This document shows positions 1-64,000 of a stretch of DNA of 64,000 bases, piece by piece. Position 1 is the stretch's first letter. Each line of letters begins with the position of its first letter. The stretch comes from Promethearchaeota archaeon (GTDB lineage: Archaea; Asgardarchaeota; Lokiarchaeia; Sigyniarchaeales; SOKP01): contig JAEOTA010000086.1 in the NCBI GenBank assembly GCA_016840085.1, forward strand, positions 32,001 to 96,000, given 5' to 3'. The position numbers were made by a program, and so were the translations under genes. A model generated the notes under the pieces. The model was not told the origin of the DNA and did no database searches. It saw only the letters and a program-made list of their open reading frames with translations.

Positions 1-300
1 TAGAGAAGACAAAACTCTTGTTGCTTTTCCAAGCGCACAAGGTAAAACTCCAGTAACACGCGGATCTAATGTTCCACCGTGTCCTGCATTGGAAATGCCT
101 AATATTTTTCTAACCCATGAAACTACTTCATGACTAGTAGGACCACTTGGTTTATCTAAATTTATGACGCCATATTGTAGAAGCGCTTCGAGACTTCTTT
201 TTTCAGGTTCACAACCATAATCTGAATTGGTATTATCTTGGGATTTTACTAATAATTGCTCAGATTCATCAGATGGTAATTTAAATTCTGATTTTTCCAT
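1..300 (-). CDS. cbf5: H/ACA RNA-guided pseudouridine synthase Cbf5 (N-terminal part, runs off window edge)
   Basis: Manual translation from ATG at 300: [10 protein letters not shown]...[52 protein letters not shown], containing the TruB/Cbf5 motifs. Confidence 0.95.
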
Positions 301-412
301 ACTACCAAATATTGAGAGAGATCTTTATGTAATTATAAATTTATAAATTTCATAAATTTTTCTTTAAAAAAAATTTATTAGAAGAGTTGATAATAGAAAA
401 ATAATAAAAGAA

Positions 413-516
413 CGGGCTATAGGGGAATTGAACCCCTGACCTTTCTTTTTATGGAAGATTTTGCCATAAAAGTCAGGTTAAAAGCCTGCTGCGCTACCTG
501 TCTGCGCCAATAGCCC
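413..516 (-). tRNA. tRNA-Lys(TTT) with a ~30-nt insertion at the anticodon stem/variable loop junction
   Basis: Reverse complement gives acceptor GGGCTAT/ATAGCCC, D stem GCGC/GCGC, anticodon arm GCAGG-CTTTTAA-CCTGA and T arm AGGGG-TTCAATT-CCCCT. Extra hairpin TTTTATGG..CCATAAAA at about 443-472. Confidence 0.88.
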
Positions 517-641
517 TTAAAAATACTTTTCAGCACCTAAGTGCTTTTAGTATTAGAATAAATCCGCAATTATATAAAAATTTTATTTTATGAAGGATCT
601 TATCCTTTACTTTTCAGTTATGTATTTATAAATATAGTAAT

Positions 642-1682
642 TTAATTAGTTTTTCTGAAATGTTCAAAACCATAATTTTTAAGCTCAATATTCCTATTAT
701 CCTTTATGATAAAGATACGATTTTCAGATATAACGCTTCCAATTTTAAATATATTTCCACCATTAGCTTGAATAATTGCTTGCACTTTATCCAAAATTTT
801 AGGATTTATTGTAAATAAATGAATAAATTCTTCACCACCATTAAAAACTAGATTTTCTAATGGAATATCAAATTCTTTTGAGTATTTCATAGCTTCACTA
901 TCTATTAAATTTTGGTTATAATCTATTTCAAATCCTAAATTAGGATTAGATAACATTAAATCTTTCAAGGATTTAAATAATCCATCAGAGGAATCAATAC
1001 TTGCAGTGACCAAATGATTTTCAGCTAAAATAAAACCTTCTTTTCCTAAATCCTCAATTTCAATAACAGATTTAATAGATCTTTTAAATTTTGGATATTC
1101 ATCTAAAGTTCCCTTTTTATTTATTAATATATCAAATCCTACTCCTGTTAAACCAAACTTTCCATTAGTAATTAATAGATCTCCCTCTTTCATACCCTTT
1201 CTATAAATTATGTGTGAATTATTCTGAATACCAAACACAGTGGGATTAATAATTAATTCCTTAGTTTCATTAAGATCTCCTCCAATATAATCTAAATTCC
1301 ATTTTAGGCAATAATCAATAACACCATTCATCAATTCTCTAAATTCTCTAAGTTTCATTCCTCCTGGAAGACCTAAAGAAATTATTATTCCCTTAGGCGC
1401 TATGCCTTTAACAACTAAATCACTAATATTCATTAAAATTGATTTACGTCCTATTTGATAATGATTCATATTTGATGGCACATCTGTTGATGACACTAAC
1501 ATATCAGAGTTAAAAATTAAATTATCTAATGGTCCGCCTTCTTTAGTAATTTCAGACTTAAGAGTATAGAAAAAGCAATCATCTCTAATCAGCTTTTTTC
1601 CTGTTTTTTCAAAAATTAATCTTTCTATTATTTTGATTATTTTGAGTTCTCCAAGATCTCGTAAACTTTTTTTACTCCTCAT
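642..1682 (-). CDS. thiL: Thiamine-monophosphate kinase
   Basis: GE..II N-terminus, DD, NISDL, GGD, DSSDGL and GGEEF motifs of ThiL. Confidence 0.9.
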   Translation of the reverse strand: MRSKKSLRDLGELKIIKIIERLIFEKTGKKLIRDDCFFYTLKSEITKEGGPLDNLIFNSDMLVSSTDVPSNMNHYQIGRKSILMNISDLVVKGIAPKGIIISLGLPGGMKLREFRELMNGVIDYCLKWNLDYIGGDLNETKELIINPTVFGIQNNSHIIYRKGMKEGDLLITNGKFGLTGVGFDILINKKGTLDEYPKFKRSIKSVIEIEDLGKEGFILAENHLVTASIDSSDGLFKSLKDLMLSNPNLGFEIDYNQNLIDSEAMKYSKEFDIPLENLVFNGGEEFIHLFTINPKILDKVQAIIQANGGNIFKIGSVISENRIFIIKDNRNIELKNYGFEHFRKTN

Positions 1683-1734
1683 TAGAAAAAATTTATAATT
1701 TTTTAATTATTAGTATTCATTAATTAATTTAATT

Positions 1735-1837
1735 GCCTCTGTGGCTTAGTGGTATAGTATTATACGATAATATATTTTATGCTGAGAGCAACAGATTCGT
1801 AATCTGTAGATCGGGGGTTCAATTCCCCCCAGAGGCT
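1735..1837 (+). tRNA. tRNA-Thr(CGT) with D-loop intron (~29 nt, about position 21/22)
   Basis: Acceptor GCCTCTG/CAGAGGC, anticodon arm ACAGA-TTCGTAA-TCTGT, T arm GGGGG-TTCAATT-CCCCC. AT-rich insert with TATTAT/ATAATA hairpin between the D loop and GAGC. Confidence 0.9.
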
Positions 1838-1841
1838 TCAA

Positions 1842-2855
1842 TTACACTTCTTCAGCAAAAGCATACCGTTTTATCATTTGTAACGCAAGCATTTTGAAAG
1901 CATCATTGATATTTTCTCCAGTTTTAGCTGAAGTTTCAATATATGAGAGCTTTAATTTTTTTGAAAGTTCTTCACCTTTTTCAGTATATATAATTCGCTT
2001 CTCTTCTAAATCTATTTTATTTCCAACTAAAATTAATGAGATATTGGGTGATACACTTTTAATTTCTTTAAACCAGCTTTCAATACTTTCAAACGTATCT
2101 TGACTGGTTACATCGTAAACCAAGATACCTACTTCAGCATTTCCTAAATAAGTTTGTCTTACTCTCTTAAATTGTGCTTGACCTGCTAAATCCCATATAA
2201 CAAAACGTACCCTTGATTCTAATCCTTCAAATTCACATTCTTTTTTCATAATAGACGTCCCAATTGTGGATTTATAATCTGCTTGAAAGGAATCTTCAAC
2301 AAAGCGATGAACCATGCTAGTTTTCCCAACCCCTCCCTCCCCTCCTAAGATCAGTTTGTACGCATACTCTCCTGATTTTATCTTAATTTTTTGAAGTTTA
2401 TCTACTTTTCTTTCTATTTTTGGAGTAATATCATCAGAAATGAGTTTGGGAATTACAGGACTTACAGTTCTTCCATCGAATATTCGAGAAATTTTCTCAG
2501 CAGCTAAATAAGCGTATGGGAAAACAGGATCTACCATAGCAATTGAATTTAAAACAGTAACGAAAATAGCTTCTGGTCCAGCTTCACAAAAAATAAATCT
2601 ATGGTCTTCTGTGTCGAAAGTACCTGTTCCAAAAGAGCCTGAACTAAATTCTTCGGTAATCCTTGTTAGAACAGGTTCTACTAATGCACTAACTCCCCCA
2701 ATTACATCCTCCTCTACCTCCACCTCTGAAGATCCTTTTAAAGTAGCCATCACTAATCCTTCTCTATTTACAATAAGAGCAACGATCAAATTTTCTCCGA
2801 TTTCCTGCTTATACCATTGAAGCAATGCTTCCAGTTTTTTACGATCAACAGACAT
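1842..2855 (-). CDS. Roadblock/LAMTOR-like domain fused to a Rab-like small GTPase
   Basis: N-terminal ALIVNREGLVMA roadblock-like fold. C-terminal GEGGVGKTS, TIG, WDLAGQ, GNKID and ETSAK (G1-G5). Confidence 0.88.
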   Translation of the reverse strand: MSVDRKKLEALLQWYKQEIGENLIVALIVNREGLVMATLKGSSEVEVEEDVIGGVSALVEPVLTRITEEFSSGSFGTGTFDTEDHRFIFCEAGPEAIFVTVLNSIAMVDPVFPYAYLAAEKISRIFDGRTVSPVIPKLISDDITPKIERKVDKLQKIKIKSGEYAYKLILGGEGGVGKTSMVHRFVEDSFQADYKSTIGTSIMKKECEFEGLESRVRFVIWDLAGQAQFKRVRQTYLGNAEVGILVYDVTSQDTFESIESWFKEIKSVSPNISLILVGNKIDLEEKRIIYTEKGEELSKKLKLSYIETSAKTGENINDAFKMLALQMIKRYAFAEEV

Positions 2856-3289
2856 GAATTTGAAAACCTCAAAAGTTTGTTCTTTAATGCAATATAATAT
2901 AACTAGAATTTATTATTTAATATAATAAGTTTAGCTTAAAAATTTATAGAAAACGATAATCCTCTATAGTAATGAAATAGAGGTATTAGTTTATAAAAAT
3001 TAATTGAAAAATTTCGTTATTTTAATTAAATTTTAGAAAATTCAAATCTTCCTTATGTTAATTTCAAATATATAAAATAAATTTAAGTTAGAATATCGAT
3101 TTTTAATTAAAAATTATACTAAAAATTAGTATAATATTCGTCAATATTTTCAAATTCAAACTTGCTAATGAATTCTCATGTTTGCAAGTATTAGTTAAAA
3201 ATAATAAAGAAAAAAAATTTTAAACATTTAAAACATTATCTAAATCGATATTTTAAGAAAATAAATTAAACGAAAATTCTCTTATTAAT

Positions 3290-3440
3290 GCAGGAGTTGC
3301 CAAGCCTGGTCTACGGCGCTAGATTATTATATTATTATATATATATACGGCGTAACTGAGGTTCTAGTGACATAGGTCTTCGTGGGTTCAAAAATTGACT
3401 TGGATCTCCTCGATCTCGATGGAATATCCCACCTCCTGCA
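3290..3440 (+). tRNA. tRNA-Leu(GAG) with two introns (30/31: 3323-3354; 59/60: 3393-3426)
   Basis: Acceptor GCAGGAG/CTCCTGC. Removing 32 nt and 34 nt gives an 85-nt class II tRNA with CTAGA-CTGAGGT-TCTAG and GTGGG-TTCAAAT-CCCAC. Both inserts fit BHB-type geometry. Confidence 0.9.
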
Positions 3441-3550
3441 CTTATAGTTGAATTGTTAAGATATTGAGAAAATTATAAATTATTTTATTTGTATTTAATA
3501 ATGATATTAAATAGATTAGATTAAATTGAACAAAAGTTGGAGTTGTTTCT

Positions 3551-4747
3551 ATTTCAAATATAGTATTAACTAACGAATTAGCCACAATAGAACATATTAA
3601 ATCTTTAGCTTTTAAGCGATCTGCATCATCAATAGGAGAAACAAAAGCAACAGATTACATAGAAAAAGAATTAGCAAAAGATAATATTAAGTCGAAATTT
3701 GAATATTTTGAATGGACTGGACCTGTGAGAATATTAATACGTACTAGTTATTTAATTATTTTAACATATCTTTTACTTTCACGTTTAATTTTAGTTATAA
3801 TCGCTTACTTTGTAATAAAACATATGTTTGAAAGAACTCGTAATATGACATTAATAAAAAAAGAGTCATCAAAAAATATTTTTACACAAATTCCAGCGAA
3901 GGAAACTATACAAGATCGACCAATTGTAATCTTATCAGCACATTATGATTCTATTTCAGCAAATATTCCTTATAGAATTCAAATGATAATTTTTTTTATG
4001 TACCGATTAATAATAGTATTTTATAGTTTTATAATAGTAGTTTTATCAATATGGCTTACCTTTGATTTACTAGATTTATACTCAGTACCACAAAATATAG
4101 TTATCCTTATAGCTTTATTATCATTAAGTGGAATTATTATTTCAATCCCGATATTATATCTTATATTTAATGAAAAACCATCAGCTAATTCAATTGATAA
4201 TGCAAGTGGAGTAGCTATTTTGATTGAATTAGCTAAATTATTTAAAAAAGATCCACTTAAGAAAATGGATTTACTATTCATATGGCCTGGAGCAGAAGAA
4301 TGGGGTTTGAAAGGATCAAAAAAGTTCTGTGAAGATTATTTTGAAGATTTAAATCAAAAATATGAACTCAATAGCTCTATTAATATTAATATAGATATGG
4401 TTGGTACTTACATTGGACTATTGAATAAAGTTGGTCTTGTAAGAAGACATAAATTAAATAATAGATTAAATAATATTTTCCAAACAACATCTAATGAATT
4501 AAAAATACCTATTACTATATATAATAAAATTTTTGAGCCAAAAAGCGACCATAAATCCTTTAGAAAGTGTGCTAAAAGAGTTAAGAAGAAGTTACAAATA
4601 GTTTATTTTCATTCAGATAAAGATTCTAAATATATCCACTCTTTAAGAGATACACCAGATAAATGTTCAGTAGAAAATCTAAATGGGTGCCTAGAAATAT
4701 GTTACCATGCCTTGAAATGCATAGATACAGGAATTAATTCAACTTAA
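3551..4747 (+). CDS. M28 family membrane-associated aminopeptidase (start probably ATT at 3551, upstream of the called GTG at 3725)
   Basis: SAHYDS, DNASG, GAEEWGL, DMVG, SDH and YIH motifs. The in-frame upstream extension (HIKSLAFKRSASSIGETKATDYIEKEL) matches a typical M28 N-terminus. Confidence 0.8.
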   Translation: MSNIVLTNELATIEHIKSLAFKRSASSIGETKATDYIEKELAKDNIKSKFEYFEWTGPVRILIRTSYLIILTYLLLSRLILVIIAYFVIKHMFERTRNMTLIKKESSKNIFTQIPAKETIQDRPIVILSAHYDSISANIPYRIQMIIFFMYRLIIVFYSFIIVVLSIWLTFDLLDLYSVPQNIVILIALLSLSGIIISIPILYLIFNEKPSANSIDNASGVAILIELAKLFKKDPLKKMDLLFIWPGAEEWGLKGSKKFCEDYFEDLNQKYELNSSININIDMVGTYIGLLNKVGLVRRHKLNNRLNNIFQTTSNELKIPITIYNKIFEPKSDHKSFRKCAKRVKKKLQIVYFHSDKDSKYIHSLRDTPDKCSVENLNGCLEICYHALKCIDTGINST

Positions 4748-7700
4748 AAAAAATCAGCTAATTTATGTTGTTTTATTTTAGGATTATTCGTTAAGCTTTC
4801 TACATATTCTTCAATCAGCTCCATTCTTTGAATAGTATAGTTATCCAATTTGAATTCGTTACATAATTTCAAAGCACGAGGAATATATTTTTCAATCCCC
4901 CCCCTATTAACAGTTAATATTACTTTATTTCCACACTTAGGACATTTTCCTGCATTTGAAATAGGAACTCTTCTGTATTTAGAATTACATTTTACGCATC
5001 TAAATTTTTGTACACTAAATTTTCTTAAATTTCCTAAAATATCTGGGTTAAAATGTGTTGATAAAATTTTTTCTGCCACCTTTTTTACATTAACTGCTTT
5101 TATTATTTTTCCAAGATATAGTTGTGCTTCTATTTTTTCATCCATTGTTTCATATTTCTTATAAGATGTTGTTTTAGGACCTTCATTTATATTATCAGTT
5201 GGGATGTTAAAACCAATATTTTCATATTGTTCAGGTGTTCCTAATCTATTTTTTACTAAATTCATCATATTTTCTATTTTTGAAGGAGAAGTATACTGTT
5301 CGGTGGCGTTATAAAATTCTAAGGGATATTGAAAGGATGTATCAACGTTATGAGCTTCTGTTTCAATTTCATTAGGATCTAATAAGGTACCAATAACTAA
5401 GGTAGCATCCATCTTTCCTCCTATTTTACTTGGTAAGTAATAACGCGAAAAATTTAATAAAGGATCTAATAGAAGCATGATGCCATCTTCATCACCATCA
5501 CAATTTCGCCTTTTTGCGCTATGCCAAAATGGATGTGCATAGATAGACCTAGCTGGAGTGAATCCAATTATTCTTCCAATGATACCGGCACTAGTATGAG
5601 GAGCTAACCCTACAACAAGGTGCCCAATTAGATCCTCTTTTTTAGAAATATTATAGAATCGAACCATTTTATAGAAATTTTCTAATTCATCATCCAAAAA
5701 ATTAGCAACTTTAATAAAATAATGGGCGCAATCCTCGGATAATATAACATCTTGAACTTTTAACTCAATTATTTGATTTTCATTAGTAAGAGGATTTCCT
5801 TTAAAGTCGTGTGAATATCCTAGTTCTTTCAAAGTTGTAATAGAAATCCCTATTTCTTCAGGTTTAAAATGAGTTAGGGGAATATCAGTTGCATCATATC
5901 GAATTTCAGCGGTTTTATAAACTAAGACATTATTCTTTGCTCTAAGAATACCTTTTTCAATAGGTTCGGGTATTTTAAATTTGTTCGTTAAGCCATAAAT
6001 TCCCTTTAATTTAGATGGTAACGAAATTTTCATCTCTCTTAGCACTGAATTTATGTGTTGCTTTATATTAAACATTGCTTCACTCGAGAATTTTAATTCT
6101 TGACCGCATAGCGTACATTTCTTCTCATTTTTATCAAATATTTTTTTACAATTTTCACACACTTTCATTAATTCTGTATGATTTTTGCAATTTGGACACA
6201 AATTAAATATACTTACTTTTCCACATTTTTGACATTTTTTTCTACATACATCGATTTTTACTTTCTGCAAATCAATTGCTTTTAACACTGATCGTGAACT
6301 TCCCACTTTATCACTGAGAGGAAATAAAGAATGAACCCCTTTCATACTCTTTCTCTCTGATTTTTCTGGCCTTCCCATTCGTGAACCCATAAAGTATGGT
6401 GCCTTATTTTTGATTTTTATGGAAGAGATATTGTAAAAGAAATTAAAAACATCATCTTTATTAGTAATTTCTTCATAATTATTACTTTTAAGTTTAAAAA
6501 TTACCTTATAAATATAATTCATAGCTTTACTGAAAACTATTTTATTCTCTCTAATTTTATGAATTACAAAAGCTTTTTCTAACATGTTTTTTATTTCCTC
6601 TCTATTGGGCAAAATTATCTTATTTTCATGTTCTCTATAACCCTCTACTAAAGCATCTCTTAGAAATTTTAACTCTTCAATTAATAAATTCCCCCAAAAA
6701 TCAGTATATGATGGATGAAGAGGAATTTTATAATTTTGAGAGATTTCAATAGCTTCTTCAGCTGTTGGTTTATTTTTAAAAGGATTATCTATGAATTTAC
6801 GTAATTTCTGAGTAATATTTTTTTCTCCTTTCACAGTTTTTTCTAATTCTAATGCCCACCATTCTTCTACATAACCAGATGGAATTAATTTATGATTATT
6901 TTCAGCAAACTCACCGAATCCGAAAAGAATATCACCTAAGAATAGAATTTTTTCAATTTCTGGAAAAATTTTTGTTGCATATTTATAACTTTTAACTTTA
7001 ATAACGTCACCATTAACCAATTTTACAATAGGAGGCTCAATACTGTTCACAGGACATATACTTGTACTTTTTCCAGGTCTCTCTATTCTTAATTGAGTTC
7101 CAATAGCAATAAAATTATCTAGTAGGCCCATTGTAGCTGGATGAAGACCCCCAGCAGCTAAACCTGTATTTCGAGATCTGCCATATCGGATTCTATGACC
7201 TCCTATTTCAGAAGGATGGCTAAAAACAGGTCTTCCAGCAATAATATCAGCAACATACTTAGAATTTGGTACAATTTTTATTTTATCATCCAACTCATCT
7301 TTCTTCTCATCACTTTTTTGACCCTCCTCTTTTTGAACAATTTTCTTTAATTTATCTAACCACTCCCAACCTTCCAAATTCATATTCTGAGCTATTTTTA
7401 GAAGTTTTGGAGCTTTAAGTAGGAGCCCATCATTTAAAACTAGACATGCACCCCCTCTTATCTTATTTGTCTCAATTCTAGGTAAGTCTCTAAATGCTGA
7501 TACTTCTTCATTTTCAGTCGAATCGCCATTTATTTCTACTGGTAAATTCTTGACAGCGTATCTAATTTCACGATTAGAAGACGGGTATTGTAAATGAACT
7601 AATCTATCATAGAGTTTTACCTCTTCAACATATCTACCAATTTCTGCTTCAGTTGCTTCATATTTAGGGATATTTGATTTCCTTCGAACATAATCCGCTA

Positions 7701-8181
7701 TTAAAACACATAATGCAGCAGTTGTACCTCCTGCAGCTCTAATTGGACCTGCAAAATATAGAGATAAATATTTTTTGCCATATTGATCTTTTCGTATTAA
7801 TATTTTAGAGATCCCTTCGAGTGGTGCACTCACAACACCCATTGTTTTTATTGCTAATCCTACTCTTATAGCTCTTTCAACTCTTTCCTCTAAAGATTCA
7901 ATGTTTCCTACTTTCTTATCTAATATATATGTAACCACTTTAAATACAATTTCATCCTCGTTATATCCTTCTTCTTTTAAATCTCTTATATCTTTAGCAA
8001 TCCCTTCTGGTCCAACTAATTTTTCAACCCTTCCAGCTAAATCTTTTGCTTGAGGACATTCTATTGATAATTCGGGATCAAGCCCTTTCTTACGAGCTTC
8101 TTCTGCAATCATATAACATTGATCAACTTTTTGTTGAATTAATGTAAAGTATTCTTCCACTTCCTTATTCATTTCTACCAT
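4744..8181 (-). CDS. polC: DNA polymerase D large subunit DP2
   Basis: FAGPIRAAGGT, RIRYGRSRNTG, RMGRPEK and AKRRNCDGDED motifs, Zn fingers, C-terminal PIP box QHKLADFF. Confidence 0.98.
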   Translation of the reverse strand: MVEMNKEVEEYFTLIQQKVDQCYMIAEEARKKGLDPELSIECPQAKDLAGRVEKLVGPEGIAKDIRDLKEEGYNEDEIVFKVVTYILDKKVGNIESLEERVERAIRVGLAIKTMGVVSAPLEGISKILIRKDQYGKKYLSLYFAGPIRAAGGTTAALCVLIADYVRRKSNIPKYEATEAEIGRYVEEVKLYDRLVHLQYPSSNREIRYAVKNLPVEINGDSTENEEVSAFRDLPRIETNKIRGGACLVLNDGLLLKAPKLLKIAQNMNLEGWEWLDKLKKIVQKEEGQKSDEKKDELDDKIKIVPNSKYVADIIAGRPVFSHPSEIGGHRIRYGRSRNTGLAAGGLHPATMGLLDNFIAIGTQLRIERPGKSTSICPVNSIEPPIVKLVNGDVIKVKSYKYATKIFPEIEKILFLGDILFGFGEFAENNHKLIPSGYVEEWWALELEKTVKGEKNITQKLRKFIDNPFKNKPTAEEAIEISQNYKIPLHPSYTDFWGNLLIEELKFLRDALVEGYREHENKIILPNREEIKNMLEKAFVIHKIRENKIVFSKAMNYIYKVIFKLKSNNYEEITNKDDVFNFFYNISSIKIKNKAPYFMGSRMGRPEKSERKSMKGVHSLFPLSDKVGSSRSVLKAIDLQKVKIDVCRKKCQKCGKVSIFNLCPNCKNHTELMKVCENCKKIFDKNEKKCTLCGQELKFSSEAMFNIKQHINSVLREMKISLPSKLKGIYGLTNKFKIPEPIEKGILRAKNNVLVYKTAEIRYDATDIPLTHFKPEEIGISITTLKELGYSHDFKGNPLTNENQIIELKVQDVILSEDCAHYFIKVANFLDDELENFYKMVRFYNISKKEDLIGHLVVGLAPHTSAGIIGRIIGFTPARSIYAHPFWHSAKRRNCDGDEDGIMLLLDPLLNFSRYYLPSKIGGKMDATLVIGTLLDPNEIETEAHNVDTSFQYPLEFYNATEQYTSPSKIENMMNLVKNRLGTPEQYENIGFNIPTDNINEGPKTTSYKKYETMDEKIEAQLYLGKIIKAVNVKKVAEKILSTHFNPDILGNLRKFSVQKFRCVKCNSKYRRVPISNAGKCPKCGNKVILTVNRGGIEKYIPRALKLCNEFKLDNYTIQRMELIEEYVESLTNNPKIKQHKLADFF

Positions 8182-8408
8182 ATTTTCTCAAATTTCAATT
8201 TGATTTTCAGCATAAATAGAAGACAAACCAAGTATTGATATAATTATCTCCTAACTTAAAATAAATTCAATTATTAATCTGCTATTTTCCTTATAAATTT
8301 GTAGACAATGGTAATTTATTACTGTCTCTTTCTATAAAAAAAATCAATGTTTTTCCTTTAATAATAAATAATTAAATTTTAACCTACAATAATTATAGTG
8401 ATTCTATC

Positions 8409-10196
8409 TTGGAAAATAAGACATTGAAAATCGATAATATTGAAAATAAGAGAAATATCTTAAGAATGTTAATTAATTCAGGAATAAATATTACTCCCCC
8501 ACTTCTAGATTTTATTTTACTGCTAGATAATCCTATCGAAATAATAAATCAAATCATTAAGGAGACAAGTTTTATTCCAAGCTTTAAAAGTCATCTAACT
8601 GAGAATTTTTTGAAGAAGATCCCAAATAAGGAGATTAAAAAATCATTAGAAAGAATACTAATTAAAAAAGAGGTGCATATAATTGAAGATAATTCGAATA
8701 AAAAAGGTGTATTAAATCAAAATCAAATATGCAATTTAATTGATGTTAAAAAAAAAACCTTAGAACAGGAAAGAAAAACTCAAGTAAAAAATCTTGAATT
8801 TACAGTAAAATCTTCTATACTTGAAGAACATGATAATAACAATATTAAGGCAAACTCAATAAATAAGGACAGAGTAAAATCAATAGAAAGTACAAATTCA
8901 TTTTTTATTTTTAAACCAATCGCAAAAGAATATAGTGCTCAAATTAAAATCTTAAAAGATCCAACAGGAAAAATATATACAAATGGAAAGTATGAGGATT
9001 TTTACGATCTAACCTTGGATAAATTTAGTAGATTAAAAAAATTAATGAGAAAGAGGACTGAAGCCCATTCTGCTGATAATATAAATAACATATTAAGATT
9101 ATCGAGTAAAGTTGCTGTGTCAGTAATAGGAATGGTAAATGAAATTAGAAAAACTAAAAATAATAATTTTATACTTACTTTAGAAGATCTCACAGGTCTG
9201 GTGAATGTTATAATTAGAAAGGATTCTGATAATCAAGAGAATATTAAAATTACTGAACGAACACTTAATGATCAGGTGGTTTACATAGAAGGTACTTATA
9301 ATCCTGGAGAAAAAGGTAAAAAAGGGATAATTTATTGTAATTACATATCAAAAATTGATATTCCAAGAGATCACAAACCAAATAAATCGCATGACCCATT
9401 ATCTGTTGCGTTGATTTCTGATACTCATATTGGTAGCAAAGAGTTTGAAGAAAAATTATGGAATAGGTTTATTGCTTTTTTAAAGGGAAAAATTGGGAAC
9501 AAAAATCAGAGAGATAAAGCAGGAACAATTAAATATATAATAATTAATGGAGATTTAGTTGATGGTATAGGAGTTTATCCTAAACAAAAAAGCGATCTTG
9601 CAATATCTGATATTTATGAACAATTCAAAAAAGCAAAAGAAATTCTTTCTGAAGTCCCAGATCATATAAAGATATTATACAGCTCTGGGAATCACGAACC
9701 TGTTCGTAATGCTTTACCAAGACCAGCAGTCCCTAAAAAATATTCTGAAGAACTCATAAATATTGGTGTGACTTGTATTGGTAACCCTTCAATTGTTCAA
9801 ACACATAATGTTAATACATTAGTTTATCATGGTGATAGTATTCTTGATTTAAATCAATTAATCCCCGGTTTAGATAATAATAAACCAATAGACACAATGA
9901 AAGAATTATTAAAATGTAGACATTTAGCTCCAATTTATGGAGGGAAAACGCAAATAGCTCCCATAAATAAGGATTGGCTTGTTATTGATAAAGTACCTGA
10001 TATATTTCATACTGGACATGTTCATATCAATGGAATTGGATACTATAATAATATTGCTTTAGTTAATTCAGGATGTTTCCAAAGTCAAACGGAATTCATG
10101 AATTCTTTAGGTATACACCCAACTCCTGGAATTTTATCAATAATAGATCTAAAAACTTTAAAAGGAACTCAATTAGACTTAAAAATTAGTATTTAA
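8409..10196 (+). CDS. polB: DNA polymerase D small (exonuclease) subunit DP1
   Basis: OB fold plus calcineurin-like motifs SDTHIGS, GDLVDG, GNHE, HG and TGHVH. Confidence 0.95.
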   Translation: MENKTLKIDNIENKRNILRMLINSGINITPPLLDFILLLDNPIEIINQIIKETSFIPSFKSHLTENFLKKIPNKEIKKSLERILIKKEVHIIEDNSNKKGVLNQNQICNLIDVKKKTLEQERKTQVKNLEFTVKSSILEEHDNNNIKANSINKDRVKSIESTNSFFIFKPIAKEYSAQIKILKDPTGKIYTNGKYEDFYDLTLDKFSRLKKLMRKRTEAHSADNINNILRLSSKVAVSVIGMVNEIRKTKNNNFILTLEDLTGLVNVIIRKDSDNQENIKITERTLNDQVVYIEGTYNPGEKGKKGIIYCNYISKIDIPRDHKPNKSHDPLSVALISDTHIGSKEFEEKLWNRFIAFLKGKIGNKNQRDKAGTIKYIIINGDLVDGIGVYPKQKSDLAISDIYEQFKKAKEILSEVPDHIKILYSSGNHEPVRNALPRPAVPKKYSEELINIGVTCIGNPSIVQTHNVNTLVYHGDSILDLNQLIPGLDNNKPIDTMKELLKCRHLAPIYGGKTQIAPINKDWLVIDKVPDIFHTGHVHINGIGYYNNIALVNSGCFQSQTEFMNSLGIHPTPGILSIIDLKTLKGTQLDLKISI

Positions 10197-10235
10197 ATAA
10201 TTTATATAAAATAAAACCTAAATTAAGAAAGGTTC

Positions 10236-10919
10236 ATGAATATAATAATTCCTCGTAATAATAACTCTGAAATGCTATTATACCTTTGGAAAATAATTGA
10301 TTTGCCATTTTTATCATCATTTGATCTGTTATTTACAATTTCATATGATTTTTTTTTTTTACCTCCTGATAGAGCCCTCTCTTTTATAAGTTCATGTATT
10401 ACGGATCAACTTTTAATTAAAGATAATGAGCAAAATCTTAAATTATCGCCAGCATTAGAAAATCGTTTAAAGAATTGGCAAAAGAAAAGAACAAATGATA
10501 TTATAGACAAAATTAATGATTATAAAAGTATTACTCATCTAAAAAATGAAATCAAAACTGGACTCACTACAAATTTTAATAATCTAATAAAAAGCTTTAT
10601 CGACGTAGAAACACTAAATAGAGCAGCAGCAATTTCTAATTCTTCTTATAAGTTAAATGAAGTAGATACCAAAAAAGGTATTATTAAATCAAAAGTTGCT
10701 GGTTCAAAAGAAGAATCATATTTAATTGAAATCGACATAACTAATAAATTTATACGTCATGACTGTCATGATTTTGAAACAAGAAGAGCTACAAGCAAAA
10801 AATTTTGTAAGCATTTAATTAAACTATTTTTATTATTAAAAGATAAAAATGAGGATATTGCGGTTTATTTCCTTAATAAAATTTTAGAAAATATAGATGA
10901 TTGGGATTTCTTAACTTAA
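10236..10919 (+). CDS. SWIM-type Zn-finger-containing protein
   Basis: V.GS....Y.I.I followed by HDCHDF...FCKHL (SWIM-like). Confidence 0.65.
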   Translation: MNIIIPRNNNSEMLLYLWKIIDLPFLSSFDLLFTISYDFFFLPPDRALSFISSCITDQLLIKDNEQNLKLSPALENRLKNWQKKRTNDIIDKINDYKSITHLKNEIKTGLTTNFNNLIKSFIDVETLNRAAAISNSSYKLNEVDTKKGIIKSKVAGSKEESYLIEIDITNKFIRHDCHDFETRRATSKKFCKHLIKLFLLLKDKNEDIAVYFLNKILENIDDWDFLT

Positions 10920-12223
10920 ATTAATTTCTTAAAAATATTATTTTTTAGTTTAACTTTATCCTTTTGCAGCAAAATTGGTTTATGATTTAAAATCATTTGA
11001 ATTTTTTCGATTCCACATAGTACTTTATCCACTAATTCATTTGTGATATCTAATTTAATTATTTTAGTTCTTCCATAATGTCCCATGGATTTAATATATG
11101 CAGATATTATTCCGGCTAATGCTAATTCATTAATATAATCACTAATTCTTCTTTTCGTTAATTGTCTAACTCCTGGAATTAATGCTCTTATTTCAGAATG
11201 AACGTCATATATATCTCCTGATATAATAATATGGTCAGGACTGAATTTTGATAATAAATAAATTGATGTTAAAACCAATTGAGCTTGAAGTGGCATACCT
11301 TTAATATATTCTTTAATATGATCGTTTTCTAAATCTTCTTGAGCTTTTTCAAGATGTTTTGAAGTAACAAATTTATTTTGGGCTCTCTCAGCGATTTCAC
11401 CTGCTTTTCTTAGTAATTGAAGTGCTTTTCTAGCATCTCCATGTTCTTTGGCTGCTAGAGCAGCACTTAAGGGTATAATATCCTCCTTTAAAACACCATC
11501 AAGAAATGCAATTTTCGACCTTTCTTTTAAAATATCCCTTAACTCACTAGCATCATAAGACGGAAAGACTATATGTTCTTCTCCTAAACTCGAGAGTATT
11601 CTTGGATCGAGATATTCACGAAATTTTAATTTATTAGAAATGCCAATTAGGCTTGTTTTGCATTTATCTAAATTCTCATTCAACCTTAACAGGTTATATA
11701 GAATTTCATTTCCCCCTTTCCTATTTACTAAAATATCAATTTCATCTAAAACCAAAAAGCAAATTGAATTACCAACTATTGAATCCAGTAATCCTAATAA
11801 TTTTTTGAATATTATATCTTTAGGAAGACCCGTAGGAGGAATTTTCTCACATCTCGATATAGTATTATAGATATGAGCTAAAATACGATATGGAGTCGAT
11901 ACAACGTTACAATTAATATATATCCACCATGGTTTAATCTTTGCACTTTGATGTGCTAACTTTTGGCTTACATATCTTATGGTTGCAGTCTTTCCAGTTC
12001 CCGTCTGTCCATAGCAAAGAAATGATGGTGGTGTATCTCCTAGCAAAGCACATGCTGTTTTTTCAGCAATATTCTTTATTTGAACATCCCGATGAGGTAA
12101 CGTATCAGGAACATAAGATGATTCCAAAGCGTCGCGGTTACTAAATATTCGTGGTCCTTTAAGATAATTCTTATAAAATTTGTCTATATTAAATTGATTG
12201 TGGTTATTATGATTTTTCAACAA
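10916..12223 (-). CDS. cdc6: Orc1/Cdc6 replication initiator
   Basis: YVPDTLPHR, GQTGTGKT, VLDEID, GDARKAL, C-terminal winged helix with YGRT. Confidence 0.95.
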   Translation of the reverse strand: MLKNHNNHNQFNIDKFYKNYLKGPRIFSNRDALESSYVPDTLPHRDVQIKNIAEKTACALLGDTPPSFLCYGQTGTGKTATIRYVSQKLAHQSAKIKPWWIYINCNVVSTPYRILAHIYNTISRCEKIPPTGLPKDIIFKKLLGLLDSIVGNSICFLVLDEIDILVNRKGGNEILYNLLRLNENLDKCKTSLIGISNKLKFREYLDPRILSSLGEEHIVFPSYDASELRDILKERSKIAFLDGVLKEDIIPLSAALAAKEHGDARKALQLLRKAGEIAERAQNKFVTSKHLEKAQEDLENDHIKEYIKGMPLQAQLVLTSIYLLSKFSPDHIIISGDIYDVHSEIRALIPGVRQLTKRRISDYINELALAGIISAYIKSMGHYGRTKIIKLDITNELVDKVLCGIEKIQMILNHKPILLQKDKVKLKNNIFKKLI

Positions 12224-12495
12224 TTATGACACCAATGATTCAAATTTATAATAGAAAGTCTTGCCATTGAAATATCAAAATATGTGTATTATTTCTACCG
12301 GATTTATAAAATTAATTATTAATCTTTAAAAAAATGTTAAAGCTTTAATATTTAATTTTGATAAATCTTTTCAATATTTTATATTAATATTGTCGGTATT
12401 TTAAAAGAATATTATTTATGAAGCAATATTTATTAAGTTCTTATTAATTAAATTTTCAATTAAAAAAGAATTAATTTAATTATAAATTTGTTTAA

Positions 12496-13314
12496 TTGTT
12501 CAATTTTTTAATGTTAAATTTTGTAACAAGGGATTATATTAAATTGCAAATTAACAATAACCTATCTAAAGCTCAAAAAAACCATAAGAAGATTGCCATA
12601 ATTTTAGCGTTAATTTTTGCTTGTTTAATTCTAACAAATTTTCTTATTATATCAATTATTTTTTCTTGGGCAGATTGGGTATCTCTTTTAATATTTAGCC
12701 TTTTAACCATTGTTCCAGCTTATATTTCAAATGCTTCTATGGTTATTACTGGTGGGGGCAAACCTATAGATGGTGGAAGATATTTCAGAGATGGTAGGAG
12801 AATTTTGGGAGATCATAAAACATGGAACGGATTAAAAGGTCCATTATACATTGGAATTCCAATATCATTCTTAATTTTTTTTCTCTTTATTGTATTTTGG
12901 CTCCCTATTAAAGAAGTTATTATTGAAGCGTCTAATCAAGGTGAGTATATCCTTTACAGTAATATCGATATTTTTAAATATTATTTCATAGGTGGAGAAT
13001 TTCCAATCAATTTCCTTGTTTTGTTTATAAGAATTGTATTTGCTTCATATGGAGCAGTAGTGGGGGATTTATTTGGTTCTTTTCTGAAAAGGAGATTTGA
13101 TATTAAAAGTGGAGCTCCTTTTTGGATCGTAGATCAGCTTGATTTTGCTTTGGGTGCATTATTATTTATTTCCATCCCTGGATTCATTTCTCCATATCTC
13201 TTCTTTCTTCCTGATTTTTATATCATAATTTTTTTGATAATTCTAACCCCTGCAGTAAGTATTATAGCGAATACTATAGCTTATATAATTCGTTTGAAAG
13301 ATGTTCCTTGGTAG
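12496..13314 (+). CDS. carS: CDP-archaeol synthase (real start possibly TTG at about 12544)
   Basis: PAYISN, PIDGG...DGRRILGDHKTWNG and GDLFGSFLKRR...DQLD motifs. Confidence 0.9.
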   Translation: MFNFLMLNFVTRDYIKLQINNNLSKAQKNHKKIAIILALIFACLILTNFLIISIIFSWADWVSLLIFSLLTIVPAYISNASMVITGGGKPIDGGRYFRDGRRILGDHKTWNGLKGPLYIGIPISFLIFFLFIVFWLPIKEVIIEASNQGEYILYSNIDIFKYYFIGGEFPINFLVLFIRIVFASYGAVVGDLFGSFLKRRFDIKSGAPFWIVDQLDFALGALLFISIPGFISPYLFFLPDFYIIIFLIILTPAVSIIANTIAYIIRLKDVPW

Positions 13315-13479
13315 ATAGTTCAAATAGGCAATTCTAACAAAAAATTATTAATATTAAATTAATTTACAGGTAATATTATAAATTCTAGAATTAATCAAAA
13401 TCATTTTATTGGAGTCTTAAAATTTAAAAAATTAAAAAAAAATAATAAAATCATTCTAGCGACGAAATATTGTATTCCC

Positions 13480-13989
13480 TCAAATCTCTGCTTTTATAGC
13501 TTTACATTTAATTTCAATTGGTTTTCCATTATTTTCGAACATAATATATCTTTCAATCAATTCATTGATAATTCGAATATATGATCCACCCCTTCCGATG
13601 GCCACCCCTCTTTCTTTATAAGTTAAAAAATATAAGGATATTTCTCTCTGACCTGAATCATTATCTATTTCCAATTTTATGTCATGGATATACAAATCCG
13701 GAAATAATCTGAATAATAATTTTATAAAAACCTTCTCTTCACTAATTATTTGAATCTTCTTTTTAAAGCTTGTTTCCCGTCTAATCTTATCTTTTGCATC
13801 TATACACTTAAAATAATCTTTGGGTTTTACAAAAAAAAAGATAAAATCTTTTAAGCAAATAATCAAAGTTGGCTTCCGTTTAGTCATTTCATAAAAATAA
13901 GAATAAAGATAGATTTGCTCATTTTTGTATTTTTTTATAAAGGAAATTACTTGATAAAATATAAAGTCGCTATAAATCGTGTAAATCAT
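13480..13989 (-). CDS. KH-domain (NusA-like) RNA-binding protein
   Basis: GVAIGRGGSYI KH GxxG loop; start uncertain. Confidence 0.6.
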   Translation of the reverse strand: MIYTIYSDFIFYQVISFIKKYKNEQIYLYSYFYEMTKRKPTLIICLKDFIFFFVKPKDYFKCIDAKDKIRRETSFKKKIQIISEEKVFIKLLFRLFPDLYIHDIKLEIDNDSGQREISLYFLTYKERGVAIGRGGSYIRIINELIERYIMFENNGKPIEIKCKAIKAEI

Positions 13990-14106
13990 TAACTATTAAT
14001 ATTTATTTTTTTTTTTAAACTCCTCCGAATTTATAATATTTGATAAATTTATTATTAATTAATAAACATCTATATAGAATAGACTTAATTAGGTTACTTT
14101 AAAAAG

Positions 14107-14544
14107 ATGAAAGATGAAGGCTTTAAATTCTTAGATCACACGGCAGACATGTACGTAAAGGCATATTCAAAAACCTTAGAAGGAGCTTTTGAACAAATAG
14201 TTTATAGTTTGATGACAACTATAAGTCCTGATTTAAATTTAATATTTCCTAAAACAGAAAAATTCATAGAAATTGTCTCAGAAGACAAGGAAGCATTACT
14301 ATTTGATTTTCTCTCGGAATTTCTTTTCATTTTTGATGTAGAAGAATTGGTATTTAGCTCAGTTAAAGTAAAAAGTATTGATAAAAATAATGATAATTAT
14401 AAGTTAGAAGCTATTGCCAAAGGAGAAGTTTTTAACATTGAAAAGCATGAAATCGGGACAGAAGTAAAAGCTATCACATATAATATGATGAAAATTGAAG
14501 AAAAAAAGAATAAAATTGAAATTGATGTTGTTTTTGATATTTAA
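14107..14544 (+). CDS. Archease (RtcB cofactor)
   Basis: FLDHTAD, EVKAITY and C-terminal FDI motifs. Confidence 0.95.
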   Translation: MKDEGFKFLDHTADMYVKAYSKTLEGAFEQIVYSLMTTISPDLNLIFPKTEKFIEIVSEDKEALLFDFLSEFLFIFDVEELVFSSVKVKSIDKNNDNYKLEAIAKGEVFNIEKHEIGTEVKAITYNMMKIEEKKNKIEIDVVFDI

Positions 14545-14551
14545 AAGTTTA

Positions 14552-16024
14552 CTATCCTTTCACAACCCCGATTGGTACTAATCTTACTATTTTTTCAACA
14601 ATTCCAAGATCATGGCTGACTTGAACTACCTGATCAATATCTTTATAAGCTCCAGGACTTTCTTCAGCCAAAATTTTCATTGATGTACTTTTTATCAAAA
14701 TACCTTTGCTTCCTAAATCTTCTTTTACTTTAGGTCCCCAATATTTTTTAGTAGCTTTTGCTCTAGACATTACACGACCAGATCCATGCGCAGTAGATCC
14801 AAAAGATAAATCCATTGCTTTTGGTTTTCCTACACATAAATAGGATGCTGAACCCATTGTTCCAGGAATTAGAGCAGGTTGACCAATCACTTTATAATCT
14901 TGAGGAAGTGCGGGATGACCTGGTGGAAAAGCTCTAGTTGCACCCTTGCGATGGATGTTTAATTTCATTCTCTTACCATTAACTTCGTGCTCCTCTATTT
15001 TTAGTATATTATGACAAACACCATATATTAAATGGAAATCTAAAGCATCAACATCTTTTTTTAATATATGTTGAAAAGATTCTCTTAGCCAATGGGTTAT
15101 CAACTGACGATTAGTGAATCCAAAATTGGCCGCACATGCCATTTGTTTTAAATAGTTCTGAGCTTCAGGTGTATCCGCTGGAACACAAGCTAGTTCTCTA
15201 TCTGGGACTTTAACATTATACTTTTTCATTGCTTGCTCGATATTCCGTAAACTATCTGTACAAACTTGATGACCGAGAGCTCTACTCCCTGTATGAACCA
15301 TTACTGTTATCTGGTTGTTCTCAAATATTCCTAGCTTTTTAGCAACTCTATTATTATAGATCTTATCTACTTTTTGGATTTCAAGGAAATGATTTCCACT
15401 TCCTAAGGAACCAAGTTGTTTGATTGCACGTTGTTTTGCTTTTTGGGAAACTAAACTAGCATCGGCATCTTTTAAACATCCATTTTCTTCTAAATGTTTG
15501 ATATCCTCTTCAAGTGCGTAACCATTATCTAATGCCCAGTTAACTCCATGGTTTAAAACTTTATCTAAATCTGAATAGCTTATATTTAATTTACCCTTAG
15601 ATCCTAAACCAGAAGGGATATTCTTGAAAATCGTGTTTATCAAGTTAGGAAGATTATTTTTAATATCTTTAAACATGAAATTAGTACGTAAAAGTCGAAC
15701 TCCACAATTAATGTCGTATCCTACACCTCCAGGTGAAATCATGCCCGATCCTGCTTCTGTACCACAAACTCCTCCAATACAAAACCCATATCCTTGATGA
15801 GCATCCGATAGTGCAATAGCATGTTTTTTTATTCCTTGTAAACAAGCCACATTACATATTTGATCAAGAGTACGATCTAACTTAATTTTTTCTAAAATAT
15901 AGTCATTAGCATAAATCTTTACAGGTACTCTCATTTGAAATTTCTCTATGTTGCCGTGAATCCGTGTCATCAAAGCTTTTGGTGGAATCTCGTAAATATT
16001 TTCATCAATTTTATTGACATTCAT
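14552..16024 (-). CDS. rtcB: tRNA-splicing ligase RtcB
   Basis: DAHQGYGF, GVGYDINCGVR, GNHFLE, HTGSR, HRKGATR, HGSGR and YKDI motifs. Confidence 0.97.
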   Translation of the reverse strand: MNVNKIDENIYEIPPKALMTRIHGNIEKFQMRVPVKIYANDYILEKIKLDRTLDQICNVACLQGIKKHAIALSDAHQGYGFCIGGVCGTEAGSGMISPGGVGYDINCGVRLLRTNFMFKDIKNNLPNLINTIFKNIPSGLGSKGKLNISYSDLDKVLNHGVNWALDNGYALEEDIKHLEENGCLKDADASLVSQKAKQRAIKQLGSLGSGNHFLEIQKVDKIYNNRVAKKLGIFENNQITVMVHTGSRALGHQVCTDSLRNIEQAMKKYNVKVPDRELACVPADTPEAQNYLKQMACAANFGFTNRQLITHWLRESFQHILKKDVDALDFHLIYGVCHNILKIEEHEVNGKRMKLNIHRKGATRAFPPGHPALPQDYKVIGQPALIPGTMGSASYLCVGKPKAMDLSFGSTAHGSGRVMSRAKATKKYWGPKVKEDLGSKGILIKSTSMKILAEESPGAYKDIDQVVQVSHDLGIVEKIVRLVPIGVVKG

Positions 16025-16184
16025 CCTAACTTAATTAGTAAATCTATTTTCAAAAATATTGTTATTTTATTCTATAATGATTTACAATTAAATTATTTGA
16101 TATAATTATAATAAAAAAGAAAATTTACTAATAACCTAAAATAAATGTAAAATTAAATTAGAATTTAAAGAATTAAATTAAACA

Positions 16185-16910
16185 TCATTTAATTTCAATA
16201 TAAGAAATCAAATCTAAATCATCAAAATTTTTAATTATCCTCTGAATTTGTGATTCTGGTTGACCAGATTCTTCTGCAATCTCGGGGATAGTATGAAAAC
16301 CATCAGCTAAATGGGCAATTTTATATTCTGTTTCATCTAAAAATCCTTGTGTAATAACCTGCTTAGGTAATCGCTTTAATGTCCATTCTGGTTTCTTATC
16401 ACTTACCACACGCAAATCTTCCTCTGATAAAACTAGACCTTTTTTAGCAATCCTTTTCTGAGATTTAAGAAAATCTTTTTTAAATATTTTTAAAATTGGG
16501 ATTGTAAGCTTAATTTCGGCAACTTTTCCATTTATTAAAACATTATCAATAATTTGTTCGAATTCACGAAAGATACGAACATCACCAGACCATTCTTTAA
16601 GAGTATCTCCAAATTTAACGACAAATTTGTCAATAATATCTGTTAATACTTTATGAGTGATCTTTGCATCATCATTCTTATCTGCTGCAGCTGTACATAA
16701 TACACCCTCCTTAAAAACAAGTAATAAATAAAAAACTTGCATATCAATTACTTTCAATTCTCCTGATCCTTTTGAGAATTCAACACTAAAATCCTTAAGT
16801 GCGGTGAGGAAGCCGCTTACTAAATCTTGGTTAAACTCGATACTTCCATACTTTCTATGGATGAGACAGATTCCTGTATGTTGATGAATAAGGTAAAAAT
16901 TATGTAACAA
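16185..16910 (-). CDS. Longin/roadblock-like domain protein with C-terminal winged helix
   Basis: G.CL..R.Y......DLVSGFLTAL..F pattern typical of Asgard longin-like domains; DGFHTIPEIAEE HTH. Confidence 0.65.
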   Translation of the reverse strand: MLHNFYLIHQHTGICLIHRKYGSIEFNQDLVSGFLTALKDFSVEFSKGSGELKVIDMQVFYLLLVFKEGVLCTAAADKNDDAKITHKVLTDIIDKFVVKFGDTLKEWSGDVRIFREFEQIIDNVLINGKVAEIKLTIPILKIFKKDFLKSQKRIAKKGLVLSEEDLRVVSDKKPEWTLKRLPKQVITQGFLDETEYKIAHLADGFHTIPEIAEESGQPESQIQRIIKNFDDLDLISYIEIK

Positions 16911-17010
16911 ATATAAAACCTCGACACTAATTTTATAACTTTATTCTTAATGTATATTTAATAAGAATATGATAATTTAAATCTCTTCATGAACTACAGA
17001 AAAACGAAAT

Positions 17011-19650
17011 TTATTTAATGATATCATAAAGAGATTGAATCTTGAAAGACTTTATAATTTCTTGTTTTGAAGGATCTTTACTTGTTTCAAGACCTCTTAC
17101 GATTTTTATATCAATGTCCCGAGTTTCGTTAGGTTCCATAGAAAAGAAGTTATCAGAAGCTATAAAATCAACTAAATCTGAATCAAAGTTAACATATAAG
17201 GCAATCTTCTTCGCCTTCAGTTTCAATCTAAATTGAATTTTATTATTCTTTTCTCCTTCTATATCTTCAAAAAAACTTGATATTTCTGGATCTCTTAAAT
17301 TAAAGAATTTTGGTGCATCAAATAAACGAAATCCTCTATATATTATTCCTTTTTTTCCATTGTTAGAATATAATTTATAGAAGATAATATTGTTTTGCAT
17401 GTTTGATTGTTCTTTGTTAATATTGCTAACATCCTCTAATCCCAGTTTTAAAGAACTACAAGGAGAGACTTTAGAATTATAAATTCCTTTCATGAGTGTA
17501 TTCCCCTCTGAATTAAGAATTTTCCAATCTAACTCAATATCGCAAGATATTCTTAAATCATTTGTTACCCAAAATTCAACTTGATGAGGATTTTCTTCTA
17601 CACTAGCGAAAATTGGTTGATAAAACCTCTTTGCAAAATAATGAAGAGCTTTCCATCTCCCATAATAATCTAATGATGACCAACTCGCAACAGACCAACA
17701 ATCATTTAGTTGCCAATAAAGAGATCCCATGCAATGGTTTTCATTTCGATTTCGTCTCCAATACTCAACACCATATTCAATTGCTTCAGCTTGCGTTAAT
17801 TGCGATAATACAATTTGATGCTCGAATTTCTTAGGGATTGAAAACCTTTTTTCCATATAATCCATGATTTTTTGATTACCCGCAGAATTTTTCTGGTGAT
17901 TTTCCATAATAGGAGAAAAGAAATCATACTGTTCTTTAGGACAAAATCTAGCTAAGGTTTTTAAAGAAGGAAAAGATTCATACCCAAATTCAGACATAAA
18001 ACGAGAATTGAATTCGCGATAAGCTGAAAATGGTTTATTTCTGTGCCAAACATCCCAAAAATGTGAATCTCCAATATCAGGAGAATTTGCATTCACAGTT
18101 CCCAATTTTTCTCCAACAAAACCATTTGATGGGGAGCTAGGCCAATAAGGATGGTTAGGATCATATTTTTTAAGTAATTCTGGCATCAAAATTTCAAACT
18201 TCTTGATATACCCGGCTTTAAAATCTTCTTTAATGGGATTTTCTGCAAGTTTAGGATGTTTAAATATCGGATCCCACAAAATTTCAATTTCATTATTGCC
18301 ACACCATAATGTTAAGCTTGGATGATTTCGCAGTCTCTTTATATTCTGAGTTGCTTCCTCTTTAACAGTCTTAATGAAATCATCATGAAAGGGATAAATT
18401 GCACATGCAAAGGGAAAATCTTGCCATACTATAATTCCTAACTCATCACATAATTCATAAAAAATATCATCTTCATAGATTCCACCACCCCAAACTCGTA
18501 TCATATTCATATTGGCTTTTTTCGCATAATTCAAATTCATCGAATAAAGGCCTAATTTTCTTCCTCTTGGAATAAAACTATCAACTGGAATCCAATTAGC
18601 TCCTTTAGCAAACAGAGGAATTCCGTTTAGGAGAAAATAAAATGTTTCTCCCCATTTATCTGCTTCTCTAATAAGTTTTATATCCCTTAACCCTATCTTT
18701 TGGATTATGGTTTCAACAACATCTTCTTTCAAAATCGAATTTTCTAATTGATAAAGATTCGGCTCACCAAGGTCATGTGTCCACCATAGAAAAGGTTTTT
18801 CGACAATAAATTCGATAGTTTCTTTCTTACTAGTTAGAGAAATTTCCTTTACAAAAACCTTATTAGTAGGTGCCCTCAAAATTACTTTTAATTTATAACC
18901 AAGATTAGAAATATTTTCTAATTTTGAAACAAATTCAATTTCTACAAAGAGATTTACCAAGGTTGTTCTCGACTCAGAGTGATCTTCTTTATCATTCGTT
19001 TTTATCGATTCCTTGTTATAATTGAATTTTGTATAGGTATAAATTGATTTTATTTTAAGATCATCATAACCTATTATTTCCACAGACTTCCATATACCAA
19101 TATCTGGTAATTTTGGGCCCCAATCCCAACCAAATGAGTATTGAGCTTTCCTTAAGTAGGGTACTCCTGGAATTGCGGCATAACCAGTATTTAACCCCAA
19201 ATTATTTTTTTTTATGTACTCTAAAGCTTCTAACGTAGGACTCTTAAATTTTACCTTTAACTGGTTCCCACTACCTTTTAATTTAGATTTTACTTCAAAA
19301 TCATATCTAATAAACATATCGTTTGTAGAGCCTATTAGTTCACCATTTAAGTTCACCTCTGCTATTGTATCCAATCCATTGAACCGTAATATAATGTGCT
19401 TATGTTCTAAAAATTCTGGATCCAAGTTGAATTCTTTTTCATAAAACCAACTAGATTCATAAACCCATATCATATCATGCTCATTTTCACCATAAAAAGG
19501 ATCTTCGATAATATTATTATCAAGTAGAGCTTCAAAAACAGTTCCAGGTACTTGAGCATCTATTTCAACTGATTTTTCAGAATTTTTTAATTCCCAAAAT
19601 CCATCCAATGAAATTTTTTCGACTTTTTGCAACATCCTCACCAACTCCAA
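17011..19650 (-). CDS. Beta-mannosidase (GH2)
   Basis: [36 protein letters not shown] and YWQLND motifs. Confidence 0.93.
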
Positions 19651-19763
19651 AAAGGTAGAATGAAATTATAAAAGAATTTTTAAGTTAAAAGTGAAATAAA
19701 TCTTAAATAAATTGATATTAAGTAATGCATAAATTAGAACTATAAATATAATGAAGATATAAA

Positions 19764-19926
19764 ATGATCTATTATCTTTTCTTTGTAACTGTTCCAAATC
19801 TTGATGAGGGGCAAAAAATTGCTAGGAACTTAGTAGAAAGCAAACTTGTAGCCTGTGTAAACATTATTAAAGATTGAAAAAAGATCTAAAAAATATTTAA
19901 ATTGGATTAAAGACGTTGTTGATTGA
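19764..19926 (+). pseudogene. cutA: CutA remnant with internal deletion/frameshift
   Basis: MIYYLFFVTVPNLDEGQKIARNLVESKLVACVNIIKD* then, in another frame, the CutA C-terminus IEKRSKKYLNWIKDVVD*; the central part is missing. Confidence 0.8.
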
Positions 19927-19950
19927 ATAGAAAATTATTTACTTTATATC

Positions 19951-20793
19951 ATGATAAGCAATGCATTTCAAGTAGATTGGGTTTTTGTTGATACAGTTAT
20001 AATCATTTTATTATTCTTACTTCTATTAGGTGTAAAAATTTTCAAATCAACTCATCGATGGCGTTTAAGCTTCTCAAACGAGGTGTTAGAATATTTTTCT
20101 TTTTCAAAACCATATGAGAATATTATAAGTCATTACATAAAAACAAAACACTGTAGTTTGACGAGAAATTCATCTCTACATAAACAATATGATAAATGTC
20201 CCTTAATCTTAATTTTAAGAACAAAATTTAAAAAACATTTAACGAAAATCATAACAGAGGGTTTAAGCAGCTATGGTTTTAATGTTATTAATTTAAAACT
20301 TAATATTAAACTTGATTCAAGTTCAAATAGGTTAAATAAAACTATTAATGATGAAATAAAATCCCTAATTTCATTAATACTAGATTATTTTAAACATGAA
20401 AGGCTTATTACGAATTCAAAATACATTCTATTAAATTTATCAAAATCTTTTGTTCCAAACACTGAAATTCTAACAGATCCAGAAAAGATTGGATTATTGT
20501 TAATTAATCCAAGTATGAATAAATACAATATTGGAAGTTTAAAAGAAACTTTTCATAATCTACCACAAAATACTCAATTATTTTATATTTTTAGTAAAAG
20601 GAGCTTCTTTATTTTAAAAAACAGTGATTTAAAACATTTTAATAAGGAATATGATGAAAATAACACAAATAAAGCAAAATTAATAACATTAGAGAAATCC
20701 TCTAAAAGTTTTAAATATTATGAAACGATTCTCATAGGCATTATTATTGATATACTAGAAAATAAATTAATGAAATCAACAAATTACACTTAA
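19951..20793 (+). CDS. Hypothetical protein with N-terminal TM anchor, possibly a degenerate alpha/beta-hydrolase fold
   Basis: Long ORF, hydrophobic N-terminus, LSSYGFNVINL segment. Confidence 0.5.
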   Translation: MISNAFQVDWVFVDTVIIILLFLLLLGVKIFKSTHRWRLSFSNEVLEYFSFSKPYENIISHYIKTKHCSLTRNSSLHKQYDKCPLILILRTKFKKHLTKIITEGLSSYGFNVINLKLNIKLDSSSNRLNKTINDEIKSLISLILDYFKHERLITNSKYILLNLSKSFVPNTEILTDPEKIGLLLINPSMNKYNIGSLKETFHNLPQNTQLFYIFSKRSFFILKNSDLKHFNKEYDENNTNKAKLITLEKSSKSFKYYETILIGIIIDILENKLMKSTNYT

Positions 20794-20796
20794 TTC

Positions 20797-21504
20797 ATGA
20801 AAAGTAAAAAAATTTTAAGAGTTCACCATAATGTTATAACCTACTCGGAAGATAAATGGGTTTTATTAAAAAATAAAAGAGTAGATGCTAAAAAATTATT
20901 AGAATTGTTTGTTAATGAAGGGTTTAAGCCCATTGTACATGGAAGCATTGCCCGTGGTGATGTTCATGAGTCTAGCGATATCGACATCGTATTTATACAA
21001 AAAGTTCCCTCATTCCAGATTGAATATATTTTAAGTAAAAATGGTTATGAAAAGTATTTTAAAGAAATAATCATGGCAACACCTCTCGATACAATAAAAT
21101 TATATATACATTTAGGCGAATTAGAGTCTATAACTATTCCGTTATCTAAACCAGATAAAAAATTCATAGAATTTTATAATTTTGGAGGGAAGATAAATTT
21201 AAATCAACTAAATTTAGATATTAGAGTCCCAGGAATAGATAAGAGGTTAGTATTAATAAAACCATATTCTAAGGGACATAAAGAAATTTCAATTATTGGT
21301 AACGAAGCCTATGCGGCAAAAGAAGTGGGAATCAGTATTGATACCATAAACGAGCGTAAAAAAGTATTAATTAGAAGAAATAAGCATGGAAGAACAGGAG
21401 TATTTTTAAAAAGACAGATGCTAATAAATGAATCTACTGAAGATGTTATCAAAAAACTAGCTAAACAGAAATCTATTGTAAGAAAAAAACTATTTAAAAT
21501 ATGA
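20797..21504 (+). CDS. Predicted archaeal nucleotidyltransferase (DNA pol beta superfamily)
   Basis: HGSIARGDVHESSDID motif; RVPGIDKRL and GRTGVF. Confidence 0.88.
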   Translation: MKSKKILRVHHNVITYSEDKWVLLKNKRVDAKKLLELFVNEGFKPIVHGSIARGDVHESSDIDIVFIQKVPSFQIEYILSKNGYEKYFKEIIMATPLDTIKLYIHLGELESITIPLSKPDKKFIEFYNFGGKINLNQLNLDIRVPGIDKRLVLIKPYSKGHKEISIIGNEAYAAKEVGISIDTINERKKVLIRRNKHGRTGVFLKRQMLINESTEDVIKKLAKQKSIVRKKLFKI

Positions 21505-22643
21505 GAAAATCCAAAATTATAGAATCTAAAGAAAAAACATTCTTCATTAAGGGAAGAGGAATACCTAAAGGCTGTAAATATTGTTTACAAGGTGCAAAAG
21601 CAGTATTATTTTTGAATGGCATTTGCCAAAAACCAGATCATTGTTCATGGTATTGTCCAATTTCAACAGAAAGGAGAAATAAAGATATAACTTTTATCAA
21701 TGAGGTAAGAATTACTTCTAAAGAGGATTTATTAGAAGAAATTTACAAGATTGATGCTAAGGGGATGAGCATTACTGGTGGTGAACCCCTTTTAGAATCA
21801 AATTTAGACAAAACCCTTAATTATATTAAATTTACTAAGTCTAAAATTGGTGAAAAATTTCATATTCATCTATATACGAATGGAATTAACTTTAATGATA
21901 ATATTGTTGAAAACCTCATTGCTGCAGGTTTAGATGAATTAAGATTCCATCCACCTAAAGATGGTTGGTCAAAAATTGAGATTGCTTTAGATAGAGGTAT
22001 AACTGTTGGTGCAGAAGTTCCTGTCATTCCCCGTGAAGATGACAGAAAAAATCTCGAAGATTTTGTATTTTATTTAGATAGTATTGGTGCTAATTTCATA
22101 AACCTAAATGAATTTGAATATTGTTTTCCTAACAGTCAATCATTGAAAAGTCGAGGTTTCAATTTAAAAGAAGGATCAATTGCATCTGTAGTAAATAGCC
22201 ATGAAACTGCTCTTAATTTATTGAATAAGCTAATTTCAAAAGTTACTCTAAAAATTCATTACTGTTCTATCACAGCAAAGGATTATTATCAATTGAAAAA
22301 CAGATATGTTAGACGAGCTAAAAACATTAAATTGCCCATTGAAGCGATTAATAATGAAGGATTGTTATTATTCGCTCAAATTGAGGGTGCAAAAGAAAAA
22401 CTAACCGAATTTTATAACTGTTTATTATCAGAATTTAAAATTAGAGAAAATTTAATAAAATATTCAGGAGAAAATATAAAAATTCCTTTATATATTTCAA
22501 TTGATAATAAAATAATATCTTTCATTGACAAATTCCAATTAAAATGCTATGTTATAGAAATGACTCCATTTCGCAATCCAATTTATCAACAAATAACAGA
22601 AAAAACACCAATAAAACTATTTAAAAAAGAATTTGGGATTTAA
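21501..22643 (+). CDS. Radical SAM protein (conserved archaeal)
   Basis: PKGCKYC, C....HCSWYCP, ITGGEP, HLYTNG, LDELRFHP. Confidence 0.85.
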   Translation: MRKSKIIESKEKTFFIKGRGIPKGCKYCLQGAKAVLFLNGICQKPDHCSWYCPISTERRNKDITFINEVRITSKEDLLEEIYKIDAKGMSITGGEPLLESNLDKTLNYIKFTKSKIGEKFHIHLYTNGINFNDNIVENLIAAGLDELRFHPPKDGWSKIEIALDRGITVGAEVPVIPREDDRKNLEDFVFYLDSIGANFINLNEFEYCFPNSQSLKSRGFNLKEGSIASVVNSHETALNLLNKLISKVTLKIHYCSITAKDYYQLKNRYVRRAKNIKLPIEAINNEGLLLFAQIEGAKEKLTEFYNCLLSEFKIRENLIKYSGENIKIPLYISIDNKIISFIDKFQLKCYVIEMTPFRNPIYQQITEKTPIKLFKKEFGI

Positions 22644-23101
22644 TGAAAATTAAAAATGTGAAATTTTGGGATTTAAAGCAGCTCTATCAGCTTGAGCAAA
22701 AAGTATTTGAAGCAAATGCTTTTTCTAAAGACTTATTAAAAAAGTTAATATTTAATAACATTCTGTTTCTAAAATTAAAAATTGGTAAGTTTAAAAAGGA
22801 TATGTATGGTTTTATTGTTGCTATAAAAGACAATAGAGACAGAGCGAATATAGTAAACTTTCTCATTAATCCAGAGTTTCAAAATAAAGGATATGGGACG
22901 TTACTTCTACAAAAAGCCTTAGAATATTTAAAAAGATTAAAAGAAATAACAAAAATAGTCTTAAACGTCCAAGTTAGTAATAATATTGCTATTAAATTGT
23001 ATGAAAAATTCAACTTTAAAAAAGATCCAAACGTATTAGAAAATTATTATCAATCGGGGGAATCTGCATTTTTAATGGAATTGAATATAGCCTCTCTATA
23101 A
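22643..23101 (+). CDS. RimI/Ard1-like GNAT N-acetyltransferase
   Basis: FQNKGYG, LNVQVSNNIAIKLYEKF, NYY..GE.A..M. Confidence 0.88.
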   Translation: MKIKNVKFWDLKQLYQLEQKVFEANAFSKDLLKKLIFNNILFLKLKIGKFKKDMYGFIVAIKDNRDRANIVNFLINPEFQNKGYGTLLLQKALEYLKRLKEITKIVLNVQVSNNIAIKLYEKFNFKKDPNVLENYYQSGESAFLMELNIASL

Positions 23102-23192
23102 ACTAAAACTTATAAATAAATTCTATTATAATATCTGTAAGTATTGAAATTAATTTTTAACATTAATATAAAATAAAAGGTGTTAAACAAAA

Positions 23193-23348
23193 GTGGCTCC
23201 AATAGATAAAGAACTTCAAAATGAAATTAAGAAAGGTGTTTCACTCCAAAAAGTTAATGAAGAAGAGCTAAGAAAGAGAGAGGAAGAGAAAAAGAAACGC
23301 ATGGAAGAATTAGAAAAAGTTAAAGAAGCTTTAGGGGCAAAAGACTAA
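23193..23348 (+). CDS. Small protein (51 aa) with WH2-like motif and charged helix (not in ORF track)
   Basis: GTG start with AGGTG SD upstream; MAPIDKELQNEIKKGVSLQKVNEEELRKREEEKKKRMEELEKVKEALGAKD*; T-rich tract follows. Confidence 0.75.
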   Translation: MAPIDKELQNEIKKGVSLQKVNEEELRKREEEKKKRMEELEKVKEALGAKD

Positions 23349-23483
23349 ATTTTTTGTTTTTATTGATAATTTTTCTCTTTTTTTATTTATTTTAATTTTT
23401 ATAGGATTATATTAAATTAAGCTTATCTTTTACTACACATTAATTTTAAATAAAAATTCATCCTAAAGAGTTAGATTCAAGAT

Positions 23484-24566
23484 TTGAAAATTTTAGGTAT
23501 TAATCAGAAACATAGGGAAATTACAGTTCAAACAGAAAACCTTAACGATTTATGGACACTATATAATGTGATTAGTAAAGATGATGAAATCTCATCTCTA
23601 ACTCAACGAAGAATTGTTCTAAAAGAAGGAACTAGGGGAGATCGTAAACTAATGAGATTAAAATTAAAAGTTGAGACTGTGTCTTTTCATGAATTTTCAA
23701 ATCGGTTACGTATAAAAGGAAGAATATTAGAAGGTCCTGAAGATTTTGTTAGTTTCGGTACTTACCACACTTTTAATATAGAAATTCCCCATAAGGTTTC
23801 TATCATTAAAGAAAAGTGGTTAAATCATGATATAAAACGATTGAAACAAAGCTCAAAATTTGATAGTAATTTTATTATGCTCTTTATTGCTATTGAAACG
23901 GGGTTAGCAACAATAGCCCTTATAACTAACTTTAGGCATGAAAGGATTGCAACTATAAGAAAGAATATTCCTGGTAAAAGATACAAGCAATCCTATAGAA
24001 ACAAGGCATTAATCGAGTTTTTTGGAGATATAGAGAGAATATTAAAGGAAAAATTAGAAAATTATAACATAAATTTGATAATAATATGTGGTCCTGGAAA
24101 TACAAAAGATCATTTTATTAATTCTATAAAGAATTTGCCTGGTACAACTTATATGAACAAAATTAAAACTTGTCATGCTAGTTCTGGAACAGAAAGTGCT
24201 ATAATAGAAACTTTAAAGTCAAAAGAATTAGCCAACATTAAAAAAAGTGTAAAAATTTTACAAGAAACTCACTTAGTTGAAAAAATTATTACTCAATTTG
24301 CTAAAGATGCTGATTTTGTGGTTGTTGGTTTAAACGAAATCTCAAATGCATCAGAACGAGGCGCAGTTAAACATCTTTTAATAGCAGATATATTGATTCG
24401 GGGTACAGATAAGGAAAATAAGTTGAAAATTGAAGAAATTATAACCAATGTTGAAAATTCTGGAGGTTCAGTAAACATCATGAGTACAGAAAATATTCCT
24501 GGAGAACAATTAGTAAATCTGGGATCAATTGTTGGAATTTTACGATATAAACTTGATCAAATATGA
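23484..24566 (+). CDS. pelA: mRNA surveillance protein Pelota
   Basis: DLWTLYN, RLRIKGRI, GTYHTFNI, IPGKR, GPG and GSIVGILRY motifs. Confidence 0.95.
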   Translation: MKILGINQKHREITVQTENLNDLWTLYNVISKDDEISSLTQRRIVLKEGTRGDRKLMRLKLKVETVSFHEFSNRLRIKGRILEGPEDFVSFGTYHTFNIEIPHKVSIIKEKWLNHDIKRLKQSSKFDSNFIMLFIAIETGLATIALITNFRHERIATIRKNIPGKRYKQSYRNKALIEFFGDIERILKEKLENYNINLIIICGPGNTKDHFINSIKNLPGTTYMNKIKTCHASSGTESAIIETLKSKELANIKKSVKILQETHLVEKIITQFAKDADFVVVGLNEISNASERGAVKHLLIADILIRGTDKENKLKIEEIITNVENSGGSVNIMSTENIPGEQLVNLGSIVGILRYKLDQI

Positions 24567-25597
24567 AACCTGAGATAATTTATGTGGATAAAAAGTCACA
24601 AATCCCATTATACGGTATAGACTTTATTGGTGTCATTGATAGGGGTACAAATGTTATTGAACTCAAACCTCTAACTTTATGTAATTTGAAATGTAAATAC
24701 TGTTTTGTAAGAGCTGGAGATTACCACACTAATTTTATTGTGGATCCAGAATATTTATTAGAAAAAGTAGAAGAAATAGTTGAGATTAAAGGAAAATATA
24801 AAATTGAAATTCATTTAGCCCCTTACGGTGAAATTCTCCTATATTCTAAATTGTTTGAATTAATCGATAACCTCTGGAAAATAAAAGGAATTGAGATTAT
24901 TTCAATGCAAACAAATGGATTATTGCTCAAAAAAGAAACTATTGAAGAACTTGAAAGGGTACATTTAAGTCGAATAAATATTAGTCTGAATTCTTTAAAT
25001 CACGAAAAAGCTAATTATTTGAGTAATTGTAATGATTATAATCTTAATAATCTCATAAAAAATATAAATTTTCTATTGAATACAAAAATCGATTTGTTAA
25101 TTGCTCCAGTCTGGTTTCCTGGAGAAAATGATAATGACATTGAAGATATTATTGAGTTTATAATTAATTTAAGAAATAAAGGTTATTCTGAAAATAAGAT
25201 TCAAATTGGAATACAAAAGTATTTAATTTACAAAACTGGTAGAAAATTGAAAAAAATAAGACCTAAAAGTTGGGGTTATTTCTATACACAATTAACCAAT
25301 TTAGAAAAAAAATATGATATAAAATTAAAACTTGGACCTAAGGATTTTGGTATTCACAAACGTAAAAGCGTTACTTCTCTGAAATTAAATAAAAATGATA
25401 TAATGGACTTAACAGTGATCTCAAAAGGACGATGGAAAAATGAATTTATAGGAAAAATAAATGATAATTTTGGTTTGAAAGTACTTTTAAGTAAATCAAT
25501 ATCTAATCCCAATAACTTAATTGGAAAAAATATTAAGGTTAAAATTATAAAAGCAAACTATAAAGATAATATTTTAACTTCACTTTTCTCTATATAA
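24563..25597 (+). CDS. Radical SAM protein (conserved archaeal, possible C-terminal TRAM-like region)
   Basis: IPLYG..FIGVIDRGTN, CNLKCKYC, SMQTNG. Confidence 0.85.
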   Translation: MKPEIIYVDKKSQIPLYGIDFIGVIDRGTNVIELKPLTLCNLKCKYCFVRAGDYHTNFIVDPEYLLEKVEEIVEIKGKYKIEIHLAPYGEILLYSKLFELIDNLWKIKGIEIISMQTNGLLLKKETIEELERVHLSRINISLNSLNHEKANYLSNCNDYNLNNLIKNINFLLNTKIDLLIAPVWFPGENDNDIEDIIEFIINLRNKGYSENKIQIGIQKYLIYKTGRKLKKIRPKSWGYFYTQLTNLEKKYDIKLKLGPKDFGIHKRKSVTSLKLNKNDIMDLTVISKGRWKNEFIGKINDNFGLKVLLSKSISNPNNLIGKNIKVKIIKANYKDNILTSLFSI

Positions 25598-25677
25598 ACT
25601 TAAATATTAATAAATTTATATAAATCAAAATAAGTATTCATATAAGCAAGAGTAACAGAAACTTAAAATTATTAAAA

Positions 25678-26313
25678 GTGGGGTATATAATGAGTCCTAT
25701 TATAACTCATGAGGATGAATTAGAGCTATCAAAAATGGAAAAAGAATTAGTTGCCCAATTTAAAAAATTGGCTAAATCTCAGACCAACTTAATTGGTACT
25801 CAAAAAAAATATGCAGAACATATCACTAAAACTAACATTACAAGAGAAATGCTCAATAGAATCTTCAGAGATGTTTTGAAACAAATGCAAACTTTAGCTC
25901 GTGAACATAGATCTAATATAAAAGATGAAGAAGTTAAATTATATCAAGACATTATTCATAAAAATGATGAATTTATTAAAGCTAACAATAAATATTTGAA
26001 TGCAATTAAGGATTTGGCTGTTCAAAAAGAATATTTAGTAGAAAAAAAAGAGGAATTTGTCAATGCCTTAGCTGATGTGGCGAGTAAAAGATCAATAGTT
26101 ATTAAAAAAGCTTTGGATGTTGAAAAAGCAAAAAATAAATTAATTGATGGAGATAAGTTAAACTTGCTTGACCAACAGTTTAATGATGTTCAACGAGATT
26201 TTGATCGTGCACGTGATATCTTAATAAAAAAACTAACTCAATTTATTGAAGTAAGAGATGAAATAAATATCTTATGGCTTAAATTAAAAGATAATGTTAC
26301 AGAGTTAAGTTAG
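25678..26313 (+). CDS. All-helical coiled-coil protein, possibly BAR-domain-like
   Basis: About 200 aa of three long amphipathic helices with no TM segment. Confidence 0.55.
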   Translation: MGYIMSPIITHEDELELSKMEKELVAQFKKLAKSQTNLIGTQKKYAEHITKTNITREMLNRIFRDVLKQMQTLAREHRSNIKDEEVKLYQDIIHKNDEFIKANNKYLNAIKDLAVQKEYLVEKKEEFVNALADVASKRSIVIKKALDVEKAKNKLIDGDKLNLLDQQFNDVQRDFDRARDILIKKLTQFIEVRDEINILWLKLKDNVTELS

Positions 26314-26443
26314 TTAAAATTATACTTACTTTTTTTATATTATTATTAAAATAAAATCGTTATGCTCAAACTTAAATTTATTAAATAAAAAATTATTAAA
26401 TTATTAGAAAAGCATTAAAAATAAAGTATTTAAAAGAGTTAAA

Positions 26444-26896
26444 ATGTGTGCTGAAGAATTTGCCTCCTTCTTAGAAACTACGCGAAAAGCTCCAATAGAG
26501 GAAAAACTCAATGCTTTTGGAGATATCGTTGAAAAAATAATGCAAATTGTGCTTAAGATCCCTGATTTAGTCGATCAAAGTCTTCAGACTGTCAATACAA
26601 AAGTTACTAATTTGCAAAATCAATTAACAGCTATAAATAATGATCTTTCATCACTTAAATCAGGTGGTACAATAGCCCCAGCAGCACCTGCCGCTTCACC
26701 AGCACCCGCATTAGGCGGCCCACCACCTGGAGGTCCACCTGGGGGTCCACCTGGGGGTCCACCCCCACCTGGAGGTCCACGGGGACCAGGACCAACTCCA
26801 GGGCCAAGTCGTCCAGCAAGTCCAGTTACTCTAAGAGGTGCAATTATGGGAGAACTTAAGCAGTTGTTCGCTAAAAGAAAGAGTCAATCGGGTTAA
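26444..26896 (+). CDS. Coiled-coil + polyproline + C-terminal basic amphipathic helix protein
   Basis: Heptad region, (PPGG)n tract, LRGAIMGELKQLFAKRK. Confidence 0.8.
   Translation: MCAEEFASFLETTRKAPIEEKLNAFGDIVEKIMQIVLKIPDLVDQSLQTVNTKVTNLQNQLTAINNDLSSLKSGGTIAPAAPAASPAPALGGPPPGGPPGGPPGGPPPPGGPRGPGPTPGPSRPASPVTLRGAIMGELKQLFAKRKSQSG
26723..26758 (+). repeat. Three tandem 12-nt repeats CCACCTGG(A/G)GGT encoding PPGG
   Basis: Directly visible; locally GC-rich. Confidence 0.85.
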
Positions 26897-27134
26897 AGAA
26901 CATAGCCAAATACCTAACTCAATGAATCTTTTTTCTATTAATTAAAAACAAATTCAAATTCTATATTATTTTCATAAATAAATTAGGAATTCCTTAAGTA
27001 ATAATAAATTTTTAATTATTTTATAAAGAAATAAAGCTCAGTAATTTTTAAATTCTCAATTGACTTTAGAGGCTTGTCAATTGATTATAGACTAAATATA
27101 ATCAATTTATGCTAAAAATTTATATGCTCGATTT

Positions 27135-27713
27135 TTAAAATTCTAGAAACCCAGGATCATCAAAAATATCTTCTAACTTTCGTTCTTTTTTTATCTTAGT
27201 TTCGCTTTCAGCAAATAAAGATTCTTCATCCGTCCGGACACCTCGTTCTAATTCATCAGCATCAAGTTTTAATATTGTGTTCTTTTCAAGTTGTTTATAT
27301 TCTTCTGCCTTAATTTTCCATTTGTTAACTTCATCTATATTGACATCTTCTTCTTCTAACAATAATGCAGCTTTAATCTTACATAGACCTGATAGTATAG
27401 AATATGATAATGCTAGTTCTCCCCATTCATTTTCCTCTTTTAACCTTTGAATTCGCTTTTCTAACCTTTGAAGCTCTTGATCTGCATAATATATATCTAT
27501 AAAATCCCCAAACGCATCAACTGGTTCTGAAATCGAAGTGACTAATACTTCTTTTGTTAATCCACAATTTCCACATTTTACCGATGCAAAAGCACCTTTT
27601 TTTTTAATATCAATCACTTTTACACTCTTTTCACCGCATTCAGGGCAAGTGAAAATTTTAGGTACTCTTTTAACCCTTTTGGCTGTGACTTGTTTTCTTT
27701 TTCGACGTCCCAT
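27135..27713 (-). CDS. elf1: Transcription elongation factor Elf1 with long C-terminal extension
   Basis: MGRRKRK...FTCPECG...CGNCG...EPVDAFGDFID; ATG at 27713 preferred over TTG at 27728. Confidence 0.85.
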   Translation of the reverse strand: MGRRKRKQVTAKRVKRVPKIFTCPECGEKSVKVIDIKKKGAFASVKCGNCGLTKEVLVTSISEPVDAFGDFIDIYYADQELQRLEKRIQRLKEENEWGELALSYSILSGLCKIKAALLLEEEDVNIDEVNKWKIKAEEYKQLEKNTILKLDADELERGVRTDEESLFAESETKIKKERKLEDIFDDPGFLEF

Positions 27714-27925
27714 ATTAACTTTCTCCAAAAAATAACGTTAATTATAAAAATAAACTCGTAATTTCTATTAAATTAAATAGAAACAAAGACTAAAAATTTT
27801 TTGCTTTTACACAGAATTATTTTAAAGGAATTTAGAAAAATTTTTTAGGGATGCTTAATTAGCTAAATTACTCTTTTTAGCTGAAATGTTTTTAATGTTT
27901 AATTACAAATGAGTGGATTTTAGGT

Positions 27926-29026
27926 ATGGAACATAATAACTTAACATTAGAAGATGATATAAATTTAATTAACACCGTTTTGGATGATATTGATATGAGA
28001 TATATTATTTTATTTCTTTATATCATTAGAAATGATTTATTTAAAGATTTGAGCAATAAAAATATCATTGAATCTTATAATAGAATTTTAGTATTAGATG
28101 AAATTTATAAAATCAATCTTATTAAATTTTGGGATGAAGAATTTATTGAAATTTATATTGACTTAGGATTAATTAAAAATATTCGCAGTAAAAGAGAGTT
28201 TGAACAAAAAGGTGATGATTTTATAATAAAACTAGGAGAAGAAACGATAACCATAGAGCAAGATACAATATCTGTTCCAGATGATACTCTATACTTACTA
28301 ATAAACAAAAAATTTAAATTATTAACGCGAAGAAATTTCAATTTAGCTTTAACTAGATTAAAAGGTGTAAGATGTGAGAAAACCAGTGTTATTCACCCTT
28401 TAATTTATGAAATTGGTGAACATGATTATACTTTATCAGATGATTTATATTATATTTTAGATCATTTCGGGAATACATATCAATTAATTAAAATAGAAGT
28501 GACAATTGAAGGATTTTATCAAAGATTTAAAGAAATTAAGGAAAAAATTAATGAATTTATTGAGATTTTTGACCCTACTTTAAACACTAAACCTATTCTA
28601 AAAAAAGTACATAAAGCAATCGATGATAATAAAGACATTATAAATTACCTGAAAGATGAGAAGATTCAACTTTCTGATAAATTTAATTTCGACAAGATTG
28701 ATAAAGAAAATGTTTTATTTAAAGAATGGAATTCGAAATTATTATTATTACTGAGATTAAGATATCAAATGAAACAGATTGAAGATAAGTTAGTTGAGTT
28801 AAAAAAATTTTATTCAGGTAAGGATAAAAAATTCAGGTATCTTGAATTCATTGAAAAAGTTACATACAACGAAGATAATATTTTAAATAATATTCAGAAT
28901 ACTTTAATCGATCTTAGAAAAGATTTGATAAATGTTAATGAGAAAATTAAAAAAATAACAAAGAAAGAATTAAAATTATTGAATTTGGATCATGAAAGAT
29001 TGATAATATCTAGGAGTGAAGAATAA
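27926..29026 (+). CDS. Hypothetical; winged helix followed by helical bundle/coiled coil (kleisin-like?)
   Basis: FNLALTRL....YTLSDD wHTH-like pattern followed by heptads; first gene of operon. Confidence 0.55.
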   Translation: MEHNNLTLEDDINLINTVLDDIDMRYIILFLYIIRNDLFKDLSNKNIIESYNRILVLDEIYKINLIKFWDEEFIEIYIDLGLIKNIRSKREFEQKGDDFIIKLGEETITIEQDTISVPDDTLYLLINKKFKLLTRRNFNLALTRLKGVRCEKTSVIHPLIYEIGEHDYTLSDDLYYILDHFGNTYQLIKIEVTIEGFYQRFKEIKEKINEFIEIFDPTLNTKPILKKVHKAIDDNKDIINYLKDEKIQLSDKFNFDKIDKENVLFKEWNSKLLLLLRLRYQMKQIEDKLVELKKFYSGKDKKFRYLEFIEKVTYNEDNILNNIQNTLIDLRKDLINVNEKIKKITKKELKLLNLDHERLIISRSEE

Positions 29027-29028
29027 AT

Positions 29029-29997
29029 TTGAAATGTCCTGTATGTAATGTGGAGATGGAACCTTTAGTTGTGAGAATTTTTCAATGTCCGCAATGTAAA
29101 AAAATAATTAAACAAAAAAATAAGGAAACAGAAGTAGAAGATGCTCAAAAAATAGAAATGGGTGTTTTCTATGAAGGAGATTATTTTCATAAAAACGCTT
29201 CATTGAATAAAAATTATGAGGTGGCGGAGAAAGGAATAGTAATTAATAAAAGTGAAAATCGTATGATTGCTGTACTAATTTGTCATAGCGCTTATCTAAA
29301 AGATGAGAAATATGTCCGATTATCATGGTGGAAGAATTATCAGCATGCAGGTATGTTAAAAGTTTATGATAAAGAAGTTTTAAAAAATATTATTATTGCT
29401 TTAGAAAAATTTGATGAAAGTTTTGATGATCTTTGGAATTTTAAAGGAAAATATGGAAAACAAGCACCCAAAACGAATGAAGAATTAGAAAAGGAAAAAA
29501 ATTTAGAAATTATTAAATATAGAATAATTGAAAATAGAACTTGTCCAAAGTGCCAAAAAAAAATGGATAAAAAGAAATCTCACTATGAATGTCAACATTG
29601 TGGAGAAATCGTTATTTTGGAGGGATATAATCAACCAATCTTCAACATAGATCCTAGCGATCTTGATCTACATTTTCAAGGAAATTTTCCAATAAATTTT
29701 TACTTACCTGTAAGTGGGATAACAATTAAATGGTTGATGGGGGAATGGAAGGCATTAGTAGTTATCTATTCAAAAGATAATCCAAATAGAAAGTGGTTAA
29801 GATTTTACTGGTGGGTACGAGATCTTAGTACTATTTTAAAATTTGGACAAAGAGAAATGGGGGTAGGTACTCAAATGGGTTGGAAAGCTCAAAGAGGAAT
29901 ATCTTCACCAAATATATATGATAAAAATCTTGTTAAACCATTAATTAATGCTTTGAGAAGAATATCAAGAGAATTAAATTGGGATATTGAAAAGTAA
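29029..29997 (+). CDS. Hypothetical; two repeats of Zn ribbon + PC4/PUR-like domain
   Basis: CPVC/CPQC and CPKC/CQHC. Internal repeat KYVRLSWWK..YDKEVLKNIIIAL / KWLRFYWWV..YDKNLVKPLINAL. Confidence 0.65.
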   Translation: MKCPVCNVEMEPLVVRIFQCPQCKKIIKQKNKETEVEDAQKIEMGVFYEGDYFHKNASLNKNYEVAEKGIVINKSENRMIAVLICHSAYLKDEKYVRLSWWKNYQHAGMLKVYDKEVLKNIIIALEKFDESFDDLWNFKGKYGKQAPKTNEELEKEKNLEIIKYRIIENRTCPKCQKKMDKKKSHYECQHCGEIVILEGYNQPIFNIDPSDLDLHFQGNFPINFYLPVSGITIKWLMGEWKALVVIYSKDNPNRKWLRFYWWVRDLSTILKFGQREMGVGTQMGWKAQRGISSPNIYDKNLVKPLINALRRISRELNWDIEK

Positions 29998-30023
29998 AAG
30001 ATATTAAAAGTTGAGAACTATAT

Positions 30024-31163
30024 ATGGAAGAAGTTCAAGATAAAACTTGGAAAGGATTATTAAAAAACTTTGAAAATGGACTTGAAAAAGCAATAGAAGA
30101 ATTGCAAAAAAGAGATGTAGAAAATATTCCTGGGGCTAAAGAAGCGCTTATTCAAAGATTAAATAATATGAAGCTTCACTTTCCTAAAAATAGTGGTGAT
30201 ATTTTTATAAAATCGATAAACGATAAAATTCAAAATAGTTTTTTTCCAAATACCAAGAATTTTACTAAAGCATTTGAGAACGTATTGAAATCAAGGACCC
30301 ACGAACAAGATTTCATTATAAATGAACTTTTAAATGGATTTGTAACTTCAAAAGCAAAAGCAATTGCTTCTGGAACACAAGGACCGATAATAGATAGAAT
30401 GGTAGAAGCTTTTAGCAAAAGAAATGATTTCCATATCGTCGATCATCAATTTTTTGCTATGTTTGGAGACCCAAATAAACCTCGTCATTATGTAAAGAAA
30501 CAACTTAAAGAATTAGTAAAAATGTTTGGGCTCATATCAAAGGAACTTGTAATTCAAAAAGACGTAAGGAGAAGCGAGGAAAAAGTCTATACATTTTACA
30601 CATTTCCAGATGAAATTATCAAAATTCTTGAAGAAAAATATTTAGTTATAGATAATGAACTAGGTTATGCTTATGTATCTAAGGATTTTGATAGAAATGT
30701 CTTTATTTGCATGTTTTTAGCAAATATTTCAGTAAAAAGAGATAATATAGATAAAATAGGGGGATCATATACTATAAATGGAATTTCTGCTATTTTTGCC
30801 TTAATTTTGTTATTGAGTTTTATGCCTAAATTGTCGGTTGATGAAACAAGCCCACTTTTAAATGACCCTAATTATGATGCAAATAGAATGAGTGTTATCC
30901 CAAAATCTTGGATGATGAAGCAAATTTTAGAACCTTTATTTGAACCGCTTATTAAAATTGTTGCATATAGAATAGGAGGAGGATTATGGTTGTCAAAAAT
31001 AATTGATTCTGAAATCAATAAAAAAATTAATAACCAAATACGATTTCTCATTAAAGATGTTAATAAATGGATACTTGGGAATCTATGTAGAGTAGAGATC
31101 CCAATCTTTGTTGAAATTTCGAATATATTTACAGAAGTTTTAGTTGGTTATAATGAACAATAA
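30024..31163 (+). CDS. Hypothetical protein
   Basis: 379-aa ORF in a tightly packed operon. Confidence 0.7.
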   Translation: MEEVQDKTWKGLLKNFENGLEKAIEELQKRDVENIPGAKEALIQRLNNMKLHFPKNSGDIFIKSINDKIQNSFFPNTKNFTKAFENVLKSRTHEQDFIINELLNGFVTSKAKAIASGTQGPIIDRMVEAFSKRNDFHIVDHQFFAMFGDPNKPRHYVKKQLKELVKMFGLISKELVIQKDVRRSEEKVYTFYTFPDEIIKILEEKYLVIDNELGYAYVSKDFDRNVFICMFLANISVKRDNIDKIGGSYTINGISAIFALILLLSFMPKLSVDETSPLLNDPNYDANRMSVIPKSWMMKQILEPLFEPLIKIVAYRIGGGLWLSKIIDSEINKKINNQIRFLIKDVNKWILGNLCRVEIPIFVEISNIFTEVLVGYNEQ

Positions 31164-31175
31164 GAATAGGAAGAG

Positions 31176-32492
31176 TTGTATTTTCAAAAGATGAGTTATA
31201 AAAAAAAATCAACGAGAACTATAAAATCAGGAAGAAGAAGAGAAAAATGGACCGATATTCTTCCCAGATATTTAACTTTTATAAGTCATATGCGCCCCAT
31301 CTTAAGAGAAACACGAAGACTTATTATTCATTTAGATGCGGATCTTTTATTAGATACAGAAATTTTAGATAAAATACGGCAGGAGGAAGAAAAAAGAAAT
31401 ATTCGTAAAGTTAGAGCTCTTTCAGAATTTTCTGCAATGTATAGATCAAATGTATATGAAATTATTAAGGATTTTATCATTAAATATAGAGAAAAGATAC
31501 CAATAATAGATATAAAGGACTATATTATAGAATTTCTCCACGAATCTGTAGATGCTTTAAATGCTTTACGGCATATTACCACTCCTGATGAGATTAATCT
31601 AGAGAATACATACTTATATCAGATAGTAAAATTTATTGAAGAAAAGCTATTTCCAAGAGGATCAAATCTTAAAATTATATATAAAAACTTACTTGATCAT
31701 AGTCCTGATTTTTATGAATGCCAACGATATTTATTGCAACCTCACACATATTATAGGGAAAGATTAGAAAGTCCAGATTATTTTGAAATTCCAGGAATAT
31801 CTCCAAAAGTATATCAACTCATCAATAATATTACATCTTTCTTCAATTTAGATCCAAATTTTGGAGAGTTTCCTGAACACCAAAATTATGAAATTCCAAT
31901 GCTTTTAAAAAATGACGTATTTTTACCTTATATTGATTCTATAGCGAATGCTGAAGAAGAAGCTATAAAAAGTATTGCTGAACGTATAGGTTTAAGACTC
32001 ATTGATGGCATTTTTTTAGCCCCCCAAAGAGATTTTGTAGAAATTTTATTAGAGAACAATTATTTACGAGAGAATAAGCAAACAGATGGCACTATAAGAT
32101 TATTACCTCAGTTTAGTAATGAAACTTTATTTTTATACTATTTATCATTTGCAGCTCAAAGAAGGGGTTTTTTATCAAAAGAATTGATTAATTGGATTTC
32201 AATGAATTTTGCTTTTTTAATTTATATGGGGATATTAAAGTGGAAATTATCCGACGAGAATATTTTTTATACTATTTTTAAAGATTTACAAACAAATGAA
32301 AAAGTTCTTCCTTATTTAATGAAACTAGTATGTTTTCCAAATTATTTAGGTTTAGATAAAATGAAAATCAGAGATTCAGTTCAATACCGAAAAGAAATCT
32401 TTAATTTTATAGGTTCGCAAATTGATAACCTGAAGGACTTTATTACTGAAATTGCAAATTATTGTAATAAATTTGATAAGAAAAGGAATTAA
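31176..32492 (+). CDS. Hypothetical alpha-helical protein
   Basis: 438-aa ORF in operon. Confidence 0.7.
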   Translation: MYFQKMSYKKKSTRTIKSGRRREKWTDILPRYLTFISHMRPILRETRRLIIHLDADLLLDTEILDKIRQEEEKRNIRKVRALSEFSAMYRSNVYEIIKDFIIKYREKIPIIDIKDYIIEFLHESVDALNALRHITTPDEINLENTYLYQIVKFIEEKLFPRGSNLKIIYKNLLDHSPDFYECQRYLLQPHTYYRERLESPDYFEIPGISPKVYQLINNITSFFNLDPNFGEFPEHQNYEIPMLLKNDVFLPYIDSIANAEEEAIKSIAERIGLRLIDGIFLAPQRDFVEILLENNYLRENKQTDGTIRLLPQFSNETLFLYYLSFAAQRRGFLSKELINWISMNFAFLIYMGILKWKLSDENIFYTIFKDLQTNEKVLPYLMKLVCFPNYLGLDKMKIRDSVQYRKEIFNFIGSQIDNLKDFITEIANYCNKFDKKRN

Positions 32493-32567
32493 TATAAAAA
32501 AAAGAGTTGAGGAAAAATTAGTAAAAAAAATAATGTAAATGAAGTAAATTTTACGTACACAGATGAT

Positions 32568-33626
32568 GTGATTAAAGATCGTCTTGGTAAGTATGGAGCA
32601 GTCTATTTTTCGGGTGATATAAAAGAATCTGTTGAAGATATTTTAGGTAATGAAACTAAAAAAGAGATATTAGATGATTTCTTTAAAGCTTTGATAAAAT
32701 ATGATGAATTCTCAGAACAATTAAAAAATACAAAATTAACTCCTAATTTAACAGTACTTCTTTATGGGCCTCCTGGAACGGGCAAAACTTCATTAACAAG
32801 AGGATTTGCTAAGAAATATAGCATTCCAATATGTATTGTAGAATCTGATAGACTCGTGTCACCATTATTAGGAGATACAATTAAAAATATCAGGGGGGTT
32901 GTTGAATTAGCAGCAGAAATATCAAAAGAGAGAGGAGCATTTATTTTATTTTTTGATGAAATCGATGCGGTAGGATCTGAAAGGTCTAACATTCACGAAG
33001 TTGGTGAAATTAAAAGAGCCGTTATCTCTTTCCTACAAGTAATTGATAGGGTTAATTACGAAGGAGTGCCATTGGCAATATTTGGAGCTACAAACCACCA
33101 ACATCAACTTGATTCAGCTATATGGCGTCGTTTCACATTCCATTTTAAATTTGATTTTCCCGATTACAATTTACGTAAGCAAATAATTGAAGGTTTTGTT
33201 TATAAAATAGAAAACGCAAAAATAGGAGTCGACAATTCAATATTCACAAATTTAAATAAAGAATATAAAGAAATACAAGATATTGTTAAAGAACTAGAAA
33301 GGAAGTTAGGAAGAAAAATTTCTGAGTTTGATGACAATATTTTATGGGATGAAGTAAAGAGAAAGGGTAAAATAGAAGGTCTTTTGAAACTAACTATTGG
33401 ATATTCTGGTTCAGATATCGAAAGGGGAACTAAAGTTGCGTTATTAAAAGCAATAAATTCAGAACTTCTCACTTACGATATCTTTTATAATTCATTAAAA
33501 ATGGTTGGTGGAACTGCCATTCATGTTGAGAGACAAGATATTTTAAGTGATGCTAGAACCCCCACCAAAGCACAGAAAGTGTTTGAAGAAAATAAAAAAA
33601 AGTTGTTAGGTCCTCCCGAAATTTAA
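32568..33626 (+). CDS. AAA+ ATPase (single classical AAA domain)
   Basis: GPPGTGKT, FFDEID, second region of homology ATNH...LDSAIWRRF, GYSGSDI. Confidence 0.92.
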   Translation: MIKDRLGKYGAVYFSGDIKESVEDILGNETKKEILDDFFKALIKYDEFSEQLKNTKLTPNLTVLLYGPPGTGKTSLTRGFAKKYSIPICIVESDRLVSPLLGDTIKNIRGVVELAAEISKERGAFILFFDEIDAVGSERSNIHEVGEIKRAVISFLQVIDRVNYEGVPLAIFGATNHQHQLDSAIWRRFTFHFKFDFPDYNLRKQIIEGFVYKIENAKIGVDNSIFTNLNKEYKEIQDIVKELERKLGRKISEFDDNILWDEVKRKGKIEGLLKLTIGYSGSDIERGTKVALLKAINSELLTYDIFYNSLKMVGGTAIHVERQDILSDARTPTKAQKVFEENKKKLLGPPEI

Positions 33627-33652
33627 ACGATAAATAAAGTATTAAATCAATT

Positions 33653-34663
33653 ATGACAGAATATCGATCATTTAATCTTGATATAATTAAAGAATTAACT
33701 GCCCCTATTGAAATTCTTCAGGCAAAAATTAACCATTTGAGAGAACTTATTCCCACATTTGAATCTGATAAGCGACAATTAGTTAAAAATTTCACTAAAG
33801 ATGATTTTCTTTCTCAGATTGAAGATTTAACAATAGTTATGAACAGAATACAAAACCAATTGGAGAAAACTTCAACTGATAATACTCACAAATTTTTAAG
33901 TTTTAAACTATCGCTAATTAAAAAACATAAAGAAACTTACCGAGAGAGCTTAAAAATATTAAAATTAAATCAAAGCTCATTAAGAGAAATTGGATTAAAT
34001 TTAATTGAAAATAGAAATATTAGCAAAATTATTTACCAGAGATCAATAATACCTTCAATAGGTGTTTATCAGTGGTCGGAACTCTTAGATTCTTTAAAAA
34101 ACAATTCATTATTTTTAAGAATTTTAAAAAAAGTCGAATTATATTATCAAAATTTAATTCAAGATAAACTCAAATTAGAATTAAGTAAAATACCTAACGA
34201 TACAGATTCATCATTAATTAAAACCTATCAAAAAGCTTTCCAAGAAGATCCCTCTTTATCTTTTAATGAATTCATTCAAAATATTGAAAAAAGTTTAACA
34301 CAATTAGAATTGAAGGCTAAAAGAGATATTATACAAAAAGCAAAAGATATAAAGGAGTTAAAAAAATTAAAAAAGAAACAAGAGGAACAAAGAGAAACTT
34401 ATGAAGATTATTTGAAACTCTCTGAGAGAGAATTTGAGAGAAAGTTACGTCGTAAATCTAGAGAAAAATTAAAAGAAATTGCAACTGCTCCTGAAGAAAG
34501 TGATAGTATTGAAATTAGTGATGAAATTTCTGAAAAAATTGAAAAATTTAAATCTCAATTTGACAAAAGGTTTGAAGAAGAATATCTAATTCAAAATGAT
34601 GACCAAAAAGATCCTATTGAGGTTATAAGAGAAAGAAAAAAAAAAAAAAGAAAAAGAATTTAA
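33653..34663 (+). CDS. Coiled-coil protein (3' end probably shifted at an A14 run; likely true stop 34694)
   Basis: Heptad and charged helices; A run at 34636-34649. Confidence 0.7.
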   Translation: MTEYRSFNLDIIKELTAPIEILQAKINHLRELIPTFESDKRQLVKNFTKDDFLSQIEDLTIVMNRIQNQLEKTSTDNTHKFLSFKLSLIKKHKETYRESLKILKLNQSSLREIGLNLIENRNISKIIYQRSIIPSIGVYQWSELLDSLKNNSLFLRILKKVELYYQNLIQDKLKLELSKIPNDTDSSLIKTYQKAFQEDPSLSFNEFIQNIEKSLTQLELKAKRDIIQKAKDIKELKKLKKKQEEQRETYEDYLKLSEREFERKLRRKSREKLKEIATAPEESDSIEISDEISEKIEKFKSQFDKRFEEEYLIQNDDQKDPIEVIRERKKKKRKRI

Positions 34664-34694
34664 GACATATAAGAAACATTTTGAAAAAAAATAA

Positions 34695-36332
34695 ATAATA
34701 GAGTTTAAGTGTTTTAATATTCCGATAAATAATTTCAAGCTCTCAATTGGTTCTAAAGAAATTCTAATTCAAGATCGATTTACATTGATTAATGGTAAAT
34801 TTAAGAAAAGTGAATTAAATAAATTTAAAAAAAATATGTTTTCAAAAATTTTAGAGAACTTAGAACTAATTCCAATTGAGATTTTCATTGATTTTCTCTA
34901 TAGGCAATCTGAAGAATTTCTCAATTTAAAAAAATCTCTCAAAATTCTAGAAATATTTAATGAAAATCGGAATTGTATGGAACAAAATATTAAATTTGTT
35001 ATACAATTTATAGAAGTAGTTGAATCACTGATTTCACTTTTTAGATTCATTAAACTCACAAAAGAAAAAGAAATCCTAGAAAAAGAATTAGAAATTTCAA
35101 AAAAATATAAAAAAACCAGTGATATCACTGCTATTTCAGATTTAATGAAAAAACTCAATGAATCTTTAATCAATAATAGAAGGAAATTAAAATATCTAGA
35201 AGAAGATTTTCTTCAACGAAAAAATCAAATAGACCAAATTATTAATACGATTGATAACTTTAAGTTAAAAATCCAGGAATTAACAAAACAAAAAAAAGAA
35301 AACTTCAGTCAAATTAATAAAATTACACGTGAAATGGAAGGAGATTCCACCAATCAAGAAATAATTCCGAATAACAAGCCAGAAATAAATACTTCTTTAA
35401 CAAATGCAGAAAAAATAAAAAAGCTCCAAATGAATGCGAAAGAAATTCAAATTGAAATTAATCAAATTAATTCAAATATTAACGAAACTAAATCGAAACT
35501 CGAAGAATTAAGCCCATTTTATGAGATATATAAAAAAGATTACGATAAACTTTTAGAAATAATTAAAACAGATGAAGGAAAATTTGAAAAACTACAGTCT
35601 CAACTTAAAGATAAAATCAAAGATAAAGAAAGCATATTAAATCAAGAACTTGATATTGTAGATTTCAAATCAATAAGACCACTTCAAGAAATCGAAGAAC
35701 AGATTCAAAAAATTGACTACAAATTAACTGAGATTTCAATAGTAAACCCTCTTTTTAATGCTGAAAACCAATATGACTTATCTTTAATTATAAAAAAATT
35801 AGAAGAAATTAGTCATGACATAGAAATTCGACAAAATGAAATTATTATTGATATGAATGAAGTGGATATGAAAAATAATATCAAGAGCCTTCAAAATTTA
35901 GAGATAATAATAAATACTATTGATACGTTTATCAATATATTCTTAAAAGAAATTAATTTAAAATTAGAACTTAGAATTATCATCAGTTCTGATAATCAAA
36001 ATTTATATATCCGCCCAAATTTCATTCGTACTACAGAAGAGCGAATTAATTTTGATAATTTGACTACTCCTGAGAAAATCTTTTTCGCGATTATGTTCTA
36101 TATATCAATAAATCTTTACATTGGTACTAAAAATATTATCTTCTCAAATTTATTTGTACCAAATAAATATAATAAAGCGGGTTCTATATTCAGAACAATC
36201 AGAAAAATACTACCCCTTTTTGAAAGTGAAGAAAGGCTTTTAGACTTTAACTTAATTTATATTATTTCAAATCTAGAGATGAAAAAAGATATTAAAAATT
36301 TGAAAATAATTACAATGCCAGAAAATGGATGA
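34695..36332 (+). CDS. Degenerate SMC/Rad50-like protein (start probably upstream of the called TTG at 34785)
   Basis: N-terminal INNFK...FTLING, long coiled coil, C-terminal NLTTPEKIFFAIMF..IIFSNLF (degenerate ABC signature and Walker B). Confidence 0.65.
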   Translation: MIEFKCFNIPINNFKLSIGSKEILIQDRFTLINGKFKKSELNKFKKNMFSKILENLELIPIEIFIDFLYRQSEEFLNLKKSLKILEIFNENRNCMEQNIKFVIQFIEVVESLISLFRFIKLTKEKEILEKELEISKKYKKTSDITAISDLMKKLNESLINNRRKLKYLEEDFLQRKNQIDQIINTIDNFKLKIQELTKQKKENFSQINKITREMEGDSTNQEIIPNNKPEINTSLTNAEKIKKLQMNAKEIQIEINQINSNINETKSKLEELSPFYEIYKKDYDKLLEIIKTDEGKFEKLQSQLKDKIKDKESILNQELDIVDFKSIRPLQEIEEQIQKIDYKLTEISIVNPLFNAENQYDLSLIIKKLEEISHDIEIRQNEIIIDMNEVDMKNNIKSLQNLEIIINTIDTFINIFLKEINLKLELRIIISSDNQNLYIRPNFIRTTEERINFDNLTTPEKIFFAIMFYISINLYIGTKNIIFSNLFVPNKYNKAGSIFRTIRKILPLFESEERLLDFNLIYIISNLEMKKDIKNLKIITMPENG

Positions 36333-36834
36333 TATAATAATGGGAGTAAAAGATGTTAAAGAAACAGTAAAAAATATAACTAAACTTATTCTAACAAATC
36401 CTCAGAAAGTTATTAGAGAGGAAGATCTCAAAAATTTAAGCAAGGCTTTTAATTTTGAACAAATAATCAGTGAAATATATGTTAATTTGAGAAATATTGG
36501 TTTTGAACTGATAAAAACAAATTTTCTTGATCAACAATATTATATCTTAACATCTGAAGGTAAAGATGATAATATTACGCCATCGCAATACGGCACTTTA
36601 GCTTTAATCATAGCTTTAAGTAAAGAACTTGATGAGAATATGAAAATTGAAGATTTAAAAGAAATTTTTGCTGATATTTGGGATACTGATATTCAATTCT
36701 TGCTTAATAATGATTATTTAAGAAAATTTGATGATTTAGAAATAATCAAAGTAGCACCTTTAGGGAAAGCTACTATGAAGAATATTATTAGAGAAATTCA
36801 ACTAAAAAATTTATTAGATATATTTAAAGAATAA
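36325..36834 (+). CDS. Tandem winged-helix protein, KITE-like (Nse1/Nse3-MAGE/ScpB/MukE class)
   Basis: IISEIYVNLRNIGFELI...YYILTS...GTLALIIAL...LLNNDYL...PLGK; overlaps the stop of the SMC-like gene. Confidence 0.55.
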   Translation: MDDIIMGVKDVKETVKNITKLILTNPQKVIREEDLKNLSKAFNFEQIISEIYVNLRNIGFELIKTNFLDQQYYILTSEGKDDNITPSQYGTLALIIALSKELDENMKIEDLKEIFADIWDTDIQFLLNNDYLRKFDDLEIIKVAPLGKATMKNIIREIQLKNLLDIFKE

Positions 36835-36866
36835 AATAAATATAAAAATTTTAAAAATAAAAAAAA

Positions 36867-37286
36867 TTAATCTATTTCTAAGTCCATTTTAAATTGTTCA
36901 TAAATTTTCCTAACTCTGTCAGCTGAAGGACCTTCTCCTCTTACTCCTTTTTCATCTACAATGATTTTACCACTTAATATTGATATCATGTTCTGGTCTT
37001 CAATATAATCTACATGGCCTTTCGAAAATATGCTTGCTATTCTATCGGAAAGAGCTTGCATAGGAAAAGGCTCTTCTTCTAAACTCACAAAATTGTAATA
37101 TCTACTTCTAATAAACAATTTTGGGAATGATTTGTTTTTTTCGTTTTTAGCATTAATAAGAATAAGATTGGAATCCTCTGAAATTCCTTTTAACTGTCCT
37201 ACAAAAAATTTATCTTTATCAATATATACTTTAACGATTTTATCAATTAAAGTTCCTAACTCTGTATTATATTGTCTAATTGACAT
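36867..37286 (-). CDS. Sm-like (Lsm) protein with C-terminal domain (SmAP3 type)
   Basis: IDKIVKV....FVGQLKGI....NLILINA Sm1 motif, LFIR Sm2 motif, extra C-terminal domain. Confidence 0.82.
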   Translation of the reverse strand: MSIRQYNTELGTLIDKIVKVYIDKDKFFVGQLKGISEDSNLILINAKNEKNKSFPKLFIRSRYYNFVSLEEEPFPMQALSDRIASIFSKGHVDYIEDQNMISILSGKIIVDEKGVRGEGPSADRVRKIYEQFKMDLEID

Positions 37287-37350
37287 GATATATCAGAACT
37301 TTTATATTATGTATTATAATTATCTTATTTTTCTTTTAATCTTAATTCTA

Positions 37351-38007
37351 TCAATTAATAATCTCTTTTATAAGCTCCGAGATGTTTTCTCCAGTTATAG
37401 CACTAGTTTTTATGATTTTTAGGTTTGGATTTATTTTTTTGGCATCATTGACCATTTTATCAATATTGACATCCATTACATCAATTAGATCGATTTTATT
37501 GATTACAGCAACATCTGACATCTTAAAAAGCATTGGATGTTTTTCGATTACCCATTCGCCTTCGGTAATAGATACAATTACCACTCTTTTCTCAGCACCT
37601 AAAATGAAATCAGATGGACAGATTAGATTACCGACATTTTCAATGAATAATAAATCAATTTCATTTAAATCATAATTTTTTATAACCTGAGAGATGTGAT
37701 ATGAATTTAAGGCACACTCACGACCTGTATTAACCTGAATTGTTTTCACACCATGTTTTTCAATTCGGTCAGCATCTATTCTAGAAGTTACATCACCATT
37801 GATTACAAGAATCCTATAGTCTTTTAAAATCCTTTTTACAATACTTTCTATAACCGCAGTCTTTCCCGCCCCTATTGCTCCTACAAAATCTATAGATTTT
37901 ATATTTTTCTTCTTAAATAAATTTCTATTTTGGTTAGCTAATCTCTCATTATTTTCAATTAAATCTTCATTTAACTCTATAATATTTGAAATTTCTTTTT
38001 CAGACAT
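37351..38007 (-). CDS. hypB: Hydrogenase nickel incorporation GTPase HypB
   Basis: GAIGAGKT, GD...DA.RI, NTG.EC, ENVGNLICP, NKID. Confidence 0.92.
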   Translation of the reverse strand: MSEKEISNIIELNEDLIENNERLANQNRNLFKKKNIKSIDFVGAIGAGKTAVIESIVKRILKDYRILVINGDVTSRIDADRIEKHGVKTIQVNTGRECALNSYHISQVIKNYDLNEIDLLFIENVGNLICPSDFILGAEKRVVIVSITEGEWVIEKHPMLFKMSDVAVINKIDLIDVMDVNIDKMVNDAKKINPNLKIIKTSAITGENISELIKEIIN

Positions 38008-38107
38008 CTTAAATATTAATCCCGTTTCTTAAAATCTGATGAGGTATGAAAATAAAGTTATAATCCTTGATATTTTTTATTAATTTATGAAAGTTTAAAA
38101 AAAGGTA

Positions 38108-39058
38108 TTATCGACTTCTAAATTTGTATTTGTAAACTATATACGCTCCAAGAATACCTCCTAATTCAGGTAAATAATATAGTAAATAATGTGGAGAAAA
38201 TAGTGCAAAAAGCAATCCTGGAACTAATCTGAATAATATGATAATTAGCAAAAAAGATCTTCCCCTCATTCTAATTGGAAGAAAATACATTAAAGAAGTA
38301 ATTTCTCGGTTCATTATTGGAAAGAGTGAATATGATATTAATCCTAACATCCCTCCCCAGGCTAATCCTACTGAAATGGAATAACTATCTAAGGGGTAAA
38401 GAGAAACTAATGAGATTCTTAACAAGAAATAAAATAGTGCTGTAAATAAACAAGAGATTAAATATAGTTTTATTAAAAATTTTGTACCAAGGCTTAATTC
38501 GATAGTTCTTGTCATAAAATATAAAATATACAACATGATAAACAAAAAGAATATCCCAAAAAAGTCTTTAGTGCTAATAAAAAGCGCTGTAAATAATGTA
38601 TGGAATGTGTATTCATAAATAAGACCATTTAGACTTAAATATATATAATGATCTAATGGAGTATATGCAAAAAACAAAGCTACAATTGAAAATAAAGAAA
38701 TCATCAAAAATAAGGTTTTAGTACCTACATATTGTGTTGTTTTTTTATAAGGTCTTTGATAAGCTTGATAACTTCGCATTGTCTCTTTTCTTTGTTTGTC
38801 TTGTCGTTTCAGATACTTTTTTAATGATTTTGGACCTTTTTCTAAATACTCTCGGGGAATTGGTTTCTCTATAACTGCATCCTGATAACGTCGACGAGTT
38901 TCTTTTGACTCCGGTGTTGAAATGGGGACATGTTTCAATTCAAATGAACATTCATGATTCTCAGGCAATCGATGTTTTTTACAAAAAGTCCCTCCACAAT
39001 ATTTACATGTAAAAGGAAGATAACCGATTTGTTCACCACAGAATTCGCAAAATGTTAC
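38108..39058 (-). CDS. AN1-type Zn finger fused to a rhomboid-like (apparently inactive) membrane domain
   Basis: In-frame extension upstream of 38968: [36 protein letters not shown]. About 6 TM segments, with GLAWGG and PELGG where GxSG and AHLGG are expected. Confidence 0.75.
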
Positions 39059-39241
39059 TTTAAATCACCAAGTACTGCTTTTATTATTTGTATAGTTTAT
39101 TATTAAAATTATATAAAATTCAAGAATATAATATTTTTAAATTATTATCCTTCATAATTTTTACTCCAATTTTTCTTCTTATTGTAAGATTTTTATTCTA
39201 AGAGTTCTATATAAAAATTTCTCAATTACTTAAACTCATAT

Positions 39242-40234
39242 TTAAATATAGGGGCTACTATCAATTGGAGCGTAAATAACAATCAAAGTAATAATTAATA
39301 AAATTAAAAGTAATCCAATTAATAGAAGATAGACTTTTTTATTCCATTTCCAAATATTTTGACCGTCTAAGATTCCTAATGGGATCATGTTGAATGCTCC
39401 TAATATATAATTCAAACTCGCAGCATACCCGACAAACATATTCAGTGGATAGAATTGAGTTGGAATCAAAAATGATATTATTAGAAGTATAGTACCATAA
39501 AAAAGATTGATAGTAGGCCCTGCTGCTTTACATAAACCGGTCGTTCTATCCACCTTATCTAAGCCTAAAACCACAACAGCCCCGGGAAGAGCTAATGTGG
39601 GTAATGCGGCACCACCTAACACTAAACCGTATAAACCTGTTATAATTCCAAAAACAGTTAAAATCATCCCAAAAGTTAATAATCTAAATTTTGTTTGAAG
39701 TCCAAAATGAACTGCTACCTGTCTATGCCCAAATTCGTGGAAAAGAAACGCTGTGGCGTAAAAACCTGCTAACATGAATATTCCCCATTCATACCCAGTA
39801 TTGATGAGATTAGGGTAAAAATTCAAAAAACCTATAACAAAAATTAAAGAAACTCCAATTAGAAAATGTACCAATTCTGACGTATGGGGGAATAAAATTC
39901 CCTTAAATTTAATGCCCGAATCAGGATCAAACGCATTTACAGGAACTTGAGCTTCTTGACGATACCATGTATAAGTTCCATCTGTTGTTCCTCGTATTTC
40001 ACTGGTCGATATTTGTTCCCGATATCCTAGTTCTTGCGAAGTATGTGGAATTTGTGAAACATCAATATATGATGCTGTTGTTGGTTGCATTTGTTGAGAC
40101 CTAAAACTTGTTTTTACAAATTCACAATCATGATTTATAGGATCTTTATGAAGTGAACAATAATTTTGTCCGCAATCACTACAATAAAATGGTTCTCCAA
40201 TAATTTCTTCTCCACAATGAGCACATTTCGCCAT
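39242..40234 (-). CDS. AN1-type Zn finger fused to a site-2 protease (M50)
   Basis: CAHC..FYCSDCGQNYCSLH..PINHDC; HEFGH, AGP and NMIPLGILDG motifs. Confidence 0.88.
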   Translation of the reverse strand: MAKCAHCGEEIIGEPFYCSDCGQNYCSLHKDPINHDCEFVKTSFRSQQMQPTTASYIDVSQIPHTSQELGYREQISTSEIRGTTDGTYTWYRQEAQVPVNAFDPDSGIKFKGILFPHTSELVHFLIGVSLIFVIGFLNFYPNLINTGYEWGIFMLAGFYATAFLFHEFGHRQVAVHFGLQTKFRLLTFGMILTVFGIITGLYGLVLGGAALPTLALPGAVVVLGLDKVDRTTGLCKAAGPTINLFYGTILLIISFLIPTQFYPLNMFVGYAASLNYILGAFNMIPLGILDGQNIWKWNKKVYLLLIGLLLILLIITLIVIYAPIDSSPYI

Positions 40235-40456
40235 TCTAATTACCTTATGATAAATTTTAAATTGTTTACAAAGAAGTGTTTTTTAATTAATTATAAAATT
40301 AAAGATTTAAAATTTTATTGAGTATATTTATCCTTGACTTTTTTTGAAATTTTTAATTTCTACTTTCATGAGAATTAGTTGATATAATTTTAAGAAAATT
40401 ATTTTAATAAGAAGAGTAATATTTTAATATAGTTAAGGATCTTATAAGTGTTTGTT

Positions 40457-40615
40457 ATGAGTGAAGAAGAAAAAGAGGAAGAAGAGGAAAATTTAGAACT
40501 TGAACGTAAAAAATTAGAAGAAATGGGTGTAAATAGCACCTGGGATATTTTATCCTCGGGAGAAAAAAAAAAGAAAGAACCAGAAAAAAAACCTACTTTT
40601 AGGGGATTTAATTAA
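40457..40615 (+). CDS. Small charged hypothetical protein (52 aa, not in ORF track)
   Basis: MSEEEKEEEEENLELERKKLEEMGVNSTWDILSSGEKKKKEPEKKPTFRGFN*; coding-like purine bias; T tract after the stop. Confidence 0.6.
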   Translation: MSEEEKEEEEENLELERKKLEEMGVNSTWDILSSGEKKKKEPEKKPTFRGFN

Positions 40616-40723
40616 CTTTTTTTCAAGAATTCTCGAAAAATAATTTTATTTAAAAAAATTAAATAAAATATATAAAATAATCTTAGACAGAAGTGAAATA
40701 TTACGAAAAAAGCAAAAAAATCG

Positions 40724-40906
40724 GTGTATTGTGATGTCTGCGAACGAGAAATTGTATTACACCGAAAAAACTTCGATCACATTTACCACGAGGTTCTTTG
40801 CTTCATGGTAGTTTTAACATTAGGATTTGGTTTTATAATATATTTTATTTTAAGATTGTTTCAACCTTGGGTTTGCCCAAATTGTGAAAAGCAATTTGAT
40901 TTATGA
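40724..40906 (+). CDS. Small LITAF-like Zn-ribbon membrane protein
   Basis: CDVC, then a hydrophobic stretch, then CPNC. Confidence 0.6.
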   Translation: MYCDVCEREIVLHRKNFDHIYHEVLCFMVVLTLGFGFIIYFILRLFQPWVCPNCEKQFDL

Positions 40907-40958
40907 AGTTGAGAAATATTAGAGCATAATTTATTAAATTTTTAAATAGAACGGTGTC

Positions 40959-41218
40959 TCATTTAATGTTCATTTCTTTATTACATCTAGGGCATTTTCT
41001 ATCAATTTCATTCAATTGTTTTTTCATTATTATTTTTTGATATTTACATTTTGTGTTTGGACAAACAAGTGTATATTTCGTTAGCTTAATCGTTTGTTTT
41101 CCAAGAATTTCTTTTTGAGAATCTTCATTTTTACTTTTTTTAGCTTGAACAAGAGGTTTTTTTTTTTAATTTTTTTATTTGCGTCATCTTCCGGTTTAAG
41201 CCATTTGTCTAAACCCAT
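40959..41218 (-). pseudogene. Small Zn-ribbon protein frameshifted in an A11 run (sequencing error or slippage)
   Basis: MGLDKWLKPEDDANKKIKKK, then with a 1-nt shift PLVQAKK...LVCPNTKCKYQK...CPRCNKEMNIK*. Confidence 0.6.
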
Positions 41219-41356
41219 TCAAACTCACTTTTAAAAATTAATTTATTAATAATAAAGACTCCTAAAAAGATACAAATAAATAATCTCTTCTTATAAATAA
41301 AACCTAATAAATAAAAAAGAAAAAAAAATAAAAATTTGTGTATCACAAATGACTTT

Positions 41357-42616
41357 TTAAAAAACCTGTTCTTTTCCAGCTATAAGACGTTTTCTTAATT
41401 CTATTAACCTATCAGCGCTCAACATCTCTTCCGAAACTTCTTTAGCGATATTTTTAATACTAGAGAAATCTACATTTTCAGCAGGGATAAGGTTTATTGA
41501 ATTTACCCATGGTTCTGTAATTTTATGACCAATCTGGCTTAATAATTTGACGTGTACTTCTAAAATATCCCCTTGTCCTCGTTTATAAATTTCTCTTGCC
41601 ATATTTGTGCTAAGGATGTTATATATCTTGCCTACATGATTAATTGGATTTTTACCACACACTGCTTCTAAGCTCATAGGGCGACATGGAGTAATTAAAC
41701 CATTCGACCTATTACCACGTCCGACTTCACCATCATCCCCACTTTCTGCGCTTGTTCCGGTGATTGTTAAATAAATCAAATTTTTTTGGAGTATATCAGC
41801 TACATTTACTTCACAAGTGACTTCTCGTTCTGGAATTATATCTGATGCTAAATCTAAAACAGCATCTTTAATCTGATTAGTATTATTAACATATTCATCA
41901 AGATCATTAATATATTTGCTAATCATTGCTGCTGCTACTGTTATACCTACTTTATTACCAACTCTTTCAGTCATAACCTTAATGTCTTCACCAGAAGCTT
42001 TACATTTATCTTTAAATTTATCAGAATTTATTAACCTTTCAGCTTCAAGAGTTATCTTTTCTGCATCTGAATAAGGAGCGTACCCAACTCCAAAACTCGT
42101 ATCATTTGCTAATGGAACTTCTTCAGAATGATGAGATTCATCAAATAAACCAGTTAAATCAGTAGAACCTGGTCTTATGGCAGTGTCAAATTGTATATCC
42201 CTATTTAAATCAAGATTTCGGAATATTTTTCCCATAACTTCACGTGAAGTTTCAAGGCATATAGTTGCAATGGGGATATATTCCATTTTATTTTCTCCAG
42301 AAGCACACTCCGTTAATATTTGATTAATAGCCCTTCCAACAATTAAAAAATATTGTGGTTGGATAATTAATCCCCCACCAAACTCTGGTTTAGCAACTCC
42401 CCCTACAAGTGCAGCCTTATCAACATTATGATGATAAACACGGTCAAATTTTTTTAAATAATAAGCACATAGTGCTCTAGAACATGCATCAGCAACAGCA
42501 TCACAGACACTATCCGGATGACCGATACCTTTTCTTTCAATGAGCTCGGGAAAATTAGAACGTTCAACAGCGAATTTAAGATCTAAATGTTCAATTTTTA
42601 ACATGTCATCTAACAT
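41357..42616 (-). CDS. mat: Archaeal S-adenosylmethionine synthetase
   Basis: [41 protein letters not shown]. Confidence 0.96.
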
Positions 42617-42793
42617 CTTTTTAATTATATAAAAAGTTCTTTAATGTATATTTTTAAATTAATTATTAGTTAAAATCATTATTAAAAGAAAAATGCTATA
42701 AACACATTTTATATCATTTTAAATAAATAATTTTTATAAATATTTAATCATTATAATATGCTTAAAATGCATAAACTAAAATTCCATTAGAAG

Positions 42794-43366
42794 ATGAAAA
42801 ATTTCCCGCATTTAAGTGAAATTAAACATTTAAGGAAAAAACTAGGAATAACCCAGAAGGAATTAGGAGAAAAGTTAAATATTCCACAATCCACAATTTC
42901 TAGGATTGAAAATGGAAGTATAGATCCACCATATTCCAAAATTAAAATAATATACGAATGTTTAGAAGGTGAACGTAAAACACGTAAAAAAATGAAAAAA
43001 CAAGCTGAAGATATCATGATAAGACATATTATATTTATTAAACCTTCTTCTTCAATAAGAGATGCTGCAGATCTCATGAATAAACATGGTATATCACAAC
43101 TTCCTATCTTAGAAAAACAACAAAACTTAGGCAGTTTAACCTCAAAAAAAATTCAAAAATTCATAACAGAAAATCCAAAAATTATAAATGGAGATGTTTC
43201 TCTCATAAAAGAATTACCCTTTCCAGAAGTTAATAGAGATTGGGGCATTAAAGATATTTCAACTCTACTTGAAAATTATCCTGCAGTTTTAGTAAAGGAC
43301 GAAAATTATAATTTTATAGGGATAATTACTGACGCTGATCTCCTTAAACTTACAAATAATTATTAA
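42794..43366 (+). CDS. Cro/C1 HTH + CBS-pair transcriptional regulator
   Basis: RKKLGITQKELG...QSTISRIE.G.IDP; ISQLP and GIIT.ADL. Confidence 0.9.
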   Translation: MKNFPHLSEIKHLRKKLGITQKELGEKLNIPQSTISRIENGSIDPPYSKIKIIYECLEGERKTRKKMKKQAEDIMIRHIIFIKPSSSIRDAADLMNKHGISQLPILEKQQNLGSLTSKKIQKFITENPKIINGDVSLIKELPFPEVNRDWGIKDISTLLENYPAVLVKDENYNFIGIITDADLLKLTNNY

Positions 43367-43482
43367 GTAGATATTCATTCAATTTTTAAACATTTCAAAA
43401 ACAGAAATAAATTAAAAAAGTTTCAAAACATTATAATCTTAAAAGAAAGTATATTTTTTATATACCATTAAAGTACTAGTAA

Positions 43483-44490
43483 TTGATGACAAACACAGTC
43501 ATAGAGAAGATTGATGATTTACTAAAAAAGGCAAACTTTGAAACCTTAAAGATAGGAAATTTTGCTAGTAGAACAAAGACAAAATTTTGCTTTGATTTAT
43601 TAGTAAAAAAGGATGCTCAAGTTTTTAGTGTCAAAATCTTTCCTAATATTGATAATTTAAATCCTGATCTAATCCGGGATATTAAACAATTATCATTTAT
43701 ATTAAAATCAAAACCACTATTAATTGGAATTAGGAACCGATATCAAAAGTTAGAGGATAACACAATATATGTAAGGGAAGGTTTACCTTTTATAACATTA
43801 AATACATTTGAGAAAATTCTAACTAAGAATATATTCCCCTATATTCTAGCAAGAAGAGGTGGAGGTGTGGTATTTTTAGACGGTACATTGATGAAAACTT
43901 TAAGAGAAAAACAATTAATAACAAGAAAGGAATTATCTGAAAGACTCGGAGTCACTAAAAGAACGGTGAGTGCTTATGAAAACGAAAGTATGCGACCTTC
44001 AGATCAAATAGCTGTAAAAATATTAAAAATACTAGAGAATAATGAAATTTTCAAAAAAATTAATGTCTTCAAATGGAACATTAAATCTCATCAAGAAGAT
44101 ATTGACCTTCTTGAAGAAAAAGAGTTAAACGATTTTGAATCTCATGTTCAAACAATAGTAAACGATATAGGATTATCTTCATATTGGTATAAAAAAGGCT
44201 CAATACCATTCAAATTATCATTATTTTCTTCAATTGATAAAATTGAACAAGAGGGCTTTTATCCTCTATTTTCTGCCATCTCTGAGGAACAAAGGAAAAT
44301 TAATCAAATGAATTTTCAATGTTTAAAGATGTTTAATGAGTTGTTCCATAAAACTGCACTATTTATTGTTAATAATGATGTAAGAATTCCCGTTTCGATA
44401 AAAAAAGATGATATACATATTGTTAAAATAAAGAATCTAGAAGAAATTGATGACGAGGAAGATTTCATTGAACTCATCCAAGAATCTTAG
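43483..44490 (+). CDS. Conserved archaeal HTH transcriptional regulator
   Basis: CFDLL, NIDNL, ARRGG, RKELSERLGVTKRTVSAYE. Confidence 0.8.
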   Translation: MMTNTVIEKIDDLLKKANFETLKIGNFASRTKTKFCFDLLVKKDAQVFSVKIFPNIDNLNPDLIRDIKQLSFILKSKPLLIGIRNRYQKLEDNTIYVREGLPFITLNTFEKILTKNIFPYILARRGGGVVFLDGTLMKTLREKQLITRKELSERLGVTKRTVSAYENESMRPSDQIAVKILKILENNEIFKKINVFKWNIKSHQEDIDLLEEKELNDFESHVQTIVNDIGLSSYWYKKGSIPFKLSLFSSIDKIEQEGFYPLFSAISEEQRKINQMNFQCLKMFNELFHKTALFIVNNDVRIPVSIKKDDIHIVKIKNLEEIDDEEDFIELIQES

Positions 44491-44497
44491 GGAAAAG

Positions 44498-45193
44498 TTG
44501 GAAATAATTTGCGGCATAGACGAGGCTGGTAGAATATAATTCAGATCGAATTATATGCAAATAGGTTCTGTCTTAGGCCCTATGGTTATTTGTGGAGTCT
44601 GTTTTACTAGAACTAAATTAGAATTTTTATCTGAAATTGGAGTTAAAGATTCAAAGAAATTATCAACCATAAGAAGGAATCAATTATCTGAACTTATCAA
44701 AAGTAATTGCTATTCTCATAAAATTATAGTGGTAAATCCTCACGAGATAGATCAGAGAGAAAAGAAAAATTTAACACTTAATCGACTTGAGGAATTAAAA
44801 ATGGCTGCCATCATTAATGATTTAAGGCCAAACATTATATATATTGATGCAGCTGATGTAAATGAAGAAAGATTTGGAAGATCAATTAAAAATTTACTAA
44901 ATTACAATCCAAAAAGAATTATATCTAAACATAAGGCTGATGATATTTATCCAATAGTTTCGGCAGGATCAATAATTGCAAAAGTTAAAAGGGATACTTT
45001 AATAGATGGATTAAAAGAAAAATATGGAGATCTTGGTTCTGGATACCCTTCTGATGTAGTAACTATTGAATTTCTTCGAGAATGGATAAAGAATCATAGA
45101 AAAGCACCCTCTATTGCAAGGAAATCATGGAATACCACCAAAAATATATTAAATGAAGAAATCGCTAATAGAAAAATAACTGAATTCTTTTAA
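44498..45193 (+). CDS. rnhB: Ribonuclease HII, interrupted by a 30-nt putative intron (44533-44562)
   Basis: TTG at 44498 gives MEIICGIDEAGR. After removing 30 nt it continues GSVLGPMV...VKDSKKL...HKAD..YPIVSAGSIIAKV.RD...GSGYPSD, with PIP box ITEFF. Confidence 0.92.
44533..44562 (+). other. Putative bulge-helix-bulge pre-mRNA intron in rnhB
   Basis: A-ATATAATTC-AGATC-GAATTATAT-GCAA-AT; perfect 9-bp stem; in-frame TAA at 44537; 3-nt bulges AGA and ATA. Confidence 0.8.
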
Positions 45194-45888
45194 ATGGTAT
45201 TTTTTTTTACAATTAATACGATATGATTAGAGGCATATTTATGAATATTTACACTTTCTATAATGTGATAATCTGCTTTTTCAAGAATTTTTTTTTCTTT
45301 AGCATAAATACGTTCAGATTTTTGAATACTATCTATAGATTGGGATTTTATAGCAAGAATTAATATTCCATCATCTTGTAAATAATAATTACAATTGTGA
45401 ATTGCGATCTCAGCTTGATTTGGTTGAGCAACATCTTGATAAATTATATTAGCTTTAGTAAAAATTGATTTCGCATAACTTTCAGGATATCGAGCATCTC
45501 CTAATATTGGAATAATATTTTTTCTACCTGAAGTATTCTGAATTAATTGTCTGATACTTCTTTCAGCAAATTCTACTCCATATATTATACTGGATCTTAA
45601 AATGTCAGACAGATGAGAAATTGTAGTCCCAGATGACGCTCCTAAATATAAACAAATTAAATCATTAGATAAGAAATTACTAGCAGGATTTTCTAGAATT
45701 AGAGCTGCTAGTTTACTCCTGAATGGATCCCATTCTCTATATTCCTCTCCTCTATATTCTATTAATTTCTCACCGTAAACTCTATAGCCAACGTTTAAGT
45801 TTTTTGTATAAAGTTTTCTTTTTTCTTGGGGGCCAGATATAAAAACATTATAAAATTTTGGATGATTTCTAATCTCAGTTTTAGTCAT
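45190..45888 (-). CDS. flpA: Fibrillarin-like rRNA/tRNA 2'-O-methyltransferase
   Basis: VYGE, YREWDPFRSKLAA, LYLGASSGTT.SH, DVAQPNQA. Confidence 0.96.
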   Translation of the reverse strand: MTKTEIRNHPKFYNVFISGPQEKRKLYTKNLNVGYRVYGEKLIEYRGEEYREWDPFRSKLAALILENPASNFLSNDLICLYLGASSGTTISHLSDILRSSIIYGVEFAERSIRQLIQNTSGRKNIIPILGDARYPESYAKSIFTKANIIYQDVAQPNQAEIAIHNCNYYLQDDGILILAIKSQSIDSIQKSERIYAKEKKILEKADYHIIESVNIHKYASNHIVLIVKKNTI

Positions 45889-45905
45889 TTTTTTACCTAT
45901 TTACC

Positions 45906-47111
45906 TCACTTTCTCTTTTTTGATTTTTTTTTCTTGCTCTTTATTGTATCTACCTTTTTAGGCGGATTTGGATATTTTTCTTCAATTTCTTTTATTTTTT
46001 CTTCAATTTCTTGTGATAATCTATCACCAATAAATTCTCCAGAAAAAAAGTCAACTTTAGCCGAAAGTCCTAACTTTCCCGCAACAACACGAGCTATTTT
46101 CCCCCTTTGATAAGGCTTAGCTGATCGAATTTGATTCCATTGAAATATTAATCCATGTTTAGGTCTTTTTTCACCAGTTCTCAAAAATCGATATAATGCT
46201 TTTTCAGCACCTAATAATTGGATTCTTGAAGCTGGCATGTAAGCTAACTTTTTTAATCCCCCCGCTTTTGAAATTAATTTAGCACCTATTAAAGAGCCCA
46301 CAATAGCTCTAAGATTAGGCGCTGTTTTTTCCATTAAATCGTCTAAATAACGCTCTAATTCCTCAATATAAGAATTTAAAGATAATATCTGGTTTGCATA
46401 AGCCTTGACGATCTCAAGATCAATTTCAGCACCCATTGAATTAATTGCTTGTTTGTATAAATTCAGAACCCTTTTTTCCTTCAAATTAAAGTTTTGTTTA
46501 AGATTATCGAGGGTATAATTGTCTCTATGTCCTAAACTTGAGATTAATTTTGTGATTAGAATATTATCATCAATAACTCTATCAGTTAATTCTGGAAAAT
46601 GTAATCCATACCATTCTCTAAGACGTGCGATAAATAGACTTAATGATTTCTTAATAATGTCTAATGTTTCATTTGTTTGAATAATAATTATGTCATTTTG
46701 CCCCCCAACTTCACTTACCTTCTTTTTAACTAACTCTTCATTAATTTTCTTATATCTGTCCAAGAGTTCGCTATTTGAAACGATTATTCCAACTTTTTTA
46801 AGCTGGTCTATTAGATTTAATCTAAAATTTTTAAATTCCAATGAAGTTATATTTAATTCAGTCGATACTTCTAACTTTTGAGAAGTTAATGTTTCCATTT
46901 TCTTATTATCAAAAATAAATTCATCAAAACCAGAATTTTTCAAATCTGAAATAAATTCTTTGTATTTATTTAAAATTTGCTCTGAATCTAAAGTTTTATA
47001 AAACTCTATAACTTTTTCATTATCCCCATTAAAATCAATGAAATTTAAAGTATTCCCTGTCTCATCAAGAGCAAATATACCCACCAAAGTATCAACAATG
47101 TAGCACTTCAT
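45906..47111 (-). CDS. nop5: C/D box sRNP protein Nop5 (Nop56/58)
   Basis: RLREWYGLHFPEL, APNL, PASRIQLLGAEKAL, PKHGLIF, RGKIAR. Confidence 0.96.
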   Translation of the reverse strand: MKCYIVDTLVGIFALDETGNTLNFIDFNGDNEKVIEFYKTLDSEQILNKYKEFISDLKNSGFDEFIFDNKKMETLTSQKLEVSTELNITSLEFKNFRLNLIDQLKKVGIIVSNSELLDRYKKINEELVKKKVSEVGGQNDIIIIQTNETLDIIKKSLSLFIARLREWYGLHFPELTDRVIDDNILITKLISSLGHRDNYTLDNLKQNFNLKEKRVLNLYKQAINSMGAEIDLEIVKAYANQILSLNSYIEELERYLDDLMEKTAPNLRAIVGSLIGAKLISKAGGLKKLAYMPASRIQLLGAEKALYRFLRTGEKRPKHGLIFQWNQIRSAKPYQRGKIARVVAGKLGLSAKVDFFSGEFIGDRLSQEIEEKIKEIEEKYPNPPKKVDTIKSKKKKSKKRK

Positions 47112-47189
47112 TTTTTTGAACTGTTCTAAATTATTATTTCTCTATTAAAAATGATTTATAAGATCATAATCATTATTTTCTTTTAAAAA

Positions 47190-48116
47190 ATGCTAGAAAT
47201 TAATCTATCAGGGTTAAAATTAAAATCTCCTATTATATTAGCATCTGGTATTTTAGGTGTTTCTTACTCTTCGATGAAAAGGGTTATCGATGCTGGAGCT
47301 GGTGCTGTAACTACAAAATCTATCGGACCAAGACCGCGAAAAGGATACAAAAATCCATCAATAATTGAAATCTATTCTGGCACTTTCATGAATGCAGTAG
47401 GTCTAGGTAATCCTGGTATTGATAATTTTGTCGCAGAAATAAAAGAAGCGAAAGAACATACCATACCATTAATTGTAAGTGTTTTTGGAGATACAAATGA
47501 TGTCTATCTTGATGTGGCGGTTAAAGCTGAAAAAGCTGGGGCTGATGCAATTGAAATAAATATCTCTTGTCCGCATGCTGAAGTATCTTCCATAGGAATT
47601 GATAAAGGTTTAACGTTTGAAATTGTAAAATTTCTAAAAGAAAAGCTTACAGTTCCTCTTTTTGTAAAATTAAACCCCAATGTAACAAATATAGTAGAAA
47701 TTGCTTTAGCTGCTGAGAAAGGTGGTGCTGATGGAGTAGTTGCTATAAATACTTTGTCAGCATTGAAAATTGATGTGAATACCAAAAGACCAATCTTATC
47801 ACATGGAAGTGGTGGTCTTTCTGGGAAAGCAATTCAACCTATAGCTATAAAGAAAGTATATGATTTATATAAAGTTTTAAAAATCCCAATTATTGGATGT
47901 GGAGGGATAGATTCTTGGCAAGATGTAGTAGAATTCTTTTTAGCTGGAGCTTCAGCAGTACAAATTGGTACAGCTTTCTATAAAGGAACCGAAATTATTA
48001 CTGAAATAAGTCATGGAATAACACAGTATCTTAAGGATAATGATTTTAAATCTATAAATGACATAAAAGGATTAGCCCATAAATTTAAGACTCAAGAGGT
48101 GCCAGATTTTGACTGA
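47190..48116 (+). CDS. pyrD: Dihydroorotate dehydrogenase, catalytic subunit (family 1B)
   Basis: ASG, TTKS, NAVGLGNPG, EINISCPH, INT, GGLSG. Confidence 0.95.
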   Translation: MLEINLSGLKLKSPIILASGILGVSYSSMKRVIDAGAGAVTTKSIGPRPRKGYKNPSIIEIYSGTFMNAVGLGNPGIDNFVAEIKEAKEHTIPLIVSVFGDTNDVYLDVAVKAEKAGADAIEINISCPHAEVSSIGIDKGLTFEIVKFLKEKLTVPLFVKLNPNVTNIVEIALAAEKGGADGVVAINTLSALKIDVNTKRPILSHGSGGLSGKAIQPIAIKKVYDLYKVLKIPIIGCGGIDSWQDVVEFFLAGASAVQIGTAFYKGTEIITEISHGITQYLKDNDFKSINDIKGLAHKFKTQEVPDFD

Positions 48117-48963
48117 AAATACAATAAGGACAGTGAAAGTACAGAAAATAATTGATGAATGTAAAGATGTTAAAACACTTGTTTTTAACATGAAAATTAG
48201 CATGAATGAAAATTATATTATTCCTAAACCAGGACAATTTGTTATGGTATGGGTACCTGGTATAGATGAAGTTCCAATGTCCCTCTCTGGATGTGATACT
48301 GATGGAAATTGGTCAATTACAGTAAAAAATGTTGGAGAAAGTACAAATGCTATGTACAACTTAAACATTGGAGATTATATTGGAGTAAGAGGGCCTTTAG
48401 GTAATCATTTTAAACTTATAAATCTAAGTTTAAAAGAAATTTACTTAATTGGCGGTGGAATAGGTATGGCACCTCTAAAATTCCTCTCTAATCAGCTTAC
48501 AAAAATGAATATAAAACACACGATCATAGAGGGCGTAAAAATTGAGAATGACATTATGTTTAAAGATTATTTTCAAGAAGCTATAACAAGTATTTCTGAA
48601 GTTCATTATTGTACTGATGATGGAAGTTATGGAATTAAAGGAGTCATCTCTGATATTTTTAAAGAAATGCTAAATAAATTTAATAAAAATGATCTCTCAA
48701 ATCTAGTTGTTTATTCCTGTGGCCCAGAAATAATGCTATATAAATTATTTCAAATATGCCAAGAACATAAAATTGAGTTTTATGCGAGTCTTGAAAGAAT
48801 AATGAGGTGTGGGTGTGGATTATGTGGATTATGCACTTTAGATCCATTAGGTTTACTGGTTTGTAAGGATGGACCAATTTTTAATTCTGATATGTTAAAA
48901 AAAATTGAGGACTTTGGGAAGTTTAAGAGAGATTTTACAGGATACAAAATCCCCCTTATGTAA
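48109..48963 (+). CDS. pyrK: Dihydroorotate dehydrogenase electron transfer subunit
   Basis: PGQFVMVW, RGPLG, GGGIG, TDDGS, CGPEIM, MRCGCGLCGLC...CKDGPIF. Confidence 0.93.
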   Translation: MTENTIRTVKVQKIIDECKDVKTLVFNMKISMNENYIIPKPGQFVMVWVPGIDEVPMSLSGCDTDGNWSITVKNVGESTNAMYNLNIGDYIGVRGPLGNHFKLINLSLKEIYLIGGGIGMAPLKFLSNQLTKMNIKHTIIEGVKIENDIMFKDYFQEAITSISEVHYCTDDGSYGIKGVISDIFKEMLNKFNKNDLSNLVVYSCGPEIMLYKLFQICQEHKIEFYASLERIMRCGCGLCGLCTLDPLGLLVCKDGPIFNSDMLKKIEDFGKFKRDFTGYKIPLM

Positions 48964-48998
48964 TTCCCGTTATTCTACCCTCTATTTTATGAAAATTA

Positions 48999-50291
48999 TT
49001 ATATATGTATTTCATTTTGAGTTTCTTTTGCCTGTTGTCCGAGCCCCATTAGGAATAAATCTGATTTAACTCCAAGTTTCGCAATTGTTATAATAGGCAT
49101 GAGTATATCCATATACAAATATGGCTTTACTGGTCTATCATCATTCTTAAGGATTTCCTCTAATTTACTATGGAATTCTGAACTTAAGGTTTTTACTTGT
49201 TCAAGTTGATCCTCAGAAATAAAGCGATAATTTATTAAATTGGTGTCGAGCACTTGCATAAGTAAATCAATAGTTTCTATTAACGGTAATTCTTCCATCG
49301 CAACAGATGTCAAGATTTGATTTTCTGTCGCTTCTATAAAGTTATTTAGGTAGTCTGCGATCATCTTGATTTTTTTATATTCATAGGAAAATCTAGGTAA
49401 ATTTGCTAAAAGAGGTTCCCAATTATTCTCTTTTATTGCCTTTCCTAAATCAAACTCCTTTTTCTTCAGTAATTCATCAAAATTTTGACTAAGCTTATAA
49501 TATTTGCGTTTAATATTGCCTGGTTGTATCTCATCTTCTTTTGAGTATGATTCAAGCAGGTGTAATTTGAGCAATTCTTTTGTATGTCGAGAAAATGTTG
49601 CTTTATTCTTACCCATATGATAAACCATTTCTTTAAGGCTTAATTCCTTATAGATTTTTAATAAAATGACTATTCTTAAGTCAAGAGTACTTTTAAAAAC
49701 ATCAACTAAGTTCCTACTATTTATAATCCTCGTGAAATTTGTAAAGAGCTTCTTCACTTTGTCATCGGTTAAAGCAGAAATTTCAATAGCACCAATTAAA
49801 TCCTTTGACAACGCTAACTTATTAGCATTTTTCGTTTTAATTTCTCTTTTTTCTTGAAGATCAAGCTTATTACCAATCATTAATATAGGAGTTCTTCTAT
49901 TTAACCTGCTCGATCTGTAAATGGCTAACCATTTATCTAAATCACCTAAACTTGATTTATTAGTTATGTCGTAAACAAATATTGCAGCAGCAGCTCCCAA
50001 GGTGAAACTTTCAAATAAAAGTCGTGGTTTTTTTAGTTTACCCTCCCTTTTTGTTTTATCAATAATAAGATCCTTGAATTTAGGATTACCCGTAAGCTCC
50101 CAAATATGCAAAATAAAAGTTTCTCCATCCACTTCTATAGTATCCTTATAGAATGATACTCCTAAAGTCAATTTTGGAGGCACTCCTAAACTTTCATTGT
50201 CGGCTTCTTTAAAACATTTACTTAATAGGGTGGTTTTTCCCACTCCACTCTCACCAAACACAATAATCTTGAATACTTTTGGTTTTTTCAT
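48999..50291 (-). CDS. Rab-like small GTPase fused to an ArsR-like winged-helix domain
   Basis: GESGVGKT, WELTG, GNKLD, EISAL; then LRIVILL...LSLKEM...KATFSRHTKEL...KRKYYKLS. Confidence 0.8.
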   Translation of the reverse strand: MKKPKVFKIIVFGESGVGKTTLLSKCFKEADNESLGVPPKLTLGVSFYKDTIEVDGETFILHIWELTGNPKFKDLIIDKTKREGKLKKPRLLFESFTLGAAAAIFVYDITNKSSLGDLDKWLAIYRSSRLNRRTPILMIGNKLDLQEKREIKTKNANKLALSKDLIGAIEISALTDDKVKKLFTNFTRIINSRNLVDVFKSTLDLRIVILLKIYKELSLKEMVYHMGKNKATFSRHTKELLKLHLLESYSKEDEIQPGNIKRKYYKLSQNFDELLKKKEFDLGKAIKENNWEPLLANLPRFSYEYKKIKMIADYLNNFIEATENQILTSVAMEELPLIETIDLLMQVLDTNLINYRFISEDQLEQVKTLSSEFHSKLEEILKNDDRPVKPYLYMDILMPIITIAKLGVKSDLFLMGLGQQAKETQNEIHI

Positions 50292-50765
50292 CTTATAAGA
50301 TCACTTGAAGTATATTATTATTCTACACAATAATTGTAACATTGCATACTTAAAAATGTTTGCAACGCTGGAGATCGTCCCTTCTAATCAAAAAATCCAT
50401 TTTTAACAAATAAGAAAAAAAAAAGATTTAATTATCAAAGAAAGACTAATATCTTAACTGGTCTGACTCAAAAAAATCAAGTTTGAAAAAAAAAACTTAT
50501 AGATTAAAGGATTTGAATCAAAAAATATTTCTTTGATACTTAACATACATTAATTGACATAGAAAGAACTTTTAGAGAGCATCAAAATAATTTTATTTAT
50601 TAAATTTTAATGGCTTATTTAGAAACTTAATTTCTATTCACCTTATATTAAATCTGAATACTAATGATAAATCCAAAAATTTAGTAGTTTTCTGCCATTT
50701 AATTTTATACAGTATTAAATAAACAAATTATACTAATGCAAAATTCAGATAAGATTGAAATAATA

Positions 50766-50900
50766 GGATTATGTGCTTTAGATCCATTAGGGTTACTGGT
50801 TTGCAAAGATGGACCAATTTTTAATTCAGAAACTCTAAAAGAAATTCAAGATTTTGGGAAATATAAAAGAGGTTTTACTGGAAAGAAAATAAAAATGTAA
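50766..50900 (+). repeat. Diverged second copy of the pyrK 3' end (direct repeat of 48826-48963)
   Basis: Encodes GLCALDPLGLLVCKDGPIFNSETLKEIQDFGKYKRGFTGKKIKM* versus GLCTLDPLGLLVCKDGPIFNSDMLKKIEDFGKFKRDFTGYKIPLM*. Confidence 0.9.
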
Positions 50901-50904
50901 TTAA

Positions 50905-51534
50905 TTAAATCTCAAATTGCAAATCTTTAACATTCTCTCGATATAGTAATTGCTGTTTCTTTTGAGCTTCCCGCCAAGTTTTTGGAAATTCATATTTTTC
51001 ATAAAAAATTTCATCTATAGCTTTCTTCATTTGTAAAGCACATATGTCATACGATACTTTGCCTACTCCTGTTCCCCTTCCTGGAATAGCAACACTTTTT
51101 ACCTTTTCTTTTATCAAGTTACCATTTTTAAATTTCCCATATTTTACCAAAATTAAAACTGCTCGTGTAGCTAAATAAACATTCACTGAATTCTTTAAAA
51201 TCATAGGCACTCTCATTGTAGGAGCAGAAATTACATATTGTATCTTTTCATTACCAGTTTCTATTATTTCTGCCATACCTACGATTAATTCTCCATGATA
51301 CTTTTCTTTAATAATTTTTTGTAATTTTTCTTGCACATACCAACCGAAAAATCGTGATATTTTCAAATCAAGCCCACCATCCATAAATCCGAATGAGTTT
51401 GCTGGACTTACCAGTGCATCACATTTTACGTCAAAAATAGATCCATTAATTATTTCAATATTTGGATCTTGTTTAAAGAATTTATGCCATGATTTTATCA
51501 GATTGATGTTTAAATCGCAAAGTATTAACTTCAT
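50905..51534 (-). CDS. Macro domain protein (ADP-ribose binding/hydrolase)
   Basis: DALVSPANSFGFMDGGLD, APTMRVP, PG.GTGVG. Confidence 0.9.
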   Translation of the reverse strand: MKLILCDLNINLIKSWHKFFKQDPNIEIINGSIFDVKCDALVSPANSFGFMDGGLDLKISRFFGWYVQEKLQKIIKEKYHGELIVGMAEIIETGNEKIQYVISAPTMRVPMILKNSVNVYLATRAVLILVKYGKFKNGNLIKEKVKSVAIPGRGTGVGKVSYDICALQMKKAIDEIFYEKYEFPKTWREAQKKQQLLYRENVKDLQFEI

Positions 51535-51601
51535 GTCTAAATATATTATTTGAAATATAAAAAATCTTTAACAGCAGTTTATCAATTTTTGAAATTAACA
51601 C

Positions 51602-53236
51602 ATGAGTATTTTAGAAAAAGAAAAAGCTGAGAAAGTCGAAAGAATATCAAGAGAAGTAATAGAATATTTAATAAAAAATCCTGAAACTTTACGTGAAAAA
51701 ATAACTAATATTAAAGGAAGAATAAGTAAGAAATATTTCTACGATAAAGTTATTAAAAATGCAACAATCTTAGATTATGCGTTAGAAGAAGAAAAGCAAG
51801 TAATACTCCATATTCTTAAAAGAAGAATCACCAGAACTTTATCTGGGGTTTCTGTGATTGCTATAATGACTAAATCCCTTCCATGTCCAGGTACGTGTAT
51901 ATATTGTCCGGGAAAAAACTCTCAACCCGGCGAAAAAGTTGCACAATCCTACACTGGTCGAGAACCTGCGGCTATGAGATCTATTCACTGTGATTATGAT
52001 CCTTATTTACAAGTTCAGAGTAGAATCAAGGATTTAGAAGCAATAGGACATAAAGTAGATAAAATTGAATTGATCATCATGGGAGGTACATTCTTATCTA
52101 CAGATCCAAGATATCAGGAAGAATTCATTAAAGGGGCTTTAGAGGGTATTATTGAACAACGAGTAAACAATTTAAAAGAAGCAAAGAAACTTGCTGAAAA
52201 ATCTAAGAGGAGAGTTATTGGTATAACAATAGAAACAAGACCAGACTACTGTAAGGAAGAAAATGTGGATCAAATGTTAAATTATGGGACAACTCGTGTA
52301 GAAATTGGAATCCAGACGCTTTATGATGAGATCTATGAGTTGGTGAAAAGGGGGCATTCTACTTTTGACAGCAAGGAAGCAATAAGAATTGCTAAAGATG
52401 CTGGATTAAAAGTCAATGCTCATATGATGCCAAATTTACCTGGATCTAATATTACAAAAGATTTGGAAATGTTTAAGTTATTATACTCCAATCCGGAATA
52501 TCGTCCAGACATGTTAAAGATCTATCCTACTATTGTTGTAAAAGGGACTGAACTATTTGATTGGTGGAAAAAAGGAAATTATAAACCCTATTCTGAGGAA
52601 GAACTTATTAATTTAATAGCGCATGTGAAACTACATATTCCTCCATATGTAAGAATTCAAAGGATCATGAGAGATATACCAGCATATTTAATAGAAGCAG
52701 GATGCAAAAAAAGTAATTTAAGACAACTAGTTCAAGAAAAATTAGCGCATTTAAAGGGTAAATGCAATTGTATAAGATGCCGCGAATTTGGCTTAAGTAA
52801 AAAATTAGATTTGGGTAATGAGCAATTAATTGAAGATGTTAATTTATTTCGTTTAGATTATGATGCATCCCTAGGAAAAGAAATATTTTTGTCTTATGAG
52901 AATAGGAAAGAGAATTATTTAATAGGGTATTTACGCTTAAGAAAACCTTCTGAATTTGCTCATAGACCCGAACTAAATGATGGAAAAACATTAATCGTAA
53001 GGGAAATCAAGGTAGTTGGAGAAATGGTCCCAAAAGACTTGAAACCCAAACGTTTCATTCAAATTCAACATAGAGGATATGGAAAATTATTAATGGAAAA
53101 TGCTGAAAAAATCTCATTTGAAGAATTCGGAGCTAAAAAACTAGCAGTTATAAGTGGTTTCGGAGCAAGAGATTGGTTCTATGAAATTGGATATAAATTA
53201 GATGGTGTTTATGTCTCCAAAACCCTAAATCGTTGA
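51602..53236 (+). CDS. elp3: Elp3 tRNA U34 carboxymethyltransferase (radical SAM + KAT)
   Basis: RTLSGV, CPGTCIYCPG, QSYTG.EP, ETRPD, KIYPT, QHRGYG. Confidence 0.96.
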   Translation: MSILEKEKAEKVERISREVIEYLIKNPETLREKITNIKGRISKKYFYDKVIKNATILDYALEEEKQVILHILKRRITRTLSGVSVIAIMTKSLPCPGTCIYCPGKNSQPGEKVAQSYTGREPAAMRSIHCDYDPYLQVQSRIKDLEAIGHKVDKIELIIMGGTFLSTDPRYQEEFIKGALEGIIEQRVNNLKEAKKLAEKSKRRVIGITIETRPDYCKEENVDQMLNYGTTRVEIGIQTLYDEIYELVKRGHSTFDSKEAIRIAKDAGLKVNAHMMPNLPGSNITKDLEMFKLLYSNPEYRPDMLKIYPTIVVKGTELFDWWKKGNYKPYSEEELINLIAHVKLHIPPYVRIQRIMRDIPAYLIEAGCKKSNLRQLVQEKLAHLKGKCNCIRCREFGLSKKLDLGNEQLIEDVNLFRLDYDASLGKEIFLSYENRKENYLIGYLRLRKPSEFAHRPELNDGKTLIVREIKVVGEMVPKDLKPKRFIQIQHRGYGKLLMENAEKISFEEFGAKKLAVISGFGARDWFYEIGYKLDGVYVSKTLNR

Positions 53237-53323
53237 GATTTACTCATATTTAAAAAAATTTATCTTATTATGGTGTTTTATATAATATTAGTATATATAT
53301 TTGTCAAAAATCTTGAATAATGA

Positions 53324-53671
53324 TTGAGAATGGCTTCAGATAGACCTTTATCAAAAAAGAAAATAACCCAACAGACAATTTCTATTTCCCCCGCATTGAA
53401 AGATCGAATCGAGCAATATGTAATTGAAAATCATAAAAAATATCCTAATGATAATGGGTTTAAAAACATTTCTGCTTTTTATAATTATGTTATGGAGAAA
53501 ACTATGGATTGTTTTGAACAGGGCAAAACAATTGATGACTTTGAAGCTTTTGTAGATAGTGAAATTAAGGAGTTTTTCGAAAAAAACACTGAACAAGAGC
53601 AAATGTTAATAGAATATCTTTCACAACAAGCAGAAATTACTCAAAACAACGGTATTTTTTATTTAAACTAA
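53324..53671 (+). CDS. Small protein with N-terminal ribbon-helix-helix-like motif, possibly truncated
   Basis: QQTISISPALKDRI...NISAFYNYVM. Confidence 0.5.
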   Translation: MRMASDRPLSKKKITQQTISISPALKDRIEQYVIENHKKYPNDNGFKNISAFYNYVMEKTMDCFEQGKTIDDFEAFVDSEIKEFFEKNTEQEQMLIEYLSQQAEITQNNGIFYLN

Positions 53672-53926
53672 CTCATTTTAGTCAATTTCTTACTTAAATT
53701 TTCAAATTACAAAATGTTTTAACATTTCCAAAAGCAGTTCAGGATGATATTGTTGCGAGGCATTGTTATGCAAATGTATGAAATGAATTATGAATTAGTC
53801 CTTGCTGTTAACTATTTAAAATAACCTATATTAAAATATCCTAAATCTTTTTTGAAAATTAATATAAGATTTATTACTTCAATCTTTATAGTATTTGACT
53901 AAAATTTAAAAGAAAATTCGATTAAT

Positions 53927-55846
53927 ATGAACGAATTTGATTATGAAAAATTAGGTCTTAAATGCGGCTTAGAGATTCATCAACAGCTTGATACAGAGAA
54001 AAAATTATTCTGTAGATGTCCTGCTAAACTTCAAGGGACTCGAGAGCCAGACTTTACTATAAATCGAAGAATGCGTCCTGTTTTGGGTGAGCTAGGTGTT
54101 TACGATAAAGCGATGCTTACAGAATACGAAAAAGGAATGGGAATTACCTATGAAGGCTATAATGATGTGGTTTGTACTTATGAATTGGATGATACACCAC
54201 CTTTTTCCTGTAGCAAAGAAGCCAGAAGAATAGCCCTACAAATTGCGATGCTCGTTAATGCTAATATTATCGAAGAAATGCATGTTTGTAGAAAAAATTA
54301 CTTAGATGGAAGCGTCCCATGCGGTTTTCAGCGCACGATGATACTTGGGACAGATGGCTTCATTATGTTAGAAAATGGTAAGAAGATTCGAATAGATATA
54401 TTGAGTTTAGAGGAAGAAGCTGCAAGAAAAATTAAAACCGAAAATAAAATAAACTATTTTCGACTAGACCGCTTAGGAATTCCATTAGTGGAAGTTACAA
54501 CTAAACCAGATATTAGCACTCCAATTGAATGCCAAGAGTGTGCAGAAAGAATAGGTTTGTTATTATGGTCAACTAAAGTAAAGAAGGTGCTTGGCTCGAT
54601 TCGACAAGACGTTAATGTAAGCATAGAGACGGGGACACGAATTGAAATAAAAGGTGTGCAAAAATTAAGCTGGATTCCAATCTTAATCAATCATGAAGTT
54701 TCACGACAATTAAAACTCCTCGAAATAAAAGAAGAGCTTGAGAAGAAAAAATTGGACGAAAAAAACGTACAGGAGAACTTTATAGATTTATCTGGAGTTT
54801 TAGCAAAAACTGATTCTAAATTTATAGCTAAAGGTATTAAATCTGGAAAAAAATTATTTGGGATTAATTTTAGTGGATTTAAGGGTATTTTTGGAAAAGA
54901 GTTAATGGAAGATTATAGATTTGGCACGGAAGTTAGTAGTAAAGTAAAAGTTATATCTGGATTAAAAGGAATAATTCACTCTGATGAAGACTTAAATAAT
55001 TACAATTTTTCAAATGAAGATATCAAGAAAATCAAAGAAAAACTAACATCCAAAGAAGATGATTGTTTTGTTTTAGTTTTAGGTTCTAAGAAAGAAGTGG
55101 ATAAAGCGTTGAAAGTAATTATTAATCGTGTAAAGTTTGCGTTCAAAGGAGTTCCTCCTGAAACCAGAAGAGCCCTTGAAACGGGAAATACAGAATTCCT
55201 AAGAGAGCTTCACGGGGGTGCAAGGTTATATCCTGATACGGATACAGAAGCTATATTTAACTCAGAAGAAGAAATTAATGAAATAACAAAGAATTTACCT
55301 GAATATCCTTGGATAACTATAAAACAATATTCTAAGAAATACAAAACAGAAGAAAGATTGATAAAAGATCTTATTTTTACAGGAAAACTCAAGTTATTTG
55401 ATGATTTAATAGAATTTTATCCTGATAATCCCTCTTTAGTTTTCACAACTCTATTAGAAACCACAACTGCCCTTAGAAGAGAAGGGAAAAATATGGAAAA
55501 CATAACTGACAATGATTTTCTTGAAATTTTTGCTCTATTAAAAAAAAAGGAAATTAGTAAAGAAGCAATTGAAGAAGTGATGAGCCTTAAAGCAGACTCT
55601 CCAGAGCTCTCGATTGCTCAGATCAGGAAGAAATTAAAAATTGAGAGTATTTCATTAGAGGATCTAAAAAATCTAATAGCTGAGATTGTAAATAAAAACT
55701 TTAAAATGATAAAAGAAAAAGAATTGAGAGCAAAAGGACCATTAATGGGAGAAGTAATGAAAAAAGTCCGAGGAAAAATAGATGGTGCCATTGTTTCTAA
55801 GGAACTAGAAAGAATAATCAAAGAAAAATTAAAGGAGTTGAAATAG
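53927..55846 (+). CDS. gatE: Glu-tRNA(Gln) amidotransferase subunit E
   Basis: GLEIHQQL..KLFC, LEEEAAR, LDRLGIPLVE, IRQDVNVS, GVPPETR. Confidence 0.97.
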   Translation: MNEFDYEKLGLKCGLEIHQQLDTEKKLFCRCPAKLQGTREPDFTINRRMRPVLGELGVYDKAMLTEYEKGMGITYEGYNDVVCTYELDDTPPFSCSKEARRIALQIAMLVNANIIEEMHVCRKNYLDGSVPCGFQRTMILGTDGFIMLENGKKIRIDILSLEEEAARKIKTENKINYFRLDRLGIPLVEVTTKPDISTPIECQECAERIGLLLWSTKVKKVLGSIRQDVNVSIETGTRIEIKGVQKLSWIPILINHEVSRQLKLLEIKEELEKKKLDEKNVQENFIDLSGVLAKTDSKFIAKGIKSGKKLFGINFSGFKGIFGKELMEDYRFGTEVSSKVKVISGLKGIIHSDEDLNNYNFSNEDIKKIKEKLTSKEDDCFVLVLGSKKEVDKALKVIINRVKFAFKGVPPETRRALETGNTEFLRELHGGARLYPDTDTEAIFNSEEEINEITKNLPEYPWITIKQYSKKYKTEERLIKDLIFTGKLKLFDDLIEFYPDNPSLVFTTLLETTTALRREGKNMENITDNDFLEIFALLKKKEISKEAIEEVMSLKADSPELSIAQIRKKLKIESISLEDLKNLIAEIVNKNFKMIKEKELRAKGPLMGEVMKKVRGKIDGAIVSKELERIIKEKLKELK

Positions 55847-57205
55847 TTGAGTGAAAATTTAAAAGGTTATAAGGCAGAAGGAAAAAAACTTTTAGAAAAG
55901 AATAAAATAGAAATTTGGGATATAGTTCAAATTAAAACTACAAAAACCAATTATGAAGGAATTATTTTACCTAGAAGTGAGTATTCCGCACCCAATTTCA
56001 TTAACCTTAAGCTAAGTAATAATTACAATATTGGTATAAAAGTTTTTGAGATCCAAGAAATTAAAAAAATTGGAAAAAGAGAGGTTTCCTATAAAATTCC
56101 AGAGAAAGAATTTCCGAAAAATAAAAAACTTCCGAATGTCATACTATTAGGTACAGGTGGAACAGTTGCTTCAAGATTAGATTATACTACTGGAGCAGTA
56201 ATACCCTCTTTTACTCCAGGAGAATTATTTAGTGCAGTTCCAGAATTAGCAGAAATATGCAATCTTGAATGCGAAATGGTTTTTGAAATTCTATCAGAAA
56301 ATATGAAATATGAATACTGGCAAAAATTAGCTAAGAAAATTGAAGAAGCAGCAAACTCTGGGATTGATGGCATAATGATAGGGCATGGAACGGATACGAT
56401 GTCTTTTACCAGTGCTGCTTTATCATTCATGTTAAGGGGCCTAACTATCCCCGTAGTGTTGGTTGGAAGTCAAAGAAGCTCTGATAGACCCTCATCTGAC
56501 GCTGCTGTAAATTTAATAAATGCCGCTGTCGTTGCTGGTTCGAATATCGCCGAGGTGGTTGTATCAATGCTAGGTTCTACGTCACATGATTATGGATTAA
56601 TCCATAGAGGAACTTTAGTAAGAAAAATGCATTCTTCTATTAGAGACACATTTCGAACAATTGATAATATCCCTCTTGGGATGGTAAGGAATAGAGAAAT
56701 TAAAATGTTTACCCAAGATTATAGAAGAAGATTAAAATTAAAAACCACAGCCTTGACTGACTTTGAAAAGAAAGTCGCCCTTATTTATTCATATCCTGAA
56801 ATTGATAATGAGTTAATTGATTTCTATATCGATAAAGGATATAAAGGGATCGTTTTTGCTGGAACTGGATTAGGACATCTACCGACTACACTCTACAACT
56901 CGATAGAAAGAGCTGTACAAGAGAAAATGACAATTCTCATGACTACCCAAACACTTCATGGGTTTGTTGGTATGAACGTGTATTCAACAGGACGAGAATT
57001 GCTAAACCTGGGTGTTATTCCTGGTAGAAACCTATTACCAGAGGTTGGATATGTTAAATTAGGGTGGGTTTTAGGACAAACTAGTGATCCTGAAGAAATT
57101 AAAAAATTATTGCTCCAAAATATCGCAGGTGAATTTATAGACAGAGAATTACCAATTGCATTCAATTATAATATAGATGAACTTCTAAAGAACAATAAAC
57201 TCTAA
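55847..57205 (+). CDS. gatD: Glu-tRNA(Gln) amidotransferase subunit D
   Basis: TGGTVASRLDY, HGTDT, GSQRSSDRPSSD, RKMHSS. Confidence 0.97.
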   Translation: MSENLKGYKAEGKKLLEKNKIEIWDIVQIKTTKTNYEGIILPRSEYSAPNFINLKLSNNYNIGIKVFEIQEIKKIGKREVSYKIPEKEFPKNKKLPNVILLGTGGTVASRLDYTTGAVIPSFTPGELFSAVPELAEICNLECEMVFEILSENMKYEYWQKLAKKIEEAANSGIDGIMIGHGTDTMSFTSAALSFMLRGLTIPVVLVGSQRSSDRPSSDAAVNLINAAVVAGSNIAEVVVSMLGSTSHDYGLIHRGTLVRKMHSSIRDTFRTIDNIPLGMVRNREIKMFTQDYRRRLKLKTTALTDFEKKVALIYSYPEIDNELIDFYIDKGYKGIVFAGTGLGHLPTTLYNSIERAVQEKMTILMTTQTLHGFVGMNVYSTGRELLNLGVIPGRNLLPEVGYVKLGWVLGQTSDPEEIKKLLLQNIAGEFIDRELPIAFNYNIDELLKNNKL

Positions 57206-57297
57206 CCCTACATCTTTCATAACTTTATTAGGAGAAAAGAATTTAATATAAAATTTTGAAAAAGTAATATAAACCAGAATAACTTATTTTCCTTTCA

Positions 57298-58584
57298 ATG
57301 AAAATTAAACAAATTAATCCTGCAGTTTTTAAAAAACTATCACTTGAATTTCAGAGTTATATAGATGATAATAAAACTGGTTGCGTTCTTTGTGCAATTT
57401 ATCATCGAGATAAACTCGTATACTGTAATAAATTTGGTTGGAAAGATAAAGAAAATCAGATTCCAATTGCTTTTGACGATATCTTCCGAATATATTCGAT
57501 GACTAAACCAATTACTTGTTTGGCTGCATTAATTCTTCACGAACAGGGGAAATATGATTTAGATGATCCGCTTGAGAAATATCTTCCTGAGTTCAAAAAT
57601 TTTAAGATATTAAAATCTTATGATGATAAAACTGGTGAAACTGAATTAGAAGAAAGTAAGAACCCAATAACCATCAAACAGCTTTTTACTCATACATCTG
57701 GACTTAGTTATGGTGATGATCCCGAAGAAATCCCAGTTGACAAGCTATATGGAGAGAAATTTGGCTTTACTGGTGAAAATAGGCTTAAAACAAAACTAGA
57801 GATGTTCCCCATAATGCCACCGTTAGATGAATTTAGTAAGCGTTTAGCGACTCTCCCCCTTGCTTTCGCACCAGGAAGAAATTGGTGGTATGCTTTCAAT
57901 CATGAAATCTTGGGTTTCCTAATTGAAATTCTTTCAGGAAAAAAATTAGATGTTTTTCTTAAAAAACAGATTTTTGATAAACTAGGTATGAATGATACTG
58001 ATTTTTACGTTCCTAAGGAAAAATGGACGCGATTAACAAAAGTATACACAAAGAATCAAGACGACAAATTAATCGAAGTAGAAGGGGCTATTTATGAAGG
58101 ATTCAAACATAAAATCCAGTACTTGTCAGGCGGGGGAGGATTGGTATCCACATTAGAAGATTACATGAAATTTTGTCTAATGATGCTAAATGGAGGAAGA
58201 TATAAAGATAACCAAATTGTATCTAAGGAAACAATAGAATTGATGACGTCCAATCAATTACCGAATAATAATACTTTTCTGGATATGCAGTATATTAAAT
58301 ATGAAGATTCTGAATCAATAAAAAGAAACGAAGGATATGGGTTTGGATTGGGTGTAATGGTGAAAATAGCAGAAAATATGTCAAGAAGTGGAATTGGAGA
58401 TTATAATTGGGGTGGAGCTTTTAATACATTCTTTGATATAGATCCTACGAATCAAGTAATTTCAATAGTCTTAACACAATATTGTCCAGAAGACAGTGAC
58501 TCGGTTTTTCCAATTGATTGGCTCAGAATAGACAATTTGGTTTACGAAGCGTTAGAAAAAGCCAATACTAAAATCAGAGAATAG
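57298..58584 (+). CDS. Serine hydrolase, beta-lactamase (class C/EstB) family
   Basis: FRIYSMTK (SxxK), LFTHTSGL, PG..W.Y, GGGGLVST, WGG. Confidence 0.9.
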   Translation: MKIKQINPAVFKKLSLEFQSYIDDNKTGCVLCAIYHRDKLVYCNKFGWKDKENQIPIAFDDIFRIYSMTKPITCLAALILHEQGKYDLDDPLEKYLPEFKNFKILKSYDDKTGETELEESKNPITIKQLFTHTSGLSYGDDPEEIPVDKLYGEKFGFTGENRLKTKLEMFPIMPPLDEFSKRLATLPLAFAPGRNWWYAFNHEILGFLIEILSGKKLDVFLKKQIFDKLGMNDTDFYVPKEKWTRLTKVYTKNQDDKLIEVEGAIYEGFKHKIQYLSGGGGLVSTLEDYMKFCLMMLNGGRYKDNQIVSKETIELMTSNQLPNNNTFLDMQYIKYEDSESIKRNEGYGFGLGVMVKIAENMSRSGIGDYNWGGAFNTFFDIDPTNQVISIVLTQYCPEDSDSVFPIDWLRIDNLVYEALEKANTKIRE

Positions 58585-58825
58585 GAAAAAAAGGTCCAAA
58601 GAGAAAAAGAATAATAAAGGGAGATTTCCAACTCTACACGCGAGGTTTATATAATACAATCCTGATTAGACGTCAAAACAAGCATTACAAGAACAACAAT
58701 TATTTAATAAGATTCATTTAATTATAATCATATCCTTATTTAAATTCTTAAATTTAATTGAAAACAATAAAAAATTTAAAGTTTAAATAATTTAAATTTA
58801 TATCCGGAAAATATCGTGAAAACGT

Positions 58826-59554
58826 ATGGGAAAACGTATACTTGCTCAACGGAAAGGTAGAGGGACATTACCTTTTCGATCACCCTCACATCGACACATT
58901 GGTCAAGTTAAATATCGCCCATTTAGACAGGGGGAAAAATTATTTAAATTTAAAGTTATAGATCTCCTCCATTCTCCAGGAAGAGGCGCTCCAGTAGCTC
59001 AAATTCAATATGATGATGGTGAGAAGAAACTTTGGCTACCCCCAGAAGGAATTTTTGAAGGACAAGAATTTATCCAATCTAAAACGGGATATGGTCAACC
59101 AATAAAAGTTGGAAATATTCTACCATTAAAAAAAATATCTTTAGGAACTCTTGTTTTCAATGTTGAGGCAACACCTCAAGATGGCGGTAAATTCGCACGA
59201 GCCTCTGGCGTTGCTGCTATCGTTAGGAATAAATCTGGCAATAAAGTAGAACTTCTATTCCGATCTAAAAAAACTAAATGGATAAATGAAAAATGTTTAG
59301 CTACTGTAGGCGTTGTAGCTGGAGGGGGCAGAACTGATAAACCATTCCTTAAAGCTGGAAATAAATTTCATTATATAAAATCTAAAGCAAAAAAATGGCC
59401 AATCACTCGCGGTGTAGCTATGAATGCAGTAAGCCATCCTTACGGGGGAGGCGCAAAGCAATCACCTCATAAATCAACAACGACTTCTCGCAATGCTCCT
59501 CCTGGTAGAAAGGTTGGGCAAATAGCTGCAAGGCGAACTGGGCACCAAAATTAA
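58826..59554 (+). CDS. rpl2: 50S ribosomal protein uL2
   Basis: MGKRILAQRKG, PGRGAP, GVVAGGGR, RGVAMNAVSHPYGGG. Confidence 0.97.
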   Translation: MGKRILAQRKGRGTLPFRSPSHRHIGQVKYRPFRQGEKLFKFKVIDLLHSPGRGAPVAQIQYDDGEKKLWLPPEGIFEGQEFIQSKTGYGQPIKVGNILPLKKISLGTLVFNVEATPQDGGKFARASGVAAIVRNKSGNKVELLFRSKKTKWINEKCLATVGVVAGGGRTDKPFLKAGNKFHYIKSKAKKWPITRGVAMNAVSHPYGGGAKQSPHKSTTTSRNAPPGRKVGQIAARRTGHQN

Positions 59555-59712
59555 GCTCTTTCCCTAACTAATCAATTCTTTTCAATTTAGAGATTCATAA
59601 TTTATATATTATTACATAGACTAACTGAATTTTTGATAATTTAAATAAGAAATAAAGAGATTCGCCGCCTCAACCCTTATTTTATGAAAAAAAATGGAAA
59701 AGAAAAACTAAC

Positions 59713-60603
59713 TTAATTTGTTTGAAATTTAAAAGTTAGATTTTGCAAAAATTCTTTATATCTTGAGCGTAAGGTCACCTCTGTAACCCCTATAACTCGT
59801 GATATATCTTTTTGACTTACTTTTTGGTTTTTTAGCTTCGATACTAAATATATTGCTCCTGCACACAACCCTTTTGGATCTTTACCGCAAATAGATGTAT
59901 TTTGAATGAAATTCTTTAATACTTTTATAGCTTCTTTTTCTATATTTATATTTAACCCTAAATCAGCACAATATCGAGGTATTAGTGACACAGGATCTAT
60001 ATGTTGAGATTTTAAATTTAATTCTCTTACCAAGATCTTATAGCACTTCTTTACAATGTTGTCATTAATAGAAGCTTCATCTAAAATCTCTTGAAGTGTT
60101 ATTGGAACCCTTTCTTGTTTGCATACATAATATGCACAAGCTGCTATCATACCATTTATAGATCTACCTCTTAGTAGATTCTTTTTAAATACTTCCTTAT
60201 ATAATCGAACCGCCGATTTCTTAACACGTTCAGGAAAATTTAAATTGCCGCCAATTCGCTTTAACTCCGTAATAGCTATAAGCATGTTTCTCTTTTCCCA
60301 TGATAAATGCGTATTCCACTTCGCTGCTCTCCTTAAATCAGGATTCTTAATCTTAGTTCTGTCAATAATCGTACTTAATCCAATATCAGGCATTAAAATC
60401 GAGATAGGACATCCAGTCCTCTCTTTTTTATCTTTCTCCTGCTTTGAATACGCTCTTATCCCACTATGAGAAATATCGACTTGCTTTTCGTTTAAGACCA
60501 AACCACATTGCTGACAAACGGTCTCCCCTCTCTGTTCGATTGAAAGGGTACCTCCCCCGCATTCTGGACAAAAACTTGTATGATGTGTTATTTCTACAAC
60601 CAT
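59713..60603 (-). CDS. tfb: Transcription initiation factor TFB
   Basis: CPECG Zn ribbon, two cyclin repeats (RGRSI, GKDPKG, VTEVTLRSRY). Confidence 0.95.
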   Translation of the reverse strand: MVVEITHHTSFCPECGGGTLSIEQRGETVCQQCGLVLNEKQVDISHSGIRAYSKQEKDKKERTGCPISILMPDIGLSTIIDRTKIKNPDLRRAAKWNTHLSWEKRNMLIAITELKRIGGNLNFPERVKKSAVRLYKEVFKKNLLRGRSINGMIAACAYYVCKQERVPITLQEILDEASINDNIVKKCYKILVRELNLKSQHIDPVSLIPRYCADLGLNINIEKEAIKVLKNFIQNTSICGKDPKGLCAGAIYLVSKLKNQKVSQKDISRVIGVTEVTLRSRYKEFLQNLTFKFQTN

Positions 60604-61335
60604 TAACCCTTACCTTATCCCAAATCTTATATTATGATTCTTGATACACACACAAGAATTCTTTATTTTTATTCAGTTTTTTTACACACAAATTAATCTT
60701 TTTTTTTACATCTAAGATATTTGTGTGGAAAAATTCTGTCAGTTATAACAAAATAGGTGACTCAAGTATATAAATGTTACTTTTTGTATAAAAAAATATC
60801 TAGGTAAAATCCATTTTTTATCCGTTTTTTTTGAAAAATTATTTTTTGTTATAAGTTTTAATGTAAAAAATTATTGATTCTTTATTATTGAAATCATATA
60901 ATATTGGCATTATACTAATTGTTGTAAAAATTCTTAATGAAAACTTAATTTTGTCGAAGTTAGAGTAACATTTAGGTTAAAATAAAATTCACTTCTACAA
61001 AAAAGTCTAAAACTAAAGAGTAACAAACTTTTTTATTTAGTTTTATAAATTCATATTACCTATTTTGTGTACAAAAATCATATTAATTTAGTTATAAGTG
61101 ATTTTTTTGAGCTAAAATATTTTTCTTATGGTCATCCCTCAAAATTTATATAATAAAAAAACGTTAAATAGTAATTCTTTTATTATTTTTTTACAAAAAA
61201 ATTAGATCTAAAATTAGTGGTCAAAAAATTCCCGCACCAAAGAGATCAGAAGAAAAATCAGGGGACACTGAAGAAAACTCAGATGATAAGGATTTAATCA
61301 AAATTGATAATAATTCTATTGAGAAATCGGATGAA

Positions 61336-62175
61336 ATGAAAAGATATGAAAAAGATACGGGGAGATATTCAGTATGGCGAAGTGTGGTGACCGAAGGCTA
61401 TAAAAAATGGCAAAAAGGGGAGAAAATATACCATCGAGACAAAGAACGAATTTCTTTATATGTTTCTGAAGATACTAAAACCAAATGGTTAGATTATACA
61501 AAAAATAATGGCTCTTTGACAATTTCTAAATTAATAAGACAAGCAGTGGAAGCTTTCATTGAAAGTAAATCCATAGAAAGTAATCACATCCTGAAAAAAT
61601 TAACTAAACATACAATTTCTAATATTTCTCATACTCTAAAAGAACCATTGACTTCAATAAAGGGATATTCACAATTACTTCTTGAGAATTATAAAGAAAA
61701 ATTGAATGATCACATATTAGACACTGTTAAAAATATTTTTGAACAGAGTGTTCTTCTAGAGACAAAAATAATCAATATTCTAGATAATATTAAGGTAGAA
61801 TCTGAATATGATTTACTATTAATTGAAGACGATTTAGCAACAATTCGTTTGATTACGAGTTATTTTGACAGTAAAGGATATAAATGTAAGGCCGTTGTAA
61901 GTGGATCTAAAGGTTTAGAAGAATTAGGGCATGCTACTCCTAAATTAATTTTATTGGACATAATTTTACCTGATTTAAGTGGCTATGATATTTGTAAAAC
62001 TATAAAATCAGATAAAGAATGGTCAAATATTCCTTTATATTTCTTAACAGCTATAGCTGGTTCTGAAGTTGAAAAAAATCTTGAAAAAACGAAAGCTAAT
62101 GGTTATATTCTAAAACCATTTAATTTTTCTGATTTTGAAGTTATTTTTGACATTTTGAAGAGTAAGAAAAATTAA
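61336..62175 (+). CDS. RHH + HisKA-like dimerisation + receiver domain protein (N-terminus probably extends to an ATT at 61213/61228)
   Basis: ERISLYVS...TISKLIRQAV; SHTLKEPLTSIKGY; IEDD, LLDI and KPF. Confidence 0.85.
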   Translation: MKRYEKDTGRYSVWRSVVTEGYKKWQKGEKIYHRDKERISLYVSEDTKTKWLDYTKNNGSLTISKLIRQAVEAFIESKSIESNHILKKLTKHTISNISHTLKEPLTSIKGYSQLLLENYKEKLNDHILDTVKNIFEQSVLLETKIINILDNIKVESEYDLLLIEDDLATIRLITSYFDSKGYKCKAVVSGSKGLEELGHATPKLILLDIILPDLSGYDICKTIKSDKEWSNIPLYFLTAIAGSEVEKNLEKTKANGYILKPFNFSDFEVIFDILKSKKN

Positions 62176-62527
62176 TAGATACTTTTTCTTTCAGTAATAT
62201 TCTTATCATTATATAAGTTCTTTTTGCAATAATTTGGACATAATCACGATAACACATTAACTTTATAATAAAAAAGATTTATTAACTGATAAAAAATTAC
62301 CAAATATTGTAAACAAATAATTATTTTTATAAAAAAAAATAGAAATACAATTTGTAGTGTTCAATTTTATAAGAGAGTATACAAAAATAGTATTAGATTT
62401 AATTTGACAAATTTATATATAATCTGAATAAAGCAATAAAAGAGATGGAGAAGAAATTCCGGGTGAAGAAAAAAAAAATAAAACTAAAACCGGGAAAGAT
62501 ATCGAAAATGATGATGATAGACCGAGT

Positions 62528-63421
62528 ATGACGGATAAAGAAATAGCTAATTTAGATTTGGAAAGTGAAAAAGTTAAAAACTTAATGAAAGAATACCAAG
62601 AAGTGACTGATAAATATGCTATATGGCGTGGCACTATTACAGAAGGATTTAAAAAGTGGTTGAAGGGAGAAAAAATTTATGACAGAGATAAAGAACGTAT
62701 CTCATTATATGTATCAGATAAAACAAAATCTGATTGGCAAAAATTTAAAGAAACACATGAATATTCTACAATTTCTGCATTAATTAGAGACAGTGTTGAT
62801 TACTACATTGAACAAAAATCTGATATACTGGGAGGAGGTTTAAATAATATTGATGAAAAAACCATCTCAACTATTTCTCATGCACTAAAGGAACCATTAA
62901 CGAGTATAAAAGGTTTTAGCCAACTCCTTTTAGAAAATTATAAAGAAGACTTAGATGAGGAAGTATTATCCACAATAAAAAACATCTTCGACCAAAGTTT
63001 ACTTCTTGAAAATAAGATTATCAACATTTTGGATAATATTAAGGTAGAGGAAACTGAACCCCAATATGATATTCTCCTGATTGAAGATGATCTTGCGACC
63101 ATAAGGTTATTGACTAGCTACTTCGAAAGTAAAGGATATAAATGTAAGGGTGTAGTTAGTGGGACAAGGGGATTAGAGGAATTGCGTGGTGGGCTTCCTA
63201 AATTGATATTACTTGACATCATCTTACCAGACATTTCGGGGTATGAGATCTGCAAAATGATTAAAGATCATAAGACATATAAATCTGTACCTATTTACTT
63301 ATTAACAGCTATTCCTGGTTCTGAAGTTGAAAAGAAAATGGGGGAAACTAAAGCAGATGGATTTATTTTGAAACCATTTGACTTTTCAGATTTCGAAATA
63401 GTGTTTCAATATTTGAACTAA
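62528..63421 (+). CDS. RHH + HisKA-like + receiver domain protein, paralog of 61336-62175 (possible ATT start at 62456)
   Basis: Same architecture with long near-identical peptide blocks. Confidence 0.85.
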   Translation: MTDKEIANLDLESEKVKNLMKEYQEVTDKYAIWRGTITEGFKKWLKGEKIYDRDKERISLYVSDKTKSDWQKFKETHEYSTISALIRDSVDYYIEQKSDILGGGLNNIDEKTISTISHALKEPLTSIKGFSQLLLENYKEDLDEEVLSTIKNIFDQSLLLENKIINILDNIKVEETEPQYDILLIEDDLATIRLLTSYFESKGYKCKGVVSGTRGLEELRGGLPKLILLDIILPDISGYEICKMIKDHKTYKSVPIYLLTAIPGSEVEKKMGETKADGFILKPFDFSDFEIVFQYLN

Positions 63422-63627
63422 TATTAAGATTAGTAAAGGATTTAGTTTAAATAATACCAAATTGATTATCTGATTCATTTTATTTCTCTTTAGCTAATTA
63501 TTATTGTTTTAATATTGAGAAGCACTTTTAATTTCAATTAAAATTTTTGTATTAAATGCAAATAACATCAATAAAATCATGTTGATTTATAGATCCATTC
63601 CTAATAGAAGTGATTTATTTACAGTTA

Positions 63628-64000
63628 CTAAGACGATTTAACTAACTTTATAAGATAAAAGAGATGTCCAGTTGACTCATCATTACTAATAATAGTGGCA
63701 CGAAAACCGTATTTAAAGGCAATTTTTTTAAAATATTGGGCGTTTAAGAAAAGAAGTTTAAACGGAATCCCAATTTGACCTTTATATTGAGGAATATATA
63801 CTACAAACCAGTATTTTAAGGTACGAATATGTCGTATAATTGTTAATACCTGACCGTCGTGATTAAGTAAGCTGTATAGTCGCTTCAACATTATTTTTAA
63901 TCTATATCGTGTTCCTGAGAGTGCAATATCGTTTCCAATGAGTGTAATAGTGTCGAAAGTGTTGTTGAATTTGTATGTAAAAAAATCACCTATAACACAA
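63628..64000 (-). CDS. Class I SAM-dependent methyltransferase (C-terminal part, runs off window edge)
   Basis: Frame open to the edge: CVIGDFFTYKFNNTFDTITLIGNDIALSG...LYSLLNHDGQVL. Confidence 0.75.
   Translation of the reverse strand, partial: CVIGDFFTYKFNNTFDTITLIGNDIALSGTRYRLKIMLKRLYSLLNHDGQVLTIIRHIRTLKYWFVVYIPQYKGQIGIPFKLLFLNAQYFKKIAFKYGFRATIISNDESTGHLFYLIKLVKSS

What the first reader, a model, noticed from the sequence alone, without database searches (positions are those of the whole stretch)
44498..44600. Candidate BHB-type pre-mRNA intron splitting the catalytic motif of RNase HII
Seen: TTG(44498) encodes MEIICGIDEAGR, followed by 30 extra nt with an in-frame TAA, then GSVLGPMV. Deleting 44533-44562 restores the conserved GIDEAGRGSVLGP motif and a 221-aa protein. 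The insert is a perfect 9-bp hairpin (ATATAATTC/GAATTATAT). It is flanked by a 3-nt bulge AGA, a 4-nt central helix TGGT/GCAA (3 of 4 pairs) and a 3-nt bulge ATA. Cutting after the second base of each bulge, the archaeal EndA rule, regenerates exactly AG|A GGT. Size and AT-richness match the tRNA introns in this window. Known: archaeal mRNA introns are very rare, classically cbf5 in Crenarchaeota. Inference: this Asgard archaeon splices a protein-coding mRNA with EndA/RtcB, possibly coupling ribonucleotide excision repair to splicing activity. An ATG inside the intron (44555) would let unspliced RNA make a truncated form lacking the catalytic DE residues.
Basis: partly seen in the sequence, partly recalled or inferred. 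Interest (0 to 1): 0.92.

Follow-up and report, generated by a model that had tools for sequence, protein, structure and literature searches.

The report
tRNA-type mini-intron splits RNase HII gene
The RNase HII gene of this Asgard (Loki-type) archaeon is broken inside its catalytic motif by a 30-base insert shaped like a tRNA intron, and comparison with about 145 related inserts shows it almost certainly has to be cut out of the messenger RNA, something the papers I could search document inside only one other archaeal coding sequence (cbf5).

Summary
Observation confirmed; main interpretation supported by comparative evidence, not by RNA. A 30-nt stop-containing hairpin (44533-44562) splits the Arg codon of the DEAGRG motif of rnhB. 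It sits at this site in 50 of 51 same-genus and 81 of 120 same-family genomes, and in 67 distinct non-Loki archaeal sequences (20-47 nt, 39 not multiples of 3). The 4-bp central helix covaries (0/2000 shuffles); cutting after the second bulge base gives Arg in 144/145, including three alleles whose DNA codon is Ser; every in-frame insert holds a stop. Both exons are under purifying selection. Readthrough, ribosome bypassing, pseudogene and artefact are rejected. Corrections: the conserved start is TTG 44468 (231 aa); the internal ATG is not conserved; regulatory coupling has no support (at least 13 gains/losses in the family). Outside this family a free-standing LAGLIDADG gene abuts 25/62 intron-bearing and 0/25 intronless loci; it was not found in 135 family genomes, so this copy looks like an orphaned, inherited intron. 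No RNA run was listed; the catalytic EndA subunit lies in an assembly gap. This scan had already reported the same intron and endonuclease link on other DNA.

The parts
44468..44532 (+). rnhB exon 1 from the conserved start TTG 44468 (overlaps the end of the upstream regulator gene); encodes the first strand with the catalytic Asp and Glu and the first two bases of the Arg codon
   Evidence: TTG at this position in 54/68 intron-bearing and 18/26 intronless relatives; intronless relatives are called with this N-terminus (P0032, P0072); C,G,D,E,A,G invariant in 87/87 intron-bearing alleles with synonymous variation
   Evidence: start codon here in 4 of 68
44527..44533 (+). 5' strand of the BHB: central helix strand UGGU (44527-44530) and 5' bulge AGA (44531-44533); predicted cut after 44532
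44533..44562 (+). 30-nt intron (EndA register), with in-frame TAA 44537-44539 and non-conserved ATG 44555
44534..44556 (+). inner 9-bp hairpin with 5-nt loop
   Evidence: z -6.15; 4 of 9 pairs with both-side changes, 90% of cells paired
44557..44563 (+). 3' strand of the BHB: central helix strand GCAA (44557-44560) and 3' bulge AUA (44561-44563); predicted cut after 44562; base 44563 completes the Arg codon
   Evidence: last bulge base is A or G in 145/145
44563..45193 (+). rnhB exon 2, rest of archaeal RNase HII, intact and under purifying selection
   Evidence: (dN/dS 0.13-0.3; later acidic motifs kept in 85-86 of 87)
43483..44490 (+). upstream HTH regulator gene, same neighbour in intron-bearing and intronless family members; no homing endonuclease between it and rnhB
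14555..15862 (-). RtcB RNA ligase domain match (the presumed ligase), same window
   Evidence: G000:C83:46555-47862, E 1e-166

Best explanation
It is a bulge-helix-bulge intron in the rnhB pre-mRNA. The transcript folds so that the last exon-1 bases pair with the intron end (4-bp helix between two 3-nt bulges); the heterotetrameric splicing endonuclease EndA cuts after the second base of each bulge, RtcB joins the exons, and the Arg codon of the catalytic DEAGRG motif is rebuilt, giving a 231-aa RNase HII. Unspliced RNA always terminates in the insert. In this family the intron is an inherited passenger kept because only precise removal leaves a working gene; the site is a hot spot that in other archaea is spread together with an adjacent free-standing LAGLIDADG endonuclease. 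Shown: anatomy, conservation, covariation, register, selection on both exons, association with the endonuclease outside this family. Inferred: cleavage, ligation, endonuclease activity, and any common origin of the Loki and non-Loki introns.
For: Same site in 50/51 genus and 81/120 family genomes, 12 Thermoplasmatota MAGs and many further archaeal contigs. 145 distinct inserts: central helix 4/4 in 57/78 Loki and 65/67 others; partner shuffling of 41 distinct helix combinations 91% vs 73%, 0/2000; 6 pairs with both-side changes, slid controls at most 43% paired vs 91%. Spliced codon Arg in 144/145; L290, L281 and L313 carry AGT (Ser) in the exon and recover Arg only in the EndA register. 42 inserts are not multiples of 3; all 103 in-frame ones have a stop (62% expected). 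Exon wobble positions are constrained only in intron-bearing alleles (Glu GAG 87/87 vs 20/30; Gly GGA 0/87 vs 14/30). RtcB and the EndA structural subunit are in the genome, the catalytic subunit in 44/45 genus genomes. Precedent: cbf5 introns of 16-44 nt split a catalytic codon (PMC2738675).
Against: No spliced RNA was seen here. This allele's central helix has a G.A mismatch and needs a relaxed-specificity EndA; the blind consensus fold did not recover the BHB in the weakly pairing Loki set. The catalytic EndA subunit is missing from this assembly, though its four neighbours are missing too. The relatives are not independent samples, so the shuffle counts overstate significance. The genome has other RNase H genes, so need for this one is not proven.
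Confidence: 0.93

Rival explanations
1. Translational bypassing (T4 gene 60 type): the ribosome takes off before the stop, skips the hairpin and lands on a matching codon.
For: Stop followed by a hairpin; in this window the first and last codons of the insert are both ATA; the stop is the second codon in 67/75 Loki inserts.
Against: Matched codons in only 5/78 Loki and 8/67 other inserts; the hop would add a residue inside the G-R-G motif; it does not explain exon-intron helix covariation or the three Ser-codon alleles.
Confidence: 0.02
2. Split gene: a short N-terminal peptide and a C-terminal chain restarting at ATG 44555 (complementing, or an inactive truncated form); no splicing.
For: An in-frame start lies in the insert in 38/49 Loki alleles; databases annotate the 212-213-aa product.
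Against: 11/49 have no such start; the ATG/TTG arises from stem-closing bases plus the G that pairs in the central helix; it cannot account for covariation or for restoring Arg from a Ser codon.
Confidence: 0.03
3. Stop-codon readthrough or recoding giving a 10-residue insertion.
For: 75/78 Loki inserts are exactly 30 nt.
Against: Stop is TAA, TAG or TGA, often two stops; 28-, 29- and 31-nt Loki alleles and 39 non-3n others; the insertion would fall in the active-site motif.
Confidence: 0.01
4. Pseudogene or assembly artefact, with the RNase HIII-like gene on C9 doing the work.
For: A second type-2 RNase H gene (25% identity) and an RNase HI-like gene exist.
Against: Insert shared by more than 80 genomes; dN/dS 0.13-0.3; 87/87 full-length exon 2 and invariant exon-1 catalytic residues.
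Confidence: 0.01

Closest known systems
cbf5 pre-mRNA intron of Crenarchaeota (Watanabe 2002; Yokobori 2009, PMC2738675)
   Same: Short (16-44 nt) intron with often relaxed BHB, cut between second and third bulge bases, splitting an active-site codon, patchy gain and loss, host with hetero-oligomeric EndA.
   Different: Different gene and phylum; the rnhB site is occupied in several unrelated archaeal groups and is linked to a free-standing endonuclease gene outside this family; cbf5 splicing is shown by cDNA, this one is not.
BHB intron in the 5' UTR of Haloferax HVO_1309 (Schwarz 2020, PMC7714728)
   Same: EndA-processed mRNA intron of similar size (46 nt).
   Different: Non-coding region, removal not needed for a reading frame.
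Asgard tRNA introns (bioRxiv 10.64898/2026.10.13.758758)
   Same: Same motif, enzyme and size class (median 22-23 nt); repeated gains; two EndA paralogues.
   Different: [quoted passage not shown]
Collaborative / trans homing of phage introns by free-standing endonucleases (review PMC2988022)
   Same: In non-Loki loci: endonuclease-less intron at a conserved active-site sequence, adjacent free-standing endonuclease gene, short co-conversion tract.
   Different: Intron is protein-spliced BHB type, not group I; enzyme is LAGLIDADG plus two winged helices; cleavage untested; the endonuclease is not found in this genome or its family.

Membership tests
EndA-spliced BHB pre-mRNA intron (cbf5 type) | 4-bp central helix between two 3-nt bulges on opposite strands | tested here: met
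   3/4 pairs here (relaxed); 4/4 in 122 of 145 homologous inserts, with covariation
EndA-spliced BHB pre-mRNA intron (cbf5 type) | flanking exon helix and intron helix | tested here: met
   (90% of cells paired in both)
EndA-spliced BHB pre-mRNA intron (cbf5 type) | cuts after the second base of each bulge restore the reading frame and motif | tested here: met
   Arg in 144/145; three Ser-codon alleles discriminate the register
EndA-spliced BHB pre-mRNA intron (cbf5 type) | host encodes EndA and RtcB | tested here: inconclusive
   RtcB and structural subunit present; catalytic subunit and its neighbours absent from this assembly, present in 44/45 genus genomes
EndA-spliced BHB pre-mRNA intron (cbf5 type) | spliced mRNA or excised intron observed; in vitro cleavage | not testable with these tools
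   no RNA holder was listed
Group I / group II self-splicing introns | ribozyme core of hundreds of bases, Rfam match | tested here: not met
   30 nt; no Rfam match above chance
Programmed translational bypassing (gene 60 type) | matched take-off and landing codons | tested here: not met
   5/78 and 8/67
Stop-codon recoding (Sec/Pyl/readthrough) | one fixed stop codon and a conserved frame | tested here: not met
   three stop types, double stops, non-3n lengths
Collaborative homing unit | free-standing endonuclease gene beside the intron-bearing allele | tested here: not met
   0/91 Loki intron loci, none in G000, 0/135 family genomes with one query; met in 25/62 non-Loki intron loci vs 0/25 intronless
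Collaborative homing unit | endonuclease cuts intronless but not intron-bearing allele | not testable with these tools
   needs a cleavage assay
Archaeal RNase HII | DEAGRG motif plus later acidic residues, RNase_HII domain | tested here: met
   Pfam PF01351 E 1e-40; intronless relative matches solved RNase HII structures at E 1e-50 with the same motif; motif complete only after splicing

The most novel reading that the evidence does not exclude
Protein-spliced mini-introns in archaeal mRNAs are a widespread mobile class: the rnhB active-site sequence is a homing target, invaded across phyla by an endonuclease-plus-mini-intron partnership, and this Asgard family holds an orphaned, vertically kept descendant as one of many mRNA introns it must splice with tRNA enzymes. 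This would supply a route of arrival for BHB introns, which a 2026 census left open.
Probability: 0.5. Interest if true: 0.88.

Novelty: new variant of a known kind. Interest (0 to 1): 0.72.

Why it matters
Coding-sequence splicing in archaea is documented for one gene (cbf5) in the papers I could search. A conserved intron in a DNA-repair enzyme of the archaeal relatives of eukaryotes means mRNA splicing by EndA/RtcB is a routine step there, that public annotations of these genes are N-terminally truncated and lack the catalytic residues, and that a 60-base substrate is available for a direct test. The link to a free-standing endonuclease at the same site in other archaea makes the open question of how tRNA-type introns arrive in genes directly testable.

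Tried and rejected
RNA evidence: no RNA holder listed for window 41300-51000, so no reads could be laid; this is no evidence either way. A spliced-junction pattern specific to the Gly-Ser alleles found nothing in JGI contigs, and protein searches returned no junction-spanning Gly-Ser protein; the intact-motif proteins I traced (P0251, P0032) came from genomic DNA of intronless alleles. RNAalifold without constraints did not recover the BHB. A structure-only genome scan for further mRNA introns was not enriched over wrong-bulge geometries (19 vs 8-22; 54 vs 38-67; one search timed out), so I give no genome-wide count. No tRNA intron or other genomic sequence resembles the insert. The broken RNase HI-like hit L303 is a decayed copy, not an intron. 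IQ-TREE timed out; trees are FastTree, midpoint-rooted, so gain versus loss is not firmly polarised. Literature searches for an rnhB intron or Asgard mRNA introns found none; subscription journals are largely not covered. The spliced protein has no reference, so it was not folded or searched; exons and intronless relatives were used.

Full report
Observation. The sequence is as described. Exon 1 ends in the codons for D-E-A-G-R, a TAA follows at 44537, and the RNase HII frame resumes at 44564. Removing 44533-44562 gives an open frame. The inner 9-bp hairpin folds far better than shuffles (z -6.15), and an exon-exon helix forms outside it. The central helix has three pairs and one G.A. The host is a 4.68-Mb, 29.5% G+C genome whose closest rnhB relatives are Promethearchaeota/Lokiarchaeia MAGs.

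Start codon. The likely product is 231 aa.

Distribution. The insert occupies the same site in 50 of 51 same-genus genomes with a motif match and 81 of 120 in the family (G348 holds both forms, probably contamination). None of the roughly 105 listed matches from other Asgard families had an insert of up to 30 nt (further rows were not listed). A FastTree of exon-2 DNA needs at least 13 changes of state in the family. The same site is interrupted in 12 of 118 genomes of a Thermoplasmatota order (35-47 nt) and in many metagenome contigs with distant RNase HII and 28-56% G+C.

Why it is an intron. Among 145 distinct inserts (78 Loki, 67 other) the central helix is fully paired in 57 and 65; the exon strand and intron strand change together (for example CGGG/CCCG, AGGG/CCCU, UGGC/GCCA, CGGU/ACCG), and shuffling partners among 41 distinct combinations never reaches the observed pairing (91% vs 73%, 0/2000). 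Within the near relatives six pairs show both-side changes and sliding the partner drops pairing from 91% to at most 43%; these sequences are related, so the counts are indicative. The last base of the 3' bulge is always A or G, so the EndA register gives Arg in 144 of 145 (Lys once). In L290, L281 and L313 the exon DNA reads AGT (Ser) and only the EndA register restores Arg. Forty-two inserts break the frame, and all 103 in-frame inserts contain a stop, against 62% expected from composition; in the 28 diverse non-Loki cases the stop lies anywhere from codon 1 to 11, which suggests selection against an unspliced read-through product. Exon wobble positions that pair in the motif are fixed in intron-bearing alleles and free in intronless ones. 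Both exons are conserved as protein: dN/dS 0.13-0.3 for exon 2, only synonymous changes in exon 1 in the four pairs tested, catalytic residues kept.

Machinery. RtcB is in the window and the structural EndA subunit on C79. The catalytic subunit is not in this assembly, but neither are its four usual neighbours, and 44 of 45 same-genus genomes have it; an assembly gap is the simple reading. A two-subunit EndA is common in Asgard archaea (bioRxiv 10.64898/2026.10.13.758758), and that enzyme type is credited with relaxed motifs such as cbf5's (PMC2738675).

Rivals. Bypassing needs matched codons, found in 5 of 78 and 8 of 67. Readthrough fails on variable and double stops and non-3n lengths. The internal ATG is absent from 11 of 49 alleles and follows from the stem sequence, so a designed truncated isoform is unsupported. 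The genome also has an RNase HIII-like gene on C9 and an RNase HI-like gene on C5, but this copy shows no decay. Regulatory coupling of repair to splicing has no evidence.

How it spreads. A 344-aa protein with two LAGLIDADG motifs and two winged helices ends mostly 35-38 nt before the splice site in 25 of 62 non-Loki intron-bearing loci and in 0 of 25 intronless ones; its 449 homologues are named from Woesearchaeota, Pacearchaeota, Nanoarchaeota and Euryarchaeota where named. Close intron-plus/minus pairs show a co-conversion signature: L095 vs L088 are 67-73% identical around the site and 92-100% beyond +30. This fits collaborative homing as described for phages (PMC2988022); cleavage is untested. 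The gene is absent from all Loki loci and from G000 and was not found with one query in 135 family genomes, so in this family the intron is orphaned; whether it shares an origin with the non-Loki introns is not shown, only the site and phase are the same. Loss in the family occurs by replacement of a short patch: intronless L306 is nested among intron-bearing alleles (support 0.995), 95-98% identical to L307 on both sides but 63% in the last 30 exon-1 bases, where it matches intronless L310.

Comparison and novelty. It works like, and meets the testable defining features of, the cbf5-type BHB pre-mRNA intron; the RNA-level feature could not be tested. The searched literature lists only cbf5 and a Haloferax 5' UTR intron and nothing on rnhB or Asgard mRNAs. 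I rate it a new variant of a known kind. Earlier notes of this scan report the same intron in other genomes, the endonuclease link, and more such introns in this genome; I re-derived the first two and saw two of the latter restore known motifs (EF-2, E1), but my genome scan gave no enrichment and no count.

Verdict.

Noticed in passing
G000 C4:16173 (-) and C78:56854 (-): My BHB scan recovered 30-nt inserts whose removal restores the EF-2 effector motif and the E1 nucleotide-binding motif, as earlier notes claimed.
   Followed up: partly
G000 C24:121207 (-) and C46:78415 (+): Candidate 32-nt and 29-nt BHB-like inserts; removal of the first completes a CxxCxxCxxxC ferredoxin motif, the second joins two long coding stretches before a Rossmann-type motif. 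Not checked in relatives.
   Followed up: no
L306 (GCA_019057915.1) vs L307 and L310: Intron loss by a roughly 40-nt gene-conversion patch from an intronless sister lineage, flanks 95-98% identical to the intron-bearing allele.
   Followed up: partly
L236:588-1622 (-), L252, L146 and 22 other loci: Free-standing LAGLIDADG plus two winged-helix gene abutting intron-bearing rnhB in Thermoplasmatota and DPANN-type contigs; 449 homologues.
   Followed up: yes
window 44564-44569: Gly-Ser instead of the usual Gly-Pro after the splice site in 28 of 49 intron-bearing Loki alleles and 0 of 24 intronless ones in that set; the change makes an A-U pair in the exon helix. One clade, and Gly-Ser also occurs in intronless L292 and L104, so only a hint of RNA structure shaping protein sequence.
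   Followed up: partly
G000 C9:18861-19388 (+): RNase HIII-like second type-2 RNase H gene with long extensions, intact.
   Followed up: partly
L303 (G000 C5:71779-72102): Decayed duplicate of an RNase HI-like gene with two stops, 32 kb from an intact copy.
   Followed up: partly
window 51602-53236: Elp3 gene is one open frame here, whereas earlier notes report an intron in Elp3 of related genomes.
   Followed up: no
L027/L048: Intron present but followed by a scaffold gap; excluded from most counts.
   Followed up: yes
public protein records P0001-P0320: Intron-bearing rnhB genes are annotated as 204-213-aa proteins lacking the catalytic Asp and Glu.
   Followed up: yes
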